DNA from: a virus
DNA: 64,000 bases
IMG/VR virus record: IMGVR_UViG_3300032050_009888
Span: 1-64,000 of that record
Strand: one strand, 5' to 3'
The notes under the pieces are model-generated. The model searched no databases. It had not been told where the DNA came from and was given only the letters and a program-made list of their open reading frames with translations. The position numbers were made by a program, and so were the translations under genes. Of the stretch, positions 1 to 64,000 are shown one piece after another (position 1 is the stretch's first letter; each line of letters starts with the position of its first letter).

Positions 1-2
1 AG

Positions 3-122
3 GAATATAAGATGGAAGATACATTGGAAGCTTATAAAAAATTTTATATATTAGATAAAGTAGGTGTAAAAGGATTAGATTGGAAAAAATTAAATAATAA
101 ACCCGAATGGATAAAAAAATAG
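3..122 (+). CDS. 3' end of a pyrimidine-dimer DNA glycosylase-like protein (partial)
   Basis: Manual translation EYKMEDTLEAYKKFYILDK...W...KPEWIKK* resembles the C-terminus of phage Pyr_excise/DenV-like proteins. Overlaps the next ATG. Confidence 0.5.
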   Translation, partial: EYKMEDTLEAYKKFYILDKVGVKGLDWKKLNNKPEWIKK

Positions 123-625
123 TAATTGTAGGTGCTGGCGTAGCAGGTATTAATGCTGCTACTAAATTAGTGGATAATGGTTATCCTGGAGAATTAATTA
201 CAATTATAGATAAAGGTAATGATCCTCATAATCGTTTACCTGAGGAAGTAATGACAGGTATGCTCGGCGCTGGTGGCTGGAGTGATGGTAAATTAACTTA
301 CCACACAGCAATTGGAGGTGTATTATCAAAATACTGTGGTGAGGATAAAGCAATGGAATTAATGGATCAAGTTATATCTAACTTTAGACGTTTCCATCCT
401 AAACCAGAAGAAATATTTTGTTCTGATCCACAAGAAGAACCTGATTTTATTAAACCATATTTTGGATTACGTTTATTCCCAGTATGGCATATTGGTTCAA
501 ATTACCTACATGAAATTGCTAAAGCATGGTATCAATATTTAGTTGATAAAGGTGTGAACTTTATGTGGGAAACAGAGGTAACAAATATAGATTTTGAGAC
601 TGGAGAAGCAATATTAAAAGATTAA
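107..625 (+). CDS. FAD-dependent oxidoreductase (COG2509-like), N-terminal half of a split gene
   Basis: Rossmann motif IVIVGAGVAG, GAGGWSDGKL and HIGS motifs. Stops just after WETEVTNIDF. Confidence 0.85.
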   Translation: MDKKIVIVGAGVAGINAATKLVDNGYPGELITIIDKGNDPHNRLPEEVMTGMLGAGGWSDGKLTYHTAIGGVLSKYCGEDKAMELMDQVISNFRRFHPKPEEIFCSDPQEEPDFIKPYFGLRLFPVWHIGSNYLHEIAKAWYQYLVDKGVNFMWETEVTNIDFETGEAILKD

Positions 626-633
626 TATTTATA
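625..633 (+). promoter_or_regulatory. ATATTTATA putative late promoter (first of about 24 intergenic copies)
   Basis: Overlaps the stop of the oxidoreductase N-half. The same motif precedes most structural genes (full list under findings). Confidence 0.65.
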
Positions 634-647
634 TCAAAACATAGATT

Positions 648-1028
648 ATGATAAAATTAATAGATCTATTAAATGAATCCCAATACTCTCAATTAGAATT
701 AACATCAATGGGTAAGTTACTTCTTAATTATCTTAATTCTGATGTTGAATCTGATAAACCTGAAAATTATCATTTATCTTCAAGAGATGAACAAATACTA
801 ATGGATATGGGGATGTATATTGATGGGTTATATGGAGATAATAAATTTTCTAACCTAGATATATTTGCTTTAGATATAGCATCTGGAGAATATCAAGATC
901 CACAGTTTGGGAAAAATGAAATTATCAAAAAAATTAATAGAGCTATTCAAAAAGGATGGGTAAAAATAGTACCATATAAGGGTAATCCTTTTAAAAATAG
1001 TGATTATAATGACAATGATGAATATTAA
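648..1028 (+). CDS. Hypothetical protein with MIKLIDLLNE leader (possible capsid-internal protein)
   Basis: ORF directly after an ATATTTATA motif, with an N-terminal LxE leader. Confidence 0.6.
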   Translation: MIKLIDLLNESQYSQLELTSMGKLLLNYLNSDVESDKPENYHLSSRDEQILMDMGMYIDGLYGDNKFSNLDIFALDIASGEYQDPQFGKNEIIKKINRAIQKGWVKIVPYKGNPFKNSDYNDNDEY

Positions 1029-1047
1029 TTTAAAAAAAAATAATGTT

Positions 1048-1293
1048 ATGAAAAGATTACACATAAAACTAATCAAATGGATATCCAATAAACTTGGATA
1101 TAAAATTGCAATACTCAAAGCAGCGAACGGAACAACTATAATTGAAGGTGATAAAGAATTATTACGCTATGTAGATATAACTGGTTACTTCTTTAAGAAA
1201 GAACCACTTAAAAGAACATTTCCTAAATTTGTAGAGCCTGAACCAATCAAACCATTAACCCCAGAACAGTTAAAAGAATTAGGTATTTCTTAG
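1048..1293 (+). CDS. Hypothetical protein
   Basis: Track ORF 1000..1293. ATG 1048 (context ATGTTATG) avoids the overlap and resembles the common AAGTTATG start. Confidence 0.55.
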   Translation: MKRLHIKLIKWISNKLGYKIAILKAANGTTIIEGDKELLRYVDITGYFFKKEPLKRTFPKFVEPEPIKPLTPEQLKELGIS

Positions 1294-1325
1294 ATTTTTT
1301 CTTAGATCTATAATATTTATAATCG

Positions 1326-1469
1326 ATGGGACGTATCAAAAAATACCAAACAGAAGATGAACGTATTCTCAAACAACGAGAATATAGTAAGAAATATTAC
1401 TGGTCTAATAAAGAAAAAATCGATGAAAAACTTAAACAAAAATATCACGAAAAGAAAACAAAACAATAA
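1326..1469 (+). CDS. Small basic protein, 47 aa (MGRIKKYQTEDERILKQREYSKKYYWSNKEKIDEKLKQKYHEKKTKQ), absent from the ORF track
   Basis: ATG 4 nt after ATATTTATA (1313-1321). Open frame to TAA 1467-1469. Confidence 0.6.
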   Translation: MGRIKKYQTEDERILKQREYSKKYYWSNKEKIDEKLKQKYHEKKTKQ

Positions 1470-2142
1470 TTTTATAGTTTATATTCATATACGACATGAT
1501 ATAAATGAACCGTTTTATGTTGGGAAAGGAATACCCAAACGAGATAGATCAAAATATGGTAGAAATCAATATTGGCATAATATAGTAAATAAAAATAATG
1601 GTGTATTTGAATCTAAAATATTATTTGAAGGATTAAGTGAAGAAGAAGCATTATTAAAAGAAAGAGAAATAGAATTGGATTTAAAAAATAAAGGTTATAT
1701 ATTAGCTAATATAGCTGAATGTGGTGTTAAAGCTGGTACTACTGGAATGAAACACTCTGAAGAATCTAAAAGAAAAATATCTGAAGGATTAAAAGGTCAT
1801 GTATCACCTAATAAAGGTAAAAAGCAATCTAAAGAGACATGTGACAAGAAGAGTAAGTCTATGTTAGGTAAAAAAGTTAGATTAGGTGTAAAAGATTCTG
1901 ATGAAACTAGAAAAAAGAAAAGTGAAGCTTTTAAAGGAAGAATATATAGTGAAGAAAGTAAACAAAAGAAAAATGAAAAATTAAAAGATAAAAACCTTTA
2001 TGTCTTTTATAATTTATTAAATGATGAAAAGTTTAAAGGAACTAGGAGAGAATTTCAAGATAAATTTAATTTGAACAGTGGAAGGTTAAGCCATTTAATA
2101 AATAATAAAATTTCTAAATATAAAAATTGGATAAAAATATGA
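1423..2142 (+). mobile_element. Free-standing GIY-YIG-like homing endonuclease with NUMOD3 repeats
   Basis: VYIH...FYVGKG...R...E...N nuclease motifs, then repeats GMKHSEESKRKISE, GKKQSKETCDKKS, GVKDSDETRKKKSE and a C-terminal HTH-like domain. Start 1423 or 1357. Confidence 0.85.
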
Positions 2143-2936
2143 GAAAAATTAAATTTGATACATGCATAGTAGGTACAGGTAAAGCAGGAATAGACTTCTC
2201 AGCTAAATTAGCTCAAAAGTACAATTTACCTACCGAAGTCAAGTCGACCCAGATTGGAGTGAGATTTGAAAGCCCACAAAAATACTTCCAAAAATTAATT
2301 GATATTAGCTATGATTTTAAACTATATCAAAAATATGATAACGTGTCGTTAAGATCATTTTGTACTAATAATAACGCGGCTTACGTTGCAGTAGAAGAAA
2401 CATATGGTGATATTACTTATAATGGTCATGCTAAGAAAGGTAAGGAATTTGAAAATCAAATGACCAATTTTGGTATATTAATGGAAATTAAGGGTATTGA
2501 AGATCCATTTGAATGGAGTAGAGATGTAGTACAAAAATGCCAAGCGGGATTAACTAACACAGATAATCCAATTGATTTCAAAACAACAGGAATATATTAC
2601 TCTCCATCTAGAACCCCAGGATTAACATCTGAAGGAACTATAGTATCATCAATATCAGTTCCAAATTTAGATACGTTTAAAGAAGCATTTGGTGAGTATG
2701 CTAGTTATATACTTGATTTCATTGACCAAATGAATAAAGTGTTTAAGTTTGGTGATGATTATGGAATTTATATTCCTGAGGTAAAATATTTAAGTCCTGA
2801 ACCATTAGTAAATTATAATGATTTATCATTAACTACATATTCTAATGTACACTTTGTAGGAGATGCTTTAAGTGCTCGTGGTATTACTGTTAGTGGAGCA
2901 CAAGGTATATATGTTGCTGAGTCATTACTTTCCTAA
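2139..2936 (+). CDS. FAD-dependent oxidoreductase (COG2509-like), C-terminal half of a split gene
   Basis: Motifs IVGTGKAG, IGVRFE, RSFCTN, NGHA, TNFGIL, PEVKY, FVGDALSARGITVSGAQG. ATG 2139 overlaps the endonuclease TGA (ATGA). Confidence 0.85.
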   Translation: MRKIKFDTCIVGTGKAGIDFSAKLAQKYNLPTEVKSTQIGVRFESPQKYFQKLIDISYDFKLYQKYDNVSLRSFCTNNNAAYVAVEETYGDITYNGHAKKGKEFENQMTNFGILMEIKGIEDPFEWSRDVVQKCQAGLTNTDNPIDFKTTGIYYSPSRTPGLTSEGTIVSSISVPNLDTFKEAFGEYASYILDFIDQMNKVFKFGDDYGIYIPEVKYLSPEPLVNYNDLSLTTYSNVHFVGDALSARGITVSGAQGIYVAESLLS

Positions 2937-2947
2937 TATTTATAAGT

Positions 2948-3469
2948 ATGGCTTCACTCCGTATTCTTATTAAAGAATTAATTGAAGATTTTATACTCCA
3001 AGAAATTGGGGAAGCCAATATTGAGCCTTTTCAATACTCAAAATTATCAGACGTTAAGTATTCTTTTGATTTTGATTATAAAGAAGGACATTTTAATGTT
3101 GAAGTTGATTTTGAAAAATTAGATGATATCTATAAGTCATATTATTTTTCTAAAGTACCTAATTTTAAAAATAAAATATTTTATAATATAGCTTTTAGTG
3201 TTAATGGAGATCAATATAAAGCTTCATCAACAGACCTAAAAACATTATTAAGAATAATGACCACTTTATCTATTATTATTAAAGATTTTATCTCAAATAT
3301 AGATCCTGATGGATTATATATTGAAGCGACAGACAAAGGAGATGACTTAATAAGAGGTAAATATCAAAAATCAGCTACATACCAAGCATATTTAGATAAA
3401 CAATTAGAAAAATTAACAAATTATAAAGTATATACTAATAGGAATGGGTTAAACATCGCGAAAGTATAA
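2948..3469 (+). CDS. Hypothetical protein with LxE-type leader
   Basis: ORF after ATATTTATA (2936-2944). Leader LRILIKELIEDFILQE. Confidence 0.65.
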   Translation: MASLRILIKELIEDFILQEIGEANIEPFQYSKLSDVKYSFDFDYKEGHFNVEVDFEKLDDIYKSYYFSKVPNFKNKIFYNIAFSVNGDQYKASSTDLKTLLRIMTTLSIIIKDFISNIDPDGLYIEATDKGDDLIRGKYQKSATYQAYLDKQLEKLTNYKVYTNRNGLNIAKV

Positions 3470-3506
3470 ATTTTTATAATATTTATAACTAAATATCAAC
3501 TTATAC

Positions 3507-4094
3507 ATGGGAAATTTAGTTCAATTTATTAGATCAATGGTTCAAGAGGAACTATCTGAAATGGCAGCTCCTTCATTTTCAATCAAAGTGCTTGATCAAG
3601 ATAAAGCAGAAAGACTTAAAAAATTACACTCAGGCCATTGGGTAGGCAAGTTAATGGACTTAATTATTAAGTCTGGTGAAAATGGTATTACTCGTGGTGA
3701 AGCAGCTAATGCTTTAGACATCAATCCTATGAAACTTAATGATGAGATTAAAGCTCTTCAAGACAGTGGTATTGTATCTAGAGGTAGATTAACACCAGAT
3801 AAACCAGAAAAAACACCAGGCCAACGTGGTAGAAAATCTAGTGATAAAAGTAGAGCAGGTGTTGTTAGAACTTTATTTCAGAACTTTAAAGACAATCCTG
3901 ATTTCACTCCAAGTGAAGATGATGTAACCTATGATATACCTAAAGGTTTAGGAACTGAAAAATTAGGCGATGCTGATGTTGCTAAGATTAAGAGTTCTGC
4001 TTTAGGATTAACTAAACGTGGAAGACCAAAAGTTACACAAGCTGAATCATTACATGAAATGTATTTACGTTTACAAGGTAAACTAAATGGCTAA
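3507..4094 (+). CDS. Winged-HTH / AT-hook DNA-binding protein
   Basis: GITRGEAANALDINPMKLNDEIKALQDSGIV HTH-like segment, plus GQRGRK and KRGRPK AT-hook-like motifs. Confidence 0.55.
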   Translation: MGNLVQFIRSMVQEELSEMAAPSFSIKVLDQDKAERLKKLHSGHWVGKLMDLIIKSGENGITRGEAANALDINPMKLNDEIKALQDSGIVSRGRLTPDKPEKTPGQRGRKSSDKSRAGVVRTLFQNFKDNPDFTPSEDDVTYDIPKGLGTEKLGDADVAKIKSSALGLTKRGRPKVTQAESLHEMYLRLQGKLNG

Positions 4095-4563
4095 AATTGT
4101 AATTTTAAGCTGTACAAAGTCTAAAACAGACCATAGGGCTCCAGCACAGGAGCTCTACTCAGCTTCTCCTATGTTTAGAAAAACATTAGAATACGGTAAA
4201 TCACTTGAACCGGACAAAATGTTTATTTTATCTGCTAAACACCATTTAGTTCCTTTAAATAAAGAATTAGATCCTTATGATAAGACTCTTAAGGAAATAC
4301 CTAAAGATGAGAAGGAAAAATGGGGAGAAGAAACAATGAAACAGATGAAATCTGCTGGTCTTGATCTTAATAAAGATAAATTTATATTTTTAACAGGTGG
4401 TGAATATTTAAAACCTTTTAGAAATTATATAGCTAATTTGGAAACTCCAATGGAGGGTCGTAGATTAGGTGAGCGACTTAAATGGTTAAATAGCCAAATA
4501 AGTAAGCTTAATGAAATGTTTAAACGTGTTAAAAAAATTATCCATGAGTGCTTATCTAAATAA
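4087..4563 (+). CDS. DUF6884-like protein
   Basis: IVILSCTKSK...APAQELY.S..F...ILSAKH.L...YD.TL pattern. Confidence 0.6.
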   Translation: MAKIVILSCTKSKTDHRAPAQELYSASPMFRKTLEYGKSLEPDKMFILSAKHHLVPLNKELDPYDKTLKEIPKDEKEKWGEETMKQMKSAGLDLNKDKFIFLTGGEYLKPFRNYIANLETPMEGRRLGERLKWLNSQISKLNEMFKRVKKIIHECLSK

Positions 4564-4774
4564 TTTAATAGACCTATATCTAAATGATATAGCTGATTTT
4601 GATGATAATAACTTACTAATAGCAGAATCAGTTTTAAAACCAGTTAAACAGCTTCTTACGGAAGGTAAACAAGATGAAGATAAAATATTATTAGAAGCAT
4701 TCCGTAAAAGTACCCCAGAACAAAAAATTATTTTAGAAGACTTTTTACTTTATGTAAGAGAAGGAGAGTTCTAA
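4544..4774 (+). CDS. Hypothetical protein
   Basis: Track ORF 4511..4774. Likely start ATG 4544. Confidence 0.55.
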   Translation: MSAYLNNLIDLYLNDIADFDDNNLLIAESVLKPVKQLLTEGKQDEDKILLEAFRKSTPEQKIILEDFLLYVREGEF

Positions 4775-4775
4775 A

Positions 4776-5108
4776 ATGTCTACTATTAGAACACCTTTTC
4801 AATGGGGAAATGCTAATTTTGCCTATAATACAAACCCATTTCCTAATCAAAGTAAAAATCCATTTACTTGGGATGATGTAGCGTTAATTATAACAGTTCT
4901 TGAAGGATTAGGTGGAGGTGGTTCTCCTGAGGATCAATTTAAGGATAAGAAAAAACGTAAACAATTCATAACTTTAATAATGAAATGCGAGGCTATGGAT
5001 AAAGAATACAAGGAAACCAAAGAAGTCGTGGATCGTCAAATACGTATAACAGACATAGCCTTAGTGGCTAAAGAAGTATTAGGTATTAATATTAAAATAG
5101 ATTTATAA
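4776..5108 (+). CDS. Hypothetical protein
   Basis: Tightly packed ORF. Confidence 0.65.
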   Translation: MSTIRTPFQWGNANFAYNTNPFPNQSKNPFTWDDVALIITVLEGLGGGGSPEDQFKDKKKRKQFITLIMKCEAMDKEYKETKEVVDRQIRITDIALVAKEVLGINIKIDL

Positions 5109-5674
5109 TGTATACATTATTTACTGATAAAACTGAGCTTTTTGAATGTAATATTAAATTAGAAGGAGCATCACTTAAAAACAGTCAAGCTCGTCTAATT
5201 ATCGAATCAGAAGACATCAATCTTTTATTTAAAGGACAAATTACTACAGATGGTAAATGTATTATACCAATTAAAAAATTAAAAGGTCTATTAGAAGGCA
5301 GCACAAAAGGTGAAATAAAACTTGAAGTTATAGCAGATGATACGTATTTTACACCTTGGAAATCAGAATTTATAGTTGAAGCATCTAAAAAATTAACTGT
5401 TGAAGTTAAATCTCAAGATGCAGATCTTATAACTGAAAGTGCTCCTAAAGTTCAAGTTAGTGGAATTAAAGAAACAATTGATCCTATAACAGAACATATA
5501 GTTAAATTAGTTAAATTATTGATTAAAGAAGATGTTAACTTAAATAATTTAAGCATTAAAAAAGACAAAGTAAATAATATTATAGCAACTTATATTAAAG
5601 ATAATCCTATTCAAGAAACACAATTATCCGAAGTTATAGATGGAATAATCAGCAAGTTGCCTAAAACAAAATAA
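5108..5674 (+). CDS. Hypothetical protein (Ig-like N-domain, possibly virion)
   Basis: TAATG-coupled ORF with a beta-rich N-terminal half. Confidence 0.6.
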   Translation: MYTLFTDKTELFECNIKLEGASLKNSQARLIIESEDINLLFKGQITTDGKCIIPIKKLKGLLEGSTKGEIKLEVIADDTYFTPWKSEFIVEASKKLTVEVKSQDADLITESAPKVQVSGIKETIDPITEHIVKLVKLLIKEDVNLNNLSIKKDKVNNIIATYIKDNPIQETQLSEVIDGIISKLPKTK

Positions 5675-5680
5675 TAAGTT

Positions 5681-6271
5681 ATGGCAGGACCGTTTGATTT
5701 AACAGGTCAAAATATAGAGAATACCTATCAAAGGATTCTACAAACGCCTGATGGAACTAATTTTTACGACGGTACCGGCTCAGCAGTAACTTTCACAGCT
5801 ACAGCAGTAGCGGGAGGACAAAACTCTCAAATTCAATTTAATAGTGGAAGTACATTAAGTGGCTCATCTAACTTTTCTTTTGATTATACTAACAATAGGT
5901 TAATTTTAACTGGGAGTCTTTATGTTACTAATAGCATATATTTAGGTAATTCATCCGCTCCTTCTCTTAATACTACTATATATACTGCCTCTATAACACC
6001 AGGTAGTTATATTTTATATTCATTTCCTACTTCTTCATATGATGGTTTTTGGTTTGAATACACAGTTAGATCAGGTTCAAATGCAAGAGCAGGACAAATG
6101 ATGGGCATTTGGAGTGGAAGTGACGTACATTACACAGAAACAACAACAACAGATTTTGGTACTACAACTGATATATCTTTTATGTCTACAGTTTTAGCAG
6201 GTAATATGATAATATCAAGTTCAATAACAACAGGTGGATGGACAATAAAAGGTATTATAAGATCTATATAA
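5681..6271 (+). CDS. Virion fibre/decoration protein
   Basis: S/T/G-rich. Shares the GGxNxQIQFNS module and the NARAG C-domain with 30068..30772. Confidence 0.6.
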   Translation: MAGPFDLTGQNIENTYQRILQTPDGTNFYDGTGSAVTFTATAVAGGQNSQIQFNSGSTLSGSSNFSFDYTNNRLILTGSLYVTNSIYLGNSSAPSLNTTIYTASITPGSYILYSFPTSSYDGFWFEYTVRSGSNARAGQMMGIWSGSDVHYTETTTTDFGTTTDISFMSTVLAGNMIISSSITTGGWTIKGIIRSI

Positions 6272-6315
6272 TTTAACATATTTATAATTAACCTGGACAG
6301 TGAAAGGTAAACAAT

Positions 6316-9174
6316 ATGGCTAATGAATTTGTAATAAAAAATGGGTATATTTCTAAAGGAAATTCCCAATTAAGTGGCTCTTTAGATGTTAGTGGAAGCA
6401 TTTCAGCTTCATTAGGAGCAAACACAGTAGGATTTTATGGAACATCATCTTGGGCTGTATCCGCATCCTGGGCCCCAGGAGCAACACCTACAACTCCAGG
6501 TGGTTTAAACACTCAAATCCAATTTAATAGCGCAAGTGTATTTAGTGGTAGTTCAAATTTAACATTTGATTATAGTAATAATACATTAAAGTTAACTGGT
6601 AGTTTAGTCACAACTGGTTCAAATACATTTATTGGTACTCAAATAATAAGTGGCTCAATTAACTTTGGAGACGGCAGTAAAATTCAATCAATATCAGCTA
6701 GTTCAGGTGATGGTGGAGGATACACAACATTAACATTAAAACCAGATACAAGCATATTATCTGACCAATATATAGTATTAGATCCAACATCACCTAACCA
6801 TATCCATATTCGTGCTGGCGGTGTGATAGATTCATCAAGTGCTTATTTATATTTAGGTGGTGAAAAAGCAAATGTAGTTGTACAAAATTTAGATGGTTCT
6901 TTTAATGAAAAATATTGGGTTCAAATAAATGCCCAAACAGGTTCAACCCAATATACTTGGACCTTTGATGACGATGGGACTCTATTAGTCCCAGGTGATA
7001 TAACAGGAGCCGGAAACTTAGCAACGACTGGTTCAAATACATTTATTGGTACTCAAATTATAACAGGAAGTTTACTAACAACCGGCTCAAACATATTCAT
7101 TGGTACACAAACTGTAACCGGTAGTTTATTTACAACTGGTTCTAATACTTTAGTAGGTAACACAATATTATCTGGTACCCTACAGATACAAGGTGAATAC
7201 CCACCAGAAGCAGGTTCTGCATCAGTTTCTATTGTTGGTAATGTAGATTTAAATGGCTTTTTAAGATTTGACCCAGTAACATCAAACATTGACACAACAA
7301 TATCTGCCTCATACATCTATGTATCGGGTTCAACAAATGACTTATATTTTTCACAAAATGGTGTAGGATATACTAACACAACACGTTTACGCTGGATAGA
7401 AGGTAATTTATATACTGGTTTATTACATGGTGGTTTAATTACAACACAGTCATCTACAATATACCAAGTAGGTAGTGGTAGTGGTATTATTGTAGACCTT
7501 AATGCATCAATTGGTGATGATCCATATCCTACAATACAATTTTTAGAATGGAATAATTTAACCAATACTATTGATGCTTTAAGTGGATCATTTGATCAAC
7601 AGTTTGTAGCAATATCCTCCTCAGCAGGTACAGCAGTAATTAAAGCACAAGGAACACCATATGTTGATGGTGATTATAATGATTTTATTCCAATTGGTAT
7701 TGTACTTCATCAAAACAGATCTACAATAAATGGTGTTCAAACTTTCCCTGGTGTAGCATATGGATGGAAGCAAAGATCTTTTGATTTTATTAAAGCATTT
7801 GGAGCATTAAAAATTTCAGGATATGCTTTAACACCAAGTGGATCTTCAACAGGAAGTTTAGTATTAAGTGGTGGCACATCTTGGGTAGATGGTAGAAATT
7901 ATGTAGTTGATCCTAACCAACCAAGCTATATTGTAGAAGCAACAGGTATAACTACTTCTAAAATATTTAGATACTACCAATCAGGATCTAATTGGCAATC
8001 AAATTGGGGTTACAATACAAATGGAGGAGCTGGTTATGCTACAATAGATCCATCCCAATATTCAAACGCGGGTACATTAACACCTGTAGGTTCTAATAAA
8101 TGGACTATACAAAGAGTATATTATTTTCCTAATAGTGCAACAAAGGCATTATTTGTTTATTATGGAAATGCTGAATACGCCAATGAAGCAGATGCATTAG
8201 CAGCAGTAACTACTGAACCATTTACCGAAGCTCCTAATACAGCCGCCAGCTCCATTTATGTTGGTTATATGATATTAAGAAATGATGCTAATTTTACAGT
8301 ACCCGCGTCATATGAATTTTATCAAGCAGGGTTATTTAGAGGGTCCGGTACTGGTGGTGCTGGTGGAGGTGGAGCATCTACATTAGCAGGATTAACAGAC
8401 GTATCCATCTCAACCCCAGCAAATGGTGATTTGTTAATATATAATGGAGGAACAAATCTTTGGAATAACACAAAAACATTATCAGGAAGTTATACATTAT
8501 CTGGTTCATTAACAACAGATGATGGAGTATCAGTTATTAATTTAACAGCATCTTTTGTAAGTGCCTCTTCTATCACAGGTTCATTATTCGGTACAGCTAG
8601 TTACGCTTACACCGCTTCTTATTTAGATGGAGATAGTATTGTTATTAATAATAATGCTAATAATTCTATACTCACAGCCACAGGTAATGCTGATACATTA
8701 GATGCTGAATCCAATTTACAATTTGACGGATCAATTTTAACATTAACCGGAAATCAAATTACAGTTGGAAATCAATCTATAACAGGTTCACTACTAGTAT
8801 CAGGATCTTCAACATTTACAAACATAGGCCCAGCTGTATTTAGTGGTAGTGTTAATGTAACTAATGGTATAACAGGAAGTCTTTTTGGTACAGCTAGTTA
8901 TGCTTATACTGCCTCCTATGTTAATGGGATGATTACAAAAAATAACGCTGTAGCTGGTGGAACTTTTGCTGGTAATCCTAAAAAAGCAACAGTTACATTT
9001 GCCACACCATTCCCAAATGCTAGTTATAGTGTGACTGTAACTGGTGAAGAAGCAAGATCATGGATTATTGAATCTAAAGTATCGGGTAGTTTTATTATAA
9101 ATTCTAATAGTAATACTGCTTTAGCAAATAGTGTTTATTGGCAAGCTATTAGTTATGGAGAATTTAATCAATAA
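6316..9174 (+). CDS. Long modular fibre protein
   Basis: TTGSNTFIGTQ repeats, TGSLFGTASYA modules, C-terminal VTFATPF H-type-lectin-like domain. Confidence 0.7.
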   Translation: MANEFVIKNGYISKGNSQLSGSLDVSGSISASLGANTVGFYGTSSWAVSASWAPGATPTTPGGLNTQIQFNSASVFSGSSNLTFDYSNNTLKLTGSLVTTGSNTFIGTQIISGSINFGDGSKIQSISASSGDGGGYTTLTLKPDTSILSDQYIVLDPTSPNHIHIRAGGVIDSSSAYLYLGGEKANVVVQNLDGSFNEKYWVQINAQTGSTQYTWTFDDDGTLLVPGDITGAGNLATTGSNTFIGTQIITGSLLTTGSNIFIGTQTVTGSLFTTGSNTLVGNTILSGTLQIQGEYPPEAGSASVSIVGNVDLNGFLRFDPVTSNIDTTISASYIYVSGSTNDLYFSQNGVGYTNTTRLRWIEGNLYTGLLHGGLITTQSSTIYQVGSGSGIIVDLNASIGDDPYPTIQFLEWNNLTNTIDALSGSFDQQFVAISSSAGTAVIKAQGTPYVDGDYNDFIPIGIVLHQNRSTINGVQTFPGVAYGWKQRSFDFIKAFGALKISGYALTPSGSSTGSLVLSGGTSWVDGRNYVVDPNQPSYIVEATGITTSKIFRYYQSGSNWQSNWGYNTNGGAGYATIDPSQYSNAGTLTPVGSNKWTIQRVYYFPNSATKALFVYYGNAEYANEADALAAVTTEPFTEAPNTAASSIYVGYMILRNDANFTVPASYEFYQAGLFRGSGTGGAGGGGASTLAGLTDVSISTPANGDLLIYNGGTNLWNNTKTLSGSYTLSGSLTTDDGVSVINLTASFVSASSITGSLFGTASYAYTASYLDGDSIVINNNANNSILTATGNADTLDAESNLQFDGSILTLTGNQITVGNQSITGSLLVSGSSTFTNIGPAVFSGSVNVTNGITGSLFGTASYAYTASYVNGMITKNNAVAGGTFAGNPKKATVTFATPFPNASYSVTVTGEEARSWIIESKVSGSFIINSNSNTALANSVYWQAISYGEFNQ
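6613..7058 (+). repeat. 32-bp identical intragenic direct repeat (6613-6644 and 7027-7058)
   Basis: ACTGGTTCAAATACATTTATTGGTACTCAAAT occurs twice. Confidence 0.85.
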
Positions 9175-9179
9175 AAAAG

Positions 9180-9211
9180 CTTGGCTTTTATGACTTTTTA
9201 AGTTATATTAA
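9180..9211 (+). promoter_or_regulatory. Bacteroidota-type -33/-7 promoter
   Basis: CTTG-N20-TATATTAA. Confidence 0.65.
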
Positions 9212-9222
9212 AAATAAAAGTT

Positions 9223-9450
9223 ATGGAATTAAATAAAATTAAAAGGTATAAGTCACCTGATGGTACCGTCCGTTATGTTAGTGACAATAAATTACATAAT
9301 CCTGAAGGTCCTGCTCTAATTCATCCTGATGGAAAAGAAGAGTATTATTTATTTGGTATTTTTTATACTAAAGATGACTTTAAAAAAGTTAAAAAAGATG
9401 GTACTGGTTTACCTTGGTATAAAACAGGAGCAGCTAAAATGAGACATTGA
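9223..9450 (+). CDS. Small LHxxxGPA-repeat (MORN-like) protein
   Basis: KLHNPEGPALIHPDGKEEYYLFG. Confidence 0.6.
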   Translation: MELNKIKRYKSPDGTVRYVSDNKLHNPEGPALIHPDGKEEYYLFGIFYTKDDFKKVKKDGTGLPWYKTGAAKMRH

Positions 9451-9451
9451 T

Positions 9452-9982
9452 ATGAAGATTGGATTTTGTGGAACAGTAAGTGTAGGCAAAACTACACTAG
9501 TAAACGCTTTAAAAGAATTACCTGAATTTAAAGACTATAAGTTTGCTACTGAGCGAAGTAAGTATTTAAGAGATTTAGGAATACCTTTAAACACAGATAG
9601 TACATTAAAAGGTCAAACTATATTCTTAGCTGAACGATGCTCAGAATTACTTCATGAAAATGTTATAACTGATAGAACAGTTATAGATGTAATGGCGTTT
9701 ACTTTTTGTGCTGAGTCTATAGATATTTTTGATAAAGATGGGTTTGAAGAATATGCTTCTAAGTTTATTGAGGAATATGATTGGATATTTTATGTTAGTC
9801 CTGCTGGTGTTGCTATTGAAGATAATAATGTTCGCACTACTAATGTAGATTATAGAAATCAAATAGATGATATGATTAAATACATCTGCTCTTCTAATTT
9901 AGATAAAATAGGGAATTTCGGAATAATATCAGGATCTACTGAGGATAGGTTAAAACAAATAAAATCTTATCTAGGTCTGTAA
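9452..9982 (+). CDS. P-loop ATPase / nucleotide kinase (AAA_28, NadR-like)
   Basis: GTVSVGKTT Walker A, ITDRTVID, EDNNVR. Confidence 0.75.
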   Translation: MKIGFCGTVSVGKTTLVNALKELPEFKDYKFATERSKYLRDLGIPLNTDSTLKGQTIFLAERCSELLHENVITDRTVIDVMAFTFCAESIDIFDKDGFEEYASKFIEEYDWIFYVSPAGVAIEDNNVRTTNVDYRNQIDDMIKYICSSNLDKIGNFGIISGSTEDRLKQIKSYLGL

Positions 9983-10004
9983 TATTTATAACAAAAACTA
10001 TTCA

Positions 10005-10793
10005 ATGAAACGTAAAGACCTATATAGTTATATCCGTGAGGAAATTATAGAAACACTATCTGAAATAGATGTTGATAAAGCAGCTGGAGCTGTAGTTGTT
10101 AAAAAAGGAACACCAGCATCTGCCCCACCAGAAATCAAAAAATATACAACTCAAGGTATTGATGTTAATGTGGTAGCTGAAGAAGATATTGACGAAGCTC
10201 GTAAAGCAGGTGGTTACAAAATAGGTGACACAGGTAAATTTGCTGAAGCTAAAGAATTATATGGCGCGGGTCTTTATGCTGATGTATTAAAAGCAATTGA
10301 AGAAGCAGGTGAGGATGGTCTTACTCAAAAAGATTTAGGAGCTAAATTAGGTAAAGGTGATGGTTCATCTCTTAATTTTATTTTAAATAAATTTAAAGCT
10401 ATTGGAGTATTAGGTGGAGGTAAATTAGCAGCAGCTGAAAAACCATCTAAAGCAGCTCCTGAGGTTGAACCTGAAGCAGATGAAGAAGAAGATGATTTCT
10501 TTAAAGCAGATGATGAAGACACAACTCCTGAAGAAAAACCACAAGTCACTACTGATAAAGAAATTAAAAAAATAGCAGGTGATATTGATACTGGAAAAAG
10601 CAGTGAGCTTAATAAAGCAATTAATGTTATTAAAAATGTAACTGACAAACTCCAAAATATGAAGTCTGGATCAAAAGAATATAATGACAAAATGATCGCA
10701 TTAAGACAATATATTGGTAAAAATAAAAATCTTCTTAGAGGACAAGATATTAGTTTATTGACTAAGAAACTTATAGGAGGTGGAGAAATATAA
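10005..10793 (+). CDS. Winged-HTH protein with LxE leader, upstream of the terminase
   Basis: GLTQKDLGAKLGK...ILNKFKAIGVL, acidic linker, coupled to terL. Confidence 0.55.
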   Translation: MKRKDLYSYIREEIIETLSEIDVDKAAGAVVVKKGTPASAPPEIKKYTTQGIDVNVVAEEDIDEARKAGGYKIGDTGKFAEAKELYGAGLYADVLKAIEEAGEDGLTQKDLGAKLGKGDGSSLNFILNKFKAIGVLGGGKLAAAEKPSKAAPEVEPEADEEEDDFFKADDEDTTPEEKPQVTTDKEIKKIAGDIDTGKSSELNKAINVIKNVTDKLQNMKSGSKEYNDKMIALRQYIGKNKNLLRGQDISLLTKKLIGGGEI

Positions 10794-12364
10794 TGTCGCA
10801 AGACTTAAAACAAATAATAAGAGAAGAATACGTAAAGTGCGCTCATGACCCGGCGCACTTTATGCGTAAGTATTGTCATATTCAACATCCACAACGTGGG
10901 CGAGTAATTTTTAATCTTTATCCATTTCAAAGTAAAGTATTAACATTATGGAGAGATAATCCATACTCTGTTGTTTTAAAATCTAGACAGTTAGGTATTT
11001 CAACATTAGCGGCTGGTTATTCTTTATGGTTAATGTTATTCCATAAAGATAAAAACGTATTATGTTTAGCTACTAAACAAGAAACAGCTAAAAACATGGT
11101 AACTAAAGTACGTTTTATGTACGATAATTTACCATCTTGGCTTAAATTACCAGCAGATGAAAATAATAAATTAAGTTTAAAACTAAATAATGGTTCTCAA
11201 ATCAAAGCAGTATCCGCAGCTGGTGATGCAGGTCGATCTGAAGCTGTATCTTTACTTATAGTTGATGAAGCAGCATTTATTGAGAATATAGGTGAAATTT
11301 GGGCTTCTGCTCAACAAACCTTAGCAACAGGTGGTGGTGCTATTGTATTATCTACTCCATATGGTACTGGTAATTGGTTTCATCAAACCTGGGTAAAAGC
11401 AGAATCACAAGAAAATGACTTTTTACCTATTAAATTACCTTGGTATGTTCATCCTGAACGAGATGAGACTTGGAGAAAACGCCAAGATGAATTACTAGGT
11501 GACCCTAGACTAGCAGCTCAAGAATGTGACTGTGATTTCACAACATCAGGAGATGTAGTTTACTACCCAGAACATTTGGAGTATATGATGACTACTCACG
11601 TTTGCGAACCTATGGAACGTAGAGGAATAGATAAAAATTTATGGATTTGGGAATCACCAGATTATACTAGGAATTATATGGTGATAGCAGATGTAGCTAG
11701 AGGTGATAGTAAAGACTTTTCTGCATTTCATATATTTGATGTTGAAACTAATGCACAAGTAGCTGAATATAAAGGACAATTACCACCTAAAGAATTTGGT
11801 TATATGTTAGTAGGTATAGCCTCTGAATATAATGAAGCATTATTAGTAGTAGAAAATAATAATATTGGATGGGCAACATTAGATGCTATTCAAGAAAGAA
11901 ATTATAGGAATCTCTATTATTCACCAAAGAGTGATACCCCACTTTCTGATTCGTATTTTAGTCAATATGAAGATCACTCTAAAATGATACCTGGTATTAC
12001 TATGAATTTAAGGAATCGTCCTTTAATTATTAATAAGGGTAGAGAGTATTTTGGTGATCATAGTGTTATAATTAGATCAAAAAGATTAATTGAAGAAATG
12101 AAAGTTTTTATTTGGAGAAATGGTAGAGCTGAAGCACAAGCTGGATATAACGATGATTTAGTTATGTCTTATAGTACCGCTATGTATCTTAGAGACACTG
12201 CTTTAAAAAATAAAACACAAGGAATTGAATTAACTAAAGCAACAATAAATAATATATCAAAACCAGCTCAATATCAAGGAGCATATTTCGCTACAGGTAA
12301 AGATAACCCATATCATATGCCTACAAACAATGGTGGAACTGAAGATATTAGTTGGTTACTTTAA
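10793..12364 (+). CDS. terL: Terminase large subunit (T4 gp17-like)
   Basis: LYPFQ, KSRQLGIST Walker A, LIVDEAAF Walker B, STPYG, nuclease IADVARG...D and GYNDDLVM. Confidence 0.95.
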   Translation: MSQDLKQIIREEYVKCAHDPAHFMRKYCHIQHPQRGRVIFNLYPFQSKVLTLWRDNPYSVVLKSRQLGISTLAAGYSLWLMLFHKDKNVLCLATKQETAKNMVTKVRFMYDNLPSWLKLPADENNKLSLKLNNGSQIKAVSAAGDAGRSEAVSLLIVDEAAFIENIGEIWASAQQTLATGGGAIVLSTPYGTGNWFHQTWVKAESQENDFLPIKLPWYVHPERDETWRKRQDELLGDPRLAAQECDCDFTTSGDVVYYPEHLEYMMTTHVCEPMERRGIDKNLWIWESPDYTRNYMVIADVARGDSKDFSAFHIFDVETNAQVAEYKGQLPPKEFGYMLVGIASEYNEALLVVENNNIGWATLDAIQERNYRNLYYSPKSDTPLSDSYFSQYEDHSKMIPGITMNLRNRPLIINKGREYFGDHSVIIRSKRLIEEMKVFIWRNGRAEAQAGYNDDLVMSYSTAMYLRDTALKNKTQGIELTKATINNISKPAQYQGAYFATGKDNPYHMPTNNGGTEDISWLL

Positions 12365-12375
12365 ATAAATAAAAC

Positions 12376-14247
12376 ATGGCTGATACTAGTGTATTTACAC
12401 GATTACGAAGACTATTTTCAACGGATGTAATTATTCGTAATGAAGGTGGAAACCAACTTAAAGTAATGGATGTTGATTCCATTCAAAGAAGTGGCAAATA
12501 TGAAACAAACTCTTTAGTTGATAGATTTAGTAGAGTTTATTCAACAAACGCAACCTCACTTTATGGTCAACAATTAAATGTTAACTATCAATATCTAAGA
12601 TCTCAACTCTACTCAGATTATGATGTGATGGATAATGATGCTATTATAGCGTCTGCTTTAGATATTGTAGCTGATGAATGTTCATTAAAAAATGAAATGG
12701 GAGAAGTACTCCAAATTCGTAGTTCAGATGAAGATATTCAAAAAATACTATATAATTTATTCTATGATGTTTTAAATGTTGAATTTAATCTTTGGTCTTG
12801 GACTCGCCAAATGTGTAAATATGGTGATTTCTTTTTAAAATTAGAAATCGCTGAAAAATTTGGTGTGTATAATGTAATTCCTTATACTGCTTATCATATT
12901 GAAAGACAAGAAGGATATGATTCAAATGCTCCAACAGCAGTAAGATTTAGATTCAACCCAGATGGATTTGTAGGAGGTACAGGTCAGTATACTGTTCCTA
13001 ATATGGGTGGAGGTAATAACATTAATGCTTCTGGTATCTTTTTTGACAATTATGAAATGGCTCATTTTAGATTGTTAACAGATGTTAACTATCTTCCATA
13101 TGGTCGTTCATATATAGAACCTGCTCGTAAATTATTTAAACAATATACATTAATGGAAGATGCTATGTTAATTCATAGGATCTCTCGCGCTCCTGAAAAA
13201 CGAATATTTTATGTTAACGTAGGAGCTATTCCTCCTAACGAGGTAGAAAACTTCATGCAAAAGACTATTAGAACCATGAAGAAAGTACCTTATATGGATC
13301 CACAAACTGGTGAATATAATTTAAAATACAACATGCAAAACTTGTTGGAAGACTTTTATATTCCTGTTCGAGGTAATGATCAAACAACTAAAATAGAAAC
13401 TACTAAAGGTTTAGAGTATAATAGTATAGAAGATGTAGTATATTTAAGAGAAAAGTTATTTGCCGCTCTTAAAGTACCTAAAGCATTTATGGGCTATGAA
13501 AAAGATTTATCAGGCAAAGCAACATTAGCAGCAGAAGATATTCGTTTTGCTCGTACAATTGATAGAATCCAACGTATTCTTTTATCAGAACTATATAAAA
13601 TAGCATTAGTACATTTATACACTCAAGGATATAGAGGTGAAACTTTAACTAATTTTGAAATCTCATTAACAACACCTTCAATCATTTATGATCAAGAGCG
13701 TATAATGTTAATGAAAGAAAAGGTAGAATTAGCTAAAAACATTATGGATGCTCAATTATTACCCACAGATTGGATTTACCATCATATATTCCACTTTAGT
13801 GAAGACCAATATGATGAATACAGAGATTTAATACTTCAAGATGCTAAACGTAGATTCAGATTAGCTCAGGTGACTAATGAAGGTAATGATCCATTAGAAA
13901 CAGGTAAATCTTATGGTACACCACATGACTTAGCAGCTTTATATGGTAAAGGTCGTGTTGTATCTGATCCTGCTAATGTTCCTGATGGTTATGGAGATGA
14001 TATAACTTTAGGAAGACCTAAAGAAAAAGTAAGTACTATTAATACTCAATATAATCCTTTAGGTAGAGATCGTTTAGGTAGAACAGCCATGAAAAATGAT
14101 GATGAAATGGCAGGTCAATCCAAACAATTGACAGAAAATACTTATCTAAAAAATAAACAATTTTTAAATGAAATAGAGAAAAAATTAGTTTTCCAATCAG
14201 ATAAGGCAAAAGAATCATTATTAGACGAAAAACAACTGCGAGGTTAA
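12376..14247 (+). CDS. Portal protein (T4 gp20-like)
   Basis: LMEDAMLIHRISRAPEKRIFY, EDFYIPVRG, LFAALKVP, EDIRFARTI. Confidence 0.93.
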   Translation: MADTSVFTRLRRLFSTDVIIRNEGGNQLKVMDVDSIQRSGKYETNSLVDRFSRVYSTNATSLYGQQLNVNYQYLRSQLYSDYDVMDNDAIIASALDIVADECSLKNEMGEVLQIRSSDEDIQKILYNLFYDVLNVEFNLWSWTRQMCKYGDFFLKLEIAEKFGVYNVIPYTAYHIERQEGYDSNAPTAVRFRFNPDGFVGGTGQYTVPNMGGGNNINASGIFFDNYEMAHFRLLTDVNYLPYGRSYIEPARKLFKQYTLMEDAMLIHRISRAPEKRIFYVNVGAIPPNEVENFMQKTIRTMKKVPYMDPQTGEYNLKYNMQNLLEDFYIPVRGNDQTTKIETTKGLEYNSIEDVVYLREKLFAALKVPKAFMGYEKDLSGKATLAAEDIRFARTIDRIQRILLSELYKIALVHLYTQGYRGETLTNFEISLTTPSIIYDQERIMLMKEKVELAKNIMDAQLLPTDWIYHHIFHFSEDQYDEYRDLILQDAKRRFRLAQVTNEGNDPLETGKSYGTPHDLAALYGKGRVVSDPANVPDGYGDDITLGRPKEKVSTINTQYNPLGRDRLGRTAMKNDDEMAGQSKQLTENTYLKNKQFLNEIEKKLVFQSDKAKESLLDEKQLRG

Positions 14248-14285
14248 ACAATCCTGATATATTTATAACAAAAACATAACTTTAA

Positions 14286-15143
14286 ATGCTTATAAAACAT
14301 TCAAAATTTAAGAATACAGGTATTCTCTTTGAATTATTAGTAAGGCAGATAACATCCGACACTTTATCGGGTAAATCCTCAGAAGCCACGGGTATTCTTA
14401 AAAAGTTTTTCAGTAAAACTGAATTAGGACGCGAATATAAATTATATGAAAGTTTATTAAAGCGTACTAATTTAACTGAAGGGAAAGCTGAAATTATAAT
14501 CAATACTATCTTAGAAAGCTCCAAGCAATTAAACCGCTCAGCTCTTAAAAGACAAAAGTATAATTTAATTAATGAAATTAAAAAATATTATAATTTAGAG
14601 GACTTTTTTAAAAGTAAATTACCTAACTATAAGGCTCAAGCCTCAATCTATACTTTAATTGAAGCCTATAATAGTGAGAAAAAAGTGTTTCATGAGCAAA
14701 CAATTTCAAATAAATTAGTTTTACTTGAACATTTAACTTCATTAACATCAAAACCAAAAGAATCTAATGATGAAGTAATAAATGAATTTTCTACTTATGA
14801 CAAAGATACTCGTATCTTAACATATAAAATTTTATTAGACAAATTCAACAGTAAATACTCAGACTTTAGTAATACTAAAAAAACAATTCTTAAAGAGTTT
14901 ATTAATAGTGTAGATAACACAAGTAAACTTAAAGAATTTTATAATACTAAAATTGGTGATTTCAAAAATGAACTTGTTAAATTAAATAAAAAAACTAAAA
15001 ATGAAGTTACCAAAATTAAAATCAATGAGGTAACTAATTTATTACTTGAGTTAGGAAAAAATGATAAAGTAACTAATGATAATATAGTTAATTTATTACA
15101 ATACTGTGATTTAATTGAAGAACTTAAATCAGTAAATGGATAA
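14286..15143 (+). CDS. Head-module hypothetical protein
   Basis: Long helical ORF after ATATTTATA (14259-14267). Confidence 0.7.
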   Translation: MLIKHSKFKNTGILFELLVRQITSDTLSGKSSEATGILKKFFSKTELGREYKLYESLLKRTNLTEGKAEIIINTILESSKQLNRSALKRQKYNLINEIKKYYNLEDFFKSKLPNYKAQASIYTLIEAYNSEKKVFHEQTISNKLVLLEHLTSLTSKPKESNDEVINEFSTYDKDTRILTYKILLDKFNSKYSDFSNTKKTILKEFINSVDNTSKLKEFYNTKIGDFKNELVKLNKKTKNEVTKIKINEVTNLLLELGKNDKVTNDNIVNLLQYCDLIEELKSVNG

Positions 15144-15660
15144 ACCTAATTTAAATAAACTTAAAGAAGTAGTACTCAAAAAGTTAAAAGAAATGAGTGC
15201 TACTGGCGCTGGAGCAGGTGCTGGTACTTTCACTCCTGGCTCTGGAGCTCAATATGCTACTCCTTATGCTTTTAATCCTAATAAAAAAGCTAAAGGAGCC
15301 CAAAATATTTATTATTATAAGTTAGGTTGGAAACCAGTAAATGCTAAAAAGCTTCATAAAGCTTCTAAAACTATAGATCATAAAGATTTATGGAAAAAGA
15401 AATTAGAAGAAGAAGCAACTGACACTTACATTAATAATCTTAACTTAACTGATCCTGCTTTATCACAATTTATAGAAAAAAGAGTAAGTGATTTTGATAA
15501 AATAGAAGATAAATTAAACACTTTACTCCCTCTATTAAAACAAGCTAAAGCACAAACAATGGAGTACTATAAAAATTCTCCAGACTTTAAAATACAGTAT
15601 GGTACCGATTTAGCAGTTGATTATTTAGACGACATCATTAAACTCTTCAATAAAAAATGA
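15136..15660 (+). CDS. Head-module hypothetical protein (LKE leader)
   Basis: KLKEVVLKKLKE followed by MSATGAGAG. Confidence 0.65.
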   Translation: MDKPNLNKLKEVVLKKLKEMSATGAGAGAGTFTPGSGAQYATPYAFNPNKKAKGAQNIYYYKLGWKPVNAKKLHKASKTIDHKDLWKKKLEEEATDTYINNLNLTDPALSQFIEKRVSDFDKIEDKLNTLLPLLKQAKAQTMEYYKNSPDFKIQYGTDLAVDYLDDIIKLFNKK

Positions 15661-17192
15661 GAACACTACAAGAACAATATAACGCCATTAAAAATGGTAA
15701 CGGAAATAAAGCTCAATTCTTAAAACAAGCTAGACATTTGTTTCCTCAATATGTGAATCAATACTCTGATTTTGACACAGCCTCGGGTGTATTAAAATCT
15801 AAACAAATCATTAGTGAAGCAGCAGGTGGTGTTGTTTCTAAAGGATTTGATATTTGGGATTGGAAGAAAATTTTAGCAGAAGAGACTAAAGCAACTGAAA
15901 AAGAAACATCTAAAGAAGTATTAGATGCTCAAAAACACGCTTATAATAACTCAGACATGAAAAACGCTGATAACGTTAATTTTAACGAGATCATGAAAGG
16001 ATTTTATGCTGAATTAAAAGACGAGAAGAATAAAGAAAAAAGTGGTGATGAACTTAAAGCTATAGTTGTTAAAAACTTAGCTAAAGATCCTTTATATTAT
16101 ACTAAAAATGGTGAATTTGGAACTAAAGGAGTTGGATATACAACTGAAGCTCCTGGTTTAGGCGAACCTAAAGAACCAAAAGGTAAACATAAATCATCAG
16201 GTTATGGTGATTTAAAAGAAAATAAAGAAAAAAGAGAATTATCATTACAATTAATTGATAAAGAAGATAAAAAGGGATTAGCTCTTTATAAGAATACTAA
16301 AGATCAAAACGATTTATATTATTATGATGGAAAAGTATTATATAGTATTAGAGATGATGGATCAAAAGGACCTTCTGTTAGAATGAGTTTATTTAATATA
16401 ACTGGATTAAGAGAAGGAAAAATTAAAGAAAACACTGATATTTTAGATTATTATTTAAGTGTTATTGATTCTAATAATATGAGTAAGGACGAAGCGTTTG
16501 CTTATCTAGAAAATGAAGATCTCCCAGGAACTCAAATTGACACAATTATGAACTATGCTTTTCCTATAAAGGCGGATAAAGATATTCCATCTCAAGGAAT
16601 GACTGAAGCAGAACAAAAACTTCGTTCTTTAGTTCGTAATATTATTAAAGAAGAACTTAATAAATATGGAGAAGAGAAGGAAGATTGGAACGATCAAACT
16701 GGAGATTATGATGAAGCTAATTTAAGTGAAAATAATGAATCCCCGGTTAAAAAAGGTGATATTCTCTATCATAAAAATAGTGATTCTACACTTGAAGTAA
16801 CAAATATTGAACCCAAAAGTATTTCTATGAAAGTAATCAAAGTTTCAGATAAAACCCCAACTTACATTAAAGTAGGACAAAAATCTAAAACTAGTTATAG
16901 TGCTATAGGTAAAACTTATATTAAAAAAGAAATAAATTTAAACGAAGGATCAATCCCTGCTAAAGCAGAAAAAATAACAGATAAAGTAATTAAATGGTAT
17001 GAAAATCATCCTAATCCTAAAATGAAAGAGTTACTTAATTCTGTTGAGAAAAATATAGAAAATATGCTTTCTAAAACTGTAGGTAAAAATGCTATTAGTG
17101 TTGAAGAATTTGAAAAAATAGTTAAATCCAAATACGGAAAACCATTTGAAGATCCAAACTATAGCGTATTTAAAAAAGCGACAAATAAATAA
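15657..17192 (+). CDS. Prohead core / internal polyprotein-like protein
   Basis: Lies between portal and protease. Multiple LxE-delimited segments. Confidence 0.6.
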   Translation: MRTLQEQYNAIKNGNGNKAQFLKQARHLFPQYVNQYSDFDTASGVLKSKQIISEAAGGVVSKGFDIWDWKKILAEETKATEKETSKEVLDAQKHAYNNSDMKNADNVNFNEIMKGFYAELKDEKNKEKSGDELKAIVVKNLAKDPLYYTKNGEFGTKGVGYTTEAPGLGEPKEPKGKHKSSGYGDLKENKEKRELSLQLIDKEDKKGLALYKNTKDQNDLYYYDGKVLYSIRDDGSKGPSVRMSLFNITGLREGKIKENTDILDYYLSVIDSNNMSKDEAFAYLENEDLPGTQIDTIMNYAFPIKADKDIPSQGMTEAEQKLRSLVRNIIKEELNKYGEEKEDWNDQTGDYDEANLSENNESPVKKGDILYHKNSDSTLEVTNIEPKSISMKVIKVSDKTPTYIKVGQKSKTSYSAIGKTYIKKEINLNEGSIPAKAEKITDKVIKWYENHPNPKMKELLNSVEKNIENMLSKTVGKNAISVEEFEKIVKSKYGKPFEDPNYSVFKKATNK

Positions 17193-17193
17193 T

Positions 17194-17793
17194 ATGAAAT
17201 CCTTATTAATAGAGACTCGCCCATTTAGTATATCACCAGTTGCTCTTACTGAAGGTAAGAGTGTGAATGGTAATCCTTTAGTTGAAGGTATTCTAGCTAC
17301 TTGTGAAGTAAAAAACGGAAATGGTAGATACTATGCTAAAGATTTATGGGAAAGAGAAATTAATAAGTATATGACTTTAGTTAAAGAAAGAAGAGCATGT
17401 GGTGAATTAGATCATCCTGACTCTCAAGTAATTAACTTAAAAAATGTATCACATAATATATCAAGCATTTGGTGGGACGGAGATAACATTATGGGTAAAA
17501 TAGAAATTTTACCAACTCCATCAGGTAATATTTTAACAGCTTTAATAGGATCAGGTATTAAAGTAGGGGTTTCATCTCGCGGAATGGGAAGCCTAAAACA
17601 AGTAGGTGAAGTATTAGAAGTACAAGATGATTTTGAACTATTATGTTGGGATTTTGTAAGTACACCTTCAAATCCAGGCTCATTTATGACTCCATTAAAT
17701 GAAGGATTATCATCTCCAATTAATCCTTATGGTAGAGTAAATTCTATAGTGACAGAAATTTTATGTGCTAACGGCACCTGTCCTATTTTTTAA
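17194..17793 (+). CDS. Prohead protease (T4 gp21-like)
   Basis: KNGNGRYY, GELDHP, VSHNI, GVSSRGMGS, DFVSTPS. Start ATG 17194. Confidence 0.93.
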   Translation: MKSLLIETRPFSISPVALTEGKSVNGNPLVEGILATCEVKNGNGRYYAKDLWEREINKYMTLVKERRACGELDHPDSQVINLKNVSHNISSIWWDGDNIMGKIEILPTPSGNILTALIGSGIKVGVSSRGMGSLKQVGEVLEVQDDFELLCWDFVSTPSNPGSFMTPLNEGLSSPINPYGRVNSIVTEILCANGTCPIF

Positions 17794-17952
17794 AAAAGCG
17801 CTTTTCTTTTCCTCGCTCTGCGACTTTATATAAATACGCATATACGTATCACAGAATATGCCCATTAATGAGGCATTACTTTTATATAATACATTACGCT
17901 TCGAACATCAGTTCATATTAAGCGTATTTCCAAATTAAAAACTTAAGGAAAA

Positions 17953-19074
17953 ATGGCAACAAACAGAGATTTGCTTAAAGAAGCAATCGCAGATGCTAAA
18001 GCTGTTAAAGAAACTGCTATCGCAAATGCAAAAGCTGCTTTAGAAGAAGCATTTACTCCCTACCTCAAGGAAAAATTATCTGCTAAATTACAAGAAATGG
18101 AAGATAATGAAACTGAGTTAGAAGAAAGTGAAGTTTCTGAAGTAGAAAAAGAAAAGAAAATGGAAGAAGCAAAGAAAGAAGAAGACATGACCGAAGAAGT
18201 TTCTTTAGATGAACTATTAGCTGAATTAGAAGAATCTGATGACATGGACGAAACGTACATGGAAGAAGATGTTTATGAAGCTAAAGGTGAAGAAGAAGAA
18301 ATGTCAATCGAAGATATGTCTGAAGATGATCTTAAATCTTTCATTGAAGATGTAATTAAAGACATGGTATCAGCTGGTGAATTAGAAGCTGGCGAAGAAG
18401 GTGAAGAAGAAGTTGATATGGATATGGAAGCAGGCGCTGAAGAAGAGCTTGACGAAGTTTTCAATATTGATGAACTCTTAGCTGAAATGGAAAAAGAAGA
18501 ATCTCTTGAAGAGAAAAAAGAAAAAGAAAAAATGGAAGAAATTGAAATTGGCTCTGATGTTTATTTAAATCAAGCTGAAACAATCCTAGCTGTTCTTAGT
18601 ACTCTTGGTATAGTAGGCGCAGCCGCTCTAGCCACAGATGAAATCAGAACTGGTTTAGCTAATGCTCTTAAAAAGGGTAAAAAAGCAGCAGCTGATTTTA
18701 TTAAAGGTTTAAAAGGTAAAACTGCTGAAACTCAAGAAATGGAAGAACAATTAAATGAACTTCGTAATGAATTAAATGAAGTAAATTTATTGAACGCTAA
18801 ACTTCTTTACACTAACAAAATCTTCCGCAACAAGTCTTTAACTGAATCACAAAAGGTAAAGGTTTTAACTGCGTTTGATAAAGCAACAACTAAAAAAGAA
18901 GTTGAACTTGTTTATGAAACTTTAGTAGAAGGCTTAAAAACAACTACAAAAGCTCCTATTAAAGAATCATTAGGTTCTGCCTCTAAAGTATTAGGTGGTG
19001 CTACATCAAAACCAATCATTGAGAACGATGCTTTCGCTCGTATGCGTGAGTTAGCGTTTGGTGGTAACAAATAA
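17953..19074 (+). CDS. Prohead scaffolding protein (T4 gp22-like)
   Basis: Very acidic coiled coil between protease and major capsid gene. Confidence 0.8.
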   Translation: MATNRDLLKEAIADAKAVKETAIANAKAALEEAFTPYLKEKLSAKLQEMEDNETELEESEVSEVEKEKKMEEAKKEEDMTEEVSLDELLAELEESDDMDETYMEEDVYEAKGEEEEMSIEDMSEDDLKSFIEDVIKDMVSAGELEAGEEGEEEVDMDMEAGAEEELDEVFNIDELLAEMEKEESLEEKKEKEKMEEIEIGSDVYLNQAETILAVLSTLGIVGAAALATDEIRTGLANALKKGKKAAADFIKGLKGKTAETQEMEEQLNELRNELNEVNLLNAKLLYTNKIFRNKSLTESQKVKVLTAFDKATTKKEVELVYETLVEGLKTTTKAPIKESLGSASKVLGGATSKPIIENDAFARMRELAFGGNK

Positions 19075-19120
19075 CTTAATTTAAAAACAATTTAAAAACA
19101 AATTAAAAACTGAAAAAAAC

Positions 19121-20791
19121 ATGAGTTCAATTCAATCATTACTCGAATCAGCTAATCCCTGGAAATCGCTTCAAGGCGATGCTGCCAAATTAGCTTCCAA
19201 GTGGTCCAAGACGGGCTTACTTGAAGGCTTTGGTTCAGAGGTTGAGCGCAATAATATGGCTCTTATCCTTGAAAATCAAGCAAAACAATTAGTAGTAGAA
19301 GCTAGCCAAACTGGTGCTTCTCCAACCGCAGGTACATTTACTGTAGGTCAATCTGAAAACTGGGCTGGTATTGCTCTTCCATTAGTACGTAAAGTATTTG
19401 GACAAATCGCCGCAAAAGAATTTGTTAGTGTACAGCCAATGAATTTACCTTCTGGTCTTGTATTCTTCCTTGACTTCCAATATGGAACTACTAAGAATCC
19501 ATTCACTTCTGGTGATTCTATGTATGGTGCTCGTAATCCATTAGGTCAATTCCCATTCCAAACTACTGGCACTACTGGTGGTTTATATGGGGCTGGTCGT
19601 TTTGCTTACTCCACTAACCAATTTACTGCTTCTGCTGTAACAGTTACAGCAGCTTCAGCTTCTTGGGCTGAAGTAGGATTTGATTCTGATTTATCAGCAT
19701 CAGCAGCTGCTGGTAGTATTAAGAAATTAACTATAGGTACTGCTTCATTATCAGCTTTTGATCCAGATGCAGTTCGTGGATTTATTATTACTTCAGGTTC
19801 AGTGTCTGTAGCTGATAATCTTTCCGCATTCCATGCTTATAATTATACTGCTGGTCAGATCAATTTCTTTGTTACGGCTTCTACTGCTGAAATCCCAACT
19901 TTAACAACAGCATTTACTGTCTTCTATAATAAAATTACAGCTGATAATAATCGTGGTGATTTTGAAGATGGACAAACATTTAGTACAAATACTGCGGTTG
20001 GTGCTACAGGTACTACAATCTCTATTCCTGAAGTTAATATCAAGATGCAATCTCAAGCTATTGTTGCTAAGACTAAAAAGTTAAAAGCAGTGTGGACGCC
20101 TGAATTCGCTCAAGATTTGAACGCTTACCAGAATATTGATGCTGAAGCTGAATTAACTAACATCATGAGCGAATACATTTCTATGGAAATTGACCTCGAA
20201 ATTCTTGATATGTTAATTGAAGATGCTGCTGCTGGTACTGAATACTGGTCTGTAAATAATAACACTTTCTTTGATGCTGCTACTTCAACTTTAGTTGAAA
20301 GATCAGTAGCTGGCGGTGGATATTACAACACTCAAGGCGGTTGGTTCCAAACTCTTGGAACTAAAATGCAGAAGATTTCTAACAAGATTCACCAATTAAC
20401 CCTCCGTGGTGGTGCAAACTTCTTAGTATGTTCTCCTACCGTAGCTACTGTACTCGAATCAATCCCAGGTTTTGCCGCTAACACTAATGGTGATGCTGCT
20501 AACATGGAATATGCTTTCGGTGTTCAGAAAGTTGGTGCTATCAATAACCGCTATACCGTTTATAAGAATCCATATATGACTGAAAACGTTATTTTAATGG
20601 GATTCCGTGGTAAGCAGTTCCTTGAGTCTGGTGCCGTATTCGCTCCATATATTCCGTTGATCATGACTCCTCTTGTGTACGATCCAAATACCTTCACTCC
20701 ACGTAAAGGTTTGATGACTCGTTACGCTAAGAAGATGTTACGTCCTGAATTCTATGGTAAGATTTATGTTAGTGGTTTAACTAGCCTCTAA
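19121..20791 (+). CDS. Major capsid protein (T4 gp23-like)
   Basis: LILENQ, LPLVRK, VSVQPMNLPSG, KLKAVWTPEFAQDL, APYIPL, MTRYA. Confidence 0.96.
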   Translation: MSSIQSLLESANPWKSLQGDAAKLASKWSKTGLLEGFGSEVERNNMALILENQAKQLVVEASQTGASPTAGTFTVGQSENWAGIALPLVRKVFGQIAAKEFVSVQPMNLPSGLVFFLDFQYGTTKNPFTSGDSMYGARNPLGQFPFQTTGTTGGLYGAGRFAYSTNQFTASAVTVTAASASWAEVGFDSDLSASAAAGSIKKLTIGTASLSAFDPDAVRGFIITSGSVSVADNLSAFHAYNYTAGQINFFVTASTAEIPTLTTAFTVFYNKITADNNRGDFEDGQTFSTNTAVGATGTTISIPEVNIKMQSQAIVAKTKKLKAVWTPEFAQDLNAYQNIDAEAELTNIMSEYISMEIDLEILDMLIEDAAAGTEYWSVNNNTFFDAATSTLVERSVAGGGYYNTQGGWFQTLGTKMQKISNKIHQLTLRGGANFLVCSPTVATVLESIPGFAANTNGDAANMEYAFGVQKVGAINNRYTVYKNPYMTENVILMGFRGKQFLESGAVFAPYIPLIMTPLVYDPNTFTPRKGLMTRYAKKMLRPEFYGKIYVSGLTSL

Positions 20792-20816
20792 TAGTAGTCT
20801 AGCATAAAGAAAAAGT

Positions 20817-20851
20817 AAGCCGAGCCCTAAAAAGCTCGGCTTCTTTTTTTT
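20817..20851 (+). terminator. Rho-independent terminator after the major capsid gene
   Basis: AAGCCGAGC / GCTCGGCTT stem followed by a T-run. Confidence 0.9.
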
Positions 20852-20859
20852 AAAATAAA

Positions 20860-20891
20860 TTTGGATATCTAATTTAAATTATGTATATTTA
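20860..20891 (+). promoter_or_regulatory. Bacteroidota-type -33/-7 promoter for phoH
   Basis: TTTG-N20-TATATTTA. Confidence 0.65.
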
Positions 20892-20903
20892 TCAATAAAG
20901 ATT

Positions 20904-21587
20904 ATGTCATACAATAACGAAGAAATAGCAAAAGAGAAAAGAAAACCTAAGGGTGATATAAAATTTAAACTTTCTCTTAATGAAGAACAAAAAGAAGCTA
21001 AACAGACTATTTTAAATAATCCTGTTACTTTAATAAAAGGAATGGCTGGTAGTGGTAAAACATTATTAGCATGTCAAATAGCTTTAGATTTAGTTTTTAA
21101 ACGAGAAATGGAAAAAATTGTCATTACTCGTCCAACTGTTTCTAAAGAAGAAATTGGCTTTCTACCAGGCGATTTAAAAGAAAAAATGGATCCTTGGTTA
21201 GCTCCTATCTATTCTAACTTATATCTTTTATATGATAAGGATAAAATAGATAAAATGGTAATGGAAAATCAAATTGAAATTGTACCGTTCGCATTTATGA
21301 GAGGTAGAACTTTTCCAAATAGTTTTGTTATTGTAGATGAATGTCAAAATATTACTCACCAACAAACTGAAATGATGTTAGGTCGTTTAGGTAAAGGTGG
21401 CAAAATGGTATTTTGTGGTGATTTATCTCAAGTAGACTTAAAAAGTAAAAAAGATTCTGGTATAAGTTTTTTCGCTAGATTAGAAGAAAGAATCAAAGGT
21501 GTAAGAATTATCACACTTAAGAAAAATCACCGCCATGAGATTGTTGAAGAAATATTAAAAACTTACGAGGACTTTAGAGACTTATAG
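20904..21587 (+). CDS. phoH: PhoH-family ATPase
   Basis: GMAGSGKT, GFLPGDLKEKMDPW, FMRGRTF, DECQN, GDLSQVD. Confidence 0.95.
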   Translation: MSYNNEEIAKEKRKPKGDIKFKLSLNEEQKEAKQTILNNPVTLIKGMAGSGKTLLACQIALDLVFKREMEKIVITRPTVSKEEIGFLPGDLKEKMDPWLAPIYSNLYLLYDKDKIDKMVMENQIEIVPFAFMRGRTFPNSFVIVDECQNITHQQTEMMLGRLGKGGKMVFCGDLSQVDLKSKKDSGISFFARLEERIKGVRIITLKKNHRHEIVEEILKTYEDFRDL

Positions 21588-21644
21588 TCAATACTACTCT
21601 TTTCCTGTATTTTTTAATATTTATAAACAACAACTCTACTATAC

Positions 21645-22046
21645 ATGGCAGCAGGAAAATATTCATTTGTTATAGAACAAGGAGCTACAATTAATTTTGA
21701 AGTTCAATATAAAGATTCAAATAATACTCCCGTAGACTTAACAGGATACTCAGGAAGAATGCAGTTTAGGAGTACATATGCTGATCTACCTAACTCAACA
21801 ATTTATTTAACTTTAAGTAGTTCATTGAATCCTGATGGAACTGGTTTAAATTTTAATGGACTAAATGGTACAACTCCAACAACTTCCGGTTCAATAGGAA
21901 TCTATATAGCTTCTTGTACAAGCTCAGCATTAACATTTAATACCGCTTATTATGATTTAGAAATATATTCTGGATCAAATTGTCCTTATACTGTACGTTT
22001 ATTAGAAGGTCAAGTTAAATTAAGTCAAGAGGTAACTAGATTCTAA
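21645..22046 (+). CDS. Virion structural protein (BppU N-terminal-like adaptor)
   Basis: IEQGAT...PVDLTGYSGRMQ...YYDLEI...RLLEG. Confidence 0.6.
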   Translation: MAAGKYSFVIEQGATINFEVQYKDSNNTPVDLTGYSGRMQFRSTYADLPNSTIYLTLSSSLNPDGTGLNFNGLNGTTPTTSGSIGIYIASCTSSALTFNTAYYDLEIYSGSNCPYTVRLLEGQVKLSQEVTRF

Positions 22047-23236
22047 TGTATACAATTATTGTAAATACACCTGGTCCTCAAGGGTCCCAAGGTCCTCAAG
22101 GTCCATCTGGTTCACAAGGCCAATCAGCTGATACTGGATCTCTTGTTACAACTTCCTCATTTAATTCTTTTACTAGTTCATATTATGTTGATAGTGCTTC
22201 TTTTAATAGCAGAATAAATAATATAACTTTTGATACTTCTTCATTAGCAACTACTGGATCTAATACATTTATAGGTAACCAAACTATAACAGGATCAGTT
22301 GATATAACTGGTTCTTTAACAGTTAATGATATAAATGTAGGCCAAAATAGTATAAATTTTATAAATAATACTAATACTATTTTAACAACATTAAGTGTTG
22401 ATAATAATGGAAATTTATTATTAAGTACAGGTTCTATTATATTATCTCAAGGAGCTTCTTTAACAGGATCTATTTTTGGAACTGCAAGCTGGGCTAATAA
22501 CTTTAATGAAACAGATCCAATATTTGTTTCTAAATCAGGTTCTTTTATAACAACTTCTTCTTTTAATAATTTTACATCTTCTTATAACACAGGATCTTTT
22601 ACAGGTTCCTTTATAGGATCTTTACAAGGAACAGCCAGTTGGGCTGGAGTCGCCATAACCTCATCTCATGCTCTTTCTATTCCAAATAATTTAAATTTAA
22701 GTGCTTCAAATTTATTTGTAACAAATAATATAGAAGCAGCTTCAATAACAGCTCAATCTGCTTCATTTGGGTATGTAGAGTCAATCACTGGTTCAGCAGT
22801 TTATATAGGTCAAGAATTTATTATTCTAAACACCCAACCTCCAGCTGCTAGATATGCTGGTTTAATAATAATTGACTCAGGATCAGCTAATCATACATCT
22901 TCTTTATTATGGGATTCATCTACTAATCATTTTATTTATCAAAATGCTAGTGGATCTTCTTACTCAGGAGGAGGATTTATATCTGGACCTAGAAATACAG
23001 GTTCTTTAGAAGATATAACTTACCCAACATTAAATAAAATAGTTAGAGGACAAGGCGGAGATCATATATATGATTCAAATATAACAGATAATGATACTAA
23101 AGTCTCTATTAGTATTAATACTGATATTACTGGTTCTTTAATAGTAACAAGTGGTATAACTGGTAGTTTATTTGGAACAAGCAGTTGGGCAATAAATGCT
23201 TTAACAGCATCTTATATCGATGGGGGTTTTTACTAA
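22046..23236 (+). CDS. Fibre protein with short collagen-like repeat
   Basis: GPQGSQGPQGPSG, TGS/SSF repeats, C-terminal IDGGFY. Confidence 0.7.
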   Translation: MYTIIVNTPGPQGSQGPQGPSGSQGQSADTGSLVTTSSFNSFTSSYYVDSASFNSRINNITFDTSSLATTGSNTFIGNQTITGSVDITGSLTVNDINVGQNSINFINNTNTILTTLSVDNNGNLLLSTGSIILSQGASLTGSIFGTASWANNFNETDPIFVSKSGSFITTSSFNNFTSSYNTGSFTGSFIGSLQGTASWAGVAITSSHALSIPNNLNLSASNLFVTNNIEAASITAQSASFGYVESITGSAVYIGQEFIILNTQPPAARYAGLIIIDSGSANHTSSLLWDSSTNHFIYQNASGSSYSGGGFISGPRNTGSLEDITYPTLNKIVRGQGGDHIYDSNITDNDTKVSISINTDITGSLIVTSGITGSLFGTSSWAINALTASYIDGGFY

Positions 23237-23253
23237 AATATTTATAACAAATT

Positions 23254-24432
23254 ATGGGTTTAAGAATATCAAATAGAAATTTAAGTTTAGGTAAGATCAA
23301 AACTGTAACTACTCCTCCTGCTCCAGTAGTTGATTTTATTGGAAGTCCATTAGTAGTTAATATAGGTGAAACAGCTAGTTTCACAGATTTATCTACTAAT
23401 AATCCAACAGCTTGGTATTGGTCTATACCAGGTGCTACTCCCACAACAAGTAGTCTTCAAAATCCAACTTTCCAATTTAATTCTTTAGGATCACAAAGTG
23501 TAACATTAAGTGCTACAAATTTAGGAGGTACAATTTCATTAACTAAAACTAATTATATATTAGTAAATTTTCCATATTTACTTGATTTATATCCAAATGC
23601 TGAAGTAGCTTACTCTGTTAGAAAACTTAGAAGCGGATACACAGGTAATTGCTTAAGAGTTAGAAGAAGCTCAGATAATACATTTCAAGATATAGGATTT
23701 GTTAATAATGTCTTAGACACAGCCTCATTACTTACATTTGCAGGTGTTGGAGACGCTTTTGTAGATAGATGGTATGACCAGTCTTTAAATGGTAGGAATT
23801 TAACTGAAGGTAGTAACTTCAACCAACCAAGAATTGTAAATGCTGGTGTGTTAGCAACCTCTAGTGGAAAACCAGCTATAAATTACTATGGTGGTGATAG
23901 ATGCTCCTTGTCTTTTCCAGATCCTGTGACTTTCTTAAATAATAAACAATATGTTTATGCCTTTACTGTTGCTCAAATATTAGATGTAACAGCTACTAGA
24001 CATACTATTTTAAATATAACAACTCCAACAGATACTCTTTCTAGATTCTTTATAGCAGCTGATAGCGCAGGAGCTAATACTTTATTTGTTGGAGGTCGAA
24101 GATTAAACGCAGATACATTACAATCTTCCTCAGCGGGCACACATGGTAATGTAGCAAATGTAATAACAGGTATAGCTGATTATGCTACAGCTAATGCTTA
24201 TCTTTATAAAAACGGAACATTAGTTGGATCAAAATCTCCATTCCAAACAGTTGGTTCTATAGAAAATACTAACTCAGCTTTATTTTATAATAGAGCAGGT
24301 CAAGGAAGAGGAGATACATCTGGAAATATAAGTAGTGGATTTTTATCTGAACTTGTAATATATACCACAGATCAATCAGCTAATAGAGCTGGAATAGAAA
24401 CAAGAATAAATAACTTCTTTAATGCTTATTAA
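23254..24432 (+). CDS. PKD-domain plus ConA/LamG-like lectin virion protein
   Basis: FTDLSTNNPTAWYW...QNPT PKD domain. AYSVRKL...RVRRSSDN...WYDQS domain. Confidence 0.7.
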   Translation: MGLRISNRNLSLGKIKTVTTPPAPVVDFIGSPLVVNIGETASFTDLSTNNPTAWYWSIPGATPTTSSLQNPTFQFNSLGSQSVTLSATNLGGTISLTKTNYILVNFPYLLDLYPNAEVAYSVRKLRSGYTGNCLRVRRSSDNTFQDIGFVNNVLDTASLLTFAGVGDAFVDRWYDQSLNGRNLTEGSNFNQPRIVNAGVLATSSGKPAINYYGGDRCSLSFPDPVTFLNNKQYVYAFTVAQILDVTATRHTILNITTPTDTLSRFFIAADSAGANTLFVGGRRLNADTLQSSSAGTHGNVANVITGIADYATANAYLYKNGTLVGSKSPFQTVGSIENTNSALFYNRAGQGRGDTSGNISSGFLSELVIYTTDQSANRAGIETRINNFFNAY

Positions 24433-25976
24433 TGGCTGATAAAATACTACATAAACGAAGCAATACAGTTGGATCAATACCAACAACATCTTCCTTAAAT
24501 TTAGGAGAAATAGCTATTAATACAAATGATGGTAAAATCTTTATCCATAAATCTAGCTCAGCTGGAGAAAGTATACAATCTGCTCTTATAACAGATAGTA
24601 CAAATACAGGATCACTTACTTTATTAGGTTCTTTAATTTTATCAGGAAGTTTAGATATTAATAGTGGCAGTTCTTTAGATATCTCAGCTAATTTCATAGA
24701 TTTTGATTTTGATTTATTTGCTCTTTCAGGTTCTTTAGAAGTTACAGGTAGTGTTGCTGTAACACAAGGAATTACTGGTTCTTTGTTTGGAACAGCAAGT
24801 TGGGCTCAAAGTTCTTCTCAAGCATTAACTGCTTCATTTATAAATCCACTTAGGCAAAATGTATTAGTAACAGGATCTACTTTTATAACAGGATCATTTA
24901 ATTTAAATAATAATTCAAATAATAGTTTTGTATTAACTGGTTCAAGAACAACAACAGGTAGTGGTGAAACATTTAGCTCTATCAGTCCTACAATTACACT
25001 CCGTAATACAGCTAATGATTCTATATCTGTTATGAATTTTGCTCCAACAATAACAGCTACAGCTAATGCTCAAACTGCTATTGGTTTAAATATAAATGCT
25101 ACTATTAATACTTTTGGATCTAGTACTAACTTAACAAGAGCTTGGCCTTTATTAGTTAATGGTATGGGTATTAGAGGTGGAGAATTTGGCAATGTTATTA
25201 TAGGTAATAACTACCAAGCTGGTAGTGCTTTATATAGTAGAATTAATATTGGATTTAATACAGGTAACTCAGCTGGAGTCTTGATAGGCCATGAAGCAGG
25301 AGCCAGTGTTAGTTCTGGAAACAGTAATATCTTTATAGGATATCGATCAATGTTCTCAGCCGCTACTAATATTCAAAATACTATATCTATTGGAGAACAA
25401 GCTGCTAGAAGCATAACAGGAAATAATAATGTTGTTTTAGGGCATACTGCTCTTTGGTATCAAGGTAATGGATCAACTAATATAACTAATGCTTCTAATG
25501 GAGTTTATATCGGAACAGAAGTAAGAGGATTTGATAATTCTGATAGTAATAGTATTGTTATTGGTTATCAAACATCTGGCCAAGGAGCTAATACTGTTGT
25601 TATAGGTAATAATAGTATAGTTAGAACTGTATTAAAAGGAAATATAGGAGTAGGTTTTACACCTACATCAGATGTTGCTCAAGTATCAGCTTCAATTCAT
25701 ATAACTGGTTCTTCAACAGCAAGATTATTAGAAATAGATTCTCCAACTACAAATAATATTTTGTTTATAACAGGATCTGGTAGAGTAGGTATAGGGACAG
25801 GAACTCCAACATCAACATTAGACATAAGTGGCTCAGCTACTATTTCTAATTTATTAACATTAACACCTCAAGATCCTTTACCTAGTTCTCCTCCTACAGG
25901 AGCATTAGCTGTGTCTTCTAGTATACCTCCAAAAATATATTTCTATGATGGTACAACTTGGAATGCATTATATTAA
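24432..25976 (+). CDS. Fibre protein (Mtd/hyaluronidase-like N-terminus, beta-roll, GRVGIGT repeat)
   Basis: KRS...PTTSSLNLGEIAINTNDGKIF, NxxIG repeats. Confidence 0.7.
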   Translation: MADKILHKRSNTVGSIPTTSSLNLGEIAINTNDGKIFIHKSSSAGESIQSALITDSTNTGSLTLLGSLILSGSLDINSGSSLDISANFIDFDFDLFALSGSLEVTGSVAVTQGITGSLFGTASWAQSSSQALTASFINPLRQNVLVTGSTFITGSFNLNNNSNNSFVLTGSRTTTGSGETFSSISPTITLRNTANDSISVMNFAPTITATANAQTAIGLNINATINTFGSSTNLTRAWPLLVNGMGIRGGEFGNVIIGNNYQAGSALYSRINIGFNTGNSAGVLIGHEAGASVSSGNSNIFIGYRSMFSAATNIQNTISIGEQAARSITGNNNVVLGHTALWYQGNGSTNITNASNGVYIGTEVRGFDNSDSNSIVIGYQTSGQGANTVVIGNNSIVRTVLKGNIGVGFTPTSDVAQVSASIHITGSSTARLLEIDSPTTNNILFITGSGRVGIGTGTPTSTLDISGSATISNLLTLTPQDPLPSSPPTGALAVSSSIPPKIYFYDGTTWNALY

Positions 25977-25995
25977 TATTTATAAAAAATAAATA

Positions 25996-26523
25996 ATGCA
26001 GAATAATACTGTTAGAAGCGAAATAACATACAACAATGTAACAGTAGTAACAACTGATAACCAAATCAATGTTACTCAACCTGTTACAAATGTTGTAGAA
26101 GTTATTTCTGTTGGCCCTCAAGGCCCATCAGGTTATTCTGGTCCTTTTATAGATGTAGGTAATAATACTTATGCTACTATATATGATATAGAGATAACAG
26201 GATCATTATCAGCAGGTCCAACAATAATTTCAGGTTCATTAACAATAACAGAAGGATCTTTATTATTTGGAACAGCAAGTTGGGCTATAAATTCTTTAAC
26301 AGCATCTTATGTTAATCCACTACATCAAATAGTTTTTATAACAGGTGGATTAAACATTTTAAATCAAACTGCTGAAACTTCTTTATCAATAACATCAGGA
26401 TCTACACCTGTTTTAACAGTAACAGGATCTGGAGTAACAGTATTTGGACCTTTAAATTATACACCCCCTGCAACCGAAGGAGGTATATATTTTAATGGAA
26501 CTGATTTCTTTTTAGGATTTTAA
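25996..26523 (+). CDS. Fibre-associated structural protein
   Basis: VGPQGP and FGTASWA modules. Confidence 0.6.
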   Translation: MQNNTVRSEITYNNVTVVTTDNQINVTQPVTNVVEVISVGPQGPSGYSGPFIDVGNNTYATIYDIEITGSLSAGPTIISGSLTITEGSLLFGTASWAINSLTASYVNPLHQIVFITGGLNILNQTAETSLSITSGSTPVLTVTGSGVTVFGPLNYTPPATEGGIYFNGTDFFLGF

Positions 26524-26561
26524 CATATTTATAATTAAACATAAAACTAAAATAACATATA

Positions 26562-27917
26562 ATGGCAACTTGGAAAAAAGTCATAGTCTCAGGTAGTGAT
26601 GCTGTATTAAATCAACTTACAGTAAGTACTAACCAAATAATAAGCCAAAACGGTACTAAATTAACCGGCTCATTTACCGGCTCATTTACAGGTGATGGTA
26701 GTAATTTAACTGGAATACAAGCTACAAGTATTAATGCTGATACTATAACTGATATAGGTAATCAAGGTGATTTTTTATATGTATCTCAATCCAATGGTAT
26801 AAGGAAAATTACTTATGAGAATTTCTTAACAGATTTAACAAATGGTGCTAGCTCAAACTTAGAAGTAGACTCAGCAGATGGTATTAAGTTAAAACCTCAA
26901 ATATCTGTTGCTGGAGTAACTGCTTCATTTACTGGCTCATTTAAAGGTGATGGTAGTGGATTAACAGGAGTTGTAGCCTCTAGTGCTAATTCTTTAACCA
27001 ATGGATCAGGAATTGACACTCTTTCTTATAACGGATCCACAGCCACAACAATAAGAATTAAAACAGGCTCAGTATTTGCTGATAATGTTATTTTAAAATG
27101 GGACACAGCAGCATCAGCATTTGAATCATCATCACTATCAGATGTGAATGGAGTTGTATCTGGACAATCCTCTATTCAATTAACTGGAAATAATTCTATT
27201 TTAACAGGTTCATTTACTGGATCATTTAAAGGTGATGGTAGTGGTTTAACAGGTGTAGGTGTTACTGTTACTGCTAATACAGCAGGTAATGTTTTATTTG
27301 CTACAGGAGAAAACTCAGTTTTATCTGGTAGTGCTAAGTTAAGCTATGATCAAGGTAATGAACGTTTAACAATAACTAAAGAAATAAGATTTAGTGCCTC
27401 AATTGCTAATCAAACCGCTACTTTTTCTTCACTTGCTAATATAATAACAGCTAGTATATTTGCTGGAGCTGGTTCTTCACCAAATACTGTTTTATTAGGT
27501 AATCCTACTTCTACAACATTTATTGGAAATGATTTAATAATTAATGGTGATTTAATAGCTAATGGTTCTAGCTCGTTCATCAACACCCAAAACTTATTAG
27601 TATCTGATAGATTTATTACTCTTGCTTCTTCATCCACTAGTAATACAGATGGTGGTATTATAATCCAAAATTCTCTTTCTCCAGCAGGTACAGGATCAGG
27701 ATTTGCTTTTTACCTTGAAACAGCAACAGCCGCTCCAAGATGGTCTGTAACTTCTTCTCTTAATTTAAACGCTACTAGTGGAACACCTGATGAATATATG
27801 GTAACAGCTAAGATAGCAGCAGGTAATCCATCAGGTAATCCAACCTGGGGAGGAACAGACGGTGCTGGTAACATGTATATAAACACTGCTGATGATAGTA
27901 TTTGGATTTATTCATAA
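26562..27917 (+). CDS. Fibre protein
   Basis: Three TGSFxGDGSxLTG repeats, N-terminus MATWKKVIVSGS. Confidence 0.7.
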   Translation: MATWKKVIVSGSDAVLNQLTVSTNQIISQNGTKLTGSFTGSFTGDGSNLTGIQATSINADTITDIGNQGDFLYVSQSNGIRKITYENFLTDLTNGASSNLEVDSADGIKLKPQISVAGVTASFTGSFKGDGSGLTGVVASSANSLTNGSGIDTLSYNGSTATTIRIKTGSVFADNVILKWDTAASAFESSSLSDVNGVVSGQSSIQLTGNNSILTGSFTGSFKGDGSGLTGVGVTVTANTAGNVLFATGENSVLSGSAKLSYDQGNERLTITKEIRFSASIANQTATFSSLANIITASIFAGAGSSPNTVLLGNPTSTTFIGNDLIINGDLIANGSSSFINTQNLLVSDRFITLASSSTSNTDGGIIIQNSLSPAGTGSGFAFYLETATAAPRWSVTSSLNLNATSGTPDEYMVTAKIAAGNPSGNPTWGGTDGAGNMYINTADDSIWIYS

Positions 27918-27940
27918 AAAATTATTACATTAATTAAGTT

Positions 27941-28132
27941 ATGGGACTAATAGATAAAATAGTAAGAAACGATCAATCTAAAGATCAAAATCAATTAAAT
28001 ATTCAAGAACTTCAACTTGTTCTCTCTTTATTAAGACAATCGTCTGTAAGGGGAGATCAAGTTGAAGCTTTTTACAATTTAGTTATAAAATTACAAAATC
28101 AATTCTTTGCTCTAACACCAGAGCAAAAATAA
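27941..28132 (+). CDS. Small helical protein (possible fibre chaperone)
   Basis: ORF with AAGTTATG start. Confidence 0.6.
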   Translation: MGLIDKIVRNDQSKDQNQLNIQELQLVLSLLRQSSVRGDQVEAFYNLVIKLQNQFFALTPEQK

Positions 28133-28144
28133 AAATTATAAGTT

Positions 28145-28378
28145 ATGGATTTATTCTCAGTAGATTTCACTTTAGGTGAATTAGCTTTACTTCGTCAATC
28201 ATTAGATGTTATTACTATTACAGGTAAAGATGCTAAATTTGTTGCTTCATTACAAACAAAATTAGAGATGGAAGCACAAGCTATTCAAAATATGCTTCAA
28301 CAAGCAGAAGCAGAAAAACAATTAGCTTTAGCTAAAGTATTAGAAGCCGATAAAAAGAAAGCATCTAAACCACAATAA
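28145..28378 (+). CDS. Small coiled-coil protein (possible fibre chaperone)
   Basis: ORF with AAGTTATG start, loosely similar to the previous ORF. Confidence 0.6.
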   Translation: MDLFSVDFTLGELALLRQSLDVITITGKDAKFVASLQTKLEMEAQAIQNMLQQAEAEKQLALAKVLEADKKKASKPQ

Positions 28379-28400
28379 TTACATATTTATAATAAATTAT

Positions 28401-28445
28401 TGGCCCGTAAGGGAAGTGGACTGAACACTTTTTCAGTAACCAACC
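28401..28445 (+). ncRNA. Candidate structured leader RNA
   Basis: CCC-GTAA-GGG GNRA hairpin and ACTGAA/TTCAGT hairpin closed by TGG/CCA. GC-rich island between promoter and ATG. Confidence 0.5.
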
Positions 28446-28461
28446 GTAATTAGAATTTGTA

Positions 28462-30066
28462 ATGCCAAATTGGAAAAAAGTCATAGTATCAGGGTCGGAT
28501 GCTACCCTAAACTCATTATTAGTAACAAATGCTGTAACAGCGTCAATTTTTTCAGGATCACAATTTACAGGAAGTTTTTATGGAACTGCAAGTTGGTCTC
28601 AAAACACTATAACTGCTAGTGTAGTTAGTTTGCAAAATGTTTTAAATTATGATAGAGCATTAACTAACCATAATAATTTTCAAGGATCACAATCAGGTGT
28701 AGGTATATCCTCAGGAAATAATATTAATGCTTTTGGTCAACAAGCAGCTTACTCAGCATCAGGAAACCATATTAATGCTTTTGGTTTCCAAGCTGCTAGT
28801 GGAAGTACAGGTAATGATGTTATAGCTATTGGTAGACAAGCAGCTTTTGGAAACACTCAACAAGCTAATATAGCTATAGGAATACAATCCGCACAATACA
28901 ACTCAGGAATTGGTGTAATAGCTATAGGGGTAAATGCATTAAGCCCTTTATCAACTGTAGGAAATTCAAAAAACTTTGCAATAGCTATAGGATATTTAGC
29001 TGCTGGTAATACTAATACTATAAATAATATAGTTGCTATAGGAATACAAGCTGGTCAAAGTAATTTTGGAAACGGTACCAATTGGAATGTTATAGGATAT
29101 CAAGCAGCATACCAAAGTTCTGGTAGTTATATTAATGCTATAGGTCAATTTGCTGGTGCTAATAATTCTGGTGATTGTCAAGATTGGAATGTTTTAGGAG
29201 CTGATGCTGGTAGATATTCTATAGGTAGTAATATTAATGCTTTTGGTAGAGAAGCATTTTATCAAAGTGAAAACCCATTTGGTGATAATACAAGAGTAGT
29301 TAATGCTTTTGGATTCAGAGCAGCTAAACAAAGCCAAGGATCAGGCATAAACGCTATGGGATTTGCTGCGTCTCAATTAAACACAGGTAGCCATGTTAAT
29401 GCTTTTGGTTTTGGAGCAGCATACAATAATAAGAAAAATTTTGTTAATGCTATAGGATACCAATCCGCATACCAAAACTCAGGCAGTGATATTAATGCTT
29501 TAGGAAATCAAGCAGCTTATTTAAATACAGGCAGTTACGTTGATGCTATAGGTAGCCAAGCAGGAAAAAATAACTCAGGAGATAATGTTATAGCTATAGG
29601 ACGTGATGCCGCTTATCCTAATGCTGGATCTCAACTGGTTGCTATAGGTAGACAAGCAGCATATAATAATACAGGAAACAATGTTACAGCTTTAGGATAC
29701 AGTGTAGCTTACCAAAACAGTGGAAATAATATTAATATTATAGGTAACAGTGCCGCTTACCAAAATACTGGGGATAATGTTAGTGCTATAGGTAATAGCG
29801 CAGCAGTATACAACTCAGGATCAAATGTTGTAGCTATAGGAGAGAACGCAGCTCAATACAACTCAGGATCAAATGTTATAGCATTAGGTGCTAACTCAGC
29901 TCAAAATAATCCTAGATCAAATTCATTTATAATTAGTAACAGTGTTCTTCCAACATATTCAGATTATTCTACAGCATACGCTGACATATCAACTGATGGA
30001 ATAGCTGGAAATACTTATTTATACCATGATCAGAGCACAAATTCAATTGGAGCAGTAAGATTATAA
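28462..30066 (+). CDS. Fibre/adhesin with 14-residue beta-roll (YadA-head-like) repeats
   Basis: Many NAxGxxAAYxNSGxx units. N-terminus MPNWKKVIVSGS. Confidence 0.75.
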   Translation: MPNWKKVIVSGSDATLNSLLVTNAVTASIFSGSQFTGSFYGTASWSQNTITASVVSLQNVLNYDRALTNHNNFQGSQSGVGISSGNNINAFGQQAAYSASGNHINAFGFQAASGSTGNDVIAIGRQAAFGNTQQANIAIGIQSAQYNSGIGVIAIGVNALSPLSTVGNSKNFAIAIGYLAAGNTNTINNIVAIGIQAGQSNFGNGTNWNVIGYQAAYQSSGSYINAIGQFAGANNSGDCQDWNVLGADAGRYSIGSNINAFGREAFYQSENPFGDNTRVVNAFGFRAAKQSQGSGINAMGFAASQLNTGSHVNAFGFGAAYNNKKNFVNAIGYQSAYQNSGSDINALGNQAAYLNTGSYVDAIGSQAGKNNSGDNVIAIGRDAAYPNAGSQLVAIGRQAAYNNTGNNVTALGYSVAYQNSGNNINIIGNSAAYQNTGDNVSAIGNSAAVYNSGSNVVAIGENAAQYNSGSNVIALGANSAQNNPRSNSFIISNSVLPTYSDYSTAYADISTDGIAGNTYLYHDQSTNSIGAVRL

Positions 30067-30067
30067 G

Positions 30068-30772
30068 ATGGCTGGATATAGTAAAAGTGTAATATCTAAA
30101 ATAGTAGCAAACAATGCTATTAGCGCTTCTTATGCTTTATCATCCTCTTATGCTCAAAATGCTTCTAATGGTAAAGGAACTTTTAGTGGTTCATTCACAG
30201 GCTCATTTACAGGTAATTTATTAGGCACAGCTAGTCAAGCTTTAACAGCTTCATATGTTCCTTTACTAGCAGGACCTAATATTACTATTAACTACCAATC
30301 AAATGGTATAGCTATTACCGGATCATCAGCCGGAGTTGGAACCCCAGGTGGCTCAAACACCCAAATCCAATTTAACTCAGCCTCAGTATTTAGTGGTTCA
30401 TCAAATTTAGCTTTTGATTATACTAATAATAATCTATTATTAACTGGATCTTTTACATTAAATCAAACATTAACTTATTTTTCCTCTGTTACATCTTCTG
30501 TGTCTGGTGATAATAATTTATTTATACTAAACACAGGTTCTTATACCTCAGCTTTTGGAAAATATACTTTATATAGTAGTTCAAATGCCAGAGCAGGAGA
30601 ATTTACAACAACATGGAATGGAGGAACAGTTAGATATTTTGATAATTCAACTACAGATATAGGAGATACTTCAACTATAATATTTTACTCAAGTATATCC
30701 TCAGGACAAATATATATAATATTTAGTGGAGGAACAGGTTGGACAGTTAAAATGTTAACAACCTTTATTTAA
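30068..30772 (+). CDS. Fibre/decoration protein, paralog of 5681..6271
   Basis: Shared GGSNTQIQFNS and SSNARAG...TTDIGDT domains. Confidence 0.65.
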   Translation: MAGYSKSVISKIVANNAISASYALSSSYAQNASNGKGTFSGSFTGSFTGNLLGTASQALTASYVPLLAGPNITINYQSNGIAITGSSAGVGTPGGSNTQIQFNSASVFSGSSNLAFDYTNNNLLLTGSFTLNQTLTYFSSVTSSVSGDNNLFILNTGSYTSAFGKYTLYSSSNARAGEFTTTWNGGTVRYFDNSTTDIGDTSTIIFYSSISSGQIYIIFSGGTGWTVKMLTTFI

Positions 30773-30788
30773 ACAATATTTATAACAT

Positions 30789-33700
30789 ATGGCAATATTT
30801 TACGCAAATAGTGGTAGTTTTGATGTTTTAAATGTTACAGGTAGTTTATATGTATCTGGTACATTTACTGCAACTCAAGGTTTATATATAGATAATTTAA
30901 TTACAGTAGGATTACCAAGTAGTAGTACTCAATTCAATTCAATTAAAGCCGCGGTAGATAGTATTATAGATGCTACTGCTTTTAATACATATACAGTTGA
31001 GGTAGCACCAGGTGTTTATATTGAAGATACAATTACTGTACCTTCTTATGTAGCAGTTAGAGGAGATAGTTCTATATCAACAATAGTATCCGCCTCAAAT
31101 CCTAATAATGGAGTATTCATATTAAGTGATCAATCAATGATCATTGATATGCAAATACAAGGTTCAACAGGTACAGGAGCAACAGCTGTATTATATTCAT
31201 CAGCGACTACACCTCAACTTAACGCTATTTCTTATGTTGAAAATGTAAGATTTGGTTCAAATTATACCAATGCTAAAGTATTAGGTGTACCTGGTGGTAA
31301 TTGTATTATGCAATGCTCAAATGTAAAATACGGTGGCGCTACAGAAAATAATAAATCTTTTGATATTGGATTCCAAGTAACAGGGTCAGGAGGCGGTATT
31401 GGTAGAATGCAGTTACGAAATGTAACTTCTACTAATGGTGGTATTACAGGATCAGCAGATCAAATATTTGCTTTAGCAGATGCTCCAGGTTGTACATTTA
31501 TTGTAAATGGTTGTTTGTTAACTAAAGCAGTTGGTTCTACTTTAGGTACTGGATTTAAAGTTTATAATGGAGGTCAATTACGATTAACAGGTGTTAATTT
31601 TCAAAGATGGGCCAAAGGTATTTGGGCACCACAAACAGGATCAGCTCCTTCCATTGATGCAATCGCTCTTAACTTTGAAAATTGTACTTTAGATGTAGCA
31701 ATTGAACATTCTGGATCAACTGGTAAGATTCAAGGAACAGATACTTTTCTAAAAACACAAATTAATTTAAGTGCTTCCTTATATGAAGTAGGACAAGATC
31801 CACGAATTATTACAGTTGGTACAAAAGGCGCAGACTTTACTTCTATTAGTGCTTCTGTAGCATATATTACAGATTCAGCAGCGAATAACAGATATGTTAT
31901 TCAAGTTGGACCAGGTCAATTTATAGAAAAAGAAATTAATTTAGTAGGTAAACCATATGTAAGTATTGTTGGTAGTAGTATTCAAACTACTCAAATCTTC
32001 CCAAGCTCATCAAATCAGCATTTGATTAAAATGGGAGTAAATAATGAAGTGTCATTTTTATCATTAACAAATGCTCCAACCGGATACTCAGCTTTATATG
32101 TTGATGATGTTGGTGATTTTGCTCAAGCACATAAATTATCTTTTTATGATTGTGATACTTGTATTACAGTTATATCAAGAACTCAAGACACTAAATTTTA
32201 TGGTGAGTATATAGACTTTAATGGTATTTATAGAACAGGTAGTTTTGTTAGTTCATCTAATGGTTTTCAATCACTTGCAAGTTTAGAAAACTATTATCAA
32301 TTCCCAGTTAGCGCCCCAGGTCTAATAGGAAATTATGGTACTGGAAATGTAGCAGAAATTGATATTTATACTGCTGGATTAATAGGAGAAGGCGATACTA
32401 ACTCAGTCGCTATACGATTAGAAAATGGAGCAGATCTGCAAGGTACTGCTATGGACATACCAGCTTGGGGATACGCAGTATATATTCCAGCTGCTAGCTC
32501 TGCTAGCTTTAATATTGTTGGTACTATGATTCATGATTCAGTGAATCTAGATTTTAATATATTACATCCAAGTGCATCTTGTAGATTCCAAGGTACAGCA
32601 GATCATACTAAAATCACTAATGCTAGCCCTAATTTTTATTGGACATTCTTAGATGAAACTGATGGTGAACTTGATATAACAAGAAACTTAGCTGTAACAT
32701 TTGCAGATGGAACTCACACTGATGCCTCAACCTTAATCTTCCGTGGTAGTCCAATGGGAGTTATGCAAGGAGGTGTAATAACAACTTCATCAGCTAACCC
32801 AAATGCTTTAGAAATTGATATAACTGGAGGATTTGGATATTTAGAAACTGCAACACAAGGAGTTTATAAGAGAGTAGATTTTAATGAGTTTCCTGGTTTT
32901 ACTGATTTAACTGATGACTCAGAAAATTATATTTCTGTGGATAAAGATGGTAACATAAAATCAAATTCAACTGAACCAGATAATATCACTGAAATAATAT
33001 TAGGTAGAATATACGCAGCTGGTGGAAGAGTTCAATTTGTAGATCAAAGTCCACGTAATGCTTCACACACAACAAACTTATTATCTACTTTTAATAGAAC
33101 CGCATTAGGACCTGTATTTACTCAAGGAAGTACAGTTACTGCTAATGGAGGAAATAAATTAGATGTATCAAGTGATGGTATTTACTTTTTTGGTGAAAAT
33201 CAATTTAATCCTACTGGTGGAACAACAATAACTTTTGACAGATATTATAGAGATACAGGTCAATCAGATAGTTGGGCTAGACAAGCTACAGATACTGTTC
33301 CGATTAATCAATGGGATTCTGGTTCTAATGCTTTAGTTGCTTTGTCAGCTTCTTATTATACTAAACATACTTTATATTTAATTGGTGATGGAGCAGAAGA
33401 AAAATATTTTTTAGTAACAGGACAACAGCAATTTTCATCATTAGTTTCAGCAGAAAGCTCGGATTTAGCAACTCCACCAAACTTTTTTGTAGATGGTGTA
33501 GTGCCATTAGCAGCAGTTTATGTTCAGTCAGGATCAGGAATAACACAAATAGAAGATATAAGACCAATTATTGGTTTTAGAGCAGGTGGAGTGAACGCAG
33601 CCTCATTCCATGGTAATTTGCTAGGATTAGCTAACGATGATCACTTACAATATCTTTTAGTTAATGGTACTCGAGCTATGAGTGGTCCATTAACTGCTTC

Positions 33701-35537
33701 TATTGTTAGTGCTTCATCAGGATTCATAGGTAATTTAACAGGAACCGCATCTACCGCTTCTTTTGTAACATCATCTAATGTGTACGGACCACATGGTGGA
33801 AACTCAGTATTATCATCATCATTTGCAGTATCTGCTTCTTGGGCTCCAGGTGGTAGCGGAGCAATAATTAATAACAATACTGACAATTATGTAGTCACAG
33901 CTACAGGTACTGCTAATACATTAAATGGTGAAGTTAATTTACAATTTAATGGCTCAACATTAACTATAGTTGGTAATGTGACTGCGTCTTCATTTACTGG
34001 TTCTTTACAGGGAACTGCATCTTATGTAACCGGTTCAGTATTTGGATCAGGAAATCCTGCATTATCAGCATCATATGCTTTATCAGCCTCATATGTAACA
34101 GGATCAATATTTACATCAACAAATCCAGCATTATCAGCATCATATGCTTTATCAGCTTCATACGCTCCTGGTAGTGGTGTAACTATTAACAATAATACTA
34201 ACAATAACTTATTAACTGCTACTGGCAACGCTAATGAAGTAAATGGTGAAGCCAATTTAACATTTGATGGCACTCTATTATCTTTAACTGGTAGGGCTAA
34301 CATATCAACATCTGTAACTGCGTCTTCATTTACTGGATCATTTGTTGGAAATGGCTCAGGATTAACAGGAGTATCAGCAACCGCAGCTCCTGCTGGTCCA
34401 CCTAACGCTATACAATTTAATGATGCGGGAACAGTATCCGGATCAGGTAATTTTACATTTAACAAAACAACAAATAGTGTAGATATAACAGGAAGTTTAT
34501 CTGGTTCTTTCTTAACAAGAGGTTTAAGATTTGGAGAAGTAACAGATACACCTGGTACCACACAAAATGATTACTCGCCAACTGGATGGAATGATGGTGA
34601 TCCTAATATGGCTACTACTATTAATATTAGTGGTAGCACAGACATAAAAATAACTGGTCTAGCTGGAGGAACAGCAGGAAGAGTAGCTGTATTAAAAAAT
34701 ACATCTGTTTCCTTTTTAGTTCTTCTAGAAGACGACTCAGCATCTTCTACAGCAGCAAATAGATTTGACTTTAGAAATCCAATTTTCTTGTTACCTAATG
34801 CTAGTATAACTTTAGTCTATGATAATCATAGTCAAAGATGGGAACCTATAGCGGCATCAGGTGGTATAGGTTATGGAGCTTTCTTTAATCAACAAGAAGA
34901 ATTTTTAGGTTCAATTGGTCAGTGGGGATCAGCAGTCAATGGAACCGGTGCTTCTGTTCAGATTAGTACCTACTTACAAAATACTACTGAAAAACCATTA
35001 GGTATGTGGCAAGCTGATACTGGTACAACAAATGCTGGTAGAGCACATATTGGATCACCTCAAGCAACATCAGTATTTCCTACTTTAGGTCAAGGAATTT
35101 GTTTAGCTCGTTTAGCAGTTGAGGCATTATCCAGCGTCACTGACAGGTACCAAATTTTCTTTGGATGGCATGATGCTGTAGGTGCTACAAACGTAACTGA
35201 TGGTGTATATTGGTTATATGATGATGCTGCCTCAATCGCTTGGCAAGGGGCAACAGCTAATAACTCTGTTAGAACAACAACCGGAGCAGCTGGGCCAACA
35301 GTAGATGTTAACTATATTTGGTTAGGAATTTATGTTAATAGTAGTTGGACTAGAGCTACATATTTTTATTCAAATGATAGTATAACATGGACTATTGCTG
35401 GTTCACAAACTACCAACTTACCTACATTAGCTAGAAACACAGGATTTGGAGTAACAATTAATAAAACAATTGGAACTACTGTAAGAAACGTTTCTATAGA
35501 TTTTCTAGCTAATAGATATGATATTACTAGAGGATAA
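30789..35537 (+). CDS. Large fibre/tailspike with tandem pectin-lyase-like beta-helices
   Basis: Two ITVG...F.SI.A.V..I.D...N.Y.(V/I).V.PG..IE starts, followed by fibre modules. Confidence 0.7.
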   Translation: MAIFYANSGSFDVLNVTGSLYVSGTFTATQGLYIDNLITVGLPSSSTQFNSIKAAVDSIIDATAFNTYTVEVAPGVYIEDTITVPSYVAVRGDSSISTIVSASNPNNGVFILSDQSMIIDMQIQGSTGTGATAVLYSSATTPQLNAISYVENVRFGSNYTNAKVLGVPGGNCIMQCSNVKYGGATENNKSFDIGFQVTGSGGGIGRMQLRNVTSTNGGITGSADQIFALADAPGCTFIVNGCLLTKAVGSTLGTGFKVYNGGQLRLTGVNFQRWAKGIWAPQTGSAPSIDAIALNFENCTLDVAIEHSGSTGKIQGTDTFLKTQINLSASLYEVGQDPRIITVGTKGADFTSISASVAYITDSAANNRYVIQVGPGQFIEKEINLVGKPYVSIVGSSIQTTQIFPSSSNQHLIKMGVNNEVSFLSLTNAPTGYSALYVDDVGDFAQAHKLSFYDCDTCITVISRTQDTKFYGEYIDFNGIYRTGSFVSSSNGFQSLASLENYYQFPVSAPGLIGNYGTGNVAEIDIYTAGLIGEGDTNSVAIRLENGADLQGTAMDIPAWGYAVYIPAASSASFNIVGTMIHDSVNLDFNILHPSASCRFQGTADHTKITNASPNFYWTFLDETDGELDITRNLAVTFADGTHTDASTLIFRGSPMGVMQGGVITTSSANPNALEIDITGGFGYLETATQGVYKRVDFNEFPGFTDLTDDSENYISVDKDGNIKSNSTEPDNITEIILGRIYAAGGRVQFVDQSPRNASHTTNLLSTFNRTALGPVFTQGSTVTANGGNKLDVSSDGIYFFGENQFNPTGGTTITFDRYYRDTGQSDSWARQATDTVPINQWDSGSNALVALSASYYTKHTLYLIGDGAEEKYFLVTGQQQFSSLVSAESSDLATPPNFFVDGVVPLAAVYVQSGSGITQIEDIRPIIGFRAGGVNAASFHGNLLGLANDDHLQYLLVNGTRAMSGPLTASIVSASSGFIGNLTGTASTASFVTSSNVYGPHGGNSVLSSSFAVSASWAPGGSGAIINNNTDNYVVTATGTANTLNGEVNLQFNGSTLTIVGNVTASSFTGSLQGTASYVTGSVFGSGNPALSASYALSASYVTGSIFTSTNPALSASYALSASYAPGSGVTINNNTNNNLLTATGNANEVNGEANLTFDGTLLSLTGRANISTSVTASSFTGSFVGNGSGLTGVSATAAPAGPPNAIQFNDAGTVSGSGNFTFNKTTNSVDITGSLSGSFLTRGLRFGEVTDTPGTTQNDYSPTGWNDGDPNMATTINISGSTDIKITGLAGGTAGRVAVLKNTSVSFLVLLEDDSASSTAANRFDFRNPIFLLPNASITLVYDNHSQRWEPIAASGGIGYGAFFNQQEEFLGSIGQWGSAVNGTGASVQISTYLQNTTEKPLGMWQADTGTTNAGRAHIGSPQATSVFPTLGQGICLARLAVEALSSVTDRYQIFFGWHDAVGATNVTDGVYWLYDDAASIAWQGATANNSVRTTTGAAGPTVDVNYIWLGIYVNSSWTRATYFYSNDSITWTIAGSQTTNLPTLARNTGFGVTINKTIGTTVRNVSIDFLANRYDITRG
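34017..34161 (+). repeat. 69-bp tandem intragenic repeat (ASYVTGSxFxSxNPALSASYALS, two copies)
   Basis: GCATTATCAGCATCATATGCTTTATCAGC occurs twice, 69 nt apart. Confidence 0.8.
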
Positions 35538-35579
35538 TATTTAATATTTTTTATTCGTATTTATAGTAAACATCATACT

Positions 35580-36425
35580 ATGAAACACATATTATGGCTT
35601 ATTTTGTTAATAGGCTTTGAAGTAAAAGCACAATTGCCTGGTCCAGTAATTGGCACAGCTGTAGCTATACCAGCAGGATCTTTTAATTGTACCCAATCAA
35701 CATTCCCAGCACCAGTTGGTGTTTCCAATGAAGGTGATCCTGTCACAATGTGTTTTAATTATTATAATGTAGGTCCAATAAATTTAAGTTATTTATTAGT
35801 AAATGGACTATGTGGACCATTTCCACTTTATAATTCCTTAAGTTTTCAAATATTTGATTCAACAGGTACACAGTTTATAACATCTGGTACAATTGTTCCT
35901 ATAGCAAATAATATTACTATTACAAGTCTAACACCTAGTACCTATTATACTATATGTTATACTTGGGTTCCTAATTGCCCACAGTTTTCAGGATGTCCTT
36001 TAATTTATACATCTGCTTTACCAATTGAATTACTTTATTTTAATGGAGAAATAAAGGATAATAATGTTATTTTAAAATGGGCCACAGCTACTGAAACTAA
36101 TGTTGATAAATTTATAATTGAAAAAACTTATGATGCTATTACTTTTACAACTGTAACTGAAATTAAAGTTGAAGGTAATTCTACAAATACAAACTTTTAT
36201 GAGACTATAGACTATAATGAAACTAATGAATTAGTTTACTATAAACTTGTAGAAGTAACAATTGAAGGACAAAGAATAGATCAAAGTATAATAGTTGTAA
36301 ATAGAAAAAATCAAAACATCCCAACTCAAATTTTTGATATAACAGGAAAAGAATTAAATGATTATAAATCTGGTTTTAATATAGTAAGACAAGGAGAAAA
36401 ATATTACAAAATTATAAAGCTATGA
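35580..36425 (+). CDS. Secreted Bacteroidota-type protein with LPIEL Ig-like domain and T9SS CTD-like tail
   Basis: Signal peptide ...EVKA/Q, ALPIELLYFNG...LKWATATETN..F.IEK, C-terminus IFDITGK...G..IV......KIIK. Confidence 0.75.
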   Translation: MKHILWLILLIGFEVKAQLPGPVIGTAVAIPAGSFNCTQSTFPAPVGVSNEGDPVTMCFNYYNVGPINLSYLLVNGLCGPFPLYNSLSFQIFDSTGTQFITSGTIVPIANNITITSLTPSTYYTICYTWVPNCPQFSGCPLIYTSALPIELLYFNGEIKDNNVILKWATATETNVDKFIIEKTYDAITFTTVTEIKVEGNSTNTNFYETIDYNETNELVYYKLVEVTIEGQRIDQSIIVVNRKNQNIPTQIFDITGKELNDYKSGFNIVRQGEKYYKIIKL

Positions 36426-37123
36426 AATCTATAATTATAAGAGTTATACTCTTATTTTTAATAGTTATATTTCCAATAGTTTTAAAAGCACAATTATACG
36501 GACCATCACTTAAATTTGGTACAGGATACACACTTTTACCAAGAGGTGAAAATAACTACCCGGATTACACTTTTTTAGGACCAGGTAACTTGTATGGTGG
36601 AGTTAGTAAGTATAGAACACTAGCATTAGAGTACACATACTATCATGATTATGACTCATATTATAGTGGTTTTCATTATGGATTTACTACTGGTATTTGG
36701 TTAGAAAATTCTAAAAACGGTGTTTTAAATATTAATACATTTGAAAAAAAGTATGAAGAAATAATCTCTATTGGAATACCTTTATTACTTGCTAATAAAC
36801 GTTTTGCCTGGCAAAATCACGCTAGATTTGGTATAATACCTTTTATGGACGTTAAGCAAAAAGCAAGTGAAGATTTTCCTTGGAATGCCCGACCATACCA
36901 TTTAGACTTATATTTTAGTTTTGGGTTTGATAATATAATAAAAAGAACTAGAACAGATGGATGGTCTTGGAGTATTGAAGTAGATAGTCGATATAACATA
37001 TTAAACCACTCATATAAAGGTGATTTAGATAACCAAGTTAAATTATGGAAGATGGGAGTCAAGGTAGGAATATATTATCAGTTTGATTGGTATCATTATC
37101 GTGGTTGGGATAATAATTACTAA
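36422..37123 (+). CDS. Outer-membrane beta-barrel protein (PorT/OMP_b-brl-like)
   Basis: Signal peptide ...VLKA/Q, alternating aromatic strands, ISIGIPLL, terminal GVKVGIYYQF. Confidence 0.6.
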   Translation: MKSIIIRVILLFLIVIFPIVLKAQLYGPSLKFGTGYTLLPRGENNYPDYTFLGPGNLYGGVSKYRTLALEYTYYHDYDSYYSGFHYGFTTGIWLENSKNGVLNINTFEKKYEEIISIGIPLLLANKRFAWQNHARFGIIPFMDVKQKASEDFPWNARPYHLDLYFSFGFDNIIKRTRTDGWSWSIEVDSRYNILNHSYKGDLDNQVKLWKMGVKVGIYYQFDWYHYRGWDNNY

Positions 37124-37154
37124 TTTTATCATATTTATAATAAACTAATATACC

Positions 37155-38300
37155 ATGAACATTCCTATATATCCTGGTTCTTCTTCATTTTACCCTGGAA
37201 TGACTCCATTTGGGTTTTATGACTATGATTATCAATTTCAAATAGATGCTGATAAAGTAGTTACATTTTGTGCTAGAAGATTAGGATATCCTATTATGGA
37301 GGTTGAACTCCAAGATATAAATTTCTATGCTGCTTTTGAAGAAGCAATTACAACTTATGGAAATGAATTATATGCTTTTCAAGTAAGAGATAATTTATTA
37401 AGCGTAATAGGAGCTCCTACAGCTTCAAATATGAATCATGCTATTGTAACTCCATCTTTTACTGGAATCATTAGATTAACTGAACAATATGGAGAAGAAG
37501 CAGGTGTAGGAGGAAATGTAAATTGGTATAGTGGTTCATTTACTACCACAGCTGGAGTTCAAGATTATGATTTTAATTTGTGGGCTATAGAGAATAATGT
37601 AACTGGTGGGATGGAAATTAAAAGAGTATTTTGGGAACCACCACCTGCTGTCAACCAAGTTTACAACTTAAGTATATTCTCAGGCCTAGGAGGTGTACCC
37701 GCGGTTGGTGCTTATGGTCTATTTGGATCAACAGGATTCTTAATGTACCCTACAAGTTTATTACTTCAATCTGCTCAAGCAGTTGAAATGCAAAACCAAA
37801 TTTCTCTAGCAGGATATTCATTTGAATTAATAAATAACAAATTAAGAATATTTCCAATTCCTCCTCATGATGGAGGACATATTTGGTTTCAATATATTTC
37901 TTTAGAAGAAAGAGCAAATAGTATAATTGATAATTCATCACAAGCCCAAGGGTCAGTGACAAATCCTTCAAATGTTAATTTTACTAATCCTGTTTACTCT
38001 CAAATAAACTCAATTGGTCGCCAGTGGATATTTGAATATGTTTTAGCTATATGTAAAGAAATGTTAGGGTATGTTCGTGGAAAATATCAAGCTACAATTC
38101 CTATTCCTAACAGAGAAATATCTTTAAATTCAAATGACTTAATCACAGCAGCCACAGCTGAAAAACAAGCATTACTTGAAAGATTAAGAGGATATTTAGA
38201 TGAAACTTCTCGTCAAGCTTTATTAGCTAGAAAACAAGCAGAAGGTGATTCTACAATGAGTGAACTTGGAAAAGTACCAATGGTAATTTATATAGGATAA
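37155..38300 (+). CDS. Neck protein (T4 gp13-like)
   Basis: RRLGYPIMEVEL, WIFEYVLAICKEMLG..RGKY. Confidence 0.8.
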   Translation: MNIPIYPGSSSFYPGMTPFGFYDYDYQFQIDADKVVTFCARRLGYPIMEVELQDINFYAAFEEAITTYGNELYAFQVRDNLLSVIGAPTASNMNHAIVTPSFTGIIRLTEQYGEEAGVGGNVNWYSGSFTTTAGVQDYDFNLWAIENNVTGGMEIKRVFWEPPPAVNQVYNLSIFSGLGGVPAVGAYGLFGSTGFLMYPTSLLLQSAQAVEMQNQISLAGYSFELINNKLRIFPIPPHDGGHIWFQYISLEERANSIIDNSSQAQGSVTNPSNVNFTNPVYSQINSIGRQWIFEYVLAICKEMLGYVRGKYQATIPIPNREISLNSNDLITAATAEKQALLERLRGYLDETSRQALLARKQAEGDSTMSELGKVPMVIYIG

Positions 38301-38301
38301 A

Positions 38302-38814
38302 ATGGCATTATTCGGCTCTAGTCGTGACGTTTCATTTGTAAGAAGACTCAATAGAGAGTTGATGGGAAATATTATTTCTCAACAATGTGCTTTTTACAAA
38401 TACAAATTAGTTGAAACTAAAATTAACATGTATGGAGAAGCATCTGGTGGAAAAATGTATGATGGTCCTACTTTATTAAATGCTTTAATAACAGTAGGTG
38501 ATAATACAAGCCCAGTAAGTGATTTAGGAGTAGATTTTGATTGGCCTATGACTTTTGCCTTTTTAAGAGATGATTTAGTAGATTCTGGAGTTCATCCTGA
38601 AGTTGGAGATGTGATATTATATCAAGAAAGCTATTGGGAAGTCGACAATACTAACATTACTCAATTTTTTGCTGGTAAAGATCCTGATTATCCTTATAAT
38701 CAAAATCCTTTAAACCCAGGATTAGAAAATTTTGGATATAATGTATCTGTAACTTGTACTTGTCATTATGTTCCTGCTGATAGAGTTAATATTATTAGAA
38801 CTAGATTATTATGA
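38302..38814 (+). CDS. Neck / head-closure protein (T4 gp14-like)
   Basis: NMYGEA, PEVGDVI...YWEV, and position. Confidence 0.7.
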   Translation: MALFGSSRDVSFVRRLNRELMGNIISQQCAFYKYKLVETKINMYGEASGGKMYDGPTLLNALITVGDNTSPVSDLGVDFDWPMTFAFLRDDLVDSGVHPEVGDVILYQESYWEVDNTNITQFFAGKDPDYPYNQNPLNPGLENFGYNVSVTCTCHYVPADRVNIIRTRLL

Positions 38815-39671
38815 GCGATCAAGGAAGAAAACCAATACCAAAAACTCAAAGAGAAATTCTTCTTTCTCAACAAGAGCCTTATAATCCCCCAGCAGGATCT
38901 CCAGGATTTTCTTCAACAGGAAATCCTAATTTAGCAGTTAACCCTAATAGAGCTGAACAGATTTCTTTTAGAGGAGATACTACAAAGCCTTTTTCTATTG
39001 GTATTCAAGATATAGATGAAGCAGTTTTTTATTATTTTACAAATGTAATTAAACCATATGTGATTCAAAATGGTACAAGAATAGAAGTTCCTGTGATATA
39101 CGGTTCTCCTGAAAAGTGGGCTTCATTTCAAAAATTTGGATATTTTAGAGATTCTCAAGGTAGGGTAATGATGCCTATTATAATGTTTAAAAGAAACAAC
39201 ATTGAAAAAGTAAGAACAGTAGCAAATAAATTAGACGCTAATAATCCTCATAACATTTCTGTTCAAAGAAAAAAATACTCATCTAGAGATTCATATAGTA
39301 ACTTTAATATTTTAAATAATGTTACTCCTGAACCTATTAATTATGCTGTTGTAGTTCCTGATTATCTTACTTTAACTTATAGTTGTGCTGTTAATACTTA
39401 CTATATGGATCAATTAAATAAAATTGTTGAAGCAATTGAATACGCATCAGATTCATATTGGGGTGATCCTCAGCGTTTTCAGTTTAGAGCGATGATTGAT
39501 TCGTTTGCTATAAAAACCGAATTATCAGATAATGGTGAAAGAATTGTAAATAGTTCTTTTGATATAAAATTAAGAGGATATATTATTCCTGATGTGCCTC
39601 AAAAGGATTTAACTGCTTTGAAAAAACTACCAACAAAGACTTCTATTAAAATAAATGAACAACTTGAATAA
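38811..39671 (+). CDS. Tail terminator / sheath stabiliser (T4 gp15-like)
   Basis: VPVIYGSPEKW, VPDYLTLTY...QLNKIVE. Confidence 0.7.
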   Translation: MSDQGRKPIPKTQREILLSQQEPYNPPAGSPGFSSTGNPNLAVNPNRAEQISFRGDTTKPFSIGIQDIDEAVFYYFTNVIKPYVIQNGTRIEVPVIYGSPEKWASFQKFGYFRDSQGRVMMPIIMFKRNNIEKVRTVANKLDANNPHNISVQRKKYSSRDSYSNFNILNNVTPEPINYAVVVPDYLTLTYSCAVNTYYMDQLNKIVEAIEYASDSYWGDPQRFQFRAMIDSFAIKTELSDNGERIVNSSFDIKLRGYIIPDVPQKDLTALKKLPTKTSIKINEQLE

Positions 39672-39697
39672 TATATTTATAATAAAAAATTAAATTT

Positions 39698-39946
39698 ATG
39701 GAAACAAAAGTTTTAACACAAGAAGAAGTTCAAAATTTAAAAGATGTAAGAGAAAGAAGAATCCAAATCACAGAAAATTTTGGAGTTTTAGAGTCAAGAA
39801 TACAAGAATTTCAATTACAAAAAGAAATTCTTAAACAAGAATTAAAAAATCTAATTGAACAAGAAACTCAATTAGGTGGAGCTTTACAACAAAAATATGG
39901 TAATGGATCTATTGATCTAGAAAAAGGAGAATTCATTTCTAATTAA
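39698..39946 (+). CDS. Small coiled-coil protein
   Basis: KYGNGSIDLEKGEF C-terminus, with its own promoter motif. Confidence 0.65.
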   Translation: METKVLTQEEVQNLKDVRERRIQITENFGVLESRIQEFQLQKEILKQELKNLIEQETQLGGALQQKYGNGSIDLEKGEFISN

Positions 39947-40005
39947 TATTTTTGATAGGTTTCACCATATTTATAACAAAAATCAATTAAAATAACTAAA
40001 TAAAC

Positions 40006-42132
40006 ATGGCAGAAACTTTAATATCACCTGGTGTTTTAGCAAGAGAAAATGATTCATCTTTTGTAAGCAAAAGACCTGTTACTGTAGGAGCAGCGATAAT
40101 TGGACCAACAGTTAAAGGTCCTGTTGAAATTCCAACAGTAGTTACTACATATAGTGAATATGTTAATAAATTTGGTACTACTCTTCAAAGCGGAAGCGCC
40201 GCAAATTTAAAAACATATTCTTATTTTACCTCAATAGCAGCGTATAATTATTTCCAAAATGGTGGAACGTCATTATTAGTAGCAAGAGTAGTATCAGGCT
40301 CATACACTCCAGCGACTAGCTCAGCTGTTAATAATAATGTAGCAGCCGCTTCAGGTACCCCAGCAACTGCTACTGTTATTTTTAACGCTAGTGATACTGG
40401 ATCTTATCAAGGAATGGCTATAACAATAGGAAGTAATTCTTGGTATTTATCTGGATACCCAGCTAACTATTCTACATACTATAATAATACATTAGATTAT
40501 GCTTATTTTAATACTAGCTCAGGAGCAACTTGGGTAGATAGTTTAGTTATAGCTATTAATAACTGGGCTGGCGGAAATGAATTATCTCAATATGTTGTTG
40601 CTAGTTCACCAGGCGCTGGACAATTAACTTTAACAGGCAATGCTGGAGATACAAGTATAAATGGAGCTAGTATATATTTTACAGATTATGTAGGTGAACA
40701 ACTAACAAACCCAGGTAATTTTGTAATAACAGCTAGTGGCGCAACTGCTAATACTCCTTCTGAAGCATTTGTTTTAGAGACATTCTCTGAAGGTGTTATT
40801 ATGAATAATACTGGAGCAACAACCACAAATAATGTATTAGTAAGTGGATCAGTAGATAATGTTAGATGGCAGATTCTTAACTCAAATACCTCATCCGGTA
40901 CCTTTGATTTATTAATTAGAAGAGGTGATGATAATATTCTTCAACCTGTAGTATTAGAAACATGGACTAATTTAAGTTTAGATCCTAATACTTCTAATTA
41001 TGTTTCTAGAGTATTAGGTGATATGGTTGAAGCTTATGACTCAGTTAATAATCAAGTAACATTTACTGGTACTTTCCCTAATAGATCCAATTATGTAAGA
41101 GTTAAACAAGTTAATTATACTACACCTAATTATCTTAACTCTAACGGTACATTATCAAATGCCTCTTATACATCATCAATTCCTATTAACGCTAGCGGAA
41201 CATTTGGAGCAGCTTTAGGCACAGTAGCTGGTGGTGCTAATTTTTATAATGCTATTAATAGTACTAATACTCAAGGAGTACAAGGATCTGATTATAGTAA
41301 CATGATCAATTTGTTAGCTAATCAAGATGATTATAGATTTAACATATTATTAACTCCTGGTTTATATGATGGTGATTATACTCAACAAGTATCTAGCATC
41401 ATAAACAATACTCAAGATCGTGGTGATAATATTTATGTTCTTGATCTTGTAAAGTATGGCCAACAAATCACACAAGTTGTCCCAGCGGCTGCTAATCGTA
41501 ATACATCATATGCTGCTTCATATTGGCCTTGGGTACAAATTATTGAACCTTCAACAGGTGAATTAGTTTGGGTTCCTGCTTCAACAGTAATAGCTGGAGT
41601 ATATGCTTATAACGACTCAGTAGCAGAACCTTGGTTCGCACCAGCTGGTATTAACAGAGGTGGTTTATCTACAGTAGTAAGAGCTGAAAAGAAATTATCT
41701 CAAGCCAACCGCGATTCATTATACACTGGAAAAGTAAATCCAATAGCAACATTCCCTGGAACTGGAGTTGTAGTATATGGTCAGAAAACATTACAAACTA
41801 GAGCTTCAGCTCTTGATCGTGTAAATGTTCGTCGCTTGTTGATTGCTCTTAAATCATATATTTCTCAAATCGCTAATAACTTAGTGTTTGAACAAAACAC
41901 AGCTGCTACAAGAAATCAATTCTTAGCTCAAGTTAATCCATATTTAACTAGTGTTCAACAGCGTCAAGGTTTATACGCGTTTAAAGTAATTATGAATGAG
42001 ACTAACAATACACCTGATGTAATTGATAGAAATGAATTAATAGGTCAAATTTATCTTCAACCTACTAAGACTGCTGAATTCATTTACTTAGACTTCAACA
42101 TTACTCCAACTGGTGCTTCTTTCCCAGCGTAA
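40006..42132 (+). CDS. Tail sheath protein (gp18-like)
   Basis: SPGVLAREND, PWFAPAGINRG, GQKTLQ, DRVNVRRLL, PTKTAEFI. Confidence 0.95.
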   Translation: MAETLISPGVLARENDSSFVSKRPVTVGAAIIGPTVKGPVEIPTVVTTYSEYVNKFGTTLQSGSAANLKTYSYFTSIAAYNYFQNGGTSLLVARVVSGSYTPATSSAVNNNVAAASGTPATATVIFNASDTGSYQGMAITIGSNSWYLSGYPANYSTYYNNTLDYAYFNTSSGATWVDSLVIAINNWAGGNELSQYVVASSPGAGQLTLTGNAGDTSINGASIYFTDYVGEQLTNPGNFVITASGATANTPSEAFVLETFSEGVIMNNTGATTTNNVLVSGSVDNVRWQILNSNTSSGTFDLLIRRGDDNILQPVVLETWTNLSLDPNTSNYVSRVLGDMVEAYDSVNNQVTFTGTFPNRSNYVRVKQVNYTTPNYLNSNGTLSNASYTSSIPINASGTFGAALGTVAGGANFYNAINSTNTQGVQGSDYSNMINLLANQDDYRFNILLTPGLYDGDYTQQVSSIINNTQDRGDNIYVLDLVKYGQQITQVVPAAANRNTSYAASYWPWVQIIEPSTGELVWVPASTVIAGVYAYNDSVAEPWFAPAGINRGGLSTVVRAEKKLSQANRDSLYTGKVNPIATFPGTGVVVYGQKTLQTRASALDRVNVRRLLIALKSYISQIANNLVFEQNTAATRNQFLAQVNPYLTSVQQRQGLYAFKVIMNETNNTPDVIDRNELIGQIYLQPTKTAEFIYLDFNITPTGASFPA

Positions 42133-42178
42133 TTCTTTAAAACACAGATATTTATAACAAACAAAAATATAAACTACA

Positions 42179-42667
42179 ATGGCAGTATTAGATCCAAATG
42201 AAATATTTTTTACAGCGTTTGAACCAAAAGTAAAAAATCGCTTTATAATGTATGTTGATGGTATTCCTTCATATGTTATTAAGAAAATAGGAGCTGTGAG
42301 CGTGGAAATGGGCGAAATTAAATTAAACCATATTAACGTTTACCGTAAAATTAAAGGCAGAGCTCAATGGGCTGATTTAGAAATGACTTTATTTGACCCT
42401 ATTACTCCTTCTGGTGCTCAAGCGGTAATGGAATGGGTACGTTTACATCATGAATCAGTTACAGGACGTGATGGTTACTCTGATTTCTATAAAAAAGATG
42501 TAACAATTAATATATTAGGTCCTGTAGGTGATATTGTATCTGAATGGATTATTAAAGGAGCATTTATTAAAACAGCTAATTTTGGTGATTATAGCTATGA
42601 TGAAGATGCTGCAGCTCAAGAAATAACTGTTACATTAGGAATGGATTATTGTATATTGAATTTCTAG
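42179..42667 (+). CDS. Tail tube protein (gp19-like)
   Basis: EPKVKNRF, YKKDVTI..LGPVG..V.EW...GAF, follows the sheath gene. Confidence 0.9.
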   Translation: MAVLDPNEIFFTAFEPKVKNRFIMYVDGIPSYVIKKIGAVSVEMGEIKLNHINVYRKIKGRAQWADLEMTLFDPITPSGAQAVMEWVRLHHESVTGRDGYSDFYKKDVTINILGPVGDIVSEWIIKGAFIKTANFGDYSYDEDAAAQEITVTLGMDYCILNF

Positions 42668-42688
42668 TTAGTAAAAATAAAAGTGAAG

Positions 42689-42720
42689 AAGCTCACCGAT
42701 TTTGGTGAGCTTTTTTATTT
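42689..42720 (+). terminator. Rho-independent terminator after the tail tube gene
   Basis: AAGCTCACC / GGTGAGCTT stem followed by a T-run. Confidence 0.9.
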
Positions 42721-42768
42721 CGGACATATTTATATCCGAATATAATAAGTTACATTTAAATAAAAGCT

Positions 42769-43494
42769 ATGGACGCAATTAAAAATTTTCCAACAGAAGT
42801 TATTGAATTACCTTCAAAAGGTCTAGTATACTCAGAATCAAATCCTTTATCAAGCGGCAAAGTTGAAATGAAATATATGACCGCTAAAGAAGAAGATATT
42901 CTTACAAATCAATCATATATTCAAAAAGGTATTGTATTAGATAAATTATTACAAGCTTTAATTGTGTCTAAAATTGATTATAATGATTTAATTATAGGAG
43001 ATAAAAATGCTATTATGGTGGCAGCTCGTGTATTAGGTTATGGTAAAGATTATAGTTTTGAATATAATGGCTCAGACTACACAGTCGATTTATCTAAAAT
43101 AGATAATAAACCTTTTGAAATTCAAAATAAAGGAGTTAATGAATTTAATTATACTTTACCATCAACAAATACAAACATCACTTATAAAATCTTAACTCAT
43201 GGTGATGAACAAAAGATACAAGCCGAAATTGATGGTCTTAAAAAAATAAATAAAAACGCTTCCCCAGATCTTTCAACACGATTAAAATATATGATCACAT
43301 CAGTTGGGGGAGATCGAGATCCTAAAACAATACGAGAGTTTGTAGATAATTATCTATTAGCTCGAGATTCAAGAGAATTAAGAAAACATATTAGAGATAC
43401 TCAACCCGATGTAGATCTAACTTTTTTTCCCGATGGGAGTGAAAACCGAATCGACATTCCTGTCGGAGTTAAGTTTTTTTGGCCTGACTTCTGA
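42769..43494 (+). CDS. Tail assembly chaperone / baseplate hub subunit (T4 gp26-like)
   Basis: IELPSKG, MTAKEEDIL, DL..GD, ends FFWPDF. Lies between tube and tape measure. Confidence 0.75.
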   Translation: MDAIKNFPTEVIELPSKGLVYSESNPLSSGKVEMKYMTAKEEDILTNQSYIQKGIVLDKLLQALIVSKIDYNDLIIGDKNAIMVAARVLGYGKDYSFEYNGSDYTVDLSKIDNKPFEIQNKGVNEFNYTLPSTNTNITYKILTHGDEQKIQAEIDGLKKINKNASPDLSTRLKYMITSVGGDRDPKTIREFVDNYLLARDSRELRKHIRDTQPDVDLTFFPDGSENRIDIPVGVKFFWPDF

Positions 43495-43795
43495 GACCGC
43501 GCCTCTATATAGAGTCAATCTATTCACCCTAATCCATGAAATAGTATTCCATGGAAAGGGTGGGTATGATTGGGAAACCATTTACAACATGCCTAGGTGG
43601 TTACGCCAGTTTACTTATAATAAAATAAACGATTACTATAAAAGAGAAGCAGAAGAATATGAAAATGCTAAAAGTAAAGGTGACAATAAATCAACACTAG
43701 TTGATCCATCAGGTAAAATAAATAAAGAAGCATTTAGAGAAGCTTCACCTAAATCTACATCTGGACCTCAATCATCTAAAGTAAAATATAAATAA
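43433..43795 (+). CDS. Second chaperone ORF (gp51-like), probably reached by frameshift
   Basis: YDWETIYNMPRWLR motif. Overlaps the upstream ORF in the +1 frame across a T7 run. Confidence 0.65.
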   Translation: MGVKTESTFLSELSFFGLTSETAPLYRVNLFTLIHEIVFHGKGGYDWETIYNMPRWLRQFTYNKINDYYKREAEEYENAKSKGDNKSTLVDPSGKINKEAFREASPKSTSGPQSSKVKYK

Positions 43796-43837
43796 AAATT
43801 ATATTTTTCAATATTTATAACATATATACTTTAGTAA

Positions 43838-46177
43838 ATGGCCCCAGATCCAAATGAAATAAATAGAAAAATCCAGGAAGAAATAAATAAACTTACTGGA
43901 CAGACTAAAAGAAATTGGCAAGATATATATGATACCTTAAGGAATTCAGGAGCTAGTCTTGATCAAATGCAAGATTTACTTGAAAGTGTAGAGGATTTAG
44001 TTGATAAAATAAGAGGAAGTTTAGATTATACTGCTAGTGCTTTTAGAAATATTGTTAAAGAAATACAAATAGGTAATAAAGCTTTACAATTCCAAGAAAC
44101 TCTTATATCTAGAGCTAATACTGTAGCTAGACAAACTTTAGAAATAAGAAAAGGCGACACTTTTGCTAGCGCCTCTAAAATACAAAGCCTTCAACGAGAA
44201 TCCCAATTAAATTTAGATCAATTAAAGTCTCTTAGAGACTCAGGAAAATTACAAGGAGATCAATTAACTCTTATTGATGAACAAATAAGTGGATTAGAAA
44301 CTGTAATTAAAGAACTTGAAGATATTGATGATAATAATAAAAAAATAAATAAAGGATTTATAGGAACTGTCCCTGCTTTAGCTAAAATGTTTTCTAATGT
44401 AGGGATAGTAGGTAATTCTTTAACAGAAGCATATCAAACAACAGTACAATTAGGTCAAGGAGCTTTAGCAGCTGGGGTTGAATTTAATACTATGGGTACT
44501 TTTACCCAAGCGTTTGGATCACAGCTTAAAGAAGCTTTAGGTCCTATGGCTTTACTAATTATGCTTGTTGAACAACTTAAAGATGCATTTTTAGTAGCTG
44601 ATACATCTACTGGTGATTTAGCTAAAGATTTTAATATAACATATGATGCTGCTGCTGGTGTAAGACAAGAACTTATAGAAATAGGTAATTTATCTGGTGA
44701 CGCAGCTTTAACTTCTAAAAAATTACAAGAATCAACTGTAGCAATAGGTAAAGCTTTAGGTTCTAATGCTATTTTAAATGAAAAAGATTTAGTCTTTATG
44801 ACTAAAATGCGAGAGCAAGCTGGTTTCACCAATGATGAGTTGGTAGAAATGCAAAAATATACTTTAGCAACCGGAGGTAATTTAGAAGAAAACACTAAAA
44901 ATTTAATGTTTGCTGCCAAAACAACAGCATTAAATAATGGTGTTTTACTAAATGAAAAAGACATAATGCGAGATATAGCTAAAACCTCTGACGCTGTTAA
45001 ATTATCAATAGCAGGAGGAGCAACAGCATTAGGTAGAGCTGCAGCACAGGCTAAAGTTTTTGGAATGAATCTAGACCAATTAAATAATATAGCAGGCGGT
45101 TTGATGGATTTTGAATCATCAATTAGTGCTGAATTAGAAGCACAACTTTTAACAGGTAAAGATATCAATTTAGAGCAAGCTCGCTTATATGCTTTAAATA
45201 ATGATATGGAGGGATTATCCAAAGAAATAGCTAAAAACTATGGCAGTGTAGAACAATTCAGTAAAATGAATAGACTACAGCAAGAAGCAACAGCTAAAGC
45301 TGTAGGTATGTCTCGTGAAGAGTTAGCTAAAACCTTAACTGATGCTGAAGCGTTAAAAGGAATATCAGGTGACCAAGCTAAAAATGCTCAAGCTGCTTTA
45401 AATGCTGCTAGAGCTAGAGGAATGTCTGAAGAAGAAATAGCTCAAACTGGGGTTGATAATCTAATGAAACAACAAGATCTTCAACAACGATTTAATCAAT
45501 CTGTTGAAAAATTAAAAGAAATATTTGTTTCTATAGCTGAACCTATTTTAAAAATAGTCTCACCTCTAGCGGATTTAGTATCAACAGTTCTCCCAGCTAT
45601 TAATTTACTTTTATCTCCATTAGTTGAAGGGTTTAATTTAATATCACAAGCTGTTGGTGCTTTTGTTGGGGGTTTAAAAGAAGGTAATCCTTTAGCTTTA
45701 ACTTTAGCAGGAACAATGGCTTTAATAGCTTCCCGATCTATTATAGCTGCTATAAGTGGAATATGGCTTGCTCTTTCTAAAATACCTCTTGGTGTAGGAT
45801 TAGCTTTAGCTGGTACAGCAACAGCTGGATTTATTAGTATGTTGGCTAAAGGTAAAACCGCTATGCCTGTTGGAGATATGTATAGTCCTCCTGATGGAAA
45901 AACACAAGTTTCAACTAAAGAAGGAGGATTATTTGAATTAAGTAAAAATGATACTTTAATAGCAGGACCTATTAGAGATAGATCAAATAATCAACAAGGA
46001 AGAGGTAATGAAGTTGGAGAAAATCTCGCGGTGAGAGAATTACAAGAAATAAAAAGTATATTAAAAAGAACATATGATTTAGAAAAATCTTCAAAATCAA
46101 CAATAAGCGGAACTGATGAATTATCAACGGATAAACGTGGAACAAAAGCAAATGTTAATACTTACAAACTTCAATAA
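43838..46177 (+). CDS. Tape measure protein
   Basis: Long Ala/Leu/Gln-rich helical protein with hydrophobic C-terminal segments, after the chaperones. Confidence 0.8.
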   Translation: MAPDPNEINRKIQEEINKLTGQTKRNWQDIYDTLRNSGASLDQMQDLLESVEDLVDKIRGSLDYTASAFRNIVKEIQIGNKALQFQETLISRANTVARQTLEIRKGDTFASASKIQSLQRESQLNLDQLKSLRDSGKLQGDQLTLIDEQISGLETVIKELEDIDDNNKKINKGFIGTVPALAKMFSNVGIVGNSLTEAYQTTVQLGQGALAAGVEFNTMGTFTQAFGSQLKEALGPMALLIMLVEQLKDAFLVADTSTGDLAKDFNITYDAAAGVRQELIEIGNLSGDAALTSKKLQESTVAIGKALGSNAILNEKDLVFMTKMREQAGFTNDELVEMQKYTLATGGNLEENTKNLMFAAKTTALNNGVLLNEKDIMRDIAKTSDAVKLSIAGGATALGRAAAQAKVFGMNLDQLNNIAGGLMDFESSISAELEAQLLTGKDINLEQARLYALNNDMEGLSKEIAKNYGSVEQFSKMNRLQQEATAKAVGMSREELAKTLTDAEALKGISGDQAKNAQAALNAARARGMSEEEIAQTGVDNLMKQQDLQQRFNQSVEKLKEIFVSIAEPILKIVSPLADLVSTVLPAINLLLSPLVEGFNLISQAVGAFVGGLKEGNPLALTLAGTMALIASRSIIAAISGIWLALSKIPLGVGLALAGTATAGFISMLAKGKTAMPVGDMYSPPDGKTQVSTKEGGLFELSKNDTLIAGPIRDRSNNQQGRGNEVGENLAVRELQEIKSILKRTYDLEKSSKSTISGTDELSTDKRGTKANVNTYKLQ

Positions 46178-46213
46178 ATAATCATATTTATAATAAATTA
46201 AACCCTAATAAAC

Positions 46214-46501
46214 ATGCCAGGACTTCGCGATAAATTAGCAACTGATGGTTCCGTATTATCATACGGAAATGGTCAAACTCCAAACACAAATCCAGGAGCA
46301 ACCCAACAATCTAAACTTCATGCTGATGGTAATCAAGCAGGATACTCATTAAATGGATCAGATTTTACTGATGTAAATGGTGCTTTTCAAGCCTATAATG
46401 ATGGAACAAATAATGTTCTTCCTATGCCATCACAATTAGATTTAGATGGTCAAAAACCATCATCATACTCAGATAATGGACCTCTTGAAGGCCGTTACTA
46501 A
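46214..46501 (+). CDS. Hypothetical tail protein
   Basis: ORF after ATATTTATA (46184-46192). Confidence 0.65.
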   Translation: MPGLRDKLATDGSVLSYGNGQTPNTNPGATQQSKLHADGNQAGYSLNGSDFTDVNGAFQAYNDGTNNVLPMPSQLDLDGQKPSSYSDNGPLEGRY

Positions 46502-46511
46502 AATTTAAAAT

Positions 46512-48590
46512 ATGGCTTTACTAGATCTTAAAACAGATTTAAAAGATTTAAAATTTGGTAATGATGAACGCGGTGGAGGAAATAGTGGGCAACCTTACGT
46601 CGCTACTAGAATCCCAGCTACTAACGAAGCTCTCCAAACTGGATTTTCTGGAGCAACTCTCCCTCTTTTAGGAGCGGGAGCTGGAGCAGCTGTAGGTGCT
46701 ATTGGTGGATCTATTTTAGGAGCATCAGGTACAGGAGCTATAATAGGAGCAGCGGCTGGATTAGGAGCAGGTTTAATAGCTGGAAACCAACAAGGTGATT
46801 CATTTAGAATACCTACAGCTGGTACTGGTGGTCCTGATTTTTTAGTTCGAGGAGGTACTTTATTACCTAATATTATAGTAAATGATGAAATTCGTTTAGC
46901 TAAATTTTTTGCTAGTACTGAGGGACTTTTATTTACAGTTAAACAAAATCTTTTATCAAGATTAGCAGTTAAGACTCAAGTTAGTCCAAAATTATTAAAT
47001 GGAGATGTTTATACTCCTCTTAGCTCTTTAATTGAGGCAGCTGGTATTCCGTTTGGAATTCATGTTAATAAACAAGGTTTAAACCCATTTGAAGAAACAG
47101 GAGCATATTCTACTAATCAAAGTTTATATGGAGTTAAGATTAATTCAACACAACCCCAAAAAGAAAACAGATTAGTAGAATTATATGGAGCAAAATTCTT
47201 ATACGCCAACTCAAATAATGCAATCCCAGAAGTATTCTTACAAAATAATATTTCTCCTGATCCTCTTAATATTCTTTCCTACTCAGGAGGGCCAGATTCT
47301 CCTTTAGGTATAGGTAAAACTCAAATAAGAGCAGCTAATAATTTAGTTTTTAAATTAAACGCAGATAAACAACTTCAAAGACCAAATATTAATTATTTAA
47401 CATTTGATTATTGGGATTTAAATACAGAATTAGGTAATACTGATGATGCCGCGACTGTATTTAGTGTTATTCAACAATCAACCCGCTCTGGTCCAAATGC
47501 AAGTTTAGGAGCTGTATCAAACGCACTTCCTGCAGAACTTCCTACTGTTAACGTATTTGCAGCTGGAGCAGAAGGAGAGTTAAATAATCCTAGAAATGTT
47601 AAATCATATATTCCTTCTAGTAAACAAATAGATTTTAGAAAACCTTTATTAAGAAAGATTATCGACAACAAGGCAACCAATACACTTATATCTAAAGCTC
47701 CTTTATACAACCCAGGTTATGGGGCTACTATAGAACAAAGAACAAATCTAGGTGACCCAGGAAATGCTACAGATAAAGATGTAACTAGTTATACTAATGG
47801 AACATATTCAGGAGCTGCTTCTAAAAATTCTTTTGATAAAATAAATGCTTTACCAATATATAAAAAAGACAAACCAGCAGAAATAGGAAATGATTTAATT
47901 AATTTTAGAATAGGAGTTATAGATATAGATAAACCTGGTGGAGATAAAACATATATTCATTTTAGAGCTTTTTTAGATCAAATATCAGATAGTTACACAT
48001 CTGATTGGAATTCTATAAAATATTTAGGAAGAGGAGAAAATTTTTATAATTATCAGGGTTTTGATAGAAAAGTTTCATTATCTTGGACAGTAGCAGCTCA
48101 ATCAAAAGTTGAGTTAATACCTATGTATAAAAAATTAAATTATTTAGCTTCTCTTTGCACCCCAGATTATAGTGCTTTTGGATATATGAGAGGAAATATA
48201 GTCACATTAACTATCGGAGGATATTTTTATGAACAACCAGGAATAATAACTGGGTTAAGTTATGAAATGAATGACGAAAATTCTTCTTGGGAGATAGCTA
48301 TAAATGATGAAGGAAATCCTGACCCTAGTGTTAAACAATTACCTCATTTAATTAAAGTTAGAGGATTTGAATTTATTCCAATTCATCCATTTATCCCAAG
48401 AAAACAAGTAAATACACTTAACTTTGACCCAACCCAACCTAACATTTTAGAATCAGGAAATAATAAAAACATATACGGAGATCAAAGATATATAGCTTTA
48501 GTAGATGGTACAAAGGTTTCAAATTATGGAGATGCAAATTCTAACCCTACTCCACCACCCACTCCTTTAAATACTCCTCGTTATGCATAA
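46512..48590 (+). CDS. Baseplate / tube-initiator protein
   Basis: C-terminal FRAFL..ISDSY...W....Y.GR.E.FY.Y.GF.R.VSLSW tube-like domain. Confidence 0.6.
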   Translation: MALLDLKTDLKDLKFGNDERGGGNSGQPYVATRIPATNEALQTGFSGATLPLLGAGAGAAVGAIGGSILGASGTGAIIGAAAGLGAGLIAGNQQGDSFRIPTAGTGGPDFLVRGGTLLPNIIVNDEIRLAKFFASTEGLLFTVKQNLLSRLAVKTQVSPKLLNGDVYTPLSSLIEAAGIPFGIHVNKQGLNPFEETGAYSTNQSLYGVKINSTQPQKENRLVELYGAKFLYANSNNAIPEVFLQNNISPDPLNILSYSGGPDSPLGIGKTQIRAANNLVFKLNADKQLQRPNINYLTFDYWDLNTELGNTDDAATVFSVIQQSTRSGPNASLGAVSNALPAELPTVNVFAAGAEGELNNPRNVKSYIPSSKQIDFRKPLLRKIIDNKATNTLISKAPLYNPGYGATIEQRTNLGDPGNATDKDVTSYTNGTYSGAASKNSFDKINALPIYKKDKPAEIGNDLINFRIGVIDIDKPGGDKTYIHFRAFLDQISDSYTSDWNSIKYLGRGENFYNYQGFDRKVSLSWTVAAQSKVELIPMYKKLNYLASLCTPDYSAFGYMRGNIVTLTIGGYFYEQPGIITGLSYEMNDENSSWEIAINDEGNPDPSVKQLPHLIKVRGFEFIPIHPFIPRKQVNTLNFDPTQPNILESGNNKNIYGDQRYIALVDGTKVSNYGDANSNPTPPPTPLNTPRYA

Positions 48591-48605
48591 TACTAAAATA
48601 TAATC

Positions 48606-48953
48606 ATGAATCGTTATTTAGGTATACCAATTATAAATGTTGATAACAAAAAATGTTATCAAACCTCTCGTTATCCTGAGATCCCATTGTCAGATCAAGA
48701 TATATATGTTTATACAACTCAAGGGGATAGATTTGATACATTAGCTAATCAATATTATGGAGACCAATCTTATTGGTGGATAATATCTATAGCTAACACT
48801 GCTATAGCTGGAACTGATTTACCAACAGACCTACCTCAAGATTCTTTACTTATACCTGAAGGATCACAAATACGAATCCCAGCACCCGGAAATTTTGGAA
48901 CATCATTTCCTGTTAGTGCAATTAATAGTTATGAAAATTTTAATAAAACATAA
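48606..48953 (+). CDS. LysM-like baseplate protein
   Basis: QGDRFDTLANQYYGDQSYWWIISIAN...G.QIRIP. Confidence 0.8.
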   Translation: MNRYLGIPIINVDNKKCYQTSRYPEIPLSDQDIYVYTTQGDRFDTLANQYYGDQSYWWIISIANTAIAGTDLPTDLPQDSLLIPEGSQIRIPAPGNFGTSFPVSAINSYENFNKT

Positions 48954-48955
48954 AA

Positions 48956-51900
48956 ATGAATATTTTTGGTGAAGGTTTTCCTAGTGAAATTGACAGTCAG
49001 ATTTTACAAAGACAAAAAATCTATGGTAGAGGGTTTTCAGGATCTTTTGCTAGATCTTTAGATGATATAACTTATTTAAATTCTAAAACTTCTTGGTGCT
49101 CATTAACATCTGGGGTTGATATTTCTTCTTCGATTTCTATAAATAATCCAACTATAAAAAGTTTAGGACTTAATGGTCCTGACTTAGCTAAAAAGTTTGT
49201 TTTATTTAACGGAACTTCTGAATACCCAAATGGAATAGATAATCAAAGATCAGGAATCACAGATTCTACTAGTATTTATGGAAACAAAAATGGAATATCA
49301 AACGCAGCTTATGGTATAGGAGGAACAGAATTTGGTATAAATCCTATGATGGGTATAACATCAGCTAATATAAAACATGAAAACAGAGGTTCATTAAAGC
49401 GAGCTACAGTTAATATAAAAGTATGGAATAAATATCAATTTGAAATAATTGATTCTTTATATTTACGTGTAGGAATGAGTGTTCTTTTAGAATGGGGACA
49501 TACTTTAGTAGTTGATAATTCTGGAAATTTAATTACATGGGGAAACGGTTCTCCTTATAAAAGTTTATCTAATTCATTTTTAACTAATGGAGGAGTAAAT
49601 AATTGGGAAGATTGGTTACTTTCTATATATAATAAAAGATTAGCGACTCATGGGAATTATGATGGTATGTTAGCTAAAGTATCTAATTTTAAATGGGCAT
49701 TTAATCCCGATGGTAGTTATGATGTCACTGTATTTTTAGTTAGCGAAGGAGATGTTATAGAATCTTTAAAAACAAATATTCTAACCTCCTCCCCAGGAAC
49801 TACTCCTGATCCAAAACGCCAAGCTTCTGATGCTACATCTAGAAAAGATGCAATTGATGAAGATATTTCAGGAGATATTATAACTGCTTTTGCTTTTAAT
49901 AGCAATATAGGAAATTTTCTATATATGTGTAAACAATTTGTAGATGATGTTCCTAAATTTGGAGGTGATCAACTTAATATACAATCATTCATAGGATTAT
50001 CTTCATATAATATAATAGAAGCTACATGGATTAACCCTAGTAATCAAACCCAACTCACATCCCGTAATAATTTAATAAATGATCCTATTAAAGGATGTAT
50101 TCCTTTTGATATAAATAAATGGGAAGATAAAGACCAACATGACATTATAAAATGTGTTTTTGATGATTTAGGAGGATCTGGTTTATTTACAAATGGTCAA
50201 ATAGATGATAAAAGATATTATATTAGACTAGGAGCTTTTTTAAGATTTTTAGAATTATATGTTGTACCAACTAAATACACTAAAAGTAATAAACCAAGTA
50301 AATTGTTACAATTTGATTGGGATATAAATACTAATCTTTTTATTCTACATCCTCTTCAAACCCATTCTGACCCTAGAATATGTTTAATAAATAGAGATAT
50401 AACATTAGAATTACCTCCAGTCCTTGGCTCCTCAGTTACACGTGATTATATATTTGGGATGCCTAATAATATAAGAAAAAATCCTATTGTTAATCAAACT
50501 GTTACTTCTTATGTTCGTACAAATGATGCCAAAGCTGCTAATGAAGAAATTACTTATGGTAATATTATGAACATATATTTAGATACTACTTTTATTTTAA
50601 AAACATTAAATGAAAAACAAAATGATAAAGGTGAAATAGTATTAATTGATTTTTTAAAAAGTTTATTAGGTGGTATTAATGGAGGACTAGGTGGTATTAA
50701 TGATTTTGATGTATTTTATGATGAAACTCAAAATTATATCAAAATAATTGATAAAAATCCTTTACCTTATCTTAATAAAGTAATAACTGCTATTAATAGT
50801 AATTTTCCTACTAGTTTTAAATTTAATCATAATAAATCTTATAATGATCCATCCAATAATTCCACATTACAAGTTTATGGATATAATGGTGATCAAGCAG
50901 GATTTGTGAACGATCTCTCTCTAACCACAGAATTATCACCCCAGTTTTCAACTATGATAACTGTGGGAGCAGCAGCAAGAGGTTCTGTTGTTGGAGAAAA
51001 TGATACTGCTATATCTAAATTAAATTATGGTTTTGAAGATAGATATAAACTTACTATATCAAATAGTCCAAATGATCCAACTTCACCTTATGATTCTGCG
51101 GACTTGATTAAAAGAGAAGAAGAATACAGTAATATGTACATAGATTATAAAAACTTCTTAATAAAATTAAGTGAAGGATACCCACCACAAGGAACTAATG
51201 AAAATAGAAGAATAGTTATAGCTAAAAGTGATGATATTGATAATTTTAAAACAACATTATCTAATTTAATTCAGAAAGAAGTAGAGCTTGAAAAAGCAAG
51301 AGACGCAATTAATGGAACCAATGATGGGGGAACATCTCAAGGCACTGGATTTATTCCTTTTAATTTAAGTTTAACATTAGACGGAATATCAGGTATAAAA
51401 ATTAACCAACAATTTTTGTTAGATACTAGTTATCTTCCAACTAATTATCCTGAGACTATGACTTTTTTAATAAAGAATTTATCTCATGAACTTAGTAATA
51501 ATAGATGGGTTACAAAAATAGAAACATATGCCATATCTAAACAAAAAGGAACTCCGGTTAAAACTCGTGTAAGAGTAGCCCCACCACCAACCTCAACTCC
51601 CCAACCAACACCCACACCAACTCCTACCCCAACTCCTACCCCAACTACACCTACATCAACTCCTAAATTAAGAAAAGCAGTTAAAGACCAAACTGATTGG
51701 ACATATGCTAATTTCTCTCCCCCAGGTAGGGGTACCTACTTATGTGCTGGTTGGACATGGAATATAGGTAAAAAAATAAAAAATTATATAGATACTAACA
51801 GTTCTAACCCTATCCCATACTCTTGGAGTGGAGGAGGAGATGCTGAAAGTGTATTATTAAGAACAAATCTTAAAAATAATGGGCTGTGGGATGAAATATA

Positions 51901-52219
51901 CTTAGGAGAAGCACCAGGCAACAACATAAAAAATATAATAGACTCTCAATCTTGGAATTTAGGAGATGTAGCTATATATTTTTCATCTTATATAACATCT
52001 AACCCTCAACCTGGTGATCCAAAAAGATTTACATTTAGACATGCCCAAATCTTTACAGGAGATATTTATAAAGGAACAACTTGGCTAGGAAAAGGATGGG
52101 GAGGATGGACATCTGATAGAAAAACAAACTTTGGTACCTCATATGTATATGGAAATAGAGGAAATGGTTATACTTTTAAAATTTGGAGATACGCTGTTAA
52201 ACCTGGATATTTAATATAA
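48956..52219 (+). CDS. Baseplate hub protein with PT linker and C-terminal CHAP/NlpC-P60-like peptidase
   Basis: Hub-like LSLTLDGISGI...F.I....H.....W.T.I, a PT repeat, then CAGW...GDV...HAQI...WTSD. Confidence 0.6.
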   Translation: MNIFGEGFPSEIDSQILQRQKIYGRGFSGSFARSLDDITYLNSKTSWCSLTSGVDISSSISINNPTIKSLGLNGPDLAKKFVLFNGTSEYPNGIDNQRSGITDSTSIYGNKNGISNAAYGIGGTEFGINPMMGITSANIKHENRGSLKRATVNIKVWNKYQFEIIDSLYLRVGMSVLLEWGHTLVVDNSGNLITWGNGSPYKSLSNSFLTNGGVNNWEDWLLSIYNKRLATHGNYDGMLAKVSNFKWAFNPDGSYDVTVFLVSEGDVIESLKTNILTSSPGTTPDPKRQASDATSRKDAIDEDISGDIITAFAFNSNIGNFLYMCKQFVDDVPKFGGDQLNIQSFIGLSSYNIIEATWINPSNQTQLTSRNNLINDPIKGCIPFDINKWEDKDQHDIIKCVFDDLGGSGLFTNGQIDDKRYYIRLGAFLRFLELYVVPTKYTKSNKPSKLLQFDWDINTNLFILHPLQTHSDPRICLINRDITLELPPVLGSSVTRDYIFGMPNNIRKNPIVNQTVTSYVRTNDAKAANEEITYGNIMNIYLDTTFILKTLNEKQNDKGEIVLIDFLKSLLGGINGGLGGINDFDVFYDETQNYIKIIDKNPLPYLNKVITAINSNFPTSFKFNHNKSYNDPSNNSTLQVYGYNGDQAGFVNDLSLTTELSPQFSTMITVGAAARGSVVGENDTAISKLNYGFEDRYKLTISNSPNDPTSPYDSADLIKREEEYSNMYIDYKNFLIKLSEGYPPQGTNENRRIVIAKSDDIDNFKTTLSNLIQKEVELEKARDAINGTNDGGTSQGTGFIPFNLSLTLDGISGIKINQQFLLDTSYLPTNYPETMTFLIKNLSHELSNNRWVTKIETYAISKQKGTPVKTRVRVAPPPTSTPQPTPTPTPTPTPTPTTPTSTPKLRKAVKDQTDWTYANFSPPGRGTYLCAGWTWNIGKKIKNYIDTNSSNPIPYSWSGGGDAESVLLRTNLKNNGLWDEIYLGEAPGNNIKNIIDSQSWNLGDVAIYFSSYITSNPQPGDPKRFTFRHAQIFTGDIYKGTTWLGKGWGGWTSDRKTNFGTSYVYGNRGNGYTFKIWRYAVKPGYLI
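51580..51665 (+). repeat. Pro-Thr low-complexity linker repeat
   Basis: CCAACTCCTACC-type units encoding PPPTSTPQPTPTPTPTPTPTPTTPTSTP. Confidence 0.85.
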
Positions 52220-52225
52220 TATAAA

Positions 52226-52879
52226 ATGTACTATCCTTTATCCCAAATAATAACAAATCTGTATACAAATGGATCAGAGTTTAGTATAGCTCCTGATGGA
52301 AATGAAAATACTATTTATATTGGATATTATTGGAAAACCTCTAAAGGAGATTTTTTCACAGGTAGAACCCCAGATGATTCACCTATAGTAAAGTTATATC
52401 CTTTAGCTTTAAATCCTATAAAAGAAAATAATATACTACCTTTAGCAAAAGATAACATTAGTGTTAATTTTTTAACTGAAGAAATTTTTCCTGAAGATGC
52501 TATTATAAATGATAATCTTTTAACTTATGTTAAGATATCTAATTTTAATAACTCTAAACCTCAATTGCCTTACTACTCAATTACTTTACCATCAGATAAA
52601 GATTATCAAACAGGAGAATTTATAAGATTTTTTTGTAAGAAAGCTAATGAAAATAATTATATAGAAATAGATAAAGAGTATTATAATAAATTAGTTAAAA
52701 ACGATCGATCTGTAACATTTGAGTATTATATACCTTTTAATATATCTTGGCGATTAACTGGTGATAAAGAACAAGTATATAAAGTAAATAAAAATGTAGT
52801 TGAATTAACTATGAAACAACAAAAATTACCTATGTTTGATTTATATATTAAAAAAGATTATACAAAATATTATAAGTAA
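52226..52879 (+). CDS. Hypothetical protein (last gene of the tail module)
   Basis: ORF before the terminator. Confidence 0.65.
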   Translation: MYYPLSQIITNLYTNGSEFSIAPDGNENTIYIGYYWKTSKGDFFTGRTPDDSPIVKLYPLALNPIKENNILPLAKDNISVNFLTEEIFPEDAIINDNLLTYVKISNFNNSKPQLPYYSITLPSDKDYQTGEFIRFFCKKANENNYIEIDKEYYNKLVKNDRSVTFEYYIPFNISWRLTGDKEQVYKVNKNVVELTMKQQKLPMFDLYIKKDYTKYYK

Positions 52880-52912
52880 TACGGCTTAGGACCCGTTATA
52901 GCTTCGGCTATC

Positions 52913-52947
52913 AAGCATCTCGAATTCGCTACTCGAGATGCTTTTTT
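52913..52947 (+). terminator. Rho-independent terminator ending the structural region
   Basis: AAGCATCTCGA / TCGAGATGCTT 11-bp stem followed by a T-run. Confidence 0.9.
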
Positions 52948-52954
52948 AATTTAA

Positions 52955-52986
52955 TTTGGCTTTTTAAAAATATTTTATTATATTAA
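52955..52986 (+). promoter_or_regulatory. Bacteroidota-type -33/-7 promoter
   Basis: TTTG-N20-TATATTAA. Confidence 0.65.
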
Positions 52987-53004
52987 TATCAACAAATAAA
53001 GGTT

Positions 53005-54282
53005 ATGTTTTATATAGTAGAAACTTCTGAACAGTTAGATGAATTTTTCAATATAGGATACGATAAAGTATTTATCGAACCAATATTATTTAATGATAAT
53101 ATTCACCCTGCTCTAAACCATATATCTTCACTTTATATAAAACCCTTAAACAACGATAAAGGATATATTTTATGTCTTAATCATACTGAGGCATTAAGGT
53201 TGAATAAAACGCCTATATCACATTTATTAGCGTCATTTAAGGAAATATATGTACGTGATCGTAAGTCATTTATATACTTTTTCCCATTAAAAAATACTAT
53301 TGATATTTCATTTTATGCTCCTGAGTATCAAGAACCAACTACATCTGCTCATGATTTTTTCTATCAAAAGCATGGTGATAAAGAAAATATAAACACTATC
53401 ATACCATTAGTTAAACATTATGAAAAATGTGAATTAATTTATAATAAAATTAAAGATTATTGTTTAATAGATAATGTTAAATTTAATAATAAATTAACTA
53501 GTGTGTTTTTTGCAATTGAAAGAAACGGTATTAAAATAAATAAAAAAACATTTGATAAATATTTTGAACTAAACAATGAAAAATTTAACATTCAAGACGA
53601 TACAATTTATACACAGTATAACTTATATACTACAACCGGAAGGCCTTCCAATAGTTTTAATAGTCTCAATTTTGCCGCGTTAGCAAAAGATAATGGATGT
53701 AGAAAATCATTCATACCTGAAAATGATAAATTTATTGAAATAGATATAAGTGCTTATCATCCAACATTAGCGGCTCAACTTATAGGATATGATTTTGGAG
53801 ATGAAACGCCTTATGAATATTTTGCTAGAGAAGCAGGTATAGAGGTAAGTGAAGCAAAAATATTAATGTTTAGACAATTATATGGTGGAGTTTATAATGA
53901 ATACAAACATATAGACTTTTTTCAATTAATCGAAGAACACGTTAACTTATTATGGACAGAATATATTACTAACAAATATATAATATGCCCAATATCAGGA
54001 CATAAATTATCAAGTGATATTAAAGATATTAACCCTCAAAAATTATTCAACTACACACTTCAAAATTTGGAGACTTCAACTAATGTTTGTATCGTGTGGG
54101 AAATTATAAAATTATTAAAAAATAAAAAAACAAAAATTGTATTATATACCTATGATTCAATTCTATTAGATTATTATGAAGATGATAATATTTTAGAACA
54201 AATTAAAGATGTGTTTAAAAAATATAAATTAAAAATTAAACTAACAAAAGGTGATAACTACGATAAAATGACAAAAATGTAA
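53005..54282 (+). CDS. Compact, divergent family-A DNA polymerase
   Basis: IERNGI, TTGRPSN, motif A IDISAYHP, motif B KILMFRQLYGG, NYTLQ, motif C YTYDSIL. Confidence 0.8.
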   Translation: MFYIVETSEQLDEFFNIGYDKVFIEPILFNDNIHPALNHISSLYIKPLNNDKGYILCLNHTEALRLNKTPISHLLASFKEIYVRDRKSFIYFFPLKNTIDISFYAPEYQEPTTSAHDFFYQKHGDKENINTIIPLVKHYEKCELIYNKIKDYCLIDNVKFNNKLTSVFFAIERNGIKINKKTFDKYFELNNEKFNIQDDTIYTQYNLYTTTGRPSNSFNSLNFAALAKDNGCRKSFIPENDKFIEIDISAYHPTLAAQLIGYDFGDETPYEYFAREAGIEVSEAKILMFRQLYGGVYNEYKHIDFFQLIEEHVNLLWTEYITNKYIICPISGHKLSSDIKDINPQKLFNYTLQNLETSTNVCIVWEIIKLLKNKKTKIVLYTYDSILLDYYEDDNILEQIKDVFKKYKLKIKLTKGDNYDKMTKM

Positions 54283-54287
54283 TAACT

Positions 54288-54746
54288 ATGGAAAGAATCG
54301 CGTTTGACCCCTCAGTTGATATTTATAACCAGTATGACTTTACAACTGACGGTGACTTTATGAATAACAGATTATTCGCTACTTTTACGCAACTTGACGC
54401 AATTGAAAACTTAATAGATGATCTTTCATCTTCCTATGATATAATGTATAATAAAATGTTTGTGCTGTTTGTTAAAAGCACAAATGAATACGTTATTACA
54501 TATAATGTAGATCAAGGCAATGTCAACTCAATTCCAGTAAATACTATTTTAGTTCATCGTAAGAAAGAATCAAATACGTTATATACTATAAATGCTCTTA
54601 ATGATTTAATTAAAAAACTAAATGGTGGAGCAGTTGATCCAAATTTTAAAATAAATTGGCAACATTATAAAAATTGTATTTTACTTACTCAACATGGAGA
54701 GGTAAAACAGTTAAACACAAAAATATATAAGATTGTAGATCTTTAA
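54288..54746 (+). CDS. Hypothetical protein
   Basis: HRKKESNTLYTINALN. An internal ATATTTATA (54319) suggests the true start may be ATG 54360. Confidence 0.7.
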   Translation: MERIAFDPSVDIYNQYDFTTDGDFMNNRLFATFTQLDAIENLIDDLSSSYDIMYNKMFVLFVKSTNEYVITYNVDQGNVNSIPVNTILVHRKKESNTLYTINALNDLIKKLNGGAVDPNFKINWQHYKNCILLTQHGEVKQLNTKIYKIVDL

Positions 54747-54824
54747 TATTTATTATAGACCATAATTCATTACTTATTCACACTGCGTAACTAATAAGGC
54801 GGTAGAAAGAGCTTTAAGACTCTG

Positions 54825-54856
54825 TTTGGCCTTCAAAAATAAAAGCAGTATATTAT
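54825..54856 (+). promoter_or_regulatory. Bacteroidota-type -33/-7 promoter
   Basis: TTTG-N20-TATATTAT. Confidence 0.65.
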
Positions 54857-54884
54857 AAAATAGTAAACTTAAAATTTATATAAA

Positions 54885-55763
54885 ATGGACTTAAAAAGTA
54901 TTAAAAACAAATTAAATGCCTTACAAACACAAGGGCAAAAGAAAGAAAAGGTAGATTATTCAAAGTACCTATGGAAGCCAAAACAAGAAGGCAAGTATCA
55001 AATCAGAATTGTTCCATCTAAATTAGACAAAAACAATCCGTTTAAAGAAGTATTTGTACATTACGGTTTTTCAAAATTTCCTATCTACGCTTTAACTAAC
55101 TGGGGTGAAAAAGATCCAATCGTAGAATTTGCAAAACAACTTAAGCAAACTAATGACAAAGAAAATTGGAAACTATCTAAAAAGTTAGAACCAAAAATGA
55201 GGGTATTTGCTCCTGTAATTGTTAGGGGTGAAGAAGACAAAGGTGTTCGTATGTGGGAGTTTGGTAAAGAAATTTACATGCAACTACTAGGAATTGCTGA
55301 TGATGAAGATTATGGTGATTACACTGACATTAGTGAAGGTCGTGATTTTACTTTAGAAGCAGTTATGGGTGATATTGGTGGTCGTCAAGGTTTAAAAACA
55401 TCAATTCGTATTAAGCCAAAAACATCTCCTTTAAGTACTGATAAGAAGGAAATTGAAAAGTTTCTAACTGAACAACCTAATATTTTAGAATTACAGCGTA
55501 AAACTGAATTCGATAAATTAAAGGAAATTCTTCAAAATTGGTTAAACCCAGAAGACGCTACTGATACTGAAACTGAAACTGAAACTGAAGAAGAAGAGGA
55601 AGTAGAAGAAACAAAACCAGTTAGTAAAGGTGATCTACCTTGGGAAGATGAAGATGAAGATGAAGAAGAGGTAGAAGTTAAAAAACCTGCTAAAAATTAC
55701 GAATTAAAGACCACTAAAAAGTCTAAAGCAGATAAGTTCGACGAATTATTTGACGAAGACTAA
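54885..55763 (+). CDS. Single-stranded DNA-binding protein (T4 gp32-like)
   Basis: WKP, IRIVP, DPI.E, WEFGK, D..EGRDF, acidic tail ending FDELFDED. Confidence 0.85.
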   Translation: MDLKSIKNKLNALQTQGQKKEKVDYSKYLWKPKQEGKYQIRIVPSKLDKNNPFKEVFVHYGFSKFPIYALTNWGEKDPIVEFAKQLKQTNDKENWKLSKKLEPKMRVFAPVIVRGEEDKGVRMWEFGKEIYMQLLGIADDEDYGDYTDISEGRDFTLEAVMGDIGGRQGLKTSIRIKPKTSPLSTDKKEIEKFLTEQPNILELQRKTEFDKLKEILQNWLNPEDATDTETETETEEEEEVEETKPVSKGDLPWEDEDEDEEEVEVKKPAKNYELKTTKKSKADKFDELFDED

Positions 55764-55775
55764 AATTAACAAGTT

Positions 55776-56870
55776 ATGGCTAAAAAATCAACTTCGCTAA
55801 CCGAAGCGGTTAGTGCTCAATTAAAATCTAGTTTTGATTTAGATAAATTTAAAGAGAAAAAATCTTTAAATAACAAAGTGAAATTCAAAGATCAGAAGTG
55901 GATTCCATTTTCTGATGCGTTGCAAAAAGCACTTTCATTACCCGGGATTCCTATGGGTCACATAACTATGGTTCGAGGTAAAAGTAATACTGGAAAGTCT
56001 ACTACTTCTATCGAAGCTATAGTTAGTGCCCAAAAGATGGGTGTTTTACCTATTTTAATGATCACAGAAATGAAACATGACTGGGAACATTTTAAACAAA
56101 TGGGTTTTCAAATGGATGAAGTAAAAGATGAAGACGGTAATGTTATTAATTATGACGGATTCTTTATTTACCGAGATAGAAGTACTTTAAATTCAATTGA
56201 GGAAATAGCAGTGTTTATGGCTGATTTGATTGATGAACAGTCTAAAGGAAACTTACCATATGATTTATTATTTGTATGGGACTCAGTAGGTTCAATACCA
56301 TGTCAAATGAGTATAGAACAAGGTAAAAATAATCCAATGTGGAATGCAGGAGCAATTGCAACTCAATTTGGTAATTTTATTAATCAAAAGATTGTATTAT
56401 CAAGGAAAGAAGAACAACCATATACAAATACATTCTTGATTATCAATAAAACAGGAGTAGCACCAGCTGAAGGTCCTATGGCTAGACCTAGGATGACTAA
56501 TAAAGGTGGTGATACATTCTTTTATGATGCTTCATTAGTACTTACTTTTGGTAATGTGACTAATAGTGGTACATCAAAGATTAAAGCTGTTAAAGATAAA
56601 AAAGAAGTAGAATTTGCATTACGTACTAAAATTTCTTGTGATAAAAATCACGTTAATGGAATCACAACTAAAGGAACAATTGTAAGTACAGTTCATGGTT
56701 TTATTGAAGACTCTCCTAACGCGATCACCAAGTATAAAAAAGATCATTCAAATGAATGGTTAGATATATTAGGTAAAGGTGAAGCTAAAATAACTGAGGA
56801 TAACTCAGATTGGGAAGAAAAGAAAAATGTTAATGACATTGTTGATTTTGAAGACGAGGTAAACGATTAA
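55776..56870 (+). CDS. RecA/UvsX-like recombinase
   Basis: GIPMGHIT...GKSNTGKST Walker A, VWDSVGS, KGG..F. Confidence 0.85.
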   Translation: MAKKSTSLTEAVSAQLKSSFDLDKFKEKKSLNNKVKFKDQKWIPFSDALQKALSLPGIPMGHITMVRGKSNTGKSTTSIEAIVSAQKMGVLPILMITEMKHDWEHFKQMGFQMDEVKDEDGNVINYDGFFIYRDRSTLNSIEEIAVFMADLIDEQSKGNLPYDLLFVWDSVGSIPCQMSIEQGKNNPMWNAGAIATQFGNFINQKIVLSRKEEQPYTNTFLIINKTGVAPAEGPMARPRMTNKGGDTFFYDASLVLTFGNVTNSGTSKIKAVKDKKEVEFALRTKISCDKNHVNGITTKGTIVSTVHGFIEDSPNAITKYKKDHSNEWLDILGKGEAKITEDNSDWEEKKNVNDIVDFEDEVND

Positions 56871-57925
56871 TGAATAACAAAGACTTACTTAAACTTCTGG
56901 ATGGTATTCATGAAGATGAGAGAACAATCCTTAAGGATGAAAATAGAGTTCTAATTATAGATGGTTTAAATTTATTTTTAAGAAACTTTGCTGTACTTAA
57001 CTATATCAATCAACAAGGTACTCATGTTGGAGGTTTAGGTGGTTTTATACGTTCATTAGGTTCATTAGTTAAACAGATTCAACCTACTGCTGTTTATGTA
57101 GTATTCGATGGAATAGGCTCTTCCTTAAATAGGAAGAGTCTTATTCCTGAATACAAATCAGGTAGAAATGTAAATCGTATTAATGCTAATATATTTGATC
57201 ATTTAGATGATGAAAATGAATCTAAAGCAGATCAAATAGGAAGACTAATACAATATCTAAGATGTTTACCTATTAAAATTTTATCTATAGATAAAGTTGA
57301 AGCAGATGACATTATAGCTTTTTTAAGTGTTGAAATGACTAAAAATGAAAAAACAAAAGCATTTATAGTATCTTCAGATAAAGATTTTCTACAATTAGTA
57401 GATGATCGAATCACAGTTTATAGTGCTATTGAAAAGGAATTTTACACACCTAAAAAAGTAAAAGAAAAATATGGCATTGAACCCCATAACTTCTTAACAT
57501 ATAAAGTATTGATGGGTGATAACTCAGATAAAATACCAGGTATAAAAGGGTTAGGTCCTAAAAAATTACCTAAAATGTTCCCTCAGTTATTTGAAGAAAA
57601 ATTATATACATTAGATGATGTTTTTAAAATGTCTGAGGACAACTATAAAAACCATGATGTCTATTGTAAGGTTATAATGGATTTTGATAAATTAAAGGAT
57701 AGTAAAAAAGTTATGGATTTAGGTAATCCTATTTTAGATGACAAAGAAAAAGAGTTTATATTAGATATTGTTAAAAGCTTGGCTTTTAAATTAAATATAC
57801 CTAAATTTATCGAGTTATATAATCAAGATGGATTAGGTAATATTTTAAAGAATATAGAATATTGGCTTAGAGACAATTGGAATATAATTGATAGATATAA
57901 TAAAGCAAAGCAAAATAAGTTATGA
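56870..57925 (+). CDS. 5'-3' exonuclease / flap endonuclease (T4 RNase H-like)
   Basis: IIDGLN, VFDG, YKSGR, EADD, SSDKDFLQ, GDNSDKIPGIKGLGPK. Confidence 0.92.
   Translation: MNNKDLLKLLDGIHEDERTILKDENRVLIIDGLNLFLRNFAVLNYINQQGTHVGGLGGFIRSLGSLVKQIQPTAVYVVFDGIGSSLNRKSLIPEYKSGRNVNRINANIFDHLDDENESKADQIGRLIQYLRCLPIKILSIDKVEADDIIAFLSVEMTKNEKTKAFIVSSDKDFLQLVDDRITVYSAIEKEFYTPKKVKEKYGIEPHNFLTYKVLMGDNSDKIPGIKGLGPKKLPKMFPQLFEEKLYTLDDVFKMSEDNYKNHDVYCKVIMDFDKLKDSKKVMDLGNPILDDKEKEFILDIVKSLAFKLNIPKFIELYNQDGLGNILKNIEYWLRDNWNIIDRYNKAKQNKL
57778..57809 (+). promoter_or_regulatory. Intragenic Bacteroidota-type promoter upstream of the helicase
   Basis: CTTG-N20-TAAATTTA, with the same GCTT context as the intergenic copies. 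Confidence 0.45.
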
Positions 57926-59298
57926 CATTAAGTAGTTTAGAAAATTATGGAATCGGATTCCAAACAAAGGTTATATCTGCTTTATTAACTGATAAACCAT
58001 TCTTACAGAATGTGAATGACGTTTTAACAGATGAATATTTTAGTAACAGTGCACACAAATGGATAGTAAATGAGGTAATAAAATATTACATTAAATACCA
58101 TACCAATCCAACTATGGATGTTCTTAAAGTAGAAATGAAAAAACTTGAAAATGAAGTACTTCAAGTATCTATTAAAGAACAATTAAAAGAAGCATATAGG
58201 TCATCTGATGAAAGTGATTTGACTTATGTAAAGCAAGAATTTACTAATTTTTGTAAAAATCAACAACTAAAAAAAGCGCTTTTAAATTCAGTTGATTTAT
58301 TAAAAGCAGGTGACTATGATTCAATTAGGCTGCTAGTTGATAGCGCTTTACGCTCAGGTCAGGACAAAAATATTGGCCATGAGTATAATAAAGATACTGA
58401 GTCAAGGTATCGTGAAGAAGAACGTGTGCCTATTCCAACACCTTGGAATGAAATTAATGCTTTACTACAGGGTGGATTAGGCGAAGGAGATTTTGGACTT
58501 ATATTCGGTAATCCAGGTGGTGGTAAAAGTTGGAGTTTAGTAGCGTTAGGCGCATACGCTGTGACAGCGGGTTTTAATGTTATACATTATACATTAGAGT
58601 TAGGTGAAAGTTATGTTGGAAGACGATATGACTCTTATTTCACACAAATACCTGTGAACAAAATTATTAAACATAAAGATAAAGTAGGAGAAGTAACATC
58701 AGAATTACCCGGAGAATTAATTATTAAAGAATATCCAATGGGTAAAGCATCAATGAGTACTATTGAATCTCATATTAAGAAATGTATAGATTTAGATTTC
58801 AAACCAGATTTAATTATTATTGACTATGTTGATCTTTTATCATCTAGAAGAAAAAATAAGGAACGGAAGGAAGAAATAGATGATATTTATACAAGTACTA
58901 AAGGTTTAGCTCGTGAACTTAAATTACCTATTTGGAGTGTATCACAAGTAAATAGAGCAGGTGCTAAAGATAGTATTATTGAAGGTGATAAAGCCGCCGG
59001 TTCTTATGATAAAATGATGATTGCTGATTTCGCAATATCTTTATCAAGACAAAAGAAAGATAAAGTTAATGGAACAGGTAGGTTCCATATCATGAAAAAC
59101 AGATATGGAATGGACGGTATGACCTTTAACGCTAAAGTAGATACATCTACTGGACATATTGATATATTGAATGAAATGAGTGAAGATGAAGAAGAAATGG
59201 AAATTAAGAGTACTAAAAAAATAAGTGGAACTGATTTTGATAGTTTAGATAGAGAATATTTAGCAAAACAATTTTTTGAATTAAGCAATAACACCTAA
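57922..59298 (+). CDS. Replicative helicase (DnaB / T4 gp41-like)
   Basis: GNPGGGKS, TLEL, IIDYVD, SQVNR, KNRYG. Confidence 0.93.
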   Translation: MTLSSLENYGIGFQTKVISALLTDKPFLQNVNDVLTDEYFSNSAHKWIVNEVIKYYIKYHTNPTMDVLKVEMKKLENEVLQVSIKEQLKEAYRSSDESDLTYVKQEFTNFCKNQQLKKALLNSVDLLKAGDYDSIRLLVDSALRSGQDKNIGHEYNKDTESRYREEERVPIPTPWNEINALLQGGLGEGDFGLIFGNPGGGKSWSLVALGAYAVTAGFNVIHYTLELGESYVGRRYDSYFTQIPVNKIIKHKDKVGEVTSELPGELIIKEYPMGKASMSTIESHIKKCIDLDFKPDLIIIDYVDLLSSRRKNKERKEEIDDIYTSTKGLARELKLPIWSVSQVNRAGAKDSIIEGDKAAGSYDKMMIADFAISLSRQKKDKVNGTGRFHIMKNRYGMDGMTFNAKVDTSTGHIDILNEMSEDEEEMEIKSTKKISGTDFDSLDREYLAKQFFELSNNT

Positions 59299-59299
59299 T

Positions 59300-60250
59300 A
59301 TGATTACTGAACCAAGAATTTATTATAAACCATTTGAATATCAAGATGCGTTTGATTTCTATAAAAATCAACATCGAGCACACTGGCTAGCAGACGAAGT
59401 ACCTTTAGCATCAGATTTAAATGATTGGAAACTAAAATTAGATGAATCTGAAAAGAATTTAATAGGAAACATCTTAAAATCATTTGCTCAAACTGAGGTA
59501 CACGTTAACGATTACTGGTCAACAAAAGTATCAGTTTGGTTTCCTAAACCTGAAATACAAGCAATGGCTCGTGTATTTGCTGATTTTGAAAGTATTCATG
59601 CTGAAGCATATGCTCGATTAAATGAAGAATTAGGTTTAGATGACTTTAAAGCATTTATGGAAGATGAAGTATCCAAAGCCAAAATTGATCGTTTAATTGA
59701 AGTACCAGGTGAAACATTAGAAGAAAGAGCATTATCATTAGCTATATTCTCAGCATTCACTGAAGGTGTAAATTTATTCTCTTCGTTTGCTGTATTAATG
59801 AGTTTCCAATTAAGAAACTTAATGAAAGGTACAGGTCAAATAGTTGAATGGAGTGTTCGAGATGAAAGTTTACATTCAAAAGCAGGATGTTGGTTGTATA
59901 GAACATTACTTAAAGAATGTCCTGAATTAGATACTCCTGAAATGAGAAATAGAATTGTTGAGGCTTGTGAATTGTCTGTTCAATTAGAATTTGATTTTAT
60001 TGAAAAGGCTTTTGAAATGGGTAATATAGAAGGCTTAAATAAAGAACAATTAAAAGCATTTATTAAAGCAAGAGCAAATGAAAAAATAATAGAATTAGGA
60101 TACTCAGCAATTTATAATGATATTGATCCTAATTTAGTTAAACAAATGGAATGGTTTGGACATTTAACAAGTGGTAAAACACATCAAGACTTTTTTGCAG
60201 GTCGTGTTACTAGTTATGCTAAATCAACAGCAGATTGGAATGATTTATAA
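59300..60250 (+). CDS. nrdB: Ribonucleotide reductase beta subunit
   Basis: KPFEY, W...EV, ESIHAEAY, EGVNLFSSF, RDESLH, DFF. Confidence 0.95.
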   Translation: MITEPRIYYKPFEYQDAFDFYKNQHRAHWLADEVPLASDLNDWKLKLDESEKNLIGNILKSFAQTEVHVNDYWSTKVSVWFPKPEIQAMARVFADFESIHAEAYARLNEELGLDDFKAFMEDEVSKAKIDRLIEVPGETLEERALSLAIFSAFTEGVNLFSSFAVLMSFQLRNLMKGTGQIVEWSVRDESLHSKAGCWLYRTLLKECPELDTPEMRNRIVEACELSVQLEFDFIEKAFEMGNIEGLNKEQLKAFIKARANEKIIELGYSAIYNDIDPNLVKQMEWFGHLTSGKTHQDFFAGRVTSYAKSTADWNDL

Positions 60251-60261
60251 AATATAAAGTT

Positions 60262-60525
60262 ATGGCATTAAAAGGACAATCAATTAGAAATGGAGTTACT
60301 ATACTAATGAATGGTAAAGTAGCTCAAAAACAAGAAGTAATAGAATTAAGTAACACTTGGACTAACAATCAAGAAACTTTATTTAAAAAAGCCCTTAAAC
60401 AAGGGGGAGAACTAACAATTAATAAAGTACACTTTAAAATTATAGCCCAAGAAACTATTCTAAATTCAAAAGGAGAAAAAGACCCAGGTGTGATTCAAGT
60501 ACCAGGAGCAGATTTAAGATTTTAA
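60262..60525 (+). CDS. Hypothetical protein between nrdB and nrdA
   Basis: ORF with AAGTTATG start. Confidence 0.65.
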   Translation: MALKGQSIRNGVTILMNGKVAQKQEVIELSNTWTNNQETLFKKALKQGGELTINKVHFKIIAQETILNSKGEKDPGVIQVPGADLRF

Positions 60526-60535
60526 TAACTAAAAA

Positions 60536-62260
60536 ATGAGCATTCAAGTAGATACAAGTATGTGGGTGAAAAATAAGAATTATCCTGATTGGATGGATGA
60601 TATAGCTGTTAGTATGATTTCAAAAGGATATTTACTACCAGATGAAGATGTGTTTGACGCATTTAAAAGAGTAAGTAAAGCAGCCGCTAGAAGACTAAAG
60701 CGTAAAGATTTACAACCTTATTTTTATGAGGCAATAGTTAAAAACTGGCTATGTTTAGCTTCACCTGTTTTATCAAATATGGGAACAGAAAGAGGAATGC
60801 CTATATCATGTTTTGGAATTGATGTAGGTGACTCAATTGAAGGTATAGCTGATGCTAACTCAGAACTAATGAGATTATCTTCTCAAGGTGGAGGAGTTGG
60901 TATTGGAGTATCTCGTATTAGAGGTAGAGGAAAATCTATTCGTGATAATGGTGTTAGTGAAGGAGTAGTTCCTTGGTGTAAAATTTATGACTCAACTATT
61001 TTAGCTACTAATCAAGGCTCAGTTAGAAGGGGAGCAGCATCTGTTAATTTAAATATTAACCATCCTGATATTGAAGAATTTTTACAAATTCGTAGGCCTA
61101 AAGGAGATGTTAATCGTCAATGTTTGAATCTTCATCAATGTGTAGTTGTTGATGATGTTTTTATGACTAAACTAGAAAATAAAGACGAAAAAGCATTAAA
61201 ACTATGGGGTGAAATTCTTAAAACACGTCTTGAAACAGGTGAACCTTATATTATGTTTGAGGATAATATGAATAATCAAAATCCTGAAGCGTATAAAAGG
61301 AATAACTTAAAAGTTTCAATGACTAATATTTGTAGTGAAATTTCACTTTACACAGATGAATTACACTCATTTATTTGTTGTTTATCCTCACTTAACTTAG
61401 CCCGTTGGGATGAATGGAAGGATTATAAGTTTGATAATGGAATGACATTACCTGAACTTGCTTGTTGGTTTTTAGAAGGTGCACTTCAAGAATTTATTGA
61501 TAGAGCTAAAAACATCAAGTTTATGGAAAACACAGTTCGCTCAGCTACTAAAGGTAGAGCAATTGGAATTGGTGTTTTAGGATGGCACACTTATTTACAA
61601 TCAAAAGGATTACCGTTTGTAGGTATTCAAGCAAGTGCTCATACAAGAATTATCTCAGAATTTATTTATAAAGAAGCTTTAAAAGCAAGTAAAGCACAAG
61701 CTGAACTTTATGGTGAACCAGAATGGTGTAAAGGAACAGGTTTAAGACATACTCACCATATTGCAATTGCTCCTACAGTATCAAACGCTCACATTTCAGG
61801 AGGTGTATCACCTTCAATTGAGCCTATTCCTGCTAATGTTTATAATTTAAAAACAGCGAAAGGAGTATTTATTAAACGCAATAGAATTCTTGAAGAATTA
61901 CTTGAGAAAAAAGGATATAATATTGATAGTGTTTGGGATCAAATCCTAAAAGATCAAGGATCAGTTTTTAATATTCCTGATTATATTTTAAGTGAAGAAG
62001 AAAAAGAAGTATTTTTAACATTTAAAGAGATTAATCAATTAGAAATTGTTCGTCAAAATGCTATTCGCCAAAAACATGTTGATCAAGCTATCTCATTAAA
62101 CTTATGTTTTGATCCAAATGATACTCCAAAATGGATATCTCAAGTACATAAAGAAGCTCATAAGTTAGGAATTAAAACTTTATATTATTTAAGAACAGAA
62201 AGCGTTCTAAGAGGAGATAATTTACAAAGACTCTCAGAATGTATATCATGTGAAGGTTAA
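60536..62260 (+). CDS. nrdA: Ribonucleotide reductase alpha subunit (no ATP cone)
   Basis: ISCF, GGGVG, TNICSEI, CCLSS, IAPT, DQAISLNL, KTLYY, C-terminal CISCEG. Confidence 0.95.
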   Translation: MSIQVDTSMWVKNKNYPDWMDDIAVSMISKGYLLPDEDVFDAFKRVSKAAARRLKRKDLQPYFYEAIVKNWLCLASPVLSNMGTERGMPISCFGIDVGDSIEGIADANSELMRLSSQGGGVGIGVSRIRGRGKSIRDNGVSEGVVPWCKIYDSTILATNQGSVRRGAASVNLNINHPDIEEFLQIRRPKGDVNRQCLNLHQCVVVDDVFMTKLENKDEKALKLWGEILKTRLETGEPYIMFEDNMNNQNPEAYKRNNLKVSMTNICSEISLYTDELHSFICCLSSLNLARWDEWKDYKFDNGMTLPELACWFLEGALQEFIDRAKNIKFMENTVRSATKGRAIGIGVLGWHTYLQSKGLPFVGIQASAHTRIISEFIYKEALKASKAQAELYGEPEWCKGTGLRHTHHIAIAPTVSNAHISGGVSPSIEPIPANVYNLKTAKGVFIKRNRILEELLEKKGYNIDSVWDQILKDQGSVFNIPDYILSEEEKEVFLTFKEINQLEIVRQNAIRQKHVDQAISLNLCFDPNDTPKWISQVHKEAHKLGIKTLYYLRTESVLRGDNLQRLSECISCEG

Positions 62261-62261
62261 A

Positions 62262-63257
62262 ATGAAGAAATATATACTACCCATGCTGATAGCGCTCTCG
62301 GCCCTGGCCGTGAGTGCTACAGCTGCATTTTACTCAGTTACTGGTTTATCAAAACTATTTGCTGGAGCAAGTTTAGCAGTTATTATTATGGCTTCTTCTT
62401 TAGAAGTAGCTAAATTAGTTATAGCCTCATTCCTATATCAATATTGGAAAGAGATAAATAAAGCTTTAAAAGTATATTTAACAATAGCTTTAGGAGTATT
62501 AATCATAATTACATCAGCAGGCATTTATGGATTCTTATCTTCTGCTTATGAGGTAACTGCTTCTAAAAATACAGTTGTTGAAAAACAAATAGCAGCCTTA
62601 GAAACTAAAAAAGAGAATTATACTAAAACCAGAGATGTCTATATTAAAGATAAAGACCAAATCTCTAAAAGTACATCAGATTTAAGAACTGCTCTATCAA
62701 CAGGTACTATTACTCAATATAAAGATAAATCAGGCCAAATTATGAATGTGGCTAATACTGGTAATAGAAAAGCATTTGAAAAACAATTAGAAAGTACTGT
62801 TAAAGAAGAAGAAAAATTAACAACTAAAATTGATGTTTTAAATGATAGTATTTTAAGTTTAGATAATCAAATACTAGAAGCAGAATCAAATGCTGAGGTA
62901 GCAGCTGAATTAGGTCCATTAAAATACCTAAGTAAAATATCTGGTATGTCAATGGATCTTATTATTAATTGGTTTATTTTAATTATTGTATTTGTGTTTG
63001 ATCCATTAGCAATTAGTTTAGTTATAGCTGCTAATTTGGCCTTTAAAAAGCTTCAACACCTAGAACCAGAACAGAAACTAGCCATATATAATGAAAGACC
63101 AACTGAGGTACCCAAGGAACCTATGATACAATTAGATCCGAATCAGGCACCAGTTATGGCTCCTTCTGTTCCTCCTCCACCAGTGAATAAATCGTTTTTT
63201 AATTTTGTACCTCCTATTTTTAAAAGAAAAAATAATGATGAAATAAAGACTTACTAG
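62262..63257 (+). CDS. Membrane protein with coiled coil (DUF4407-like topology)
   Basis: Three N-terminal TM helices, a coiled coil, and a C-terminal TM helix IIVFVFDPLAI. Confidence 0.7.
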   Translation: MKKYILPMLIALSALAVSATAAFYSVTGLSKLFAGASLAVIIMASSLEVAKLVIASFLYQYWKEINKALKVYLTIALGVLIIITSAGIYGFLSSAYEVTASKNTVVEKQIAALETKKENYTKTRDVYIKDKDQISKSTSDLRTALSTGTITQYKDKSGQIMNVANTGNRKAFEKQLESTVKEEEKLTTKIDVLNDSILSLDNQILEAESNAEVAAELGPLKYLSKISGMSMDLIINWFILIIVFVFDPLAISLVIAANLAFKKLQHLEPEQKLAIYNERPTEVPKEPMIQLDPNQAPVMAPSVPPPPVNKSFFNFVPPIFKRKNNDEIKTY

Positions 63258-63258
63258 G

Positions 63259-63290
63259 TTTGGCTTCTAAGAATTAAATTTTTATATTTA
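63259..63290 (+). promoter_or_regulatory. Bacteroidota-type -33/-7 promoter
   Basis: TTTG-N20-TATATTTA. Confidence 0.65.
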
Positions 63291-63947
63291 TAATAAACAA
63301 TAAGTTATGATGACATCACCAAACCTTAATTTTTTAGCTCAAATCGAAGAATACCCAGAAATGACTCCAATATTGGAGAACAAATATCAGGGTTTTATTA
63401 AAAAAGAAGGAATTTATGAACCATGGGGTAAAGATATTGTAGAAAAATACCTTCCACATAAGTCTTTAAAATATCTTATAGAAAATAATCTTATAACTCA
63501 AGATAAAAATGGGGATTGGATTTTAGTTGAATATGGCGCTGGGGTTTCTAATTCTCCTGATTGGTTACATTGGTTAGAAACTGGATATAAAAGAAATTGG
63601 AGTGTATATAAATGGAAACAAGGCACAGATATAGATGAAAAATTTACTTTTTATTCAATGGAAACAAAAGATGGATGGAACAGAACATATCTATCAGTTA
63701 AATTAAATAATCATCTTTATTCTAAAATTACTAATCCAAATGGTTTTTGGGTAGAAACAGTTGAAAGAACAGATATATGTGATGGATCAGGAAAAGAACA
63801 ATTATATTATAAAGATAATTTTGGAAGTATTCAAGGTAAAATGCCTGTAAAAATAGAGAAAAAAATTCAAGAATTAAAAAATAAAAATATAGAATTTGGA
63901 TATTACAAATTTTAATTTTATATTTATAATAAACAATAAGTTATGAT
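63280..63947 (+). repeat. 32-bp direct repeat flanking ORF 63307..63915
   Basis: TTTTATATTTATAATAAACAATAAGTTATGAT at 63280-63311 and 63916-63947. Confidence 0.9.
63307..63915 (+). CDS. Hypothetical protein
   Basis: 202-aa ORF between the direct repeats. Confidence 0.65.
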   Translation: MMTSPNLNFLAQIEEYPEMTPILENKYQGFIKKEGIYEPWGKDIVEKYLPHKSLKYLIENNLITQDKNGDWILVEYGAGVSNSPDWLHWLETGYKRNWSVYKWKQGTDIDEKFTFYSMETKDGWNRTYLSVKLNNHLYSKITNPNGFWVETVERTDICDGSGKEQLYYKDNFGSIQGKMPVKIEKKIQELKNKNIEFGYYKF

Positions 63948-64000
63948 AAAAACATCTCATGAATTACCTTTATGTCTTTTAAATAAAAGTTATGATTGGA
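63943..64000 (+). CDS. 5' end of a gene (MIKTSHELPLCLLNKSYDW...), partial
   Basis: ATG in AAGTTATG context after the promoter motif, open to the window edge. Confidence 0.55.
   Translation, partial: MIKTSHELPLCLLNKSYDW

Follow-up and report, generated by a model that had tools for sequence, protein, structure and literature searches.

The viral DNA analysed here, positions 1 to 64,000 of IMG/VR record IMGVR_UViG_3300032050_009888 (hereafter the window), carries a COG2509-like FAD enzyme gene that is split into two pieces. We consider it likely that a free-standing homing endonuclease split the gene, that the two pieces reassemble as unspliced polypeptides, and that homing copies the flanks of the insert together with its cargo genes. 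To our knowledge, few enzymes stay functional after a free-standing homing endonuclease has split their gene, and each such case comes from a single phage lineage. Here, the same splitting event can be traced over more than 100 natural alleles, which include the uninvaded target, three intact kinds of nuclease, decaying nucleases, and nuclease-free alleles that are split nonetheless. From this series one can read directly the life cycle of the element, how long its co-conversion tracts are, and how the gene has adjusted to the split. The alleles also point to a natural split site in a flavoprotein with two dinucleotide-binding domains, and to a genomic slot where phages swap small accessory genes. 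The features of the locus, in window coordinates, are as follows.

107..625, + strand, N-terminal piece of the COG2509-like FAD enzyme, 172 aa, intact ORF
530..625 (approximate), + strand, upstream co-conversion tract, common to split alleles regardless of background
623..633, + strand, promoter-like motif TAATATTTATA, whose first three bases are the stop codon TAA (623-625) of the N-terminal piece
648..1028, + strand, cargo gene orfA, 126 aa, present within the fetched loci only in the window allele
1048..1293, + strand, cargo gene orfB, 81 aa
1311..1321, + strand, second copy of TAATATTTATA, at the head of the endonuclease module
1326..1469, + strand, 47-aa basic ORF overlapping the nuclease gene start (phrog_17714, E 1.2e-4)
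1423..2142, + strand, free-standing homing endonuclease, 239 aa from ATG 1423 (maximal ORF from 1357)
2139..2936, + strand, C-terminal piece of the COG2509-like FAD enzyme, 265 aa, intact ORF
2139..2300 (approximate), + strand, downstream co-conversion tract, which holds a recoded block

The first-pass annotation had described 107-625 and 2139-2936 as consecutive parts of one flavoenzyme with both frames intact, and this was upheld on both counts. Both pieces match the phrog_12409 'dehydrogenase' profile from Campylobacter phages (422 positions), the N piece at positions 2-159 and the C piece at 341-418. When aligned to uninterrupted phage homologues the halves occupy adjoining segments, with the insertion at a hairpin turn; in MT836377, the N part runs up to 4538 and the C part begins at 4596. 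The dinucleotide-binding motif GxGxxG lies in the N piece as VGAGVAG, and this piece matches Pyr_redox_2 in a Pfam search (E 1.1e-7), in keeping with the N-terminal dinucleotide-binding motif of the COG2509-like family as a whole (Pyr_redox_2, E 1e-7 to 1e-9). The C piece carries the GD motif near its C terminus (HFVGDALSARG). By what is known of flavoproteins with two dinucleotide-binding domains, the FAD motifs are apportioned to both pieces. The nearest fold to the AF2 model of the flavoenzyme is 3nlc (Foldseek E 1.3e-14, TM 0.52), which is also the sole full-length sequence match in the PDB (family profile, E 0.003). This structure is VP0956 of Vibrio parahaemolyticus, a COG2509-type FAD-dependent dehydrogenase. 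The N-terminal Rossmann motif and C-terminal GD motif of 3nlc are both found in the phage family, but identity is about 18% and the phage family is about 100 aa shorter.

The gene is a single continuous ORF of 429-462 aa in 91 distinct related IMG/VR alleles, and continuous homologues also occur among more distant gut phages. The two halves in the window total 437 aa. The split occurs in at least 17 contigs, always at the same beta-hairpin turn and with inserts of 0.43-1.5 kb; 14 of the 17 split loci are complete alleles, to be set beside the 91 complete continuous ones. A two-gene arrangement without an insert was found in none of the 91 homologues that lack the insert. The AF2 model of a continuous allele places the break between strands 167-171 and 177-181, so that the N piece ends (...IDFETGEAILKD-TAA) within the first strand of the hairpin and the C piece starts (MRKIKFDTCIVGTGKAG) within the second. 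The loop at the break is 5 to 29 residues long among continuous alleles and therefore tolerates change. One possibility is that this very variable hairpin records past cycles of invasion and re-fusion.

The gene list first proposed for the insert, consisting of orfA, orfB, the 47-aa ORF and a NUMOD3 nuclease, was borne out, with two start codons revised. orfB probably starts at ATG 1048 and not at 1000. The nuclease probably starts at ATG 1423 and not at 1357, because the substitutions within 1357-1466 are synonymous in the frame of the 47-aa ORF (6 of 7 fall on its third codon positions). The 47-aa ORF, which invariably accompanies the type-A nuclease, reads as a genuine coding frame. A +1 frameshift joining it to the nuclease is conceivable, but ATG 1423 better fits the N-terminus of the type-B nuclease. 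The TGA of the nuclease overlaps the ATG of the C piece as ATGA at 2139-2142, just as first annotated. It counts against a working two-chain enzyme that translation of the window's C piece would depend on coupling to the nuclease, whose gene may be poorly expressed.

The window nuclease contains NUMOD3 (Pfam E 1.6e-10) and matches phrog_314 'homing endonuclease' (E 4.7e-21). Its DNA-binding region is modular, and relatives with a common catalytic domain differ in their C-termini. Placement in the GIY-YIG class rests on motifs, on a homologue with a weak match to PF01541, and on fold matches of low significance. The protein reads FIVYIHIR..x..FYVGKG, with conserved R, E and N positions. The Pfam search gave no PF01541 match to the window nuclease; the type-B nuclease, which is 30% identical to it (E 2e-13), scores 19.4 bits on PF01541, under the cut-off of 22.6. 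The N-domain is modelled as beta-beta-alpha-beta-alpha (AF2, pLDDT 62), and the top 13 PDB fold matches are all GIY-YIG nucleases (I-TevI 1mk0, TMt 0.60), at weak E values of 0.05-0.7. PDB sequence searches with the nuclease, as a single sequence and as a profile, returned nothing useful.

Three nuclease variants are present at the same insertion site. The nuclease has been lost in L003, L006/L009, L008, L022, L067 and L115, where the enzyme halves are still split and intact. All that these alleles keep of the nuclease is roughly its last 12-40 nt or, in L067, a trace of a variant 3' end.

The overlap first reported between the N-half stop and a promoter motif is exact, and the motif recurs elsewhere in the window: TAATATTTATA occurs in 7 exact copies against 0.84 expected, on the + strand only, and all 7 sit 14-40 nt upstream of an ATG, just before gene starts. 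It is retained at the N-half junction of type-A split alleles. On this distribution, TAATATTTATA is a putative promoter motif of the phage. A scan with the sigma-70 consensus, which is unsuited to a Bacteroidota-type phage, was uninformative, with 33 promoter-like sites where 24±5 were expected; the terminator scan run alongside it found none.

A module made up of the motif, the 47-aa ORF and the nuclease is conserved in L017, L025 and L129; in L025 it stands alone between the halves, without cargo. Inserts of split alleles otherwise hold one to three cargo genes, whose content differs in nearly every allele, and in several split alleles the nuclease is gone but cargo remains. The first cargo gene begins, in most alleles, directly after the same promoter-like motif; its product has a short amphipathic leader that ends in L/I-x-E, with an unrelated protein body behind it. 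The bodies behind this common leader include a GNAT acetyltransferase, a methyltransferase-like protein and others without assignment. In other split alleles, the leader of orfA (MIKLIDLLNE) also heads cargo genes that are otherwise unlike orfA; orfA itself gave no Pfam, phrog or Atlas match. orfB is 86% identical in nucleotides to immuto35A_49 of Flavobacterium phage immuto, where it is free-standing downstream of thyA. The 424-aa 'thymidylate synthase' of immuto was weighed as a possible uninterrupted counterpart of the flavoenzyme but is a true ThyA; only the small downstream gene matches, and it matches orfB.

Split alleles are borne on many different allele backgrounds and yet share mosaic flanks, about 75 nt upstream and 100-170 nt downstream of the insert. 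By sliding identity, the split allele L003 and the continuous allele L030 have at least 90% identity at a distance from the junction but 33-67% beside it, and L129 and L108 behave likewise. Beside the junction split alleles instead resemble one another, and in the upstream tract L003 is 83-87% identical to the window. The all-split clades of our first trees suggested long vertical inheritance, a reading that was dropped when these clades dissolved without the junction-proximal columns; with the junction flanks removed, split alleles spread singly over the tree. Such sharing across backgrounds has the signature of co-conversion during homing, and the sporadic distribution of the split accompanies it. 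The original proposal that the nuclease mobilises cargo along with itself can therefore be kept as regards mobility, for which the co-conversion tracts and scattered phylogeny speak, but not as regards a fixed cargo unit, since the cargo varies.

Within the downstream flank, LIFAVGKSGIDFAQ of continuous alleles is replaced in split alleles by the recoded block CIVGTGKAGIDFSAK, so that an otherwise invariant LIFAVGKSG becomes CIVGTGKAG. The block involves at least 12 fixed nucleotide differences and is confined to split alleles (0 of 91 continuous ones). Recoding probably protects the split allele from cleavage by the nuclease, whose site would presumably lie in the recoded stretch. In the alleles that host the type-B nuclease (L125:5488-6156), the upstream NYLHEIAKAW region is recoded.

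We therefore propose that a free-standing GIY-YIG homing endonuclease gene entered the turn of a surface beta-hairpin and made two ORFs of one. The element would have supplied the upstream piece with a stop codon fused to the promoter-like motif, and the downstream piece with an ATG overlapping the nuclease stop. Neither RNA nor protein splicing would be involved. The two polypeptides most likely rejoin in trans through pairing of the hairpin's two strands, since GxGxxG of the N piece and GD of the C piece are both required for the FAD site. Cleavage of insert-free alleles by the nuclease probably falls within or close to the highly conserved stretch encoding LIFAVGKSGIDFAQ, and repair from the donor would copy the cassette with its upstream and downstream flanks, which, being recoded, are probably immune. 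Anything between the flanks would be copied too, and the gap would therefore act as a slot where cargo genes come and go.

Removal of the insert, whether as a group I or II intron, through a split intein or by ribosomal bypass, would instead restore a single polypeptide. Introns and inteins are frequent hosts of homing endonucleases, and translational bypass has a precedent in gene 60 of phage T4 (PMC2988022), but we regard this as extremely improbable here. Permissive Rfam scans gave no group I intron match in positions 1-4000 of the window at E<=10 or in six other split loci at E<=1, in agreement with the first reading, which saw no room for an intron core, and a group I intron with an encoded endonuclease was rejected as no ribozyme core was matched around the ORF. 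Inserts are nearly all coding and variable in content: spacers within the window insert measure 19-32 nt, and the shortest insert (428 nt) is occupied by a 125-aa ORF. The N piece stop is fused to the promoter motif and the C piece has its own conserved ATG. These conserved codons and the bookkeeping of lengths speak against an intein or bypass; the two halves together already make up the full length, so that intein segments would have no space, in line with the lack of intein motifs first noted. A different order of events, in which a promoter-plus-cargo cassette made the split and the nuclease later invaded an already split gene, is also unlikely. The cargo has its own promoter-like motif and a common 5' leader that could serve as a recombination handle, and a similar ambiguity is described in a review for gene 43 of Aeromonas phage 25, where arrival of the nuclease after the split is suspected (PMC2988022). 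Every nuclease-less split allele nevertheless retains the nuclease 3' end directly upstream of the C-piece ATG, L025 has the module without any cargo, and a recoded flank is what an allele immune to the nuclease should show.

The split might also have killed the gene, leaving ORFs that are recent, undecayed relics in a phage that dispenses with the enzyme. The gene neighbourhood of one continuous allele was inspected and gave no hint of the enzyme's role, and with so many backgrounds invaded some insertions may be recent. We nonetheless find this quite improbable, as both ORFs are intact and nearly all invariant residues kept in 14 of 14 complete split alleles, including the nuclease-decayed or nuclease-less ones, which are therefore older. 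Of the 181 residues invariant among the 91 continuous alleles, 177 are unchanged in the window (N 74/74, C 103/107), and all four changes lie in the recoded block. Omega is equal in split alleles (0.11 for N, 0.19 for C) and continuous alleles (0.12 and 0.18), with no relaxation in either half, but these whole-gene pairwise values are weak evidence on the period after the split because most divergence of split alleles predates invasion. The pN/pS of the split-only tracts was used instead, a signal of about 60 codons of flank: it is 0.07 in the C flank and 0.22 in the N flank, at a pS of about 0.45-0.5. A further alternative, that one piece alone is useful (e.g., the C piece acting as a domain of its own) while the other persists through overlap with regulatory or neighbouring sequence, draws on the higher conservation of the N piece family-wide, by which constraints on the pieces differ. 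It is very unlikely given that both pieces retain their invariant residues, that both flanks have been under purifying selection since the split, and that the FAD motifs are distributed over both. As both pieces are still under selection, a working enzyme of two polypeptides is most likely; the sequences support such two-chain function short of proving it, and from them we also infer heterodimer assembly and FAD binding by the two pieces.

The split flavoenzyme is a well-populated further example of the 'genes-in-pieces' typified by Aeh1 nrdA/mobE, for which the activity of the split enzyme was reportedly tested by Friedrich et al. (2007, PNAS). As described in PMC2988022 and PMC10448857, nrdA of Aeromonas phage Aeh1 is split by the free-standing HNH endonuclease mobE. 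In both systems the nuclease is free-standing without an intron or intein, the enzyme gene is continuous in relatives, two polypeptides are expected to reassemble, and overlapping frames suggest translational coupling. The present nuclease is of the GIY-YIG rather than the HNH type, however, the enzyme is an FAD enzyme, and the gap holds one to three cargo genes; there are many split alleles with turnover and loss of the nuclease, and two-chain activity is here predicted from sequences. The T4 topoisomerase genes 39 and 60 are separated by mobA in a gap that also holds 60.1, and gene 43 of Aeromonas phage 25 is associated with seg43(25) (PMC2988022). These too are essential or conserved enzyme genes in two cistrons at a nuclease insertion, in T4 with additional genes in the gap, but they are single-lineage cases, whereas population data, co-conversion tracts and repeated invasion are available here.

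Comparable, too, are the intronless homing and marker exclusion of the T4 Seg endonucleases SegF and SegG, and the 'HEG-islands' (Barth et al. 2023, PMC10448857). There, as proposed here, double-strand-break repair copies the nuclease gene along with markers beside it and cargo, genetic exchange has a boundary at the nuclease, and nucleases are interchangeable at one site with shuffled domains. Those nucleases are intergenic, whereas homing here targets a site within a coding sequence and copies flanks that are the two ends of the split gene. What is new relative to known genes-in-pieces is the use of the gap as a slot that takes up varied cargo genes. It is conceivable, if doubtful, that the gap is a nuclease-guarded exchange slot for accessory proteins that are packaged in the virion or injected. 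Homing would then spread candidate anti-defence payloads between phages, with the flavoenzyme gene as merely a conserved landing pad. The cargo leader ending in L/I-x-E resembles the capsid-targeting sequences of T4.

The window is the first part of a 76.4-kb IMG/VR viral contig and is AT-rich (GC 25-35%). The flavoenzyme gene and its insert are laid out as follows:

107-625, plus strand: N piece of the flavoenzyme gene, 172 aa
648-1028, plus strand: orfA, 126 aa
1048 (ATG) to 1293, plus strand: orfB, 81 aa
1326-1469, plus strand: 47-aa ORF
end at 2142, plus strand: nuclease ORF
2139-2936, plus strand: C piece of the flavoenzyme gene, 265 aa

The first-pass annotation had read the outer ORFs as parts of one COG2509-like FAD oxidoreductase, and they indeed correspond to positions 2-159 and 341-418 of the 422-position phrog_12409 'dehydrogenase' profile and match neighbouring segments, in a single frame, in gut-phage records. 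The N piece carries a Rossmann GxGxxG motif (Pyr_redox_2, E 1e-7), a continuous-relative profile found the COG2509 structure VP0956 (PDB 3nlc, E 0.003), and 3nlc is also the top fold match (E 1.3e-14, TM 0.52) of an AlphaFold model of one continuous relative (pLDDT 73); the enzyme label therefore stands. Genes neighbouring the flavoenzyme were examined for a clue to its role, and none was found.

Two scans of viral contigs yielded 158 loci, from which duplicates were then removed. The complete alleles comprised 91 that are continuous (one ORF of about 429-462 aa) and 14 that are split; split loci number 17 in total, and 5 further loci with the nuclease module are truncated by contig ends. Had the family come as two genes irrespective of an insert, such a form might be seen among the insert-free alleles, yet none was found and every one of them is a single ORF. 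The break always falls between ...EVxxIDFxxxxxxxK and xxIxYDxLIFAVGKSG, which in the predicted model of a continuous relative is a beta-hairpin turn between strands 167-171 and 177-181. This hairpin loop tolerates change, since its length ranges from 5 to 29 residues among continuous alleles.

Splicing at the RNA or protein level had been discounted in the first reading, and our results agree. Permissive Rfam scans of window 1-4000 and of six further split loci detected no group I or other intron models, and the smallest insert among the other split loci is 428 nt, 378 nt of which is a 125-aa ORF. The N and C pieces total 437 aa, which is within the continuous-allele range and leaves no space for intein segments. 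The halves instead have their own signals, as had been proposed. The TAA stop of the N piece forms bases 1-3 of TAATATTTATA, a motif that the window contains in 7 exact copies where 0.84±0.87 are expected, each 14-40 nt 5' of an ATG:

623, 1311, 2934, 3477, 9980, 21615, 25974, plus strand: exact copies of TAATATTTATA, each just before a gene start

Copies also lie after the C-piece stop (2934) and at the head of the nuclease module (1311). The motif is probably a phage-specific promoter, perhaps of the late class, and recalls the T4 late TATAAATA motif. Spacers inside the insert are 19-32 nt, and the C-piece ATG, which shares bases with the nuclease TGA in the window, is kept in all split alleles, including those lacking a nuclease. 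Separately, the Rfam STnc40 sRNA model gives a sub-threshold match 3' of the flavoenzyme gene in another split locus (L022:6446-6518), scoring 37.7 bits (E 0.005) where the gathering score is 45.

The split gene probably encodes a working two-chain enzyme. The FAD motifs are presumably divided between the N and C pieces, as family knowledge would have it, so that neither piece alone would be a flavoenzyme. Pseudogenisation would be expected to relax selection on the halves, and no such relaxation was seen. Whole-gene omega is alike in split and continuous alleles (N piece, 0.11 vs 0.12; C piece, 0.19 vs 0.18), although this is weak evidence because most divergence is older than the invasion. 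Retention of residues invariant in continuous alleles is the stronger signal: the window keeps 74/74 in the N piece and 103/107 in the C piece, the four changed residues all lying inside a recoded block. Selection after the split is visible in the flank tract found only in split alleles, where pS is about 0.45-0.5 and pN/pS is 0.07 for the C-side flank and 0.22 for the N-side flank. Moreover, several alleles without a nuclease remain split with both halves intact. The nuclease is reduced to its C-terminal 136 codons in L035, to the last ~25-40 nt in L003, L006/L009, L008 and L115, and to ~12 nt in L022; what remains in L067 comes from a variant nuclease and is confined to its 3' end.

Outside the junction region, split alleles look like assorted continuous alleles. 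Split L003 and continuous L030 share 91-93% DNA identity in both halves, and the C half of split L129 is 90% identical to continuous L108; beside the junction identity in these pairs falls to 33-67%, and split alleles are there 83-97% identical to each other, a similarity that extends about 25 codons upstream of the junction and 35-55 codons downstream of it. In trees built without the junction flanks, the 14 split alleles occupy 11-12 separate positions. Such a mosaic and scatter are the pattern expected if double-strand-break repair copied the element, along with short co-conversion tracts, into many allele backgrounds. The downstream tract changes LIFAVGKSGIDFAQ, invariant in 91/91 continuous alleles and also very conserved in DNA, to CIVGTGKAGIDFSAK; at least 12 nucleotide differences between the two are fixed. 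We infer that LIFAVGKSGIDFAQ is the nuclease target or adjoins it, and that the recoded version would be immune. Alleles with a second nuclease kind (type B) retain the LIFAVGKSGIDFAQ stretch; their recoding lies some 45 codons 5' of the junction instead (HE to SL, NYLHEIAKAW to NYLSLIAVAW), which suggests a recognition site different from that of the window's kind (type A).

The window nuclease matches NUMOD3 (E 1e-10) and the phrog_314 'homing endonuclease' profile (E 4.7e-21), and its N-terminal region reads FIVYIHIR-x-FYVGKG. A PF01541 search with this protein itself gave no match; the type-B nuclease, a full-length homologue (30% identity, E 2e-13), reaches 19.4 bits on PF01541, under the 22.6 cut-off. 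The structure predicted for the window nuclease (pLDDT 62) has an N-domain arranged beta-beta-alpha-beta-alpha, and its best 13 PDB matches are all GIY-YIG nucleases (PD-T4-3, I-TevI, UvrC), though their E values are only 0.05-0.7. It is likely a GIY-YIG enzyme. More than 1000 metagenomic relatives were found, many of which share the catalytic part but differ at the C-terminus, and one such variant occupies this very site in L025. The type-B start codon (TTG/ATG) lies inside the N-half gene, in its final ~45 nt. Type-B features are:

L125:5488-6159, with equivalents in L011, L015, L076 and L131: type-B nuclease, probably GIY-YIG, at the same hairpin site
L125:6135-6551 and L131:6126-6542: GNAT acetyltransferase cargo (Acetyltransf_7, E 1e-10) between type-B nuclease and C half

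The 47-aa ORF (MGRIKKYQTEDERILKQREYSKKYYWSNKEK...) encodes a basic product, invariably lies 5' of the type-A nuclease and overlaps the nuclease start by 47 nt. Where it overlaps the maximal nuclease ORF, 6/7 substitutions hit third codon positions of the 47-aa frame. The small ORF is therefore a real gene, with purifying selection acting on that frame, and ATG 1423 is the probable start of the nuclease. Its product may regulate the nuclease, act as a helper in DNA binding or form the upstream portion of a +1 frameshift protein.

Gene-splitting nuclease insertions are known from Aeh1, where mobE interrupts nrdA and activity of the split NrdA was demonstrated, from T4, where mobA separates genes 39 and 60, and from phage 25, where a seg gene lies at gene 43 (PMC2988022), and nucleases at exchange boundaries have been described together with their cargo (PMC10448857). 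The window case works in the same way as these systems and differs in the host gene, the nuclease family and the presence of cargo within the split; its chief novelty is that the series of natural alleles is so deep.

The proposal that the nuclease mobilises its cargo holds in part. Homing would take along whatever the gap currently contains, but the cargo is not a fixed passenger, since contents differ between alleles (the GNAT acetyltransferase, a gene that weakly matches methyltransferases and several of unknown function) and L025 has the nuclease module without cargo. Nearly all cargo genes are confined to one or two alleles, and the gap behaves as a slot with contents that turn over. No orfA relatives were found in the sets searched. 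The first cargo gene of most split alleles begins with the leader MKK(S/T/L/Q)ELQQIIKEE or MIKL(I/V)(D/N)LLNE:

window 648-680; L008:1544, L017:3898, L129:5541, L009:4595, L022:4420, L003:3675, L115:5783: leader-bearing first cargo genes

These leaders are alike in DNA as well, and the protein bodies that follow are unrelated. They end in L/I-x-E, as in T4 capsid-targeting sequences, and might act as packaging tags, as handles for recombination, or as both. A homologue of orfB, 86% identical in DNA to the window copy, is free-standing beside thyA in Flavobacterium phage immuto (L001), where it directly follows the annotated thymidylate synthase gene (2731-4002). That synthase is 423 aa long, far beyond the usual ThyA size, with insertions and a C-terminal extension.
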